A stretch of DNA of 62,632 nt, filler included, from Basidioascus undulatus (lineage: Eukaryota): NCBI GenBank assembly GCA_000826855.1. It is 9 parts of 9 records of this genome, joined end to end, with 100 filler letters (N's around TTAATTAATTAA, not from the genome) between each part and the next. Parts side by side here need not be neighbours in the genome. Positions count along the whole stretch, not along the records: positions 1 to 6,900 come from JTLS01001660.1; 8 more parts are not named here. The stretch is one strand, 5' to 3'. The notes beneath the pieces are model-generated. The model was not told the origin of the DNA, did not search any database, and was given only the letters and a program-made list of their open reading frames with translations. This document shows positions 1 through 62,632 of this stretch, piece by piece. A program made the translations under genes and the position numbers. The number at the start of each line of letters is the position of its first letter. The first letter of the stretch is position 1.

Positions 1-1575
1 CGTTGGGGTGGGCGCGTCGGGGTAGATGACCGTTCCGGACCCGAGCGGGTTCATGACGTTCTTGATGCGGATGGGAATCGCGGCACGGATGACCTGCTCC
101 ATCGTGAATGGGTGGATGACCTCGGAGCCGTAGTACGTCAGCTCCGCGGCCTCGTCCGGCGTGATGATCGGGATCAGGCGCGCGGTCGCGACCTTGCGCG
201 GGTCCGCGGTGAAGATCCCGTCGACCTCCTTCCAGACTTGGAGCTCGGACGCGGCGAGCCCCACCGCGCAGAGGGCCGCGCAGAGATCCGTGTACCCGCG
301 CCCGACGTTGCGGAGGAGCGAGCCGGGGACGGGGCCGAAAAATCCTGGCGCACCATCATGTAAGCCTCACGCGTGTCTATAAAAGACATGAAACAGTTGA
401 TAAGAACACGCACCAGTGACGACCGGCACGCGGTCCTCGCACTCTCGCAAGCGCTCGCCGAGGCGCTTCGCCAGGCGGTCATAGAAGCCTTGGTCGAGAG
501 AGTTGACCTCATTGCCGGCGAGGTCGCCCTCGACGAAGGCGTCGATGATCCCCTCGAGCGAGACGAGCTCCGCGGGTACGCCGCGGTCCTTGAGCGTCGC
601 GACAACGATGCGGCACGCGAGGCGCTCGCCGAGGCCGACAATCGCGTCCTTGCTTCTGGGAGAGATCTCGTCGATGATCTGGGAGGGGGTGCCGGCGTCT
701 TCAGTTAGCTTGACTCAGCATCTCTCATGTGCTCAGTTGGGCGCACCTGGGCAGCATGCAAGAACTCTCGCAACCCCTCAATATCTCGCTCAATGTCCTC
801 CTCGACCTCCTTCCTAATCTCCTCATTCTTTACCGCCTCCTCTACAGCTTTCATGTGCTCCGCCTTCAACAGATCCACCGTCGCCGCGAACTCGGGCTCG
901 TCCCGGGACAGGCTGAGCTTCCGCAGGCTGTCGACGCTGCTGCTCATGCCCGGGCCGGGGGACGCGGAACGGGAGGGTCCGGGGGAGTAGAAGGACGAGC
1001 GGGAGCGGGAGGAGAGTGCGAGCGGGCCGCCAGGGGTGGGGGGCACGGAGCCCGGGCGCGAGGAGGGTGCGGGCGCGAGCGCTTCGGACGCCGCGCGGAG
1101 GAGGAGGTTGGTTGTGCCCGTGGACTTGGTGGAGCCCGAGCGGGCGGAGCAGACGAGGACGAGGTTGGAGGTCGGGAGATATTGGCTGGGAGAGGGAGAT
1201 GGGCGTCAGCTCGTTCTACCGCTTAAATTAATCTGAGTCCGGCATGCTTTCATTGCATGTCTGGTATCTCTAGAGCGTATACAGCGGCCTGTGCTACGCC
1301 ATACAGATCTCCAGTCCTGCGAGATGATGCCACCGGCATTTCCACCTTCCTCCCAATAATCCTCGCATCTCCCTCCCCTCACGTCGCGTGGCTCCCTCTG
1401 ACTCTCCAAGGACTCACGGGACGACCTGGTCGACGATGTTATCCAAGAACTTTCCGACGCTGGTCCCCCCAAACTTCTGAACGACCCACGCCGCGGCGGG
1501 GTCGGCGGAGTTGCCCTTGCCCGAGGGGCCGGAGGGCACAGTCGCGATGTGCGCGTCGCCGGCGGTCGTAGCCAT
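1..1575 (-). CDS. HOM3: Aspartate kinase, multi-exon, 3' end cut by window/contig start
   Basis: Exon 1 has WVVQKFGGTSVGKF (aspartokinase signature). Later exons read VCSARS..GTTNLLL and ADPRKV..ARLIPIITPDEAAELTYYGSEVIHPFTMEQVI..IPIRIKNVMNP. GT-AG introns; ATG at 1575. Confidence 0.93.
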
Positions 1576-1844
1576 CCGTAGAATAAGTGAAAGAGAGGAG
1601 GGTGGTGAGAGATGTAGTGCAAGAGCTCGGGAACGGGAAGACGCGAAGAGAGAAGAGCACGCTCGAGTCAAGACTGGGCGTGGGAAAAAGAAGGTGACTC
1701 GGTCGTGCGACGTCAAAGAGAACTCCTGATCATTCGGGTATATAATTTAGGTGATTCGAGAAGCCCGCATGGCCAAACGAGCAACAGTTCGAAAGGTACA
1801 ACAAGCGTGAATCAAGAAGCAGAAACAGCAGGCCCCCGTGACGG

Positions 1845-3122
1845 CTACCGCAGCAACAGCACCGCATCCTCCTCGTCCTCCTCGCCCTCCTCCAGCTCCC
1901 TCTTCTTCGCCTCCTCAACGCTCGCAACAGCGACCTCCCGCTCCTCCCCGTCCTCCAGCTCCTCCTCCTCTTCCCCCTCCTCCATCTCCTGCCCGTCCCT
2001 TCCCAGCCTTCTCTCCGGCACAGCCTCTTCCTTCTTCTTGTCCTCCCCACCCGCTCCCCCAGGTCTGAACTCCCTCGCCTGGGGATTCAGCCTCCGCCCA
2101 GCCTCTTCGCGACCGAGCACCGACCCCTCCTCCCCCTCCCCCATCAACTCGTCTTCCACCTTGCCCTCCTCCTCCTCCTCCTCCTCCCCGCCGCGCGACC
2201 CCGCGTCCGCCTCCGCATCATCGTCGAGCAGCGCGCGCCTGCGCCCCTCCTGCGCCTCGGCCTCGACGCCCGCGCGGAGCACCTCGAGCGCAGAGACGAT
2301 GTCCAGGAACGAGTCGTAGCGGTGCGAGAAGGTGCTGCCCTGCGACGCGCGCGTGCTGACGAGCTCGGCGATGCCGGACTCCAGGGTCGCTATGGAGCTG
2401 TATACAACCAATCCCCATCTCAGTACTCTCAGCATGGATGTGTTTGACAAGGGAAAAAAGAAACTAAAGGAAAGAACGCACGCAAGCGACTCCTCCCTGC
2501 TCGGCAGCTTCTCGATCTCCCGCGCAATCTCATCATACTCCAACTTCCTCTTCCGATCCAGCTGCGCCTCCTCCAACTCCCACTTCAGCCTCTCATTTCC
2601 CTCCCTAACTCGTTCCCGCTCCTCCTCTGCGCCGCCGTCCCCAACCCGCATCAGCTTCCTCGCCGCCACCTTCACTTTCAGGACAACGAAGAGCGACGTA
2701 CCCATCTCCCGCTTCATCCGCATAGCCTCCGCCTCCTGCGACCCCAGCAAAGTGTCCACCAGCCCGCTGCGCTCAAGGTGCGCAGCGTACTTGGCCAACT
2801 CGACAAGCAGCCCGTCGAGAAGCGCTTGCCTGTTCAGTTCACCCGCTCGTCAGCCGCCAGTCCCTCGTTCCTCCTAGCCCACACATCCCTTCAGCGCACT
2901 CACCGTCCCTCGTCGCCCTTCACGGCCGCGCCATGCAGTGCAAGAGCGCGCTTGATTATCCCGCGCAGTGTGCGCTCATCGTTGGTGAGCCGCGCGCGGA
3001 TGAGCGCGTCTGTGGGTTCGCGTGCCAGCAAGGGTTCAGTCGCTTTGGCGTGGGGACGACAGAGTGATGAGGGAAGGTGAATAACCTTCTTCGTCTGCGC
3101 TGATGAGGCGGATCCCGGGCAT
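1845..3122 (-). CDS. THOC7: THO complex subunit 7 (THOC7/Mft1 family) with acidic C-terminal tail
   Basis: Spliced N-terminus MPGIRLISADEE-DALIRARLTNDERTLR and core LEEAQLDRKRKLEYDEIAREIEKLPSREE are typical of THOC7 coiled coils. Confidence 0.75.
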
Positions 3123-3832
3123 CCTCAAATGTAGAAAGGAAAGCGTGTAGAGTTCTTAGGGAGAGATCAGGCGGCCGGACGACGTGAGTGAGCCGGCTGA
3201 GTCGGACGCCTTTCGGTCTGGAAGAAATCTCCAAATCCCGAAAGATGATCGGACATGCAGCGCTTTATTCTGTTCCTCGTCTTGCTTCATTAGTATGTGC
3301 GTACTTTCCCCTTCAGTCCATCAGGATATTCATAAGAAAAGGCAATGAGAGAATCACTTGGTAAATGCTGTGGTATGGGTCAGGGCCGACTGCAGCTACT
3401 TGTGTCTGCGAGGCGCAGCACAGTGAACAAGGAATGAAGCATCAACAATGCACGGTCGACACCAGACGAGAGTATCTGGTCTGAGCGGTTAAACACCCAG
3501 TCGAAAGCACATACTGGCTGTGCAACGGCTGGTGAGGGTTGCTGAATAGTGCACCCGCGTCTTTTACAAATGCGCCACGGGCTCCCGACACATGAACATA
3601 CTTTGTCACCCTAGGGCGATATTTCGATGCTCGGAGTAGGACTCGACCCAATGACGCTTGCAAAGCTTGTATACAAACAGCGGTCGATGAAAACGTAGTC
3701 AAAGTTTAGCTCCTCAGTTTATATCTACACAGCATCCGGAAACTACCGAAAGGGCAGACGTAATGGTACAACACTTTTTGGTTTCTACATAAAGGGTTCC
3801 AATAAACAATTGGTACAAAGCTCGGCAGCGCA

Positions 3833-5349
3833 TCACACCTCCGACCGTACGCCCGATCCGCCCTTCCGCTCTCCAGCGACCCTCAAGACCCACAGCGCAG
3901 TGTCGCGCAGAGTCTCCTCCGGTGTATGGTACCTCAGTCCCAGCACCTCCTTGCTCGCCCTATTGTCAAGCTTGTAGTCCGACGGGTTCACGAACCCCTT
4001 CGGAGCCTTGGGCAGCTTGTCCGCGAGCGGCCCGGGCAGTTCTTGGGCGAGGATCCGGACGTAGTCGGTCGGACGCAAGTCGTGCCCGCCTGCATGGGTG
4101 TGTGAATTGTTTTCCATGTTGGGGCTAATCTGACGGGCGAGGTAACGCACCAGTACGAAACGACGTCCGTTGGCTGCTTCGTTTTCCACTGCAAAAAGGG
4201 TGGAAGGTTGCAACATGCGGGGTCCACGAACATCTGTGAGGGTGTACCATAGAATTGTGTCGGGATGTGGGCGAACACAGGGCTGGGCAGCAAAACAACA
4301 CGTTTAAAGGGACCGGTGTCTCGGGCTGCACAGTGATGTTGAACGCGGGGTTCAGCAGCACCTCGGAGATGTCTGCCATAGCAAAGCCTGTGAGTAAATT
4401 GCCCATATCTGCCCCCCAACCTGAGAATTTCGAAGACCCATAACGTACATCGGTTTGACTGCGGCATGGGAAGGTCCATAGACCAGGACTGTTCATGCCA
4501 GGGGGATACTAAGTAAGTGTGACTATGTTAGAAGGAATTTGTTTTTCAAACAACTAAATCAACCTACCCGTTTGCAGAGTAATAACTGCGAACGAAGGCT
4601 TCTCCTTCTCCACAAACTCCCAAGCCGCTCTCTCGGCAAGAGTTTTCGCGGTCCCTGCGGCGGCATGTTATGAGCCAAATAGCAGTTTTTAAATTGTTTC
4701 TAAGGAGACGTACCGTATACCCACAAGGGGTGGGCATCTCCCGCTGCGAACTCGTACGTCAAAGGGTTCCCACCGTTCTCGTCGTAGACCTGCCCCGCCT
4801 GCGACGGCTTGGCCCAGTCGCCCGCTCCGCTGATTCTGAAAAGAATAAAGACTCAACTTTGGATTAGTACATTGCGGCCATGGGACTACTTGACTCACGA
4901 AAGACACACAAACTTCTTAAGCCCTGGCGCCTTCGCGGCAGCCCGGAGGGCATTGCGCATGCCCCCCAAGGCCGGGATGAGGTATAGTTCTCGTTGTCGA
5001 CGCGCTTTCCGGCCGCCTAAAAAGAGACATTCGGACCCATTAGAATAATTTCATGGGACACAGCTCGCGTCGATTCACTTCAGTCCCGATGATGGCCGGG
5101 AGTGGAGACGCCGTATGCAGAAGTAATCGACGTCCTTGGCAGCTTCGTCGAACGCGCCATCGGCAGCCATGTCGGGCACGATGACGAGTTCCACTTGTGA
5201 AGTGAATCGGAAATGAGGGACTCCCTTTGGTCTGCCTTGGACTGCGAGCGCACCGTGCCGCGCACGGCGTAGCCAGCTTTAAGGAAGGTGAGCGCGACCT
5301 CGGAAGCGATGAAGCCGTTTACGCCTGTGATGGTTTTACATTGATTCAT
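3833..5349 (-). pseudogene. NAD(P)-dependent epimerase/aldehyde reductase (Gre2/Ari1-like extended SDR), frameshifted
   Basis: ITGVNGFIASEVALTFLKAGYAVRGTVRS (Rossmann motif), TAKTLAERAAWEFVEKEKPSF, MFVD..AVENEAANGRRF and DNRASKEVLGLRYHTPEETLRDT. The motifs sit in frames that GT-AG introns do not reconcile, e.g. around 5200 and 4190-4230. Confidence 0.75.
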
Positions 5350-5489
5350 TCTTCAAGACACTGTAAATTACTAGTAATCTTCTGTGCAGAGTAGCGTCAG
5401 TGCGGTCCGAGCAATCACTTTCCTGTACGGTACTCCAAGAGTGTATGCCATCCGCTATCGCAGACATATTGTCTGGACTGCTCTCCGAT

Positions 5490-5582
5490 TACCAAAGATT
5501 GTGCGTTCGAGTCGCACCGTGGTCGTTTGCGTTGCAAACTATTTAGGCCGCGTGGCCTAATGGCTAAGGCGTTGGTCTTCGG
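5490..5582 (+). tRNA. Circularly permuted tRNA-Arg(TCG): 3' half 5490-5525, 20-nt spacer 5526-5545, 5' half 5546-5582
   Basis: 5' half is GGCCGCG-TG-GCCT-AATGGCTA-AGGC-G-TTGGT-CT-TCG-G, followed by TTTTTT. Upstream 3' half is T-ACCAA-AGATT-GTGCG-TTCGAGT-CGCAC-CGTGGTC-G. Acceptor stem (7 bp incl. 2 GU), D stem, anticodon stem (TTGGT/ACCAA) and T stem all pair. Confidence 0.88.
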
Positions 5583-5588
5583 TTTTTT
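5583..5588 (+). terminator. RNA polymerase III oligo-T terminator of the permuted tRNA
   Basis: T6 run immediately after position 37 of the 5' half. Confidence 0.7.
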
Positions 5589-6783
5589 GCTTTTATTTTG
5601 CAGAATACATATTTATTTTGCTCCTGGGAGGTGTGGGAGACGTTCGGAAAGTCGAGGAGGCAAGATAGAGGCAGGCGAGGAGGAGGAGGTGAGGGCGAGG
5701 GTGCTGGGGGGGTTGGACGAGGCGAACGAAGGCAAGACACAAGAAGACAACGCGTGTCAAGCGCGACCCAAAACGCTCAGGGCAGCCGCGTCAAGGTCCG
5801 CCCGGGTCTCCTCGGTCACAGTCGCAGTGGCAGTCTGGCAAGTTCTTCGCCTGCATTGGCTTTCGTACTACAAAAAAAGCGAGCGGGTTTGTTCAAAATT
5901 ACTTTATTTCTGCTTCAACATGGCGCAAGTGTGCGGACGTTGTACAAGCGTCGATGTGAAAACCGTGACTCTTCGCAACAACCTGGGCGCAGCCGGCTCC
6001 TTTCCCCCTCGTTTCCCAACGTTTCCCTTTGCCTTTGTAGCAAACAATGGAATTTGATGGGATAATGCTTTGATTAATTCAGCCGGCAGAATTCAAGCGC
6101 GAAAATGGCTTGCCATCGTCCCTTCAGACTGTCCGGCGTCCGCTCTAACCAGACTCCTGGAAAGACGCAATTCCAGCGGGCACAGAAAACGGAAACCCGA
6201 AATATCTGCAAGGCTCCAAAAGAGATTGAGTGCGTTCATGCCCTAGTTTCCCAAGCAAGCACATAGCCACAGACCATGCTCTTGGCCACTGGGACGCCGA
6301 CGCCGACGCCGCCCTGGTTGAAGCTCCCTGTACAGCTTCCCACCCTCGATGATGCTTAACACCTTCAAATAGTGCCCACACTAGAACCCAAAGCCCATGA
6401 ACTGAAAGGATCGCCAGTTCAAAAGATCTCAATGGTACTCCTTCTCAGCCGCGCTCAGTGTTCCATAGCATAGCCCCTCGCCACAAGTGTGCTTCCACAC
6501 ATATGGGACAGAAATTTTGGAGCAGGAGTAATCATTCCTAATGCTCTTTCTTCTCCTGCTTGCTCCGCACTGGGTGTGCTGCCGAGTAGGACGTTACGTG
6601 CCCGAGTGACCCGGATTTGTCTATTCCATGTGTTGCGGCGTTTCCCGTTCCTCTACTCGTTTGTCCTTCCACTGTGAAGATTGTGGACCTTACACGAAGA
6701 AGCTACAATGGTTGCGGATAAGCACGGCAGCCCTCGCTTTCAAGTTGTTCAGGTCAGGATGTAAACTGAAAGAAGAGTTCAGC

Positions 6784-6855
6784 TCCTTGTTGGTGTAGTG
6801 GCTAACATCGGGTGTTCTCACCGCCCAGCCCCGGGTTCAATTCCCGGACGGGGAA
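6784..6855 (+). tRNA. tRNA-Glu(CTC), intronless
   Basis: TCCTTGT..ACGGGGA acceptor stem; anticodon arm GGGTG-TTCTCAC-CGCCC; T arm CCGGG-TTCAATT-CCCGG; TTTT downstream. Confidence 0.93.
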
Positions 6856-6900
6856 CTATATTTTGCTCGTTTTGCCCATGCTCCAGGCCATGATGACTCT

Positions 6901-7000
6901 NNNNNNNNNNNNNNNNNNNNNNNNNNNNNNNNNNNNNNNNNNNNTTAATTAATTAANNNNNNNNNNNNNNNNNNNNNNNNNNNNNNNNNNNNNNNNNNNN
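6901..7000. other. Artificial contig spacer
   Basis: N44-TTAATTAATTAA-N44 (stop codons in all six frames). Confidence 0.98.
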
Positions 7001-7906
7001 TTGCGCTTGGGGAGGAGCGCGGGGAGAATGGCAGGGGAGGGGATGGGGATGGGGATGGGGATGGGGATGGATATGAGGGTGAGGAGATGGTGTTGTTGAT
7101 GTAAGGGTCGTTCAGCGTTAAGAGGGTTCATGCAGGCTCGCTTGCCGAAAACTACAGGTGTGGCGAAAACGAGCCTTTTAGACCATCTCGATGGCTGTAT
7201 GCGTACTGGACACATGATTCTTAAACCGAGACAATTACGACACGTTCGTTTTTATGACGGGGCCGGCCAAGCAAGCGCAGCTGTTTCCGAGTCCTCTAAC
7301 CGCTCGTCCATGGGCAGAGTGGTCAATGGAGCCTCATGCAATGTAAGTCGTCCAGGGCTGATCCTATCCTTGAAGTCTGAAGACGCACAAAACTAACACG
7401 CTCGCAGCCTTCACAGTCTGATTCCAGGTTGCAGTTTCTTACCGGCGCGCTCAGGATCAGAACACGATACAGTGCAAGGCACGATTCCCGAGTTGAAGAA
7501 TTGATATTCTTTTGAGTGCCCTGAACTGGAAAAGACCCGGTTGTAAAGAAAAGGAGGAGACATTGCGAACCAGCCGAAGCTGAAGGCCGATCGCGAACGA
7601 CTGTAAACCGCGGGCTGATCATCCAGTGTTTCCGCCAACGTTAACTTCTATTTGCATTTTCCATGGACAATATACGAGCTTTTCTCATAAATATTGAACT
7701 CATTTGAGCCCTCTGACATGCTGCGCATTCGGCAGTCGGGGACTACGCCCAGTCAAAGCGATACAGCATAATCTGATTCTCACCAGCCCCAACACAGAGT
7801 CATACACCAGTCCTGCTGCATCCCATTTATCTCACAGTGTCCGCACCACACCCAGCATCTGCCCCTCCCAGTATCCCAGCGTGGAACCTGCACGCCTGCC
7901 AGGGCC

Positions 7907-10688
7907 TCATTCCCTCGCGCGGTCCGCGTTTTGGATGAGGGCATGGATAAACTTGATGCTGTCCACCCCAAATGGACGTCCATTAGCCCGCTGTCCGTCT
8001 AACTGCACCCCAGCGCTGTCACCGCCGCTAACCTGCTGAGGAGCCCGTCGATATGCGCTCGTTCATCGACAGTGTGAATGTCTGTCCGAATCACAGCCCC
8101 CAGGTATAAGTGAGTAGGCGCACGGCTGGCGTGGGTAAAGAGGAACGCGACGACGCACTGGCTGCCTGCTGCGCCTCGACAGCTTGGAAGCGGTAGATGT
8201 TGCGCGTCAGGTTCCAGTACCAGCGGGCTGGCGGAAACGAAGAAAGTCAGACAGAACATTCGGGAGTAGGTAAGAAGGTTGAGGGTTTGGGGGAGAGGAA
8301 GGGGAGGTGGCAGCGAACTGTCCGTGTTTCCAGTGGAGATGTAGGGCGAGACAATGCGTTCGGATCCATCTGGCGCGGGGAAGAGATGCCTGAATATTAG
8401 AGGGTAATTTAGATGGTTGCCAGTGCGGAGTCATTAGGAATCCGAAAGCCCACCGAATTGTCCCAGCCAGCACGCTGCCCATATCGCCGGGATCAGCCTC
8501 CGTCCTCGGTCCTCTTCAGGTTCCCACACCCATGGAAACCAACTCACTCCCACGCAGCGCCTTCCGCCGGGGTCCTCGGCGCCGGCGGGGTGACGCCCCC
8601 AAACACGCTGAGCTTGACCGCGCGGACGACCTCGTTGGGGTCGCGGTGATCGTCGAAGCCGATGAAAGTGAGGTTGAGGTGCTTCTCGATGTGCGGCCTG
8701 AGGATCCGCTCCAGGCGCGCTTCGACCTCGGCGGGGGAGGACGAGACGGTGATGCGTTGGTTGATTACGGCGTAGGCCTGTTGTCGATTACATGGACTGC
8801 TGAGTGAGAATGAAGCGGAGCGGATGGGGAGCAGAAGAGGCGCACAAGCTCGGGAAGCGCATTGATCTTAACGCCGCCGCTGATGATGTCCACCGCCTGG
8901 GAAGTTTGCATCAAGCTGTGGACGCCGGCCGGCAAGAAGTTTCAGCGGCCCAGGCGGTCCATAGCATCAGGAACCTCTAAGACGGATCAACGTACTATCG
9001 GACGGCTCCGCTCCAGCTTGCAACCTCCTCGGCAGCTTCGTCCCACTTCCGTACGTCGCGCAGCTTGCGGCGAAGCGAGGCAGGGAGCTCGGGCGCGTAG
9101 GAGGCGACGCATTGAAGGTGGGTCGTGAAAGGGTTCTAAAATTTGACCAAAGAAAACGATGAGAATGAACGTGTCAAAGTTCGTCAGAGAGTGGGAAGAA
9201 AGGAGCTACTTACGAATGGCGAAAGATGCGGGTTGTGTTGGTGCTCTTCAACTACCCCGATGAGGTGCGCGAGTATTCCGATCCCTGCTTCGCATAGTCC
9301 TCCCTTCATTGAGAAACCTCAAGAAGTCGTAAAGTTACAGATTCGGCGGACCAGTATGTTTCGGCGGGACGCTGGAGTGTCCGCCCGGCACAGCGACGGA
9401 AATCTGGACGTCGAGGTACCCCTTCTCACTCATGCCTGGAAGAGCGAACGCCTTGCCCAGGACGTCATCCTTCATCGATCCACCCTCATCAACCAACAGG
9501 AAGACGCTGTCCCGTCCGTAAATCTCTTCGAGACGCTGGGCGAGGGTCTGGGCTCCGCGGAGGCCGGACTGCGCGGAAGACAACGTGGGACGGGCGTGAG
9601 CATGATGGACTGCGGGGCGCAGTGGGTGGACGTACAACCTCCTGGAAGTTTCAAAGGATACGGTGTGAGCAATATTCGCGATGAAGTGAAACTATATACC
9701 TGAAATGAAATACCTCGTCGAAGCCCAGAGACAGTACCACAGTCCGCGTCGGATGGAAGTCCTGCTCGATCAACAGGGTGATCGCTTCGAAGAGCCTACG
9801 GAGACAAAGGTAAGAAACAAGCAGCATTTAAGTTCTGCATGATCAGCCAAGAAGTTTCGTACGAGAGAAACTAGCCACGCACGAGATAAGCAGCCGCTTG
9901 CAATCGCTCACGCCGCGTCCCCAGACCCAGCCGTCTGCGTCAATATGACCAGAAAACGGCGGGTGTGTCCAGCGGGGTACCGTCTCTGGAGGAACAGGCA
10001 CGGTATCCTAGAAAATGCCGATTGTCAGCGTTGCGACATGATTCCGCCGGAGGAGGATGGCTGGAACGCGCCTGGTGCGCCATGAGCACGACCGGCTGCG
10101 GGAACGCACATCGTTAGCCGTGCTGGAAGACGGAGGAGAGAATGAACATGGGTTTGACGCACTTTGAGCGACTCGTCTGATCCCTGCCAAGTGTACAGCA
10201 ACCCATGCGTGTTGACCTTCTCGAGGTCGAGCTTCTCATGTCTATCCGCCATTGTGAGATCAGGGCATTTGCTGCCTTGAATCAGGTCAACAAAAGACTG
10301 ACACGGTAGAGTATGTTCTCTTCAGGTACTCCGCAAATTCGAAAAACGCGTCCCAGCGTGGGTCTTTGCCGACGTCGTCCATTTCATCAAACGATTCCGT
10401 CCGGGCCTGGACGGCGCCGCTCCAGCGCTCGGCGGCGGCATGCTTGAACCTCTGCGGCTCCTTGAACGGTTGTGGAGGGGCTATGGGAGAGGGCTGTACG
10501 GGGCAGTGCACCGGAAGCGGCGGAGGCGGGGTAAGGGAGCTGAGGATAAAGGATGACTTGTACGGGACGAGATTGAGCGCGATTACCGCGAGCACAAGCA
10601 TGATGCCGCGAAAGACGTAGCGGCTTCGGGTGGGAGGTGCGGTGTTGGGCTCGTGTAGCGGGAGCCGCTCGTCGGGTGGGGCGCCCAT
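7907..10688 (-). CDS. CPS1: Gly-Xaa carboxypeptidase (carboxypeptidase S, M20 family), type II membrane anchor
   Basis: N-terminal TM, then TESFDEMDDVGKDPRW..F, EKVNTHGLLYTWQGSD, LMAHQD, GWVWGRGVSDCK, LVDEGG, GGHSSVPP, NIHTVDER and terminal exon IKFIHALIQNAD. Confidence 0.9.
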
Positions 10689-12020
10689 ACTCGATGGCGG
10701 TTGATGTGAGGAGAGGGGCAGACATATCATACCAGGACGTTGGGCAGTTGTGCTCGCGATAAGCGGCTGCGAGGTCGCGTCATCCCGCGCGGGACGAGCA
10801 CGCGGTTGGTTTTCTTGCGGGGAATGGGGATACGACGAGAAGACGAACTCCGAATCTCCGTGCGCCGATCTCCTGAAAAGTAGAGGCAGATTTAGATGTA
10901 TTGGCACGAAATTTGTGCAACAGCTTTTTACCGGGTGTACAGTCCGAAACGGGTCTTTGCGATCAGTTTCAGGAAAGCTGCCCTAGCCCCCTGAGCGTTG
11001 GCTTGCAGTGCATCACCGACAGCTGATCCCTGGGTGCACGTAGAGTCCATCAATCAAATACTATAAAGCATCCAAGGTCATCCATGGCTACATAAAAATC
11101 GGTCGACCATTATCATCACTGCGAAGAGGCCACGTCAACCGCCGTATTCGTCGTACTCCGTACGTGATGCAGGATACGGAGGACAGCCAAGGACATCCAT
11201 AGTGCTACTTAATCGCGACTGAGGCTATATGATGTCCTCAATATTGAAACTATGTGATTCCACGAAATGTAAACAGTTGGGCACAAAGCCTGGTGGGGCA
11301 TCCCGGCGTCAGCTTCTGGGCTGGCGAGCTGTCGCATAGTGGTACTCGGCAGCAACATTCAGTGCGCAGGACCAGCAGAATGCAGACCATTGTACGAAGA
11401 TATTCTGGTAATTATGTGACACGGTTTCCTCTGTATGAAAAAAGCACAAACGACGATGGTCGTGGTGAGCTGCGTACAGTCAAAGCAAAAATGCATGTCC
11501 GACGAGCTCCCGCTCGTGGTACTCACATTGAGGCTCCAAATTCCCCAAGCCTACTCTCTGGTGAAACAATGGCAGCTTAATTGAGCTGTCGTCTTCCCGC
11601 CTTCACCACCACCTCCCTGGCGGGAACCTGATGATCGTCAGTGCCACTGCATGATTACGGTCGATCAATCCGACTCCACACTCCTGCAACACTTTCGATG
11701 CGGAAACCTGCAAATGATTACTGCCCCCTAATCTCGGTTCCAATTCCTCTCATACTTTTCGGCTCTTTTCAAGACGAGTGATGCAAGGGGACGATTCTCT
11801 GCCCTAGCGCCCATCGCGCCCATCCGGGAGCACCATCGTGATGTGGAGAAGACGATGCTGCCAGTTCCAAATTAATGTGAACAGCCAGGCTGACGGAAAA
11901 TTTCTAAGAGCCCTCAGCGAAACAACGCTATTTACTCCCCACGTGCTCCACCTCTCTTTCAGCTCCTTCCGCCCTATTCTCCTCGATTGACCTTCCGGTC
12001 ACCAACTCCACTCGCTCACA

Positions 12021-13512
12021 ATGCACACCTTCGGTCCACATTTTGCCCTCCTCGGAATGGTAGCGACCTGGCTCTAGCGGCTCCTACCGTTCTGGCAAGT
12101 AAGAGGTCCGAATCGTGGGGTGGACGGTTTCTTCACTCTCTCCGATGGTGAACTCGACGGCGGACTTTACTGCAAAGATGTGGCCGTCGAAAGCGGTGCG
12201 TTTCTTGACCCTTCTCCCCCTCCTTCAAGACAAATGCGTTCTTGGTCTGAAACTATGCCCGATTTAGTTCAGGATCCTGTCCTTCTCCTTCCTGGTACTG
12301 CAACCACCGGGGCACAGAGTTGGGAGAGGGTACTGGATCTTCTGCCGTCGCTGGGATACGAGGTCAGTCCAGCTCTGAGAGTGAGCGCGAACATTGATGC
12401 GACATGTGCTCATCGCCCTATGTTTCCCAACCGTGCATGAACCCGCCGAACTCCATGCTACATGATGTTCAAGAAACCGCCGAGTACGTAGCACGAGCGA
12501 TCTCGAGGCTGCAGTCCGCATCGGGCAAGCCGGTGAAGGTGACCGGCTGGAGCCAAGGTGCGCATACCCCACTCTACCTAGACGAACGACAACTCAAAGT
12601 ATCTCGTTACTCCATCCTTCTAGGAGCGCTGGCTAAGCAGTGGGCCATTACCTGCAAGCCAGCGCTGCGTCCATGGGTCGACGGCTTCGTCTCGTTCGCG
12701 GGGTCCTTCCGCGGCACCGTCGAAGTTCTCGGAAAACTGGGACTGGCGGGGGATATGGTCGTCGGCGCTGCCCCTTCGATCATCCAGCAGAATACCGACT
12801 CTCGCTTTATTGCCGCCCTCGAGAAGGCCGGGGGCTTCACCGCGCTTGTGTCGACCACGACTTCGAGCTCCCGTTTCGACGACATCGTCCAGGTGCGCCA
12901 CCGGAGTAGGATGAAAAATAATAATAATATGTATTCTGATGAAACTTTGTGGCTCCCTCAGCCGAACCCGAATTCGATGCTAGATGGCGCAACGAACCTC
13001 GTTGTCCAGGATTACTGCCCCCTGAAGGTACTGTCGCATTTTGGCGAGGTGCGTTCTTCTTCATAAGAGAGCTTGAACACATTTCGTGTTGGTGAGTTAA
13101 CCACGAGTTTGGGCACAACTGTATGATGCCATGCTCCGTTCCAACACCCGTCTAGCAGTTCCACGCTTCGCCTTTCCGAAGAGCGTTTACCTCGAGCTTC
13201 GCGTCCCAGTCTGCCACGGTCGTACCATTCTCGACATGGAGCTATACGCCGATATGGACCCAATTCGAGCCGTTGGACGACGAGGATCCGAGGACGTACT
13301 ACTGCGAATTCGATGAAAGCACTCGCAGTGCCATCCTCGCCGACCTGGAGACGACTGCCGCCGATCCGTCGCTCGGTGCCACGACCGAGACCCTGAGCAT
13401 GTTCGGTAGGTGCACATTTTATGATGATACGGCGGAGCTGGCTCCAGTGAGTGATACCATTATACCTGACAGTACGAAACGCACTTCATTGAAACAGAAA
13501 CCGCAGGAATAG
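12021..13512 (+). pseudogene. Secreted lipase B (CalB-like alpha/beta hydrolase), apparently disrupted
   Basis: DPVLLLPGTATTGAQSW, MLHDVQETAEYVARAI, nucleophile elbow TGWSQG, SFRGTV and VVQDYCP..LSH. The signal-peptide region has a stop/frameshift (TAG at about 12075), and one acceptor reads AA instead of AG near 12430. Confidence 0.7.
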
Positions 13513-13896
13513 GAGCTGCACGGTCGTCTCCTCGAGGCGGTCAAGTCTACACCCAACCTCCACGCGTTCCACCTGGATGGCTTTTCGGGCTTTCCGCTGT
13601 ACACAGACTTCCTCTCCGCACTCTCCTCCCGCTCCCGCCCCCTTCTGGAAAATCTCCGCACCTCTCCCGACCCATCTCCCTCGCCATCGAGCACCTCAAC
13701 CTTCCTGCGCTGAAGGAGCTCGTTCTCCACTTCGTCCCTTGAGGCGAACCCCAATCGTCGATGTCAGGCGAGCGATGAGCGGCTTTGGCGCGGCTGTGGG
13801 GGACATACCTAGTCCGCGAGGGGCGCGTCTCGAGCGACTGCGCATGTCGCTCGAGGCCGAGCCCCGGACGGGTCGCTACGACAGCGATCCAGCGGC

Positions 13897-13996
13897 NNNN
13901 NNNNNNNNNNNNNNNNNNNNNNNNNNNNNNNNNNNNNNNNTTAATTAATTAANNNNNNNNNNNNNNNNNNNNNNNNNNNNNNNNNNNNNNNNNNNN
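13897..13996. other. Artificial contig spacer
   Basis: N44-TTAATTAATTAA-N44. Confidence 0.98.
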
Positions 13997-14827
13997 GCGA
14001 GGGGGTGTTGAGGCCAGTGTCGGAAGGCGTGGTCGGCGCCGAGGAGGACATGGCGTCGCCAAGGATCGGGGGGGGCGGAGGGGGGGGGGTGAACTGATGA
14101 GGAGGGGATGGGATGGGGATAGTCTTGGATCTGGAGGGTTGCTACAAGACCGGGTACGCGGTACTTGGGGCTACGGCTATCAGCACCGTGGGGCTGCTGG
14201 CGCTCTCTGGGTAATCGATTGGTATGATAAGGAGGGATATAAGATGTAAAGACATAGCGAGCCCTGTCTGCAAGCAAATGGGATAGGTATTCTGAAAGCC
14301 CTGGCTGCAGGTCATGAGTGCGAATTGGGAGTGTTCCCTCTGGGTTGCCTGACTCACTACAGAACGACCATTTCTCAAGGAACAAGCCGACATGTTCAAG
14401 GCAGGAAGCCCTAGGCTTGAACTCGGAGAACGCGTGCGGGTAAAAGACCGCGAGTACGAGTGCGTGTGCTGGCCGCGGTACGAGCATACAGAGAGGAGAT
14501 ACATTGCCACTATCTGTCGTTATGAAATTTACGCTGGCCACGGTCCATCGTTAAGGGTGACTGCGCGACGAAGCTCGGAAAACAAATGCTTGGCCTATGT
14601 GCGCAAGGGCTGGTCCGGTGAAGCTGATCACCGTATTGTATACTTTTTTGAAAGATTGATTGTTGGAAGACCTCAGAAGCAAAACGACCCGCGGACTGTC
14701 AAGCACACGCGGCGAACACTCATCTCAAACGCCGTTTTGCTGATCCTGCCCATTCAACCCCATCACCCGACCTGACCTCCCGCCCACCCCCCACAATTTT
14801 CGCTCAGTCTTTTCCAAAGTCCACGGA

Positions 14828-15966
14828 ATGCCCATCATTGTCCTTCCCCCCGAGATCTGGTCCTATATTCTCGAGCTCGCGATCGGCGGACGGAGCAAAT
14901 ATGGACTAGCCGTCCAGAATCCTATGACCCTTGGGCGAGCATCGCGCTGGTCTGTCGCTGCTGGAACGTGAGTCGGGATGGCGTATATTCTGGGAGACGC
15001 GGCGAAGCTCATACCTGTTTGCCACTTTCTGAGGTGCATCGCTAGCGCTCTATCACTCTCCGCGGCTAAGAATCGATCGAGTCCTTGGGCCAGCTCCTTG
15101 TCTGCCTCGACTTGAAGATGCGTCAACCACTGCGGAATACGAAAGAGCTCGTCGTGCATGGGTCCGCAGAGTCTCTTCTGGACTGGGAATATCTCGATGG
15201 AGCTGGGCTGCCCCACGTGCTTACGTTCACCCGCCAAATCCAAACGGCCCTGCTAACCGAGATCGCAGGGCCTTCCACTCTTCATGCGCTCGCAATGCAC
15301 AACGCCTGCACGCTTACGCTCCTCGATGTTGCACTGGATTCGAAAGTGCCCGAAGTACTGAGCTTTCTCGGTCTCTTCGAAGAGTTTCGTAAACTCCGGA
15401 TGGGGCTCTTTGACATGGAACATGCTCCGAAGCCATCATTTGCCACTGTTCTACCTTTCGATCTTCCTAAACCCAATGAACTGTCTGTGCGTAAGGATCA
15501 AGTTGACGACCTTGATTTCGGGTAATTTCTCGCCCAATGCGGCTTCCCAGCCTTGGAGGCAGCGTCTTTCGACGACAACTCCGCAGGTTTCGCTCGGCTC
15601 GTCTTGCAATCCCATGGCTCCTGACTCCAGAAACTTCATAGCATGCTGCCCGACCTCATCTCGCTTCTGTCCAAGCCTACAAAACATCACGTTCACAACT
15701 CAAGTACGAACGTGGTCGGTCCGCTGGTCAGGGCACTCCCCCTGCTGATCACCACGATCACTCTTCACGCCATGGGTCAGCCGATCGATATGGCGGTTAG
15801 AGAGCTATCCAGTAACGGAAACCACCTGCACTCACTGAAGCGAATAATTTTTAGTGCCTTGTCTTTGGGAAAAACGGACGAGTTGCGAACCGAAGTGGTC
15901 CAGCTGGCTGGGAAGGGGATAGAGGTCATGGTGGAGGACTGGTTTAGCGGCTTGAAGACTTCGTAA
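14828..15966 (+). pseudogene. Degenerate F-box/LRR-like gene
   Basis: Starts MPIIVLPPEIWSYILELA (F-box-like). Leu-rich fragments follow in shifting frames, ending LKRIIFSAL..LAGKGIEVMVE. Confidence 0.45.
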
Positions 15967-17239
15967 ACCAAATTAGGCCCTGTTGCACCTGCGATTACTT
16001 ATCTGCATCCCTGATATGGACAAGGGTCTGCATGACTGATGGAGTTTGTCCCTCCAGGCGTGAGGCATTGGAAGCCGGACTTAGCAGCTCAATTGCTGGG
16101 GCGTTTACCCCTTCTCTCAATCAACATTTGTCCATTATAATCAGAAATACACTATATAGGTGTTGTAATCCGACTGAAGAGTAGCTGTGCTGTGGAAGGG
16201 GCCTGAAGCTGTGCTTCCCGAGCGCTACAACTTCAGACTCTCTTGCACACCCATCGCGGGCCTTACCATAACAAGTGAAGCATCGATGCCTGCTATCCCT
16301 ATAAAATATGAGAACCTCATCTAGAAGTGCGTAGTGCTTTCTATGCACGTAATGACCGTGCTTCACCGGTACAGCCAAACCCAAAAACACAGGCGGGGCT
16401 CTCAGTGTCCTGCCTGGTAAATAGATCTCAGGCACGAGGAGGCAAGGCCGGGCGCTTCGGAGGGTGTAACGAACCTGCGACGGAACGAGACGGCCCGTCA
16501 TTGACGCCGTAGGCTGCAAACGAATTTGCGACGAGCGGCGCTGCATTCTCCTCTTGCCACCATCACCTTCCCCCATATTCCACTGACAACCTGCCTCGCT
16601 ATGATATCCGGGCAGCTCGAGATGACCGCTTTCAAACACCTACTGCTCAATGACGATCTCCAGGAGCAGGACGAGAATATGGAAGAGTCTGAGCCGACTC
16701 CGGGTGCGCGAAGCTAGCGTCTGTTCTGCGCGGTCTGCTATTTGCCCGATTGCGTACCCCGCTTGGCCTGTGGCTCAATCGAGGCAGCAGCTGTAGAGGA
16801 ACTAAAACTATACCGAGAGAACCTTTCACGCCCTTAGGCACATCAGGGCGCTTGCGAAAGCGAGAGATAACGAGTCGTGCGATTGGCTCGGCCGCTTCGA
16901 AGCGCTCACGATCGTCTTCCTGTCCAACTCCCCCACGCCTAGCATAGAGCACGCCCGATCCGCTCAGCACAGTCTCCTCTATCCTCTCTGGTTTTCGCAG
17001 TACGACCTTAGGGACAAGCTCCTCTACAAGGACGACATCGATGTGGGACTACACATCGTCCGCTGCTGGCAGCGCGTGAACGCCGTCCACTTCAAACGCC
17101 CCTAAACCAGCGTTCTCTGCGGAACAACAAGCCCTTCTGTGTGTCTCCGGTTCAGGGAATCTGCATTGACCTGCTCGAGAATGCGATGTAAGCCTGCATC
17201 GGGCCTCAGAATTCAGCGACTTTGTAGCTGATAGTCTCC

Positions 17240-18108
17240 TTGCGCTTGTCGATGTGCTGGAAGTCAACCACCGGACCGCTGCAATTCAGCTGCCGCCCTG
17301 CTGAAAACCTAGTAGCCAGGGTTGCGATTCTCGAAAAGAAAAGAGCGATGCTCATAAAAATCGGCGACCTCGAGCCTGTATTGAAGCTGCAAGGCTGCAC
17401 AAAGTTCGTCGTACCACTACTGCCGCACAGCAGGCGTTCAAGCTTGAGGGGATCTGAGATCTCCACATTCTAACAAAGGGGAATCCGGACCTGCCGCGCG
17501 CCAGCGGCGGCCTTGCTCCCCTCAAGTAAGTCCCTATTTCGAACTTACTCGACGGAGAGCTTGTAGTTGCTTATTGTTCGAAGGACTGTAAGCGTCGCCA
17601 CTGGACGCAGCACCAGAGCGCCTGCGGTCGAAATGCCGCGACCCTCGCATCGCCCGAGGCTATGACTCTCGGAGGCCATCTCAAGGCATGGATCAAGGAG
17701 AGCAAACCCAAGCTCTACCTCGCGGCGATCGGCGGTCTACGCTTGGACATCGATCCCTGCAACGGCAGGCGTCAAGCTTTGTGGATGTCGCTGAAGCTGG
17801 TCGGGTACGACACGCCGCGCCCGCGGCTCGAGGTGGACTTCCTCAAAATTATGGCACTGGATGAGGCGAAGTCCGACCTCAAGGCGAGGAACGCGGGCCC
17901 GTCTCTCGACTTTGAGCGATACGTGCAAAAGGGTGAGCGAGACTCGAGGCTTTTCCCAGAGCGTAGCCGCATTGCAGTGTTGACGCAAGGTGTGGGGATC
18001 CATATTAAGACCGGATGGACGGGTTTCCGGAAACAGCTCTGCTAGTCCTCGACACTAGAGCGGTGCTCGGGGCGGTGCCCTACACCGTGCCCGATCGGGA
18101 CATCCTTG
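17240..18108 (+). pseudogene. MYND zinc-finger protein, probably degenerate
   Basis: VAYCSKDCKRRHWTQHQSAC at about 17566-17625 is the second half of zf-MYND. The first CxxC pairs are not recognisable. The downstream ORF 17662-18045 is in frame. Confidence 0.5.
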
Positions 18109-18630
18109 AGTCGTTACCTCGTCTTCCGGGGGATCGGCTGGAAGCCCTCAAGTTCTTGTTTAACATCTTGTAATATACCTATTGTGCAGCTCTACAGCTC
18201 GATATTTTGTGCACCGGTACCGCTCGACGTCCGTGCCGTCGTCTTTCTGGGGTCTTCAGTCTTTCGCGGACCAAATATCAGTTCCATAACTTGGCATTTT
18301 GCCCTGTCCAACAATTTTGTAATAGCCACCTGCACAATCAGGTCCAATGCTGTGCGCTATTGATATCAAGCCTCCGGCAATCGCACACCAGTCGAGAATG
18401 CTTGGTTCAGTAGCATTCACGGATCGAAATGATTGAATGAGACAATAAAGCGCGGGGTATGAGAGGTCAGTATCCGCTACGATGAGTAAAGGTGAAATGC
18501 TCGCGGCAAAGCAGGAGGTATGTCAAATGCAGCAAGGGAAACGAAAGTGTGAAAAGGACATAAAAGGGTATGAAACACGAAGAAAGAAGGATTGGAAGAT
18601 CATGACGGAAACGAAAAAAAAAGAAGAAAA

Positions 18631-20888
18631 CTACTTAGACAATGTGTGCTCGATGAAAATATGCTCAACGTCTTTCCATTGCCTGTCCTTCTCACCCTTC
18701 ACGTGCGCTGCGCCGACGGCGGCGCGCTCCTCCCAGTACTCGACCTTGCCTTCCGCGGCGCGGCTCGGCTCCCACACGCGCTCGCCCGTGTCCTTGTCGA
18801 CCTCTGCCGTGAACCAGCGCGGCTTGTGCGGCGCGAGCTCGCCCGCCTCGCGCCTCCGCCGCGTCGCGCGCTGCTTCTCTTCTTGCTGCTGCTTGAGCAC
18901 GTTGCTGTTGGACGTCCGTTAGACACGGTACTATGAATGCTTGAAGGAGGGAAGTACAGAGCGACGTACGCGAGCTCGTACTGTCCCATCTCGAATGCGC
19001 GCTGGTCGGGTCGCAGCCGGCAGTCGGTCGGCGGCAGCCAGGGCTCAAGCGGTGCGCGCTCGCTCGGGGTGTACTCGGCGTTCGGGTTGCCGGGGAGGTC
19101 GTTGAGGGTAATGGCGAACGGCGAGAGGTTGAAGGCTGGTCCCGTGCCCACCCATCCGAGTTCAGCGAGACGGGTTTCCCTCTTTGATTCAAAATGAGAA
19201 ACGCACGAGCAGCCGGCTTCTCTGAGTTCCGCCAGAGCAGGAGGTACTCCTTCGGCACGCTGGGGCTGGTCAGCCCGGAGCCGGGGAGGGCCTCGTCCGG
19301 GTGGAGCTCCGTGCCATCGCCGTGTCCGCTCCTACGGGCGACGAGCTGGCCGATCCAGCGCCCGGCGATCTGCCACGTCTCGTTCCCTGCGGCGTCCTTG
19401 ACCCAACCCTTGATCTCCTGGCCCTTGCCGCGCCACGGCCGGGGCTTGAACGTCAGCAGGCATGTCTCGCCTGAGCGGTGGTTCGTCACGAGCTGGAGGG
19501 ACGAGGACGTCAGGATGAAAAGACGCGTTACGAAAGGAATACGGAAACATGCACCATATCGCCGTAGTGGTCGATCGTAGGCGAGCCGGTGATGAACCCG
19601 CTGACGGCGGTAGTGACCTTTACGCCACGCCCCTCCGTTCATCAGCCACCGATAGCTTCTCACCCATGTCCAACACGCAACACACCTTCCGCCAAGAGTA
19701 GTGCTCGACCACGAGTTCCTCGCTCCCGCCCTTGGTGGCATACGCTGGCGCGGGCGGGTACTTGACGCCGGGTTTGGCCCACGACGCGGGGAGGATGAGG
19801 TCGGCGTGGGCGATGCCCGTCGGTCGGATCTCGAACGACTTGCCCATGAACTGTTTAATGGATCGCATCACCAGTATCAGCACCGCATGCTCAAGCCCAC
19901 GCCCGACCGGGAAAGGTCACCTTATTTTTGGCGTCTACCTCGCCGCGGTAGATCCAGCGCTCGCTGTCCGCCCAGCAAGCGCTCATAGGCTGCGCGCCAC
20001 CACATCCATGGATCAACCCCACGCTTCTCCGATTGTCAGAATGGACGAAGGTGCACTCACCGGGTGATGGCTAACCTGCTCCGAGAAGTACCGGTACTTC
20101 TTGTCGATCCGGCAGTACTCGAATGTCTCGCCCTGCGGTACAAAAGCTCCGCCGGTCAGATTCCGCTGCTACTTTTGGAAGAGAAAGATGGGGTGGGCAC
20201 AAGCATGGGGTTGAATGGCTTCGCGATGCGGCCCATCGTCGAGCTGTAGTTGCTCGCTGCGAACGCGGCGACGTACGCGATTCGCTTGCACGGGTCTTCC
20301 TGCACGACGGCGGCGTCCACTGCATCCCCTCCTCTCAGTCAATTCCCAGTATCCCAGCGGACCTTCAACCAATACGAAACACGCACGGCACTCCGAGAAC
20401 TCCATGTCCTCCGCCTAGCCATCCCACCCATCATTAGCACATTCCCACTTTGGGGAAAAGAGGAGAAGAGGGGGTGAACGCACCATCCGCTGCAGCATGC
20501 TCGTCGGCTCGTTGAAGCTGACAGGGAAGCTGATCTTCGTCAGGTCCTTGCCGATGTTGCTCTTGAGGATGCTCCACAAGCTCAAGCTCGGGCGCTGGTC
20601 GTTGTCGATGGGCAGCCTGTTCCGCGGCGCGCGGTACGGCTCGTACGGCGTCAAGTCCTTAATGACGAAGTGCTCCTCCTTCTCCTCCGCGGGCTTGCCT
20701 TTCGCCCCCGCCGCCTCGTGGTCCAGCGGCGCCTCGACGTGTACAGGCAGGGAGCCCTCCTCGATCGCATCGAAGAAGTCATCCGCATCTGACTCGTCCG
20801 AGTCGTCGTCCGACTCGACCGCGACTGCGGCAGCGGCGGGCCTCGAAAGACGAGGGCGAGCGGGACAGCTCTATTACTGGGGAGAAGG
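18631..20888 (-). CDS. Oxysterol-binding protein (Osh1/Osh2-like), 5' part beyond contig end
   Basis: [49 protein letters not shown] (OSBP signature), [16 protein letters not shown] and KPRWF. Confidence 0.93.
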
Positions 20889-20988
20889 NNNNNNNNNNNN
20901 NNNNNNNNNNNNNNNNNNNNNNNNNNNNNNNNTTAATTAATTAANNNNNNNNNNNNNNNNNNNNNNNNNNNNNNNNNNNNNNNNNNNN
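20889..20988. other. Artificial contig spacer
   Basis: N44-TTAATTAATTAA-N44. Confidence 0.98.
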
Positions 20989-22043
20989 CCTTGCCCTTCT
21001 CGGGGACGGGCGGGGCGGGCGTGTCGACGACCTCGACGGACGAGTCGACATCGGAGGGAGAGGACGCGCACGGGGAGAGCGGCGGCGAGAGCGGGTACCG
21101 GTTCTTGGTACTGCCCGGCGCGGAGAGCGAGGGGCTGTTGTTGTTGTTGTTGTTGGTAGAAGGGTTCGCGATGCGGGAGAGGGTATTAAGGAAGGAGCGG
21201 CGCCGGGACTGGGTGCTCCCGGGTGCGGATAGCGTAGTGGTTGAAAGGGGCGTGAGTGTCGGGAGAGGGTGATCGGGGAGCGCTTCGCGAAGCTGGGTCG
21301 GCGGCGAGGTCAGGGAGATTGCTTGTGCCAGGGGGTTGCACAAGGGGAGAAGGAGCGTACTGATGCATCGAGAGTTTGGATGGCAGATGCCGCGCGGGTA
21401 AGGGTCAGGTTGTGCGTCGGGGCTCAGGGAAGTGTGGAAGGGAGTGAGCTTGGGATTCCCATGCGGGGCTGTAAGGCGAAGGGGCAACATACTCTTGCAG
21501 TAGATGGTGTAGATGGTCTGGCGTACGTCCAGCACGCCCCATCAGCATCTACTGAACCACCCTGCACACCCCACAGAACAAAAGAACACACACCTTGCCC
21601 CTCTTAGACGGCCCATCCGCAACGCTGACGCTCCAGACGCCCTCGCCGCTCTCGAGCGTCTCGACGGGCCTGAGCGTGGCGTCGGCGCTGTCCGCCCCGG
21701 CGCCGGCGCCCACGGCGCTGCCGTTGCTGGCGCTGAGCGCGGCGGAGAAGATGGATGAGTCCATGACGCCGCGGCCGCGCTTTCCGTTCTTCTTTGCCGT
21801 GTTTGTCGTCATGCTCGAGAGGCCGGCGGAGACTGTGCCGAACTTGCGGCGGATGGAGGACTGCCGGGACGAAGAGGGGGGAGCGACGGAGGAGGGATCA
21901 AAGTCGGGTGTATTGGAGGGTGTGGTGGAGGATGGGGAGGAGGAGGAGGTGATGGTCGCCTGCTGAGGCGGGGCGGTGGGGGGCGGGGGAGCGAGGGTGG
22001 ATGCGGTGGACGTGGATAGCGGCGGCGCAAGAGTCGGCGCCAT
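20989..22043 (-). CDS. Hypothetical protein, N-terminal part (Ser/Pro-rich, possible PX-like segment), truncated by contig end
   Basis: Coding-like exons MAPTLAPP.., GVWSVSVADG, IYTIYCK, PTHNLTLTR and LREALPDHPLPTL, with GT-AG introns. Confidence 0.5.
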
Positions 22044-24921
22044 CGCTGCCGTTTCGTAGTGCCCGTCTGCTGCTGCCTGCGGCAATCGTGCGCTTGTTGT
22101 ACGTGGCGGCGCTAGCTATGGCCTACTGATACCGCGGCGTGACAGACGGCGGGGACCCCGCTGAGAGGAAGCCTGAAGATCAAAGGGGGGGGACCGTGTC
22201 CGGGCGATTCAAGGTTGAGCGCGTGTGCTTCGGTGTGCTCTGGCCCAGTGCCCGCTATACAAATCCACTTACAAAAAGTAGGGTAAAGTGTAGGCCGCGT
22301 ATCGTACAGCCAGAGCACGGCGAGCGAAGAGTCTAGACGTCGGTCGGCGTGGGCGCGGTGTGCACGAGCCGCCCCGGTGTCTTCTTGGATCGACACGACA
22401 CCTGCAGGCGCCGATGGTGTGTATACCCCGTTTCAGCGCACTCCAATCCTCAGTTCGCTCGCGCTGAAGAATACCGGTGCTGTACGCGAGGCTGCGGCGC
22501 GGTGAGAGAGATGCAAGGGCAGAGGAGGAGTAAAAGGAGAGAACGTGAAAAGTATACGCGACGGACCGCGTCCTGCCGGAAACACTTCAAAGAGCAAAGC
22601 TTGACAGACAGGAGAGTCGTTTTGACAGAGGGACTACCCTTTTACATAAGCAGCAGAGCTTCAAATTTGTACCCTTCCAGGCTCGATGTTCCTGTCCTTT
22701 TTCTGAATAAGCTTCACAACGGGACTGCAGGGATCAGCGACCCGACGCCGGAACGCAGAGCCTTGAAGAGGGCAGGACCACAATTGACCACAATGAGGAC
22801 CGGGATGAACGACAAGATCGACGCACGCGGACACACGCATTCGAAAACACGATGCACGCTCCATGCGTTGCCCGGCACGGGACAGCTTTGCAAAGTTTCC
22901 ACTTCAGCCGTGTGCAGCCAGGTCTGGATATCATGGGGCCTTGAGGGACGTGTTCCTGCCAAGATAGCACACCGGCAGTCTCATGTTGTCTCGATCACTG
23001 AACTTGAAGCTCTCGACATCCTATCTGGCAGCCTGCAGTAGACACAGCTACTCTGGAAGCGCAAAGAATCCAATAAAAAATGTGGTCGAGTAAGGAGATG
23101 TCATTATTGGTCAGTCCGCCGAAAGGGAGTGCCTGAAACTGTAAGAGGACAATATCCAACCTGCAGCCTTTCTCACCCCGTCGTTGCTTGCTTTCATGGA
23201 AAACTTTTTTGTTCTCGAAGAAGCCTCATGGACAATCTACCAGTCAGAGCTCCACATGACCCACATGCCGTCTGTTTGAGGTGCATCGCTTGCTCCCTTC
23301 ACCCCTTCCCTCTCTGCCCTTCCACTAGCGACTACCATGACTCCACTTTCCCCTCCCGATTTGCTATCCAGAGTTACACTTACCAGCGGATATGAAGGCT
23401 GTGGAGCATCGGAAGATGCAGAGACAGTCCGACTCGGGAACAGTACGCATATCGAGACTTTTAGCGAAGAAAGAAAAGGCGGGAGGGTCGGGAGAAGTTG
23501 ACTTGATGATCTCCCTGGACTTGGTACTTATAAGCTTTGGAAAGCCTTGGGTTCATTTCAAGATTTAGCTGGCGGTAACGGTCTCCTGGAGCAATGAGGC
23601 CCGGCCTGACGCGAGACCTATTTCGCTTTCTCTTTCAGGACCAAAACTCTTTGTAAACTTACTTCCTTGTCATTTTTGCTCAGTAGCGGCTTTCAACATG
23701 CCGTACTTTACTCGTTCTCTGTTCAGGTCATCACAAGTGCCTGATCAGTTCTTCTGCTATGAAAGAAGTGTTGCTCCCACTCCATGAAAACCTCTGGAAT
23801 GTACCGAACAGATGAGAATCCTGATCTTGAGCGTAGAACACTTAAGTCTCAAGGCATCAAGAGCACGAAACTTATTTCTTCCACCACACCCCGCGGAGTC
23901 GCTGATTACCGAGAGATAATGAAGTTCATTCACTTGGCCCGCATCTTCGCCGCCTCAGTACCCAAGACTCCATCTCGTGAGTGAGAATGTCCAATCACGT
24001 CGAGTACGTCTGTTGACGCTATTCCAGCTCTACGCATGCCGCGAGTACGTTGGGCGATACCCGAGCTCGGCATCTCTCAGGCGAGGAAAGTCGGTTCGGT
24101 GTCGTCGAGGGTGCCTCAGTACGTATCTTCATCTCTTTGCTGACTTCGGAAAAGCATACTCACTCCATATGATTTCTTAGTTCTTCGGCGGAGTCGTGTT
24201 GGGATATGCTTGGTTGGAGAACGAGTATGGTCCACAGTGAAGGTCAGACTTGTAGTCCCGACTCGCAGCTGTTGTCGCTGACAGGAAGAGTACTCCAGGT
24301 CGTCGACGAAGATTAGGCTTTCTTGCACTTGTTACTTCATGTTGTAATTTATAAATGCGTTACCTAATCCGCACTTTCGTGTGTGGTCTATCATGGAAGT
24401 GTGTCACCTAGTTGAAAGACCGTATGACCCCAGAGAGTAGAACCTCAGAGACCAATGTCCGACCAGCTTCCAGGTCAGTAAGGTATAAAGGTATTTTGAC
24501 AGTGTTCTTTCATTAAAGATTCTCCTTTGACCATGTCGTGTCTTCCAGGGTTGTAGGACGCGTCAAATTCGGGTCAGGCGAGTGGCTCCCGGGAAGTGCA
24601 CCCTTGCATTTGCTGCAGACCTTGATCGTCCCCACAGTCGATCCAGCTTCAATCACAATCTCATCGTGGGCTGACCTAAAGAAAGTGGACTTGAAGAACG
24701 TGGACTGTTTCGAGCAGGAACCGCTGCGAAGCAAGCTTCGCGAACGAACCGGCCCGGCGCATGAGGATCGTCCCGTGGCTTCCCGCTACCATCACCATCG
24801 TCTTCTCTTCCGCCGTCGCTCTCTTTAAAAGCTTGCGCCTCAGTAGTACAACAAGAGCCCTCCTTGCTCTCCACCAACGGACCAAAATATATTTAGACTC
24901 TTAACACCCACGCCTCTCGCC

Positions 24922-26683
24922 ATGATTTCCGCTGCGCGCCCCTTGAGCGCGAGTTGCCGGCTTCAGCTTGGTAGGTCCCGCTCAGGCTCGTGCGTTGCTG
25001 ATAAGAGGAAGGCACTGATGACCAGTCTCATCCATCAGTCTCTCCTTCTGTGCAAAGATGCGCCGCGCGGAGCTTTACCACGGCGCGAGCGGGCCACGCT
25101 GCCGGGCGGAGGGCGGCGCAGACGATGGGAGCGGCCGTTGCAGCGGGTGGTGTGGCTTGGGCGGTGTATGCGACGACCGTGAGTCTGTCATTCATGGTCT
25201 GTTGGTTGTGATGGAGGGTCCTGATCAGCATTGGCTACTGCAGCTGCCGGAGAGCTTAGGCTCTATAGCATGCGATCAGAGCAGCGGCGAGACGGTACCT
25301 CTTCCCAATCATCCTTGTCTGAACTGTTGTCATGCTCATTTGGTCTTACCATCTTTCAGGCTAGCTCGCCGTCCTTTACCTCCCGCATTTCCTCCCTCTT
25401 CTCCGGCTCCTCCTCCCCGAAACCCCCTGCTCCCGTCGCAGCAACGCCGAACGCCCCGATCCGCGACCAGATGTCCACGTACATCAAGGACTTGCAGCAG
25501 CGCATCGTGGGCGCGCTGGAAGAGGTCGATGGGCAGAAGTTTAAGCAGGACGTGTGGACCCGCAAGGAGGGCGGCGAGGGCATTTCGTGTGTCCTCCAAG
25601 GTGGGAATGTGATCGAGAAGGCCGGCGTGGGTGTGTCGATCGTTCACGGCAAGCGTGAGTGTCTTCAGTCTTGATTCCAAACATCCAGAGAGACATCTAA
25701 TTGAAAAGCAATTCACAGTCCCTCCTGCGGGCATCAAGCAGATGCGCGCGAACCACAAGGACATCCCGTGGGACCCAGCCTCGCAGGACCACCTGCCCTT
25801 CACCGCCGCCGGCATCTCGCTCATCATCCACCCGCACAACCCCTTCGCACCGACCGTGCACGCCAACTACCGCTATTTCGAGCTGTACGCGGCGGACGCG
25901 ATCCAGGGCGTGTCGCCGCCGATCGCGAGCTGGTTCGGCGGCGGGTCGGACCTCACGCCGTCGTACCTGATCGAGGAGGACGCGGTGCACTTCCACCGCA
26001 CGGTCAAGGCCGCGTGCGACGCGCACGATAAGTCGTTCTACCCGCGCTTCAAGAAGTGGGCCGACAAGTACTTCTTTATCTCCCACCGCGGCGAGGCGCG
26101 CGGCATCGGCGGCGTCTTCTTCGATGACCTCTCCGCTGGCGAGGCCGGCAAGTCGACCGAGGAGCTCTTCGCGTTTGTCAAGGACGCTGGAGACTCGTTC
26201 GTTCAGTCCTACGTTCCGCTGCTCGCGGCGCGTAAGGACACGCCGTTCACGGAGGAGCAGAAGCGCTGGCAGCAGCTCCGTCGGGTGCGCTTGCTTGATG
26301 CCTTGTCTCCTCGGGTTCCGCTGCTGACGGGGATCTTCATCTACTCTGCAGGGACGCTACGTCGAGTTCAACCTGGTCGTACGTCCTGACCACTCTATTC
26401 TTTTTCTGATGTCTGCTCACTTTTGGCCAATCACAGCACGACCGTGGCACTCGTTTCGGGCTGTGCGTCGAAGACCTCCGCCTCTTCTACTCGCTCCCCC
26501 GCTGACTGTTGATTCTTTTCCTCTACTTTCCGCAGCCTCACCCCCGGCGCCCGTATCGAATCGATCCTGATGAGCCTGCCGACGACGGCGCGGTGGGAGT
26601 ACATGAACGAGATGGGCGCGAACGCAGCGACGGAGGAGGGCAAGCTGGTCGAGGTGCTGCGCAACCCTCGCGAATGGGCTTGA
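24922..26683 (+). CDS. HEM13: Coproporphyrinogen III oxidase (oxygen-dependent)
   Basis: [98 protein letters not shown] and NPREWA*. Confidence 0.96.
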
Positions 26684-26889
26684 ATCGTCTTCCTCCTCTT
26701 CTTTTGGGGTCACGGACAGAGATACCTTGCATAAGACACTATGATGAGTGCCTCGTGTCTTGCGCGCGTTGATGGGAGGTGCTCGAACAAGCTCGACGGC
26801 GCACGTGAAGGCGTGACGCCCTCGCACCCTTTCTGCTTTCGCTCGACTGACCAGCCATCGCTCGACGCTGTATGCAGCTTACTCACGCT

Positions 26890-27665
26890 ATGTCCGGGAT
26901 TCCATGGAAAACAGAGCTTCAGCGGGCTCTATCCGCTACCGCGTCCGACCCGAACTCACGTCCGCCTGACCCTCCTCACCGACTGCCGCAGGACCTTGGC
27001 GCCTTGACACTTCCCCGCAGGCTACTTCGCCGTCTCCACACCGGGCCCGCACGTCCGCTTCATGGGCTTCCGGGGGTTCGTCAACGAGCAGTCGCAGGAC
27101 CCCAAGACGCGCGCGGGCGAAGTCGTTATCACGACGACGGACGTTCGGAGCGAGAAAGTGAAGCAGATCCGCTCGGGGTTCGGGGAGCAGGAGGAGATTG
27201 AAGTTGCGTGGTGGATCAGTGGGACTCAGGAGCAGTTCCGGTAAGTACGCGTTGTGCCCATCTCGCGCCATGGAAACCACATGCATTGACATCTATGCGT
27301 TTCGCAGTCTCACAGCCCGCCCGATCCTCATCCGACCCCCACCGCACCCATACCCGCGCCTCTCGTACCTGCCCGACCCCGAGCAGCTGCGCCACAAAGT
27401 GTTTGAGTCGCTGTTCCCCACCTTGCGCGCCGAGCTGGCGCGTCCAGTCGCGCCGGGCACGCCCGTCCCGCAGGGCGTCGATGCGTACGCGGACCCGGCC
27501 GTGCGCGGCGCGGACGACCCGCAGGCGCTCGACCACTTTGCGGTCGTACTGCTGGAGGTGAACGCGGTGGACTGGCTCAGACTGGGAGAAAAACCGGAGC
27601 GACGAATCAAGTTTGTGAGGAAGGCGGAGGAGGCTGTCTGGGAGGGGACGGAGGTCGTGCCTTGA
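26890..27665 (+). CDS. Pyridoxamine 5'-phosphate oxidase-like FMN-binding protein (Alr4036/Pyridox_oxase_2 type)
   Basis: PW..LQRAL, PHVRFMGFRGF, TTTDVRSEKVKQI, EVAWWISGTQEQFR and HFAVVLLEVNAVDWLRL..PERRIKF..W..EVVP*. Confidence 0.8.
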
Positions 27666-27873
27666 CTCAGGTCTTGCAATGGTAGTGAGGCAGTAATGTA
27701 GTGAACGGGATGCACACCAGCGCATGTAAACAAAAATGAAAGTCTCAATAATGCAACATGCGCCTGTACACTATTGCTCGTCCTCAGACTCAAGCTGGTC
27801 CGCCACCTCATCCTCTTCTACCGCTTCTGCTTCGCCCGCCGCCGCCGCCGCAGGCGCTGCCAAGTCAATGTCC

Positions 27874-27973
27874 NNNNNNNNNNNNNNNNNNNNNNNNNNN
27901 NNNNNNNNNNNNNNNNNTTAATTAATTAANNNNNNNNNNNNNNNNNNNNNNNNNNNNNNNNNNNNNNNNNNNN
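27874..27973. other. Artificial contig spacer
   Basis: N44-TTAATTAATTAA-N44. Confidence 0.98.
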
Positions 27974-30900
27974 CGGCGACGGGCTCGGCGGGGGCGGGGA
28001 GGAGGAGGAGGAGGAGCGCGCGCGCCGCGGGCAGGGCGGGCTCACGGGCGCGGGCAGGGGCGTCGTAGAGTGCATTTGGAGGGCTTGGGCAGCGGTGGTG
28101 GGGAGGGTGGAGTGAGGAGAGGGTTGCGGTAGAGAGGCCAGCCAGACTTTCTTGCTTGTATGGGGCCGATGCTTTCTTGTTTCTGCTTCTTGCGTTTCTT
28201 TTTCTTGCTCCTTATTTTCTTCGGCGCACGCTTTTGACCAGTCTTGTATTGCTTAAGTATCTTATGCCCCCGACGTGCACATCGTTGCCGCCGGTTATTA
28301 TTCTTTCTGCGTACCACTTGCTGGCGTTGTTGTCTTCAGCGCGCTTCTCGCTGTCGCGGAAAGGCCTTCCACTTGGACCTCAGTGCCATGTTGCCCTGAA
28401 CTGACTGCTCGACGCCTGATCGCTAATCTTCAACACGCTCTCAAGATGTGCATAGGATGCTTCATGACATGAACTAGACTGCTGTAAAGTTTCGTTAGCG
28501 GTGCGCCGTTCGACGGCAACTGAATCGATTTCGAGTCTCACGAGCCGTCGCGGATTACTGGAGCAGCCGTCTAGCAAGTCGCGTGTCATACTGATAAATA
28601 GGATGTAAAAGAGGGAAGGGGTTCGACTGGCGTAAGATTGGCATCGTGCTGACCGACGTCGACTGTTCCATTCTTCGCTCTCTTGAAGTGGTCGCGAACT
28701 GTGACTCTGGAACGCTGAGACAATTGAAGCCAGTTTTGACCTCAGCTTCCACCGTTCAGTTGCGCAGATCGAGAAGAGCAGCCTCACCGTGGTCCGGCCT
28801 TCAGCGATGATATTGAATGCAGACCGGAAGCAGTACTGCCACAAAAGCCTATCCGCGCTAGTGCACATTTTGCGGCTCTTGAAGTCAACCTACAGAGGTG
28901 TAAAGTCACGGATTCTATGGGCGTGCGCAAAACAGTAGCTACAATCTGAAATGAGCGAGGAAGGAGCAGAACGTTGCGGAAAGACTGACCTTCACCACGC
29001 AGCTGAGCTCTGAGCGGGAACTCCAATTTAAGGACGTATTGCAAGTCCTTGTATAAGAGTTGAAGGTCGCCTTTCTCTGTCAAGAAGATTTGATAACGAA
29101 TCTGCAGGGCGTCCCATAAGGCTCTTGGACACACGCATCTTTCCTGGCTCAATTGCTCACGCACCTGAGGTCGCTCAGCAGCCCAAGCTCCGGGTAATAA
29201 ATGGCACAGGGCCACTCCGCGTTGATGGAAATAGTACGAGCCACTGTTTAAGCCGACTTGCAAACGGCACACGGCTTTCCGCTTGCCCAAGCTCGTACTC
29301 AGTGCGCAAATCAGACAAGTCGCCCGAGAATCGTACCACCGTTTAAGCCGACGTGCAAACTGCACATAGCTTTCTGAGCACAACTTTATCAGAGCAGATC
29401 TATCAATAATTCATCTGGGAAGGTTGGTTCCCAACCAATGCCGCCAGTCTCGCATTCACATCTCACATGGAGCCCAGTTTCGCCGCTACGTCGCTGTCCC
29501 ACTCTCCGTCCCCAGCAGCTCGAGACGTCGCGAAGTCGGACCACACATTCAACTCTCAACTGTCTTTGAGGAAGGGTGATTACTCGGAGAGGGCAATCTC
29601 GAGTCCATCAATGAGGAGGGGTCTAAGCCCAGTCCGCACAACGGCGGAGTGGGTGCGAGCGAGGGAGAGGCCGCAGTCGGAGGAGTTCGACGTTCGATGG
29701 TTCCGGATCCGCCGGAGTCGAAGTAGTAGAGGGGATTTGACTCATAGTCGAGTAGACGCTTGGGCTGCCAGAGGGTTTGGGAACACAAGGGCATGAGACT
29801 GACCCGCGACGGTCCATGTGAGCGGAGGAGCTGACATCCAGGCCATGAAGCGATCGATCTCATCCAAAAAATTGCCCTCTCGGTACCCATAGGAGACACT
29901 TGGCATTTGATATCGCCGCCCCTGAAGTTGTGGGCTCTGTTGCGAAGGATATAGGCGTTGACACTGTGGATTTGGTGAGTCGGGGAGTCATCTATTCTTC
30001 GATCACAATAAGATGGGAGCGCACGCACACAGGAAACCCGAAGTCCGCAAACTCTTTGGTGAGGCGTTCCAGCGAAACGGAAGCCGGAATGTTGGCGAGG
30101 AAGGTCGAGCCCTAGGTCACGTTGATTGAATCGTCAAATAAGCCGTAGATGACCGAGAACGAGGACATGCTGCTGTAATGTAAACGGGTGATGGACAGGG
30201 TTGGATGGGGCTCTGAGAGGCCATGGTGGTGGTCGAGAGCAGGCCGGACGGATGGATCGCCCGAACTTGTTGGGGTTTGGAGTGCTGACACTAAACAATA
30301 GGCCGTCCCTTGCACTGGATTTTTGATGTGATCTATTGTTGTGAAGGATTGATTGCTCCGATATTTTTGGTATAGAAAAGATAGTAATACTACGCATCCA
30401 AAGCCGTTTTCCAACAGTTCTCCCAGCGTACAGGACTGACTTGTGATACAGGATGATGGGGCCCACTGCACCTAGTCATGCAGTTCCAGTCTTCTCTCCT
30501 CGTCCCTAGGGCTAATCTTCCTCAGGTACAAACGCTGCTACAGATTTCCAAAGCGGTGCGTTCATCGGCAAACACACGAAGTTCTGTCCGAGTGTCTCGA
30601 ACAGTTGGGAGTTGCCCCTTGATCGGTTTGGAAAGCCACATGCAATATTACGTAGAAAATAAGCTTGTAACTTGGAACTGCTGTGAATCCTGTACGATTG
30701 TCGCATGATGCGGTCTGAGCTGAAAGATCCCGCAGCATCCTGTTCGTCGCTTGGTGACTCCCTGGACGTGGTCACGATATTTGACTCTGGAACACAGATT
30801 CCATTGAACAATTCGCTGGAGCTAGTAGTAGGGGTTATCTGAGTGGCCACCACGGCTGATCTAGCACTCGGTCGCAGCCACGCATCTGCGTGTTCGTTGG

Positions 30901-31124
30901 CCGAATCTGCGACGGGTCGATATTTTACGGGCAGCTGAGAACCAATGCACCAGATATCCCGGGAGTCAAATTCATAAAATTCAGAGAGCTGTAAGTCTGT
31001 AAGGGCGAAAGAGTAAAAAGGCCCCCGTCCATTCCCAGAACCCCGTTACTCCACCGGACGCGTCCCATCTTCCTCGATCCATCCGAGGTAGTTCCTCTCC
31101 CAACGCTTCCACCTGGCTCTTAGG

Positions 31125-32127
31125 TCACCTCCAAGCTCGAGCTGCCCTCCCCCCAACGCGCTTCCTCCACTTCCCCACCATCTTCCTCACGCTCCCCAGC
31201 TTCTTCCCCTCTCTCTCTTCCGCGGGCGTGATGGGCCTCAGCGGGATGCTCTCTGCCCGCTCCATCTCCACCCCGACCTTCTCCTTTCCAAACATTCCCA
31301 TCCCAGCCCATGACAGGGTTCTCGAGGTGTCACCGACCCTCGGACGCGGGAGCGTCCTGCTCGTATGGGGCGACGACTGCGCGACGAGCGACTGCGCCAC
31401 CAGCTGCGCTTCGGACGTAAGGTCGGGGGAGCCGAGGAGGTCTGCCAAGGGGATGGGGAGGGGTAAGGGAAGAGCGTGAGGTTGGGGGAGGGAGTGGAGA
31501 CCACTGAAAGGTCCGGTGTAAGGGGTGGAGGCGAGGGGGACGGAGATGGATGTTGGGCTGGCGAACAGCGGGCCCCTGCAGACATATCATGACGCACTTT
31601 CAGCTGTTGGCAGTATAGGCTTACCCATGCAAAGCGTACCTCCAGGCCCAATATCTACAACCGAAGCAGCCGCAAGCGCTTGGAGGTCATCCTGTGCTTT
31701 GTTGACGATTGCGAGAGCGTTGCGCATGTCGTGCTGGAGTTGCAGGTTGACCTGGATCCGCCCAGCATTCAGCATTGTGTATCGCCCGTCCCCTCAAAAT
31801 TCATCAAGCCCTGACCTTTAGATCCGAGATAATGCCAGCGAGAGCCTGGAATGAACCCCATCCAAAGGTCAGCTTGTCGACGCCTAAGCGCGGTGCATTT
31901 CAAGCGAGACGCACCTCGCCGTCCGCCGGCTTCGCATAAGCGGAAGGAGCGCGGAACCCGAGGCCGTGCTCAGGGAGGATGCTTCCTCGCTTGAAAGCCT
32001 TGGGCGTTTGAGCGCCCGGAGGGAAGCTGGAGCTCGATGGGAGTGCCGACGGCCCGGCGAAAGTCGCGAAGTGATCCGCGCGCGATGTAGAATGGTTTGA
32101 GCTGTGCGGTTGCTCAGAGATCGACAT
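31125..32127 (-). CDS. Hypothetical multi-exon protein, possibly degenerate
   Basis: Coding-like fragments (MSISEQPH.., LQLQHDMRNALAIVNKAQDDLQAL, KLGSVRKMVGKWRKR) with GTGCGT donors. No recognisable family. Confidence 0.3.
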
Positions 32128-34610
32128 AATAATTGAAAAGTAAAGGTAGGTAGGGAAAATGGCTAGACGTCGGTTCGTGAGCAGCATGGGAAGCAGGTCA
32201 GTCCGACTCGGGGTGCCTGTTGCGAGCAGGTGTTCCTGATCCGCTCACTCCGAAGGGGGCTCAGAACATGTACGGTCGGGACCAGAGCATACGGCAAAGT
32301 TGCAAGCTTCTAGCTAGAAACGGCCTTGAAAAAAAGGTTTATGGAGCCTCAGAGCGGAGATGGTGGTCGCAGGGCAAGGGGCAGTAGCGTGCGAGCGTGC
32401 GAATAGGCTGGGCCGTCGACGCCCATTGAGCGGACTGTGGACACCGTACTTCACTCCCGATAACCAACGAGTTGGCCAGTCTAGGGAGTTATTCCTAAAT
32501 TTGCTTGAATCAACTTCCAGGCTCTTGACACTTCTCCGAAGACCCACGCTATCGCATGTGAGAGGGTTGCTCTGCGACTGCGTTAGCAAGTTGAAGCTAC
32601 CCTGGGTCATGGCCGACGCTCAGTTCAATTCTTTATGCATCAATCACTGTGAATTTGGTAAATATCACCAAATGGCTACTGCCGCACAGACTTGGATTTA
32701 CGGCGTTCCTGCCCACCATTCGACAGTTCTCAGCGTGTCCCGCAGTCCCGCAGTCCCGCCGCATCGCACACCATAGTTGTCCTCCTCTTATAGCTGCCAC
32801 CGGCATGTATGTTAACGCTCATCCTTCCGCTGTAACACCGGCCCTTCTCATAGCATTCTGAGGCGAGAAGGAACAGGAGCGCTCGCAGGCGACAGCTGCG
32901 CCTCCTCGAAGTCCCATAACAACTCCCCAGCACACTTCGTCCAAGAGGGCGAAGATTTACATCGAACAGGACGGTATGTACCGGAAAATTTGCTGAATAA
33001 TACGATGCGCCGCTGGTAGATCAAGAAGAGATCTGGAATGCAGAAGCTCACTAATGGGCTCGGACAGGAGTTTCCATTGGGAGAAGGCAGCTCGGGACTT
33101 TGTCGAGAAGGAGAAGCCTGGCTTTGAGCTGGTTGCTATCCATCCTAGTGCGGTTTCTTACTGCTTCTCGTCCTATCCGGTTACAATTTAAAATTATTCG
33201 TTCTGGTCCGAGCCTATGTCTATGGCCCATCGCGTCTTCCGCTGGACTTGAACGTCTCGAACAGCCGTGAGTGGCAACCCTCATTTCATCTCCAGCTCGA
33301 GAGACGGAAGGGCTGACGATGCTGCAGCAGTTGTGGCAGTGATCGTCCTCAACCCCGAGTACGACTCACCACCGGGCAGGGGGGCCCTGTAAGTGCATTC
33401 CCACCACCCTTGGAACACCATCTCATGCCGGATCCATCTCTCCAGAACTTCGTCGATGTCCCCGACGTCGGCGCGGCGCACCCGCTCGCGCTGAGAACGG
33501 CTCAGCCAACCGCGGGCGTTTCATTATCGTACGCGTTCCCATCCTCCAATAATCCTGCTCTCTGGCACTTCGGAGACTCTGACATTCCCCAACTCTCTCG
33601 TCTGGCGACAGACTGGCCCAACGCACTTCACCAGCGACTACGTGCGCATCCTCGCCGACAGGCTCCCCAAAGCGCCAGAGGGCTTTGAGAACCCGGTGAT
33701 GTTCTCCATTGGCGTTGCGGGGCAGGCGTGAGGGCGGGTGTTGCTTGAATTAGGAAAAAAAGCATTGGAGTGTTTCTTGAGACCACATTATTAATCGAAT
33801 GTCTCGTTGTAGGCTTTTGTGTCGCGGTGGGAGGGATGCGCAGTGGAATCATGCTATGTCACAGGGACATCCGATCAAGCGCACGCTATACTGGAAGCCG
33901 ATGAGCGTAATGGAACAGGGATGAAGAGAGGCCTGTAGCGGCCTGCCTAGAATATCAATCGCATCTTTGCAGCGGCAGTGCGATCACCTTAACCGGTCGA
34001 TGCTGGACCGCTGGATACTTTCGAAGTTTTCACGTCGCCACCTATGTTCCGGAATCACATCGAGCATGCATAGCAAGACTCGGAACCTTCAAGGCATTCT
34101 GCAAGGTGAACCTTTCTTTATAGATGACCGACAGGCCCAGGTGAAGAATCACGTCCTCCCCTCCAGGTTCTTTGTCGCTCGTTCGCGTGGGGGCCTACGC
34201 GTGTGTGTGTATCGTAAACGATGGATCTAATTCATGTCTAACAAAATGAGACACCCCTCACAGCAAAGCCACAATGGGCGATGCTCGTGGATTTCGAAAG
34301 TGCAGACAACCACTTTGATCTGACGCTGTGCGCAGCTGTCACAATTCACAAACCGTGGTCGTTTTGCTGAGACCGTGCCAGGCCGTGTACTATGCGACAG
34401 CAGAGCTACTCAGACACATCGATGGAGAGGCTGACTGATCATCGACGCACACCTAAGAGCTCCTCCCGAGGGCGTTCCCACCTATCGACGAGCACCATGA
34501 CGCAACCCCCCACGCCCATTTGTCCAATTGCGCAACGAAGTGTTCGTAGAGATACATCAAGTACAGATAACGTAGAGAAGACAAAATCATAACCCATCCA
34601 CCAAGGTCCA

Positions 34611-34850
34611 TCACGCAGCGACCGCCTTGCTCCCCGCCGCCGCGCCCGCGACGCCCTTCTTCGGCTTGCTCCGCCCCCACTTGACGCCGACCCTAGATCC
34701 GTCGACCTCCAAGCCTCCAGAGACCGTTATCCCCTCCGCTGCACGCAGCGCGCTCGTCAGTCCCGGCTGTCTTCAAACGGTATCAAGAGGAAGAGAGTGG
34801 GAAGGGAAGGGGGGAGGCTAAAGGGAAGACCGGACCTTGATCTCGTCCGC
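34611..34850 (-). CDS. C-terminal fragment of an RRM protein, resembling splicing factor Slt11/RBM22
   Basis: AEGITVSGGLEVDGSRVGVKWGRSKPKK resembles the final RRM strand of Slt11/Ecm2. Only the end of the gene is present. Confidence 0.4.
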
Positions 34851-34950
34851 NNNNNNNNNNNNNNNNNNNNNNNNNNNNNNNNNNNNNNNNNNNNTTAATT
34901 AATTAANNNNNNNNNNNNNNNNNNNNNNNNNNNNNNNNNNNNNNNNNNNN
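34851..34950. other. Artificial contig spacer
   Basis: N44-TTAATTAATTAA-N44. Confidence 0.98.
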
Positions 34951-35789
34951 AGTGTTTTGTTCGGAAGATGGATCGGAAAAGTGGGGCAGGAAGGGTGGGC
35001 CTATTTGTACCGTAGCCTCCGCGGCCAATTTCTTCGCCGGCGCTCGTCTCGTCTCGCTCCCTGATTTTTGCTGGCATTAAGCAGACGCACAGCCAGGTAC
35101 AAGCGTCATCATCAGCGTGGTGCAACGCCAGAGGAAGGGCTCGCGATCGGCGAGCCATCCGAAAGCGCAATCATGTGCATTCACATGACGGTACTACGGA
35201 TCTAAATTTAGACACTTCTTTTCTCGGCAAGCCCAGCGCATTCGCGACCATCAAACCTTCGAACATGTGGAGTCGGCGTCGACGGCTAAGATATCGGATT
35301 TTCTTGCCTTATGAGCTGGTGGCGTAGATACCAGTGGACGAGATCGAAGGGACGAGCGGTTCCCTGCTTGTGTGCAGGTCTGGCCATGCTCTCCTGCTCG
35401 TTTGATGCTCCAATCAGCATACTCTTCCCCGCAACGCCAAATTTTGTGAGAGGTGTCATTCCGTTATTCATGCTCGCATCCATATGCAGGGCGGGTCAGA
35501 GCGGACAGAGAGATTCGAGAAGCATCTAGACGAAGTCGAGGAGGGAGTCGGGACTGCCGGCTTTGCTCGCCACCCCAGCGTAAGATGTTCATCTGAAAGA
35601 TAAACGAAATGGAAACCATGACACCATCGTGCCGCGCAGTCATCTCATTGCACGCCGTCAACAGGCACTGGACGATGATCTGGATATGGGACATGAAGTG
35701 CACTGGTATTATGAAATCATTACTCTCATAGCCTTAACCCAGCCTCCTTCAACCCCACCGTCCGCAAGACAGCCTTCTCCGTCGGCATC

Positions 35790-37456
35790 TCACAGTTTCC
35801 CCACCCCCTCTCCCCAAACGCTCATCGCCCCGTCCTTAACCATCCGACTCACGTCCTCCTCCCTCACGCCAACCTCCCTCAGCACAGCGAGGCTGTCCTT
35901 TCCCGGCCGCAGCGTGCTGGGGGGCTTTGTCGCGTCGCGCGCGGGGGTACGGCGGAGGTTGGGATGCGGCTGTGGGAGGGAGGAGGGGGCTTCGGGGGGG
36001 TTGAGGACGGGGGCGACGCAGGCGTCCGAGCCTGAAAGAGAGGGAAAAATGTATGAGAAGGGGAAAAAAGAAGGAAGAGGAGAAGGAGAGACGGACCGAG
36101 GAAGATCGACGCCCACACGTCCCGCGTCTTAGTGAGGAACGCCTGCGTGAGATATGCACGCAGGTCTGGCCAGGTCGAGCGGTCATGCTGCGTCTCCGGG
36201 CAAGGTGTGAAGTTGGAGGAGGAGGGCGAGGGGGTGTAGTGCTTGAGCAGCAAGTGCAGGAAAGCGGTGTAGAACTGGGGCTCGAGGCAGGCGCTGGAGG
36301 GCGTTTTGTTGATCAGCGCGCATGGAGGTGGAAGATGAGGGACGGACTGTAAAAGACGCACACCGAGATGAACTGCCCGTCTTTGCATGTGTAGCAGCTG
36401 TAAAACGGGGCGCCGCCGTCGAGGAGCCCGGAGCCGGGCGGGGAGGAGAAGGCGAGGGAGTCGCCTGCGAGGCGGAGGAGTAGGGGGAAGGTGGAGAGGT
36501 AGCGGGTTCCGGAGACCTGCAATGCGCTTGGTTAAGGGGACAGGGGCAATGCAGGGAGGAGGAGCGGAGAGACCAACCATGTCGCACTCGACTACCTGCC
36601 CTCGGCCGGAACGCGTGCGCTCGAAAAGGGCGAGAATGATCCCTAGGGCGCACATGAGCCCGCCTGTCCATCCGTTTTTCGTTAAATGAGATGAGCCATA
36701 GACTTTTGAAAGAAGGACGTGCCGCCGCCGAAATCGCCGAGAAGGTTGAGCGGGAAGTTGGGGGGCTTGTTGGGGCCTGGGGAGAGCATCTTCGTAGGAT
36801 TCAAGGTAATTTTTCGTGAGCTTGATTCATGTGAAGTTCATGCAAATGGACCTGGGAAACGACGCACCGAGAGAACGCCTGAGAGGGCGAGGTAGTTAAG
36901 GTCGTGGCCGGCCATGTCCTTATATTCCCCTGCCCTCGTGGACTCCTCCATTCAGATGACCTCGAAAAGTTGCAAGGAGCACAGAAGAAACTCACCAAAT
37001 CTCTGGAACCCTCCCATCCGCGCGTACACCAACCGCGTATTCTCGCCCTTCCCCCCGCCGACCTCCCCAGGCTTCCCTAGAAACACTTCCGGCCCCAGCC
37101 CCAGCCGCTCCAGCACGCCCGGGCGATACGGATCGATGAGAACATCAGCCTCGCGTATGACCCGCTTGAGCGCCTCGAGACCGAGCGGATGCTTAGGCGA
37201 GATGGCCAGCGAGCGCTTGGAGCGCGTGAGGAGGTCCGGCGTGGGTGCCGCGGAGGAAGAGGAGGAAGGCCGGTCGATCCGCGTCACGGTCGCGCCGAAG
37301 TCGGAGAGGACTAGGCCGGCGAAGGGGCCGGGTGCGAGGCCGGCGAACTGCGTGCGAGGATGGGATGAGGAGATGGTGGTGGTGGGAAAACAAGGGGGAA
37401 AGGCGCACCTCGACAACTCGGATGCCGTGAAGCGGCAGCGGGGGCTGGGTGCACAT
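35790..37456 (-). CDS. AMACR: Alpha-methylacyl-CoA racemase / CoA-transferase family III (CaiB/BaiF)
   Basis: [91 protein letters not shown]; ends GKL*. Confidence 0.92.
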
Positions 37457-39532
37457 CGGATTCGACTCGGTTCTGTGCAGTGAGTACGCTTGGATCTTTA
37501 TATTTTTCGGTTTCTGAGAATGATGTCTGTGATGGAGGGTGTCCACTAAGGATGATTGGGCGGTGCGACTGCAAAGAGACCGGCTCGGGACAACGGCCGG
37601 CCCGGGGCTTATCCATCAGGCCGCCTGGCAGGCTGGTCGGCTGTTTGCATGCCGCTGATCGTGCTCGCCGTTGAGGAATTCCTGAGCGTAATTGATAATG
37701 AGGCATCGAAGAGAATGTATGTCCTTTCATCTGTCAGGTCAGACCTCCATGCATGTCAGCCGACGGTCTGCGTTTGACTGAGCCTTGACGTTCTTCGCTG
37801 TCCGTCCATTCTTGCTATCGTGGCGTCCGGCGGATTCTTCTTTTATTCTACTTTATGAAGATTCACGGTGGAAAATGGGAGAGGGCTCTGAAAAGGAGAG
37901 GCCGACACCCCTTTCAAGTAACTGATGCATGTCCTCCTCATAACGCAGCCCTGCGTTTCGGAAGCCTCGGAACTTGGAACAAACAACATGTGTGCTGGAC
38001 CGTACGAGCGAATGTAAAGGAAAAAACCGAACCCCCAAGCTGCGGATGAACTGTCGTCCGCTGTCAAAACTACGTTTGCAACTGCCTGTGGTGAACGTAT
38101 TCATTTCAGAATGTGTGTACCTTTTAATTAACAAACGACTGACTGTGCATGGTAAAGACCAATGTGCAGAGCTCTTAACATTGGTGTTGCCTGCTGTGCA
38201 GGGGTACCTGCATGCACGATTCTGGTGCAAGCATCCGAAACACCGACATCGCCCCGTTTTGCCCGCACACCTCGATCTCTACCACTGCTCGTGATTTCAA
38301 CATTCCTACCTCATGCATACTCTCCCGACTCGACCGACTATATTATCTTCCATCTTATCAAGAACAATCAGGTCGATCGCATAGCGGGTGTTGCCACGGG
38401 TCTGGAATTCCACTGGACACTGGAAGATGAGCACTATACAGTTCCTTCATGGTGGAGCAATGGGTCCAGGAGTCGCTGGGTCTTCAAGATGTACACAACA
38501 AGTTTGTGAAGCAGCGAGATCGACTCCTAGACGAAAAGCGCGCCGGCGTCAACCACCCGCTTCGCGGCGAGAAGCTGAAGACACTTGAGCAACTTCTCGT
38601 GAGCCTGCAGAACCGGATCAAAGGTCTTTGCTGTGGTGGGCTGGTGAGTCATTCTTAATCAATCTAGTCCCTTGTAGCCTGAAAGGCGTGCGGCGGGTGT
38701 GGCCACTTCCAATTCTTCACAAGCGTCGCAAAGTATTCGCCTCTCAGCAAAAGGTCGGCGCAGGTGTTCGACGACGAAGGAATCCTTTGAGAACGGCGTT
38801 GGCTTGCGAAGAAAAGGGACGAGCGGGGACCTGGGCGATGGACGGATGACTGCGAGACTCCTTCAGGCTCAAAGCTTTCAAATTCGCCCCGTGACAGGAC
38901 TATATCCCAGTTAATTCCAAAGATGGATGCAGCATCTCTTACACTGCCTAATAGCACCTTTAGTAACCTGGCGAACTTTCATTCGATAGACCTAAAACTT
39001 TATCGTCTTTCGTTTATACCCAAGCGCAGAGTTGAAGCGTTTCCACAATATGGTCGGATCGTAACCTAGTGATGCTCTAAAGTTACAGCATAGACGTGCG
39101 CGTATGCCAGGCTTGGGGACCATCAAAGTGTGTAGACGAAGTCGAGGTTCTCTCGGTCCGTCTGTCATGCCCACATCTTATGTCAGCCGATAGGAGACAT
39201 CCCGTTTTGTTTTATCATGTTTTCATTCTCTTAATTGAAAACTTACGCTTGCCGCTGATATGCGTAAGCACGACTGGTCGTAGAGCAAGTTCTGGTGATG
39301 CGTGCTCGCATGCCCGCTAGCGCTCGCCCAGCCTCTCATTTCCACTCGCCCGAAGCGAAAGACTAATACCAGCGGTGATTTTAAGGCATATAACAGTCCA
39401 GTATCCATGAAAAAGCGTCATGTTGGAAACAACCGTTCATCTTCATGTCATGTCACAAGCGTAATCATGTATGCTTGCGGCCCGCTCGCTCCAACGTTTA
39501 GTCTCTTCAAGTCCAATTCACCACCGCCCGAC

Positions 39533-40567
39533 TTATCCCCCATGGACCAGGCTGCTGAGGAAATACTCGGGGTGAGCAGCATCAATCTCCTCCAACGTCG
39601 TTGCCCTCGCGACCGCCGCTTTCGGCTCTCCCACAGCTTCCAACTGCTCCGCGACCAGTCCCTCTGCGCCGCGTGTTCCGCTTTGCTCCAGAGCGAAGGA
39701 GGGATGGGCCCCTCGACATGCTTCGGCGCGCTCACCCATTTCGACAGTTCCTCCCCGCTCTTCCCTTCGGGCACGCCCACTTCGGTGAGCTCGGCGAAGA
39801 TGAGCGTGTTGCCGGGCTCGGCGAGCAGGGCGCGCTGTAAGTCTGTATTCGTCCATCTCAGTACAAGAAACCTTCCGAAGGCTCTGAGGAAGCGAAAGAG
39901 ATCTGCGCACCGTTTCGAGCGTCTTCGAGCTTCCTTGCATCCTGCGTGCTTTGCCGCGCTTGTACAGCGCTTTTGGGTTGCCCGAGTCGAACATCGACGC
40001 GTCGCTCGCATCACACTCTGCCTCTTTCCACCTGTTTCATCCAGCGCGTTAGTTTCGCACCTTTCGAATGTTCAAGCTGTGTCGGAGTGGAATGAATTGG
40101 AAATGCATCAGCCAAGCTTGAGCGCTGCTTGCGCAAGGTTGAGCGGATACACAGGCTCCTGCAGCGCGAGGATCGAGCCAGCGGTGTAAAACTTGTAGGC
40201 CTGCTCAAAGTCCCCGGTACGGAAGGCAGTGTTGCCCTGTTGGTGAATCCGCCACCAGTCAGCGCTGCACGCGCATGCCCCACGGGCGCTCAGGACAGCA
40301 TTCGTCGCAGCGTACCTTCTCTTTGAAGGTGAGCGCCTTGGCCGCGGTCTCGTCCAACCACACCGTCAAGCTCAGACCAGGGAATCCTCAGACAGGCTAG
40401 GCTTACCCGTTCCCATTCTTCCTGTTCCCTTGCGAGCATGCGTGCATGCTCTCATCGCGGCGCTCCCTCTGGATGCTCTCATTCTGGAGCAAGCGCAAGA
40501 ACGTCTCGCGCTCGACTGGGTCGGGCTGGTTCTGGAGGATCCTCTGGGCGAACTGGGGCATCTCCAT
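39533..40567 (-). pseudogene. TPR-repeat protein, frameshifted
   Basis: KEKGNTAFRTGDFEQAYKFYT, YPLNLAQAALKL, NPKALYKRGKAR and DLQRALLAEPGN. Frame breaks near 40450 and in the last exon. Confidence 0.65.
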
Positions 40568-41099
40568 CAGGCGGCGCTCGGAGAGCAGGCGCCCAAGTTC
40601 CTCGTATGCGCGCGGGTCGCTGCCCAGTGGCGATGCAGAGGCGGACCTTTCGTGGGTAGGCTGGTGGTTGTAGGTGTCGGACGTCTCGTACGTGGAAATA
40701 ATTAAAGCGGGATTTCACACTGCGGGTCAGCGGTCTGGTTTGTTCGAGGAGTCTGTAAAGCAGAACGAGCGCGAGAAGGAAACATGCTATGGCTCGGTGA
40801 CGACCCTTCCGTATCCGTGGATGCGGACGGCGACGGACGGCATAATGCCCTAGCATATGGTGTTCCTTCGGTCAAACTTTTTCATTTATGGTCAAGAGTA
40901 CTGGAGAACACAGACGTGCAATACATTAGAACCTGCAGGTTCCCCCAACAGTTGGATACAATGAAGAGCTACGGGCCTTCGTCGGACCCACTTCAACCTC
41001 CAACCAAATCAGTTCCAGTCTTCTCCATGCCAACTTCCCACCGCAAACCCCGCCCGAGGAACGAGCTCAAAGGGGTAAGTGGAAGAAGAAGGAACCCCA

Positions 41100-41818
41100 C
41101 GCACCTCGCAGCGTCCAAAAACAGCGCCTCCCTACCCGCGGCGACCGCCACAACACCCCCCTCGCACGAGAACTCCATGCTCTGTACATCAGCGGGGAGG
41201 ACAACCTCGCCCGTGGGGCGGAGCGTGCGCAGGTCCCACCACCGAATCGTCCGGTCTTCCCCGCCCGTCGTGATCGCGCCCGCGGCGCCGTCCCAGAGGA
41301 TCGAGCGGATGGTGGAGGAGTGCGCGAGGTCGGAGGAAGGAGAGGAGGAGAGGAGAGGGGGGGGAGAGGGGGGGGAGCGAAGGTCGAACAGCCTGAAGAG
41401 GTGCCAGTTCAGAGAAAGAGAAACGCAAAGGAAGAAGGAAGGGGGGCGCACCGCAGTTTCTTCTCGTTCCCGCCCGTAAGCATGTGCGTCCCGTCAGGGC
41501 TCACTGCGACGCTCCGCACAATATGCTCATGCGCGAACGAGTGGACCTCGCGCCCGGTAAACGTGTCCCACACCTTGGCGGTGAAGTCGGCCGAGGCGGT
41601 CACCGCGCGCGAGGTGTCGTGCGAGAGCTTGGCCTGCCACACGGCGCCCTTGTGGCCCAGGAAGGTCCCGATCCAGTCCCCCGTCCAGTCGCGGAGCATG
41701 GGGTTGCCGCTGCGGGCGAGGAGGGGTCAGCATCCCGCTCAGATCTAGCTTCCTCTTGGAGGAGAGGAGATGCGGGGGGAGAAGAGAGAACGAGACACTG
41801 CGTGAGCTGTGACGGGCT
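41100..41818 (-). CDS. STRAP: WD40 serine-threonine kinase receptor-associated protein (STRAP/unrip), partial
   Basis: GNPMLRDWTGDWIGTFLGHKGAVWQAKL..AVTASADFTAKVWD, HIVRSV..TGGNEKKLRLFDL and GEDRTIRWWDLR. Confidence 0.88.
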
Positions 41819-41918
41819 NNNNNNNNNNNNNNNNNNNNNNNNNNNNNNNNNNNNNNNNNNNNTTAATTAATTAANNNNNNNNNNNNNNNNNNNNNNNNNN
41901 NNNNNNNNNNNNNNNNNN
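41819..41918. other. Artificial contig spacer
   Basis: N44-TTAATTAATTAA-N44. Confidence 0.98.
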
Positions 41919-43144
41919 GGGGATGGGGCGGATGGTGAGGTGTGGGGATGTTGAGTGAGCGCCGCAGCCTTTATAGATGCTCTAGAGGAGGCTGCCCGCT
42001 GCAAGTCCCTCCCAAGGAAAGGCGAAAGGCTGCGCCGCGCGACCGCAACCGGCTTGCTGCGTACGGCACCGCCAGCTCCGGCTGCTTCACAGAGCAATTG
42101 CAGTTAGCTTTGATTTCATTTTCAAAGGTGACAACTAACCAAACCAGCTGAAGTGCCTTTCGTGAAATATGACAGTTGCAGGAACATACGCGGGCGAGGA
42201 TCATTCAACCGGCAACCTGGCTCGTTCACGCATGGCTGGCTGCACTTAAACGAATAGTTTTAGCCAGATTTCCGTCTGTCATCCTGTTCCAGAGCTCGGG
42301 TGCATGAAAAGACAGGAAAGACCATGATCTTTCGACCTGCACCGACTTTCGGGTGGTCCGCTCAGTAGACGGGCTGAGCTTACGCCCAGTTCCAAAGAGA
42401 GCTCTTAGGATAGAGAGGACTATCATCAGGCAAGCCTTTCAAGTAACGGATCATTGCTTTTCAAGATGTGCAAAGAGCACCTGTGGCTTTATCACCGGAT
42501 CGGAGACTCTGGCGTCGACAAACGTCCCTCAGTTCCTGGCCTGGAGTGGAAACAAACATTTAACAAACATTAATCGCGCACTCCCAGAAGCAGCTCGTTC
42601 GAGCGTCGTCTCTGCGCTGTCCCGAGCTCGTCCAGCCGCTCCGTCCGCGTTCGCTTCGCCGAGCGACGCCGCGCTGGAGCCCACGCCGCCCGCTCTACCC
42701 AATTTTTCCCGCGCCAACGTTTACGACTGGCTGTTAGATCTTGATCTGCCCGGACTGCCTTCCGTTGAAGAGACGATGGTCGAGCTGAATGGCGGAAGCA
42801 TTGGTGCCGTGAATGGCCCCGGCGGAGGCGGCATCGGTGCCGGACCGGCAGACGCGCAGAGCTGGGCGTTCATGTGGGAAGGAGCAGGCGGGAGGTAGGA
42901 CGATTCCGGATGATTACAATTGCCACGACGTCTACTTGTGTAGATTAAGGCACTCGTGCGGATTGCTGGGAGAGTGTCTGTCGAGGGCAGCGAACAGCTT
43001 TAGTCGTATAAGCAAGAATCGCTGGCTGGCGTGAAGCGCTCATGTGGTAGAGGGATGCGAGCAACCTGCCATCCGCTACAGAGGACTCATGTCCATCGCA
43101 CGCAACCTCACGCACGGCTGAACAACACATCATCGTAACCAAGA

Positions 43145-45184
43145 TCATATTGGCAGAGCCGCATCAAGCCGCACGGGAGCCAGGCCCGTCCCACCCTCGT
43201 CCCCTGACGGTGTCTGTGCCGCCGACCTATTGCCCCTCGTCGCCCGACCATGAGTTGGCTTCCTCTCCTCCGGCCTTCCCTTCTTCTCCTCGTCCTTTTC
43301 CTTCTCCTTCTCCTTCCCCTTTCCCTTCCCCTTCTCCACAGCCTTCTCAACCACCTCCTCCCACTGCGGCTCAATCCCCTCGAAGACTTCCGCCCAGCCG
43401 TCCGCCCAAGCCTCGGGCTCTGCCAGCCCCGCCGTCCCGCCCCACCCGTCCCCGGACCCGCCGACGTACGCGCCCGTCGCCTGGGCCCAGACATACTCGT
43501 GCGCGAGCAGGCGCGTGAGACGCGCGAACGCGTCGGCGTTAGCGTAGGGGATGCCGGTGCGCGGGTCGAGGTACTTGGCGGGCAGGCCAGTGAGCGGACA
43601 GAGCGGCACCTTTTTTTCTGTTTTGTCAGCCGCCCTACCCTTTCAGCATAAATGATATCGAGTTGTGCAAGCGAAGAGCGAGACGCACGCTGAGGACGGT
43701 GACGAGCCTGGACGATCCTGATGTTGCGCCAGTCGACGTGCGAACCGAAGAGGATCCGGAGCGTCTCGTAGGAAGGAATGGTCCGGTGCCCGAGACCCTT
43801 GATGAGCACGTAGTTCCGCGCGTGCGGGCCTGCCAGCTGCTCCGGCTCTGCACCGGCGGTGGCTGCAGCGGCATCAAAAGAGGATTCCGCCGGCGCCGGC
43901 CCCGTCGCCGGTGAAGGTGATGGTACGGCAATCGCTGGGGCCGTGGGGATGGGAGGGGGAACGGGAGCGTGGGTGGGCTTTGATGGTGAAGAGGGAGCGG
44001 GAGCGTGTGAGGGGTGAGCGGGAGCGTCGGAGGGGTTAGAGAAGGTTTGAGGGGGACGACCCGTATCAGGTCGAGCGGTAGGGTCGGTGGATGGGAGGGT
44101 GGAAGGTCCGGCGAGGTTGGGAGCGGTGGGATTGGGATGTGAAACGTCGGTCGCAGATTCGGGTGTTGGCGAGGACGCCTTCGATGGCTCGACGGGGGCA
44201 TCCGCGAGCCGTCCGCTGGCGCCCTCCTCCTCCACGACCACGACCTCCTTAACCATCCTCCTCTCCGTCCCCTCAACCCTGCTAACCCACCGCACATAGC
44301 CTCCCTCAATCTTCTTCCTTCCGCGCCAAGCGCGCGCGTTGCGCAGCTTGGCCTCCTCGCGCGTCTCGAGCTCCTGCAAGCTCGCGAGGTTCGCCTCCTC
44401 TGTCTCGAGCGCGATCGCGATGAGGTCGGCTTGCGTGAGCTTCGGGCGATGGACGACCTTGGGCTTGGGAAGCGAAGCCTGTAGTTTCCTTCGGTCCTGA
44501 GAGGGAGCTCCCTTCAAACGAAACTTGAGAGCAAGTACGCACCCGCCTCTGCTCCTCCTGCGCCGCGCGAGAGTCCGTCTCGTCTCGGTTGAGCACCGTT
44601 GACGATCGGCTGCTCTGCCGACGGCTATCCAGAGGTACAGGCGTGGCTATCGCCGGGTCGACAGCGGAAGGGTCGATCGTGACGCGTCGTTTCTTCGTCG
44701 GCGGCTCTGAAGAGCTGTCCGCCGCGCCCGCGGCGGGAGTGCGAATCGCGGGCTTAGGCTTGGGCTTCGGACGAGCGAGACCGGGGATGGCGGCGGCGGC
44801 CTTCTGTCTAGCAGCCTGTATTACACCTTCAGTTCAGCCCAGCCCAGTCATCTGTCCATCGTGATGAGACGCACCTTCTTCGCCTCCTTCTCCGCCCGCT
44901 CCAGTTCCTTCTCCCCCGCTTCCTCATCGTCCTCATCGCCTTCCTGCTCCTCGTCCGTACTGGCAAAGTCCTGGTCGAACTCATCATACTCCTCTATATA
45001 GACGGTTGTCGTGAGCGAAAACCATGAAGGAGCATGCGGTATCCGGCTCACCCTTGTGCTGCGTGAACTCGACGTCCTCCGGGTCTTCCTTGGTCGCCTC
45101 TTCGCCGCGAGCGCGCTCCTCGTCGAGAAGCGCCCGCAACCGATTGCCCGCGGTTGCTCGACGAGATCTGGACGTTGCTAGCAT
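43145..45184 (-). CDS. VPS72: SWR1 complex subunit Vps72/Swc2/YL1
   Basis: N-terminus LATSRSRRATAGNRLRALLDEE, acidic tract, LTQADLIAIALETEEANLASL and YL1_C CPLTGLPAKYLDPRTGIPYAN. Confidence 0.9.
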
Positions 45185-45348
45185 TCTGGTGGCCGGCGAT
45201 GAAATGGTATCTGGGCAAGGCGCATCAAGACGCGTCGAGCAGGCGACGTCCCGACCGGCCGCTGCTGAGTTGATCTCGACAGCAGGAAGCGCCAAACTAC
45301 AACCCCCAGAAGTCTGAGGTGCCGCGACTTCCCCGTTGCGAACCGGGA

Positions 45349-45384
45349 ACCAAGGTAACTGAACTGACCAAGGTAACTGAACTG
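45349..45384. repeat. Perfect 18-bp tandem duplication upstream of VPS72
   Basis: ACCAAGGTAACTGAACTG x2. Confidence 0.85.
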
Positions 45385-45937
45385 CTGCAGAGAGGAAATC
45401 AAATATAATTTTGCAGTATAGGTCTGGATCCGAGGTTCGTGGTAGTGAAGAAAAGATGAGTTTCATATGCATCTGCGGCTGTTAACTAGGACGCCCATCC
45501 ACGGCACCTCGAATTTGCGGCAAAGCGCCCGCTGGAGTTAAAAGTGTAAGATGCATTTGGAATAAAAGATACTGTCACCTCATTGGGGGTGCAATAGGGC
45601 GTGGCGCCAAGCATCAAAGTCTATCGAATGTATGCTGCCAGTGGGCACGCCGCACGCAATGGCATGACACAACTAGTCGATTATCCGGTACTACCCACGG
45701 AAAATGCTATGGACAAAAGTAATCCCTCTTTGATGGGGTGAAATTTTCAGGTTCCTTCGCTCAGTGACTCCCGGCAACCGGCCTTTGGAATCAACGCGAA
45801 GTCACGTTTCCTTGTTTACAACAGCGAAGTTCGAGCATTATACAACATCGACGGTCAGCCAACGCAACACCCGTACAATAAAGCCCAAAAGCGAAGGAAA
45901 AAGTCTATCTGTATCCCGGCGCCACCCGAAAAACAAA

Positions 45938-46576
45938 TCAAGAAATGAGACGGAGCCTCTCCTGCGCGTTGTCGAAGAGCCCGACGGTGGCCACAGCGCG
46001 GCAGCGGGGCGGGACCGAGAGTGCGAAGGGCGGGAGTTGGGGACAGAAGTCGGGCGAGAGGATAATGTCCTCCTCCTCTTGGACGGTGCATATGGAGCAA
46101 GGAGTGCTGGGGGAGGGAGAGATCACGTCGGATGCGCCGCAGGAGGTGACCTGGACTAGTTCGACAGAAGGCACGGGGGGGAGAGTCAAGAGCTGTGGTT
46201 GTGTAGGCTCGTGTGAGGGACGGTCCTCTCTTATACTGGAGAATGTAATTTGAGTATGACTCACCCACTCGGCCTGGAATGCGGGTCGTTGACCTGCGGC
46301 TCCAGGATACGCACGGCCTCGTCCCAGTCCATCGGGGGCCGCTGTGTAACGACGCGAGCTAGTCCGCGCACCGTCCCAGAGGGCGCGGAATCTGGGAATC
46401 CGAGGTAAGCTCACCCTAATGCCCCCCGACGGCTCGACGGTCTTGCTGTCGACCTGCGCGGCGAACGGCGAAAGCGGGCCGAGGGGGAGGAACTCGCTCG
46501 CGAGGGAGGCGATGGCGTGGAGCTCGATGCGGATGGGGCGGGGAATGAAGTGGCGAAGGACGGAGATGGGGAACAT
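45938..46576 (-). CDS. Small hypothetical protein (probably spliced)
   Basis: MFPISVLRHFIPRPIRIELHAIASLASEFLPLGPL.. with coding-like codon usage and GTGAG donors. No recognisable family. Confidence 0.35.
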   Translation of the reverse strand: MFPISVLRHFIPRPIRIELHAIASLASEFLPLGPLSPFAAQVDSKTVEPSGGIRVSLPRIPRFRALWDGARTSSRRYTAAPDGLGRGRAYPGAAGQRPAFQAEWVSHTQITFSSIREDRPSHEPTQPQLLTLPPVPSVELVQVTSCGASDVISPSPSTPCSICTVQEEEDIILSPDFCPQLPPFALSVPPRCRAVATVGLFDNAQERLRLIS

Positions 46577-47272
46577 ATTGATAGACGTTGTGGATGTGGT
46601 GGTGGAAGTGAGGAGGTAGGATCGATGGGAGTGAGTGAGGCAGAGTTGCTTCGGGGGTCGACCCCCCTCTTACACCTTCAGCTCTCCGTGGCAAAGACAT
46701 TCAAGTTCAGGGTCGGCTCTCCCCTCGTTCCGAGTACTGAATGAAAGGTAGGTACAGAGATTGAGGAGATATCACAGTGAAGGTTGGAGCGAGAATGTCT
46801 GTGGGCGGAAGCGAGGCCGAAGTAGAGGGGCAGCCAGTCTTAAACGCAACGTCTGCATGTTGGCAGCGGAAGCACCAACAACGTAACCCGGGAAACAAGA
46901 TGAACAAAAATCCTTTAATAATTCTTGATATATCTCAAATCAAGACCTGGATACTCGCTTAGATGTCACCGGTGGTGTGGTGGACCGGTGGACATCGAAA
47001 CCAAGGCAAAGAGGCAGGCGCAGCTGGCGCTGTTTTAACCAGGGAGCATGTCCTCTTTACTTTCCCAAGGTATATACCAAATATCAGTGCAATTTGTGAC
47101 CTCCAGGCAAAGTATCCTTTGCAAGCGAGACGCAAGCGTTTGGTCAACCAGAGGCGCTGGACAAGGCTCTCCGCAGATCCGTTCACAGGCTTTCTCGCAG
47201 TGCGCCTACCAAAAACTCAATCACAGTCAAGTTTTACACTACAGGCTTAGTTTAGGTCAACGGTTTGCTTCT

Positions 47273-47782
47273 TCAGTTACTGGACCGGCGGTTCGTGCGG
47301 GAGTGCTCGTCCGCGAACTTGACCACAAGTACGCGGTCGTCCTGCAGAGCGGGGAAGTCAGATCCGAATCTCGACGTCCTCTGCAAAGAATAAACAAAAA
47401 AACATGATATCTCTTTCTAGGAGCACCTACCACAGTCTGCCCATTCATCTCCCTAATCGCCTCCTCCGCCTCCTCCAGCCTGATGTACTTGACCTTAACG
47501 TTCGTCCGACAGCACGTCAGATGATCTCAGTTCATGAACGGCACATTTTAACGCACAAAACCGAAACCGCGAGGCTCCTCTGTGTCCTTGTCCTTTACAG
47601 CGACAGCTTCCTTGACGCTTCCGAATTGGGAGAAGAGCTGGTAGAGCAGGCTGTCGGTCGTGTCGAACGAGAGGTTCCCTAATCACCGTGATCGGGGCTG
47701 GTGAGCGCTCTCTTGATTGTACATTCGAGTACTCTGGGAATACTGGCACACCGATGTAGAGCCGATAGTCCTGCGCGCTCAT
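47273..47782 (-). CDS. Small single-RRM RNA-binding protein (4 exons)
   Basis: Spliced MSAQDYRLYIGNLSFDTT (RNP2), KDKDTEEPRGFGFVKY (RNP1), AEEAIREMNGQTVDDRVLVVKFAD..*. Confidence 0.85.
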
Positions 47783-48729
47783 GCTCGTCGTCGGACAGAA
47801 CAAAGGATCTTGCTCGGTAAGAAAGCACGGCTAGAACAGCGTCTCGCTGAATAAGAGGGTTCGAGGCAAGGAAGTGGTATGCTAGAGTATCCGAGAAGGT
47901 ACTGAGTTTACTTGAGCAGCATGATGGCTTGCAGCCAAGCGAAGACGACCTGTGCTCGCGGGAGACTCCAGGAACGCGGGCCGCCGTCCACTGCTTCATT
48001 GTTTGTTGCTCCGCTGCAGGGCAGCGTCGCAAGAGGTCCCGAAGAAGCTCAGGAGATGGAAATAATTCTTTTTGCCATTAAATGTTCAATGTCAAATAGA
48101 CCGCAAGGTCCCCAGATAAGAAAGTAGACGGGTGCACAGTGCAGGACATGTTGGAACGAGCACACGCTGGGCGCGCTGGGTTAGAGTGAGTCGAAGCGAG
48201 GGCAGTCCGTTCAGCTCTGATGCTCTGCGCCAGCAAGTGCAAACCCAAGGCGAGAAAAGACAGTGAGCGAGAGTGCGATGCTCCCGGAATGGATGGATGC
48301 AGTACCGAGTTTAGCGACAGCAGCGCGCAGCCGCATGAGCAAATCAGCCGCATTGCGCTGATCGCCTATGGAGTTCATTTTTCAGTCACTACGACTCAGA
48401 CACGAGCTTCTATTACAATGCAGTGCAAAGCAGCGGATAGCATGCAGCAGCAGCAACAGCAACGACCCTGGTTCTTTCACGCGAGCGGCAGGCCAGATCT
48501 GCTCGAAATGACCGGCACCCGCGGTCAATTATCCGAAAAGCAAGGAAGAGTGGACAGAAAGATGAACGATGCGCACCCCTCGATCATCCCGGCCCGCTCA
48601 CAGCGAGGGGCTCAATACCTCCCCCCACCGCCGCCGTAGCCTGTCCCCATGTACCCCGAACGGATGAGCCATATCGCGACCACGGACGCAAGGCGAAAAG
48701 GTAGCAGAGAGAGACTTGCCGCCTTGCCC

Positions 48730-48829
48730 NNNNNNNNNNNNNNNNNNNNNNNNNNNNNNNNNNNNNNNNNNNNTTAATTAATTAANNNNNNNNNNNNNNN
48801 NNNNNNNNNNNNNNNNNNNNNNNNNNNNN
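48730..48829. other. Artificial contig spacer
   Basis: N44-TTAATTAATTAA-N44. Confidence 0.98.
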
Positions 48830-49166
48830 CCTGCAGTGCTCCGAGGACGCCGCCGTAAAGGCAGAAAGGCCCCAGGGCGAGCGACACGGTCTTGAGCGCG
48901 GGCGAGCGCGCGATGGCTTGGGCCGCGAAGGCGGGGCTGATGACCATTACAGATTCGTGAAGCTTCTCGACTGCTAGAGCTTGGGCGGATCTGGACACGA
49001 GGCACAGCGATCGAAGCGTGTCGAGGACGTCGCGCGGGTAGCCGTATGCGAGGGGATGAGTGGGTGTCGCTAGCTGTTTGATGACCTGCCCAATGAGCTC
49101 GATGGGAAATCGAGGCGCCAGCGGGGGCAGAGCATAGGGCTCGAGAATAACAAACGAGGTACGCAT
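48830..49166 (-). CDS. F-box-like protein, N-terminal part (copy A), truncated by contig end
   Basis: PRFPIELIGQVIKQL..DTLRSLCLVSR..A...LH, a basidiomycete F-box-like pattern. Paralog at 55284. Confidence 0.6.
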
Positions 49167-49857
49167 GAGGATGGTTGTCGTTGAATGGCAAGGTAGGTCG
49201 TGCCACACGCAGCTTTAAAACGCGGAATCAGAGTGCGGGAAAGAGCGCCTAGCTGTGTTGACTTGACTCACTCAGCGTCAAGGATGCTCACCTTAGCCAT
49301 GCTATGTGCTGGGTTATGAGACTCTTCGAGTAGACTCTGGATTCCTGACAGTCGCTGACGATGCGAGTCCAATCTTTTTCGCGGATGTATTGTAATTACA
49401 CCGTCTCTCCTTCCCTGTCTCCCGCTGTCTGCTTACCGGCTTCCGAATAACTATAAAAATGCGTACTGTCCTCCGAGTTCGACCAGACACTTAAACACGC
49501 GGGCAGGTCGTTACCGGAGGGCCGCAGCGAGCCTGACGAGCACGGGCGACCTGTTGCAGGCATTCGATCACTCCGCTTCGAGAGGGTCCGTAAATCTGTA
49601 GATACCAATAGCACACGTGTGCAAATGGTTTGTTACTCTCAGGTTGCTTGGGTGGGTAGGTTGCTTCACCGGTAAAGCTAGTTGAGTTTTGCGCCCATCT
49701 CTGACAGGAAGAGGCCGAGAGGAAGACAAGACTACGCTGAAAACGAAGAGAAAGCTGTGTCTCTTTACCTTAGAGAAACCCGCAGGCGGCGGACTGACGT
49801 TGACACTGTTGCCTAGGGGTTAGATCCGATTAAAATTATAGAGAAAGATATCTGTAT

Positions 49858-49949
49858 GACCAGATGGCCGAGTGGTTAAGGCGTGAGACTCGAATTAGCT
49901 CGACATCTCATGGGCTCTGCCCGCGTAGGTTCAAATCCTGCTCTGGTCG
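49858..49949 (+). tRNA. tRNA-Ser(CGA) with a 10-nt intron at 37/38 (49895-49904)
   Basis: GACCAGA/TCTGGTC acceptor; TGAGA-CT-CGA-A-[ttagctcgac]-A-TCTCA; long variable arm GGGCTCTGCCC; GTAGG-TTCAAAT-CCTGC; G73; TTTTT downstream. Confidence 0.95.
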
Positions 49950-50420
49950 CAATTTTTGCACTTGTCTCCTTCTCTCCTGAACACCTTTTTCTTGCCCAAG
50001 AATGCCCTACCCCTTTACATCCTTTTTTTTTTTGAAGGCACGGTGATCGTCGAAACACCCCCTTTCAAGTGGTCCGGAAGCCGACTACTGCTCTGGTCCG
50101 GGCTTGGTCCGGCGCTCGCGGCCGTCTTCTCTCGTCCAAGGCTCTGCGTCTTCTCTCAGCTCCTCCTGCGTCTTATCGTTCCCGCCCGACTCGTCCTCCG
50201 GCGCCTCTGTATTGTGTCTCACCCTTGTTGCCTCTGTCGGGGTCTTCCACCTTTTTACAAAGGCCACGCTAAGCTAACGCCGCCAAAGGTTCCACACCGC
50301 GTGAGCTCTCCTTTCCCTCTTTCCGGCGGCGGTCGCGTGCGGCGGACCGGATCAATCTCTTTGCTCACACGGGCATGCTTATTTCCAGATCTTCTGTCTC
50401 TCCGGATACACCTCCCTGTA

Positions 50421-51666
50421 ATGTCTTCCTCAACGTCGTCCCCCGCCGCCGCTCCCAATGGCTCCACCGCGCCTCTCACGCTGCGCATCGGATCGCGCAA
50501 GTCCGTGCTCGCGATGATCCAGGCGAACCTCGTGCGCTCGTGGCTGCTCGAGCACCACCCGCACGCGGAGATCACGATCGTGGGGATGTCAACCGCGGGC
50601 GACGCGGATAAGGTCTCGGCGCTGTACCTCATGGGCGGCTCGGACAAGGGCCTCTGGACGAAGGAGCTCGAGAGCGCGCTCATCGACGGCCAGGTCGACA
50701 TGATCGTCCACTCGCTCAAAGACGTCCAGACCACCCTGCCCGACGGGTGTACGCTCGGCGCGATTCCACTGCGCGAGGACCCGCGTGACGCGTTCGTCGT
50801 GAAGAAGGGGCTGGACTACAAGCGGCTAGAGGACTTGCCGGAGGGGAGCGTAGTCGGGACGAGCAGCGTGCGGCGAGTCGCCCAGCTGAGGAGGAAGTTC
50901 CCTAAGTTGGTCTTTGCCGACATTGTGCGTTTCTTTTCCCATCTCTGGCTGGGCAGGATGACGGTCTGACACCCTCTCCCTGACGGGTCTTTTCTCCGAA
51001 GCGAGGAAACCTGTGCGTCTTCCTGCGACCTCCTCCCCCTCCCTTACATCGTCCTGATGCCATCTTCCATGCCCTAGCGACACCCGCCTGTCCAAGCTCG
51101 ACTCCCCCACCGGCCCCTACACGGCGCTCATCCTCGCGTCCGCAGGGCTCAAGCGCTTCTCCCCCGCGCACGCCTCGCGCATCACCACGCCTCTGTCCTC
51201 CCCCACGCTCCTGCACGCCGTTGGCCAAGGCGCCCTCGGTATCGAGATCCGGACGAACGACGCGCGCGTCTCGTCCGCGCTCGCGCCGCTGCGGCACCGC
51301 GAGTCCGAGTTGGCAACGGCCGCGGAGCGCGCGCTCCTGCGCTTCCTCGAGGGCGGGTGCTCCGTCCCCGTCGGCGTCGAAACGACCGTGACGCTCCAAG
51401 AGGGTGGGCGCGCGACGCTCGACTTCCGCGCGAGCTTGACGAGCCTGTCGGGCGCGCAGCACGTCGAGCGCGCCGTGCGGGTCGAGATTGCGAGCGAGGA
51501 GGAGGCCGCCGAGGCGGGCGTCCAGCTCGGGAGGGAGCTTGTCGAGGCGGGTGGGTGGGAGATCTTGAAGGAGGTGGATGAGATGAAGAGCCGGGAGGAG
51601 AAGGAGAAGCGCGAGAAGCGCGAGGGCGGGTGGAGAGAGATGCCCGTCGAGGAGGCCGCTCAGTAG
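50421..51666 (+). CDS. HEM3: Porphobilinogen deaminase (hydroxymethylbilane synthase)
   Basis: [50 protein letters not shown], spliced [23 protein letters not shown] and [18 protein letters not shown]. Confidence 0.96.
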
Positions 51667-51979
51667 GGGACGCATAGACGTGTGCTTTCGGGCTAATAGA
51701 GAATTCTGACCGTGTCCCCTGTTGTGTTGCAGGCGCGGGAGTCCAGGGCCTGCAGGCTCGCAGACTGACAGGCTTCTAGTCGAACTCTCGTACAGCTTTC
51801 GGCAGCCTGGGTCTCCGTCATTCAGGCTTACGCAACCAACTCACTCAAACATGTTTCTCGCGAAACACTTGATCGAATAATACATTTTGCTCTCCGGCTC
51901 CCCGGCTCAGCCATCGATCTCGATCAACGTTCCCTCGCCAGCTCTTTCCCATGGACCTCTTCCCAGTCGCTCCTGCCGC

Positions 51980-54264
51980 TCAAACTCCCTCGCCCCTCAC
52001 GCGCTTGCTCCTCCTCGTCCCGATGCTGCCGCTGCCGCCGCCCGCCGATGGGCTCCCCTCGCCCACGTATTCCCCTGCGTCACTCCCCTGCTCGGCGGGC
52101 ACAGCAGCGCGGCGCTTCTTGCGGCCGTCGACGTACGCCTCCTCGCGCAGGAGTTCCATGAGCGAGTGGAGCGTCGGCTGCTTGGCCTCGATCGTGCGCC
52201 GGTGGTCGAGGTAGTTGATCGCTGTGAGGGGTTCGGAGGATACGGTCAGCGGAGAAAGCTGAAGGCTGGAGGGAGTTCGCGGCGCTCACCGGTCTGTATC
52301 GGGTCTGGGTTGCTCGCGGGGTAGGACTTGGCGAGGCGGAGGACCTCCTCGAGGAGCGCCTTTCTCTTGTAGTAGTAGCTCGACTCGGACGAGCGGCGGC
52401 GCCACTCGACCCCGTCTGTCCGATCCCCCCGCAGCAGGTCAACAGGCGATCGTCCAGGCTCATCCGGGCGCGAGAGGATTCAAACACCCAACATGTGTTC
52501 TCGAGGTACTCGACTGCCGGCCCGCCGTTAATGCCACTGTGTTTCCAACATTTTATGAGCGTCTCGAGAACGGACACGTGGGGAAACACAGAGCACGCAC
52601 TGCTTCCATTCGTTCCAGACCTCCTGCACGCTCGACAGTCCGCGCTCCATCTTGTGGTTCATGTGCTGTGCCTCCCGCTGCGCCTGCACCTCCTCCGCGA
52701 TCGGGGCCCTAACCGGGCTGAGCGCACCGCCGTTTCCGGGCGTCGGCGCGTCGTACGTCCACTCCGACATCTCCGAGGGGGACGGGTGCGTCGGGAACGG
52801 CGAGGGGGACGCGTCCTCGGGCGTCGGCGGCCTGAACGGATCCAGCGGCGGGAGGTGCGGGAGATGCAGGGATGGGAGCGTGATTCCGTGCTGCTGCTGG
52901 GAGGATGGCGGGCCGGCCGGCGCGTACGGGTAGTAGCTCTGCTGCGGCGGGGGGAGGTGCAGGTGGAATGGGTGCGGCGAGAAGAGGAATGGAGGAAGCT
53001 GCGGCTCGTGAGGGTGCGGGGCGTCCAGCTGCAAGTGCGGGTGCGGGTCCAGCTGCAATTCGGGCGACTGCGATGTCCCCGCCGGCAGCTGCTGGGTCTC
53101 CGTGTGTAGCGACGGGGACGGTACGATGTCGGCAGATGTTCCCTGAGTGGAAGGACTGAGCGGTAAGGTCGAGAGGTCAAGTCAGTCGAAACGACGCACC
53201 CTCGTCGCTGGCGAAAGAGAAAGCGACTGCTGCTCCTTGGGCTGCTGCGTCTCCTCTCCCTGCTGCTCCGACTGCGCGTCCTCGGCCGTACGGGGGCTCT
53301 GTTACATTTCAGCTTTATGCATCTTCAATCGTCAAGTCGAGAGTGTCGAGCGTACCTGTCCCTGCCCCGGGCCCCCCCTCGCCCAAGCCTGTGCCTGCGC
53401 CTGCGCCTGCACGCCCGCAATGATGCGCCTGAGCTCCGCCGCCCCCGCTGCGTCCGTGCTGATTCCGAGCGTGCGCGCGAGCTCGAGCTCCTCGGGGTCG
53501 AGCGGGACGGCAGACTCGGTCGCTTCTGCAGGAGATGTCAGAGGGGGACCTGTACGGGGAATTGTCAGCGCGACGCACCGGTGTGGTCGACGGTAGCGTT
53601 AGAGACGATGGAGTCGGCGCGGGGACGCGTTTGGGAGTCGATCGTGCTGGTTGTGACGAGCGAGAGCTGGGGAGTTGAGAGGATGTAAATAAGCGCTGCG
53701 AGTTTAGAGCCGGGAGGGGGGTCGGCACGCACTCCCAGCTTTTCCATGAGGCGACGCCCGCCCTGGCTGCGGATGATGGCGACCGCACCGAGGATGACGG
53801 CGAGGGAAGCAACGTCTGCAAGGTGTATGGATGAGCTTTCAGGTCTGAATCATTTCAGAGTATCTTAGCTCTGGTCTCGAGGCTTCCATCGCTGCGTTGT
53901 GGCAACCGTACAATCCCATCTGGACCGGCACCTCCCCCATAGGCTGCAACGGTTCCCCTCACTGTCCCCATTCTCTCCTGAACTGCATCTCCTCGACCCT
54001 ACCACCCAGCCCCTCTCTCCACCTCAACCGCAGCCACATCCAGCCAGTCGGGAAAGAAACCGACCACCCACCGGCTGCGTCCGACTCACCAGCTCCCTGT
54101 TCCCCGATGAGCGAGCCGCGCAGCTCCTTCCACATCGAAACTATCTCCCTAGAGGTTTCTAGTTCCTGCTCGAGGTGGTTGATGCGCCCGGTGAGGTTGA
54201 GGAGGACGTTGAGGAACGCCCCCTGCAGCCCGGGTGTCGGGGGATTCGGCGGCGGGTCACACAT
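51980..54264 (-). CDS. GCR1_C-domain DNA-binding protein (Gcr1/Msn1/Hot1/CryptonF-type)
   Basis: Spliced C-terminal domain HKMERGLSSVQEVWNEWKHGINGGPAVEYLENTYGVEWRRRSSESSYYYKRKALLEEV, preceded by an N-terminal coiled coil and a His/Pro-rich linker. Confidence 0.85.
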
Positions 54265-55283
54265 GATGCGAGCGGTGCAGACAGTGCTCGATGGCTGCTT
54301 TTTTTTCTTAAGGGAGTGGAGATGATGGTGGTGGCTGGAAGAGAAAGACTTTGGGCATAATTTCGGGATTCTCCAAGGCGTGGGCGGCTCAGCGACGGGG
54401 GCGTGGTTGAACGCTGTGTCAGCAGTGGAAACGGAGACGGAGGGCGGACCATCCTGCAGTGCCTCCGGGGGTCTTGACCGGAACGCTCTGCTCGGAAATT
54501 AAACTGACTATTTGAGAATCCGGAATTACTGAACTATTTATGCATAGATCGACATTTCACTGTACGATGTGGCCTTGTGTGCGTGGTGGTGCATTTTCAC
54601 ACGTCCGCAGTCCGACAGCATGGGAAACCCCTTAGCAGGAGGGTTTTGAAGACTCAAATCAAACAAAATAGCCACTTAAAACTCATGCTAAGCTTTGTAC
54701 GTCCTGCCGTGGCGAGTACGAGCGTTGCAGCGCCTGAAAGTGTCGAGGCATGAGCTGGCAGCTCTTTCGCTGTCTGCACGCTCTTCCTTCAACTGCAGGA
54801 TCTTCAAGTTGGTTTCGCTGCTCTTCTCTTCCTGAGCTGTTGCTACATACAAGAAGTCGGGGTCGTCTGCGGCGTTCCCTTTCGCAACCCACTTCCCGTA
54901 TCCCGCCGCGGCTTCCGGTGTGGAGTGACATAGCTACCGACCTCTGCCCTGGTCGTCGTCTGTCTATGAGAGAGGATTAAAGGTTCATGAATATGGATAG
55001 GACAGGTACAGAGGGAGTAGTTAAGCACTTGGTTAACAGAAGGAAGAAGCAATGGAAGAGAGCAAGGCCAAAGAGGGCCTAATGCATCTCAGAAGATTAG
55101 GCTCACATCATGCATGTGCACTCTAGATATACAAAAGGCTCATAACCGAAAAGGGAGATAAGAAAGTTGTACATCATGAGTGACAATTGGAAACGGCTAG
55201 ACGCTCTTTTCCGCACGCTAGTTCCGGAGTTCCCTTCAGAAGTGTGGGTCAACCCTCCTTGCCCTTCCACCACTACCATCACC

Positions 55284-55670
55284 ATGTGTACCACTTTCAT
55301 CTTGGAGCCAAATTCTTTACACCCACCCACCCCTCGATTTTCCATCGAGCTCATCGGGCACGTCATCAAGCAGCTAGCCACGCCCATTCATCCCGTCGCG
55401 TACGGCTCCCCGGGCGACGTCCTCGACACGCTCCGATCGCTGTGCCTCGTGTCCAAATCCGTTCACGGTATAGCGGTAGAGCATCTTCAAGAACCTGTAT
55501 TCGCCATCAGTCCCGCTTTCGGAGCGCAAACCATCACGCGCTCGCCCGCGCTCAAGACCGTGTCGCTCGCCCTGGGGCCTTTCTGCCTTTACGGCGGCGT
55601 CCTCGGAGCACTGCAGGAGCGTGAGCGGGGGTTCGAGCGCCTCATCGATCTCCATCGATCCACCATCTAG
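55284..55670 (+). pseudogene. F-box-like paralog (copy B), ends in a probably premature TAG
   Basis: PRFSIELIGHVIKQL..DTLRSLCLVSK, highly similar to 48830-49166. Stop after 128 codons, followed by coding-like AGG CTC CTC. Confidence 0.5.
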
Positions 55671-55681
55671 AGGCTCCTCCT

Positions 55682-55781
55682 NNNNNNNNNNNNNNNNNNN
55701 NNNNNNNNNNNNNNNNNNNNNNNNNTTAATTAATTAANNNNNNNNNNNNNNNNNNNNNNNNNNNNNNNNNNNNNNNNNNNN
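55682..55781. other. Artificial contig spacer
   Basis: N44-TTAATTAATTAA-N44. Confidence 0.98.
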
Positions 55782-57466
55782 GGCTTCGCCTGCCAGAGCG
55801 GAAAGGCTGGGGTGGGTTGGGCTGGAGGGGCGCGTGGAGGTGGGGTGCGAGATGCAGAAGGATGAGCGAGGAGTGGGTTTCGAGCAGGCGGGTGAACGTG
55901 AATGCGAGGGCGGTGGCGTGCGATTGCGGGAGGGGCGGACGGGGAGTGTCGGTGGACGGGGGGGAGAAGACTGAGAGGAGGAGGGGAGTGAGGTGGCGGT
56001 AATAGGCCTGCGAGACGGTGTGAGTCGTGATTCCAGCACGGCGAGAGTGTCGTATAGGGACATGAAGCGCACTTCTCGATCCATGTCCCGCGGCGGTGTA
56101 CCCAGCAGCCTGGCGACGTGCTCGAGTTTGGCCAGCGGCGCCGCTACGGATGCCATCGAAATTCGTATCAGCACTACTCGCCCAGCATTAAACGTTTACT
56201 CAAACTCAAGCCGCTCACCTTCTTCTGTACCTCCGGCTCCATCCTCCCTTCCAAACACACCATCCAGCAGTCCCTCGATCCCGCCCGGGCGGAGCAGCTG
56301 GGCGGTCATCAGGCTGCTGCACGCTTGGCAGACGTGCGGCGGCGGAGGGACTCGGCGCGGAGGCGTCGTGGCGGTCGTTAGGGGGGACATGGCGCTGCCG
56401 AGAGAGGAGAGCGCGAGTGAAGATGGGAGGCTGAAGGATGTTCCAAGCGCGAGACATTCAGCACGGGCTGACTTCTGAAAATGAAAACAACGCACATGTT
56501 CAAGAACTCCTTGACTCGGCCCTTCATCTCCTCCTTCTCCTCATCGCCGCCCACGCTCGCCCACCCAACCGCCACCCCAGCGCGCAGCACGTCCGCAGCA
56601 TGGCGTGTCAAGACCGTCTCCGCAACGGGCGTGAGGTCACGGATCCCCTGCGGCGGGCCGCGCACGACGCTGCCCTCCGCCATCTGCAGCAGGTCGCCCT
56701 CGTCGCGCACGAGGTCGAGGAGCGGCCGTGCGAGCGCGAGGAGGTTGGCCCACGCGCGAAGAATGCCCGATCCGGAAGGATCGGGCGCGAGCTCGACGAT
56801 CCGGGCGGACTGGGAGGTGGGGATGGGGGAGGGGGAGAGGAGCGGGTAGAGGCGGAGGAGGAGGGGTGTGAGCGCCCAGCGGGCGAAGAGGGATGCCAGG
56901 GTTCGCATGAGGTGCAGGTCGCGCACGCCGATCGAGGGCGTTGGGTCTGGCATCGCCCACCCAGAAGTGGAGCAGTCAATGCATGCTCGAGGCGGACGAG
57001 ACTGTACATGCGGTGGTTTCATCTTCTTCCCTTCCACCGCGGCTTTCCCAAACCGCGCCATCCCCAGTGGTACAGTCAGGAAAGGAGAACTGGGACTTAC
57101 TACTGGATCGAATCTCCTCCAGCCCGGCCCTGTGCAACCCATCAAGCACCCGCAGCGCAGCGACGCCGGTGCGCCATTCGACATCCTTCGGGTCGCCCAG
57201 CTTCTCGAGCCGTTCCCACTCGAGCAAGCGCTCTCCTTTGAGCACTTCCTCACAATTCTCCAGCCGCTTGCCTAAGACGTCTCTGAGATCTGCAGGGGAA
57301 TGAGGTGAGCGGGACTCGCGAGCTTGGCGACAGAGCGGAGCCGGTGCGCACCTTTAGAAGGCGTTGACGAGGATGGAAGCGGCTTGCCGAGCGGGTCGAC
57401 ACCGAGCAGCGCCCGCCCGGCGTTTAAATAGAGGTGTACGCCGGGAGACGATAGCGGGCGCGCCAT
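55782..57466 (-). CDS. RTP1/TANGO6-like ARM/HEAT protein, N-terminal part
   Basis: IGVRDLHLMRTLASLFARWAL, LLRPGGIEGLLDGVFG and LAKLEHVARLLGTPPRDM..YY..L.PLLLS resemble fungal Rtp1/Tango6. Confidence 0.65.
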
Positions 57467-58136
57467 TGCGGATGGGGAGATGGTGATGGTGAGCAAAGAC
57501 GGACCACCGGCGAAGCAGAGAGAACAAGCCGGATTGTCAGCACAACAACGTCAGCACTCTCATCGGCTTGAACGATGAGCGGCAAGTTGCGAAGACACTC
57601 GCAAGCTCAGGCTTCCCTGTTCGCGGTGCGTAAACCCGAGTACACAAATGTCGGCGGAGTTGTAGCATGCGATAACGGTAAATTCAACGGGTGCTGCTGG
57701 GTGCGGCCTGTTTCCATCGGCCTTGGTCTTGCGCAATCAGCGAACTCGGCGGTGCTCCACCAGCATGTTGGCTCAGCAGGTGATGGCAGCTGGTATTCAC
57801 TGTCCAGAAGCAGGTAGAATGCACTCGACTGAGAAGCACGCCGGAGAGGAACCCGTGAGGCAGGAGACGTGGCAGGCGCACGCACTCTCTTCGCGCGCCG
57901 ACGAAGACCTCTGAAGGCTACACCTTTCTGTGTCGCTCCCAAGGACAAGCTTTTTGCTGTAGTAGATGTGGGATAAAAGAGGGTCCTTGCATGGCGCTCA
58001 TACATGCAGTAGGGCGCTACTCGTCATCACTTACTCTGTGGATAATCCTTATGATTTCCCAGCACCTGGTGGCACAGCTGTTTGGTCTTCCCGCATTACA
58101 TAAGATTAAAAAAAAGAATACGGCTTGCATGGATAT

Positions 58137-58208
58137 GTCGTGTTGGCGCAATGGTAGCGCGTCGGTTTCCGATACCGGAGGTTGTGGGTTCGAGTCCCAT
58201 GCACGACT
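58137..58208 (+). tRNA. tRNA-Arg(CCG), intronless
   Basis: GTCGTGT/GCACGAC acceptor; GCGC-AATGGTA-GCGC D arm; TCGGT-TTCCGAT-ACCGG; GTGGG-TTCGAGT-CCCAT; oligo-T follows. Confidence 0.92.
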
Positions 58209-58748
58209 TTTTCGCCGTGTAGTTCTTTTTGCTGCGCAACGGCAGCCATGTCCACCACACCCGCCCTTGTTCCCATCCTGCTCCTTGCACCACATTCTCG
58301 TTCCCCCGTTGTCACGCAGCCGCTCAATTCCCGGGGTTCTCGTCAGGTTTCTTCGCTAGCAAGTCATCCTTTCCGATCAAGCTGAGCTGGACTACAAAGC
58401 GTTGTTGCTTTCACTGCTGTAAAAATTCAGCCTTCGGGAGTCCCGACGATGCACGAGAAGCACGAGCCGTGTCACACGACGCGAACTTGCTTGCTGTGCT
58501 GCAGCCGTCGCTTACGCCGGCACCAGCCCGACGAGCCCTGGTCTTATTGCCCTTACCCTCTTGCCTTCACTTCCCTCGCAGTACCAGTCTCCACCACATA
58601 TACTGAATCAGCACGGAATTGATATCCCACTGAGGTACCATCCGCTCCACCCCTCCCGCCGAGGTCGTGCTCACAACCACCCCTCCGCAGACACCCTCGT
58701 TCCGCAGACACTCATCCTCCCCCATCTCTTCCATCCCCTCCAGCCGCG

Positions 58749-59723
58749 ATGTCATCCCCCCGCCCCACTTACGCCCTCACGCGCGCCATCCCCCGCACGC
58801 TCTCCTCTGGCCAAGTGCTCTCCCCCACCACCCTGCTCTCCCTCTCCCTCTCGACCGCCGAGTCCCAGCACGCAACCTACAATGCCGCCCTCACCCCGCA
58901 CCTCGCCTCGCTCCTCCCCCTCCCCGCGCTCGACCCGCACCCCGACTCGTGCTTCGTAGAAGACACCGCTGTCCTCCTCTCGCCCCACATCGCAGTCCTC
59001 ACGCAGCCGGGCCACACCACGCGGCGGGGCGAGACGCCGTCAATCTTCGACGCGCTGCGGAAGCTCCCGGCGCCCCCGAGCGAGATAGTGAGGATGGAGG
59101 AGGTGGATTTGGAGGCGTTCGCGGATGGGGGCGACGTGTTGTGTCTGGGGACGCACCTAGTTGTGGGGCTGTCTGAAAGGACGAACGAGCGCGGGGCGAA
59201 GGTGCTTTGCGATGCGGCGAGAAGGGCGGGGGTGGAGGGCGTTGTTGTGAGGTGTCTGGCGGGGCGGACGAACAATCTGCATTTGAAGTGCATAGTGACG
59301 GCGGTAGATGAGGACACGGTGGTCATAGCGGACACGGACGTCGGGCGAGCCGTGCACAAGGAGATCGAGTCCCTCATTGGGGTGCGTTTCCCTCCCTCTT
59401 CCTTTCTTTCTTCACCCATCTCACCATCTCCCTCCCACCCGCATTCTACCTCACAGCGCCCCCTCCACCCCCTCCACACCCCTTCCTTCTTCCACGCCAA
59501 CGTCCTGCGCCTCCCCCCGTTAGTCCCGCTCCCTCCTTCCCCCTCCTCGGAACGCCGCACGGTCAACGGCCCGCCCGACTGCATACTTGTCCAGATGTCC
59601 GCGCCCGCTGCACTCAAGCGCGCGCTCGCGGAGTATGCGAGGGAGGTGAAGGAGGTGGATATGAGCGAGCTGGGGAAGGTCGACGGCGCGCTTACGTGCT
59701 GCTCGCTTTTGTGGAGGCCGTAA
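58749..59723 (+). CDS. Dimethylarginine dimethylaminohydrolase (DDAH, amidinotransferase/pentein fold); one probable in-frame intron at about 59382-59456
   Basis: HPDSCFVEDTAV, PG..TRRGE, DGGDVL, VGLSERTNERG, LHLK and MSELGKVDGALTCCSLL. Catalytic Asp/His/Cys motifs are present. Confidence 0.9.
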   Translation: MSSPRPTYALTRAIPRTLSSGQVLSPTTLLSLSLSTAESQHATYNAALTPHLASLLPLPALDPHPDSCFVEDTAVLLSPHIAVLTQPGHTTRRGETPSIFDALRKLPAPPSEIVRMEEVDLEAFADGGDVLCLGTHLVVGLSERTNERGAKVLCDAARRAGVEGVVVRCLAGRTNNLHLKCIVTAVDEDTVVIADTDVGRAVHKEIESLIGVRFPPSSFLSSPISPSPSHPHSTSQRPLHPLHTPSFFHANVLRLPPLVPLPPSPSSERRTVNGPPDCILVQMSAPAALKRALAEYAREVKEVDMSELGKVDGALTCCSLLWRP

Positions 59724-62294
59724 GGGGGAGGTGGGGATGCTCAGGGACATTGGTTGGCGATTGTACCAATTGATATTGTGGTAGTGATGGATACCCGTGC
59801 GTTGCCGGAGCGAGCACCGCGATGCTACGTTGGTTCAATCTGCAGCATACCGTCCACGCATTCCTCCTGCCGCTCTGAACAGCTCGAAAGCAAGATCCAC
59901 AGCCAAGCGCTGAGATTCGCCCGAGCTCTGTGAGCTGGATGCACCACGCCCCAGTTGTCATGATTCGAATTCCTCGCGGCGCTGCGGGCGTTCCTGCGGT
60001 GAAGATGCATCTATTTCATAAGAAGACGTTTTGCTTCTCGGTTCTCCCATGTCCGAGTCTGCTGTCAAATCAAGCCAGCTGCGTAGCCTGAGCTCGAGCG
60101 AAGCCTAGATCTCCGCAAGCTGCACAGCTCTATCTGTCTTCCAGATAGACAAACACCTACTTTGGTATACTGCGGGTGAGTGGGCAGACATGAAAGAGTC
60201 CGTCTAGGTTTAGCATGGGCCGGAGCACAAGTGGAAAAGGAGGCTGGCGCGGAAGGAGGAACTACGACCTTTTTTAGGATACGAAAATTAGAGCTGTAGC
60301 GGTCTATTTGGTTAAACGAAGAACGCTGCCGTTCAGGTACTCGGGGCGCTGAAGAACTGCTGTCATGCGCCCTGTGCGCCTCTCCGCCTCCGACCACGAA
60401 AGCAGAAGGCCGAACCTTGCGATGTGATCTTCTTAATCAGACACTAGCTCCAGAATGTGGTATCATAAATTCGTTCAGGCCTTCCCGCTGCCCTTCTTGC
60501 TCCGAACGAACCGGCCACGCCCCTCCTTCAGCGCGACCGCTAGGTCCTTTAGTGTTGTTGTCAGTGCTTTGTGAAGCGAGAATGGGCGCGCCGCCTCCTT
60601 GGCCTTCGCGTGAGCATGAGAGATTTCATAGGCCCTTTCGGCCTTCCAGCCGTGCACTTCCCATCCATGATGGGCAAGCCAAGCCGGGGACTCCAGACAA
60701 AGGCCGTCACCACGCATATTTGGGGGGCAATGGGAAAACGACCGACATTCAGAAAGTCGATTGGAAGAATTTTGCTAGGTCCCATAGCCCGGCATGGATA
60801 CGAAAAAGACGTCAGCACGATTGCTCAGAAGGACGGCAGAAGGGTGAAGTACCGTGGAGCCGAGCTTTTTCGCGTCCGCCTTGTAGAGCAATCGCACTAG
60901 CTAGCCCCAAGCGTATTTTGCAATAGCTTCTTGTGTCTTCGCCACGATATCGGTGGTGGAATGGTGCTAGATGCGAGGAGGGCATCACGTTGGGCGCGGA
61001 AGAGGACGTCGGCATGCGAGTCGGACAGAACATGGGGATTGGCAGCGGATTGGCGAGTAGTGATCCATTATTAGTACTGCACAGCAGAAAGCTGGAGGTG
61101 AAGTAAACTGCAGTTTGGAATAGTGGGACATGGGGACGGGATGCGGACATGAGGGACAAAGCTCACCTTCTCTCTGCCTGCTCGCGCTCCTCCGCAGTAG
61201 TGAGAGGCAAGCCGTCCCGCTCCGCTAGGTTCTCCATGCTGCGATCATACTTTGCGGTTTCAAGATTCCGATGGGGAGGTCACAGCGAGCCCTGCGTGGC
61301 TTTCGAGAGGAATAGAGCCGCCAGCTCACACGAATATCCCTATAAAGCTTGCCTGCGCACTATAGCCCTTAAGGGGAGCTCAGAGACAGCCCGTGCTTGT
61401 GCTCCCAGGACTGGAAAAGGCCCGGTCGCGGGTCGCGGAGAATGGGAGAAGACGCGAACGCGGTGAAAGCGCGAGCCAAGATGTCGACGCCGAGTACGAG
61501 CGCCGGTGCGCGTGTCGATTGAAAGGATATGAGATGACGGTGGAAAGAATTCAGCATCCCGTGGACAACTAGTGTGTTAACGAAGGTAGGAGCGGGTAAA
61601 AACAGCGTGCAATTCGGCGTGATGATGGTAAGGGACGAAGGAGAAAACTTAAAACGAGGACGCGTCGACCGGCATGCTCGCGATGCGCTGGCTCGTGGTG
61701 ATCGACTGAGCGTCTCAGGTAGGAAGCAGAACATACTGGGAGAAGGAGGGGACGAGGGATGAGAGGAAGGAGAGAAGAAGGGAGGGAGATGGCCCGAGGG
61801 GGAAGGGGAAGGTGATGTCAGGACAGGCAGCGTCCAGCGTCCAGCTTTCATTCGTTTCTTTTACTGATCAACCCTAATTTCCGCCAAGATAGCCAATCAT
61901 CAGAAAGGACATATTTTGCTTATACCATGGTACTTCAATCGCGGTCGACCGCGCGCAAGGCAGACCGGCCGCCTGCCTCATTTATTTGGCACTTAACCTC
62001 CGTCTGGCGATGCGCGCTCGTAATGGCTCTACTCATCCCAGCCGAAATTAGCATCCGGGGGCTTGCAAGCTCGGCGCGTCCGCCGTCCGACGCTCTGTCG
62101 CACTGCGTCGCTCGCTGCGCTTCCCCTCCCCTCCCTTCCCCTTCCACCCTCAATCATGTCCTGCTTGCTCTTCAATTCCTCTTCCTTCTTTGTGTAAACC
62201 GCACGAATACGCAGAGCATACCACTATCATCCCACATCCCACCACATACGTACGCATCGCGTAGACCGCGAACGAGCACGAGGCGACAGCGATC

Positions 62295-62632
62295 ATGGCC
62301 CCGCCTGTTGGGACGGCACAGACGACGTTCGTCCAGCCGGACGAGTACACCTGGGACCTGCACAGCGTGTACAGCGCATTCATCGGGTGCGTCTTCTCTC
62401 CTGCTTTTCAAACCACAACCGTTCACACTAAAGAGTGCGCTGGAAACCCACAGCCATTTCGAAGAGCGCGGTACCTCGTCCTCCTCCCCGCTCTAGGGTC
62501 TAGCAAGCATTCTCAACTCGTCCTCTCTCGCTACAGGAATCCCCTACTACGAAACGACCTACGGCTCCCTCTTCCTCTCCTTCCCCTCCTTCCTCTCCTC
62601 GATGTCGCACCCCCCGCCCGCGAACCCCTCCA
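62295..62632 (+). CDS. Start of an unidentified spliced gene, truncated by window end
   Basis: MAPPVGTAQTTFVQPDEYTWDLHSVYSAFIG, a GTGCGT donor, then exon GIPYYETTYGSLFLSF. Confidence 0.4.
   Translation, partial: MAPPVGTAQTTFVQPDEYTWDLHSVYSAFIGCVFSPAFQTTTVHTKECAGNPQPFRRARYLVLLPALGSSKHSQLVLSRYRNPLLRNDLRLPLPLLPLLPLLDVAPPAREPL

Follow-up and report, generated by a model that had tools for sequence, protein, structure and literature searches.

The locus lies on the plus strand of the stretch of DNA analysed here, 62,632 nt in length, which we refer to as the window. It carries the two halves of a tRNA-Arg(UCG) gene with the 3' half first (Table 1). The earlier note had described a 3' half placed 20 nt upstream of a 5' half with a run of six T's (T6) behind it, and the sequence agrees with that description base for base. 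The coordinates of both halves confirm that the break falls between tRNA positions 37 and 38, and T6 was found directly behind the 5' half, as the note had said. Joined by script in the conventional order, the halves give a 73-nt sequence that ARAGORN calls as tRNA-Arg(tcg), the identity that had been predicted, with every stem paired. At the level of DNA, this is a genuine permuted tRNA locus.

Table 1. Coordinates of the features at the permuted locus (positions within the window).
Feature	Position	Strand	Remarks
tRNA-Arg(UCG) 3' half, positions 38-73	5490-5525	+	3' anticodon-stem strand, variable loop, T arm with B box, 3' acceptor strand, discriminator G
Intervening spacer, 20 nt	5526-5545	+	between 3' half and 5' half; longest T run T3
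tRNA-Arg(UCG) 5' half, positions 1-37	5546-5582	+	5' acceptor strand, D arm with A box, 5' anticodon-stem strand, anticodon UCG, G37
T6 run, putative Pol III terminator	5583-5588	+	directly after G37
Putative leader, similar to a tRNA intron's 3' end	5480-5489	+	CCGA at 5485-5488
Weak TATA-like candidate ACATATT	5464-5470	+	-26 to -20 relative to 3' half
Possible, heavily decayed second copy of the unit	5599-5745	+	offset 137-143 nt; six colinear seeds

In the ARAGORN structure of the joined tRNA, the acceptor stem has 7 bp (two of them G-U), the D stem 4 bp, the anticodon stem 5 bp, and the T stem 5 bp. None of these 21 stem pairs is mispaired, which counts for function and against a pseudogene. 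Twelve of the base pairs span both halves, and all twelve are complementary. The eukaryotic consensus elements U8, G18G19, R15:Y48, U33, and T54-T55-C56 can be read from the joined sequence. A free RNA fold of 5470-5600 also formed all four stems, in the permuted order; its z-score was only -1.5, which we judged unremarkable for a tRNA-sized sequence. In this fold, a 6-bp spacer hairpin (5525-5539) is followed by six unpaired bases before G1.

In its native order the locus was called neither by ARAGORN nor by Rfam at the gathering score, and the expectation that standard tRNA finders would miss it was thus borne out. An Rfam search of 5300-5800 in E-value mode returned no tRNA match, not even a partial one, for either half. 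The behavior of these programs was also visible at a conventional gene of the window, tRNA-Glu(CUC) at 6784-6856 (+). ARAGORN called this gene, and Rfam at the gathering score did not when searching the whole window; it scores 44.9 bits (gathering score 29) when Rfam searches only 6740-6900. The fast filters of Rfam can therefore drop real tRNAs in long queries.

We tiled the window with 1,498 circularised segments of 220 nt and submitted these to ARAGORN. There were 13 matches, four of which wrap round the origin. All four of these wrap-around (permuted-type) calls overlap the locus at 5490-5588, and the other 1,494 segments are without a permuted-type call. By this search there is no second permuted tRNA in the 62.6 kb window, and the locus being a single case counts against function. 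Nor did blastn-short reveal either half a second time anywhere in the 62.6 kb. A scan of the window for T arms recovered three conventional tRNAs, the permuted locus, and one orphan motif at 57554-57577 on the minus strand, which has no matching acceptor strand. The earlier note had seen no other 5' half upstream and no other T arm downstream; with blastn-short and the T-arm scan, this statement now extends to the whole 62.6 kb window.

The layout could be an artefact of assembly or sequencing, in which two tRNA fragments were joined into a chimera. The assembly is a draft, and the two DNA runs with which we compared it are both flagged as possible sources of the assembly, so that the samples are not independent. 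Nevertheless, we consider an artefact highly improbable. The runs come from two studies, and 98% of the sampled words of 4600-6600 are present in them. Across 5200-5697, the k-mer contigs of both runs have 0 letters that differ from the window, and there are no indels, joints, or loose ends inside the locus. The contigs are 5,700 nt long at a word depth of 16.5 and 13,450 nt long at a word depth of 54.1. In run X1 the locus has the same depth as the neighboring contig (16.5 versus 17), and in run X2 the two depths are of the same order (54.1 versus 41.3), as for single-copy DNA. A third run, X3, yielded no sequence over this stretch. The reads had been proposed as a check against misassembly, and the k-mer contigs of both read sets cross 5200-5697 unbroken; because they run unbroken through the locus, an error of scaffolding or joining is very unlikely.

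The contigs of both runs, which we take to be products of a 31-mer graph, end only in the GAGGAGG-type repeat at 5677-5697. Since they break at this repeat but not at the halves, the read sets should contain no identical copy of either half elsewhere. From the continuity of the 31-mer contigs over the 36-nt and 37-nt halves, we infer that the two read sets hold no identical parent gene, an argument that a copy differing by one central base in each half would escape.

Pfam searches with the open frames of the window identified THOC7, an oxysterol-binding protein, YL1, coproporphyrinogen oxidase, and porphobilinogen deaminase, in split genes, as in a eukaryote. The THOC7-like gene, at about 1.8-2.8 kb, and the tRNA-Glu(CUC) gene lie on either side of the permuted locus. 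The coproporphyrinogen oxidase exon has 6,332 relatives in the database used. Among the best 120 of these 6,332, nearly all that are named are fungi, which agrees with the fungal host given in the earlier note. The best named matches are to three Wallemia species (52-64% identity), an unnamed match has the highest identity overall (64%), and Botryobasidium, Dacryopinax, and other Agaricomycetes come next. No relative among the best 120 of 6,332 exceeds about 67% identity, and no Pucciniomycotina are found among the same 120. The placement of the host in the Pucciniomycotina is thus not supported by this single marker, which points instead to Wallemia-type basidiomycetes and then to the Agaricomycetes. 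A 469-aa ORF used as a protein query had no match. Within the fungi, the host is probably an early branch of the basidiomycetes that has no close sequenced relative in the database used.

Conventional relatives of the joined tRNA were sought in a metagenome collection. The exact 37-nt 5' half had 0 matches there, and a degenerate pattern reaching from the D arm to the anticodon had at least 132 matches in at least 124 loci. Among the 132 matches listed, 120 lie inside conventional intronless tRNA-Arg(tcg) genes as called by ARAGORN, seven are cut by contig or locus ends, and five are disrupted. Neither a permuted layout nor a close relative of the locus is present among these 132.

The joined tRNA is identical at 66 of 73 positions to a conventional Arg-UCG gene from a metagenome contig (L052), the best match among 53 distinct sequences. 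The differences are two T-stem pairs that changed on both sides, the discriminator, one position in the D loop, and position 38; both acceptor G-U pairs are common to the two sequences. Position 38 is U in the joined tRNA versus A in 53 of 53 distinct conventional Arg-UCG sequences, which counts against function. It is the sole departure from the columns conserved at 95% or more, and U38 also occurs in the conventional tRNA-Arg(CCG) of the window (58137-58208). Judged by its sequence, the joined tRNA is a bona fide and undecayed member of the Arg-UCG family, the sampled relatives of which are intronless.

Several of the conventional genes are arranged in tandem. One 7,078-nt contig carries four conventional tRNA-Arg(UCG) copies (L036-L039), about 1.2 or 2.3 kb apart, and a further locus (L104) holds two conventional Arg-UCG genes separated by a 39-nt spacer. 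Arrays of this sort are the kind of raw material that the duplication model, discussed below, needs. In two other genes (L088 and L108, on different contigs), which are conventional otherwise, the T loop is interrupted, and the two insertions share a similar stretch of about 30 nt. Either a non-canonical intron of the T loop or some small mobile insertion could account for this.

These genes bear on the question of whether the permuted locus is dead. A conventional tRNA-Arg(UCG) gene may have been duplicated or rearranged and its outer halves lost by deletion, complex replication, or retro-insertion, leaving a young pseudogene that is not transcribed or cannot be processed; CGA would then be decoded by another arginine tRNA, as happens in yeasts without a UCG tRNA. 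This explanation is a serious one, although on the whole we think it somewhat doubtful. It accords with the U at position 38, where all 53 conventional relatives have A, with the existence of tandem Arg-UCG arrays with short spacers such as the one with 39 nt, and with the existence of disrupted Arg-UCG genes (five among the 132 metagenome matches listed). It also accords with codon usage: CGA makes up only three of the 63 Arg codons in 725 Pfam-matched codons, so that the demand for tRNA-Arg(UCG) would be low and the tRNA may be dispensable. However, a relic calls for two or more precise events that struck one and the same tRNA position, recent enough for 73 nt to be without a disruptive change. 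A young relic should also have an identical parent, yet the k-mer contigs are unbroken at the halves.

The accepted model for the origin of permuted genes is that an intron-bearing gene was duplicated in tandem and that the outer halves were then lost, according to the available portion of PMC3978253. This is the most likely origin of the present locus as well. We compared each half with the flank in which its lost counterpart would lie. For the 5' half against the 150 nt upstream, the fraction of shuffles scoring at least as well was 0.98, and for the 3' half against the 150 nt downstream it was 0.25. When the unit 5460-5598 was aligned locally and globally to the next 147 nt or the previous 145 nt, the fractions were between 0.54 and 0.99. 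Given that there is no significant trace of the outer halves within 62.6 kb, a recent simple tandem duplication is excluded. With the outer halves gone and both remaining halves intact, a relic would need several precise recent events; the loss of the outer halves without a significant trace is thus a point against the locus being dead. A dead locus would still be a rare snapshot of the proposed route to permutation through duplication and loss.

Between 5460-5598 and 5599-5745 there are six colinear exact matches (seeds) of 5-7 nt, with offsets of 137-143 nt; the core of the T loop is among them, as is part of the anticodon stem, each where it would be expected. The count of seeds in this band was reached in 0.0005 of 2,000 shuffles and in 0.036 of 605 real adjacent segment pairs, but the statistic was chosen after the seeds had been seen, and the result is therefore a hint only. 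If it is real, the contrast between a decayed neighboring copy and the flawless one would provide direct evidence that the permuted unit is under selection.

Two further possibilities were considered. The flanking direct repeat GCAGA..CATATT (5460-5470 and 5600-5613) was rejected as a target-site duplication because it is not significant. Retro-insertion of a circularised primary transcript was weighed because a U3 tail and a 17-nt leader can be read in the spacer, but it is not supported: the sense copy has T's and not A's behind it, and T6 would be left unexplained. The T-rich stretch behind T6 also contains an exact 10-nt direct repeat, TTTATTTTGC, at 5592-5601 and 5612-5621 (20 nt apart), and the 7-mer ACATATT recurs at 5607-5613.

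The plus strand of the 62,632-nt window has only seven runs of six or more T's, or about 1.1e-4 per position. T6 at the locus begins exactly after G37, that is, at the 37/38 break, which counts for function. The next two bases are GC, and GC likewise comes after the T runs of the three conventional tRNA genes in the window. Behind the 3' half, the spacer offers T3 only, versus T4 or T5 within 8 nt in all three conventional tRNA genes of the window; read-through into the 5' half is therefore possible, which also counts for function.

One tRNA of the window served as a local reference for introns. At 49858-49950 (+), ARAGORN run without introns gives a tRNA-Phe(gaa) of 93 nt, and run with introns allowed it gives a tRNA-Ser(cga) with a 10-nt intron at 37/38. 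We follow the second reading because the long variable arm fits it, and this tRNA-Ser(CGA) is the window's sole intron-bearing tRNA. With introns allowed, ARAGORN also calls a tRNA-Ile(gat) at 29965-30505 (+) whose intron would be 444 nt long; the call is probably spurious, since neither Rfam nor ARAGORN at default settings supports it.

In the MFE fold, the CCGA of the leader (5485-5488) pairs with U34-G37. Alternatively, G5487 of the leader (position -3) can form an A-I pair with C32, and a bulge of 3 nt then remains at the 3' cut site. Pairs of the C32:G-3 type are the anticodon-intron (A-I) pairs of eukaryotes. The leader also ends much as the 10-nt intron of the tRNA-Ser(CGA) does, with CGA plus one pyrimidine in both cases, and this speaks for function. 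By our estimate, a 9-nt leader would be complementary to U34-G37 in this way by chance with a probability of about 0.07. The term anticodon-intron pair is that of PMC4090602, in the part of the text available. Neither this intron-like leader nor the position of T6 exactly after G37 is explained if the locus is a relic.

A strict bulge-helix-bulge (BHB) is not formed; the eukaryotic A-I pair and the 3-nt bulge at the 3' site are all that is present. The canonical register gives C32:G(-3) alone, one of the four central-helix pairs, which counts against function and for a relic. An alternative 4-bp helix (CCGA/UCGG) leaves a 2x2 loop, and the trailer consists of the U run only, which has no pairing partner.

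The promoter signals are also unfavorable. The B box (5505-5515, core intact) is upstream of the A box (5553-5563), and this reversed order counts against function. At each of the three conventional tRNA genes in the window, a 10-mer of 80-100% A/T lies between -31 and -13; the fractions of random 35-mers that match these three A/T elements are 16%, 0.9%, and 0.9%. Upstream of the 3' half, the richest 10-mer has 70% A/T, a value reached by 39% of random 35-mers, which again counts against function. The A/T richness of the ACATATT at -26 to -20 is at background and weaker than at the three conventional genes. Both the reversed boxes and the want of a strong upstream A/T element would suit a relic. 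The portion of PMC3978253 available calls a reversed order of A and B boxes unsuitable for TFIIIC and argues that Cyanidioschyzon merolae bypasses TFIIIC via an upstream TATA element.

The boxes might serve without a full tRNA being made. The A box could drive a short transcript that runs from the spacer to T6, giving a genome-encoded 5' tRNA half, or the two boxes could act as a TFIIIC site only. In favor of a 5'-half RNA, the A box lies at the normal distance from a start site within the spacer, from which transcription to T6 would yield an RNA of about 50 nt, and the intact B box core is consistent with partial activity of either kind. However, the best 10-mer upstream of the 5' half is only 50% A/T, and partial activity leaves unexplained why the 3' half is perfectly complementary in the 12 pairs that cross between the halves. 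We consider partial activity of this sort unlikely.

The layout is of a known kind in a new lineage, real as DNA and putative as a gene. Our tentative preference, to which we give slightly less than an even chance, is that the locus is a genuine chromosomal type II (37/38) permuted tRNA-Arg(UCG) gene in a basidiomycete-like fungus and is probably still working. A working gene would explain the intact 73 nt, the absence of the outer halves and of an identical parent, and the position of T6 at the break. This reading is weakened because a convincing promoter and, in the literature searched, a fungal precedent are both absent.

If the gene works, RNA polymerase III would start upstream of 5490, read through the 3' half, the spacer with its T3 only, and the 5' half, and stop in T6. 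The two halves would fold into a cloverleaf, as they do in the free fold. RNase P and tRNase Z would excise the 20-nt spacer at G1 and G73, and CCA would be added. The fungal Sen endonuclease, using its ruler mechanism with help from C32:G-3, would treat the short leader and the U tail like the two ends of an intron that has been opened and cut them off, and tRNA ligase would join G37 to U38. Depending on the order of these steps, the intermediate would be a circle, as in algae, or a nicked tRNA in two pieces. In budding yeast, end-processing precedes splicing, and on that order a two-piece intermediate would be expected in this fungus. In the available parts of the respective texts, the Sen complex is said to locate its sites by their distance from the tRNA body rather than through a local motif (PMC4090602), and the junction in algae is said to be processed first, which gives the circle (PMC3978253). 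The absence of a BHB and of a strong A/T element near -30 argues against an alga-like pathway here. We propose, with some reserve and as rather less than an even prospect, that the fungus makes tRNA-Arg(UCG) from a permuted gene without a BHB; the ordinary Sen complex would remove the leader and the Pol III U tail, which together amount to an "open intron," and the ligase would seal the anticodon loop, perhaps on a two-piece intermediate.

In 2014, 34 permuted tRNA genes were known from red and green algae, a nucleomorph, and one crenarchaeon, with no Arg(UCG) among them, and their intervening sequences were 1-74 nt long (5-64 nt in type II), as given in the part of Soma 2014 available (PMC3978253). 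Type II (37/38) genes are recorded there from C. merolae, Ostreococcus, Micromonas, and the Bigelowiella natans nucleomorph (Soma 2007; Maruyama 2010; via PMC3978253). The accessible text of a 2026 review still gives the eukaryotic exceptions as "certain unicellular algae" (PMC13578239), and that of the tRNAscan-SE 2.0 paper mentions permuted tRNAs for archaea alone (PMC8450103). Judged by titles and the openings of abstracts, none of the papers listed for the full-text literature reports a fungal permuted tRNA, which is a further point in favor of a relic.

The locus resembles the algal and nucleomorph type II genes in having the 3' half first on one strand, the break at 37/38, a short (20 nt) spacer free of terminators, and a T stretch right after the 5' half; in both cases, a consensus tRNA is rebuilt. 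In the length of its spacer, the type of junction, the T stretch downstream, and a spacer free of signals, the locus agrees with the 34 known permuted genes, which counts for function. It differs from them in its fungal host, the absence of a BHB, a trailer that is a U run, and a weak TATA-like element; in addition, it is known from DNA alone, and its anticodon UCG is outside the 34 genes listed. The tRNA-iMet and tRNA-Tyr genes of Thermofilum pendens (Chan, Cozen and Lowe 2011, in Table 1 of PMC3978253) are likewise permuted with a very short spacer; however, they are broken at 59/60, encode CCA, and have an archaeal promoter, and the archaeal endonuclease depends on a BHB, according to the portion of PMC3978253 available.

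Tandem conventional genes, which are the presumed evolutionary precursors of permuted genes in that same portion (PMC3978253), also present the 3' end of one copy, a short spacer (39 nt in the pair described above), and the 5' start of the next copy; in contrast, the fungal locus has neither the outer 5' half nor the outer 3' half. Fragmentary tRNA pseudogenes are like the locus in that the tRNA, read in linear order, is incomplete and escapes standard finders. At the locus, however, the halves are exactly complementary, there is one break point and no disruptive substitution, and a terminator flanks the unit.

Permuted tRNA genes have so far been tied to archaea and to small algal genomes with unusual, TFIIIC-poor transcription. 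If the fungal gene works, it would be the first outside the algae and archaea, and would mean that this layout can arise independently. It would also mean that the standard opisthokont machinery (Pol III, RNase P, tRNase Z, the Sen complex, and a Trl1-type ligase) can mature a back-to-front gene and, as no BHB is formed, that any eukaryote could tolerate permuted tRNA genes. Routine tRNA annotation could then under-count isoacceptors, and genome annotations may miss permuted genes. A working fungal case would be a genetically approachable setting in which to study how Pol III reads reversed internal promoter boxes.

Two further features of the window are recorded here. Sixteen runs of exactly 44 N occur as eight pairs, with 12 bases between the members of a pair, at 6901-7000, 13897-13996, 20889-20988, 27874-27973, 34851-34950, 41819-41918, 48730-48829, and 55682-55781. 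The pairs recur every 6,950-7,000 nt or so, none is near the locus, and they look like regular masking, not assembly gaps. The exons for coproporphyrinogen oxidase (25613-26389, +) and porphobilinogen deaminase (49929-50969, +) both belong to haem synthesis and lie about 24 kb apart in the window.
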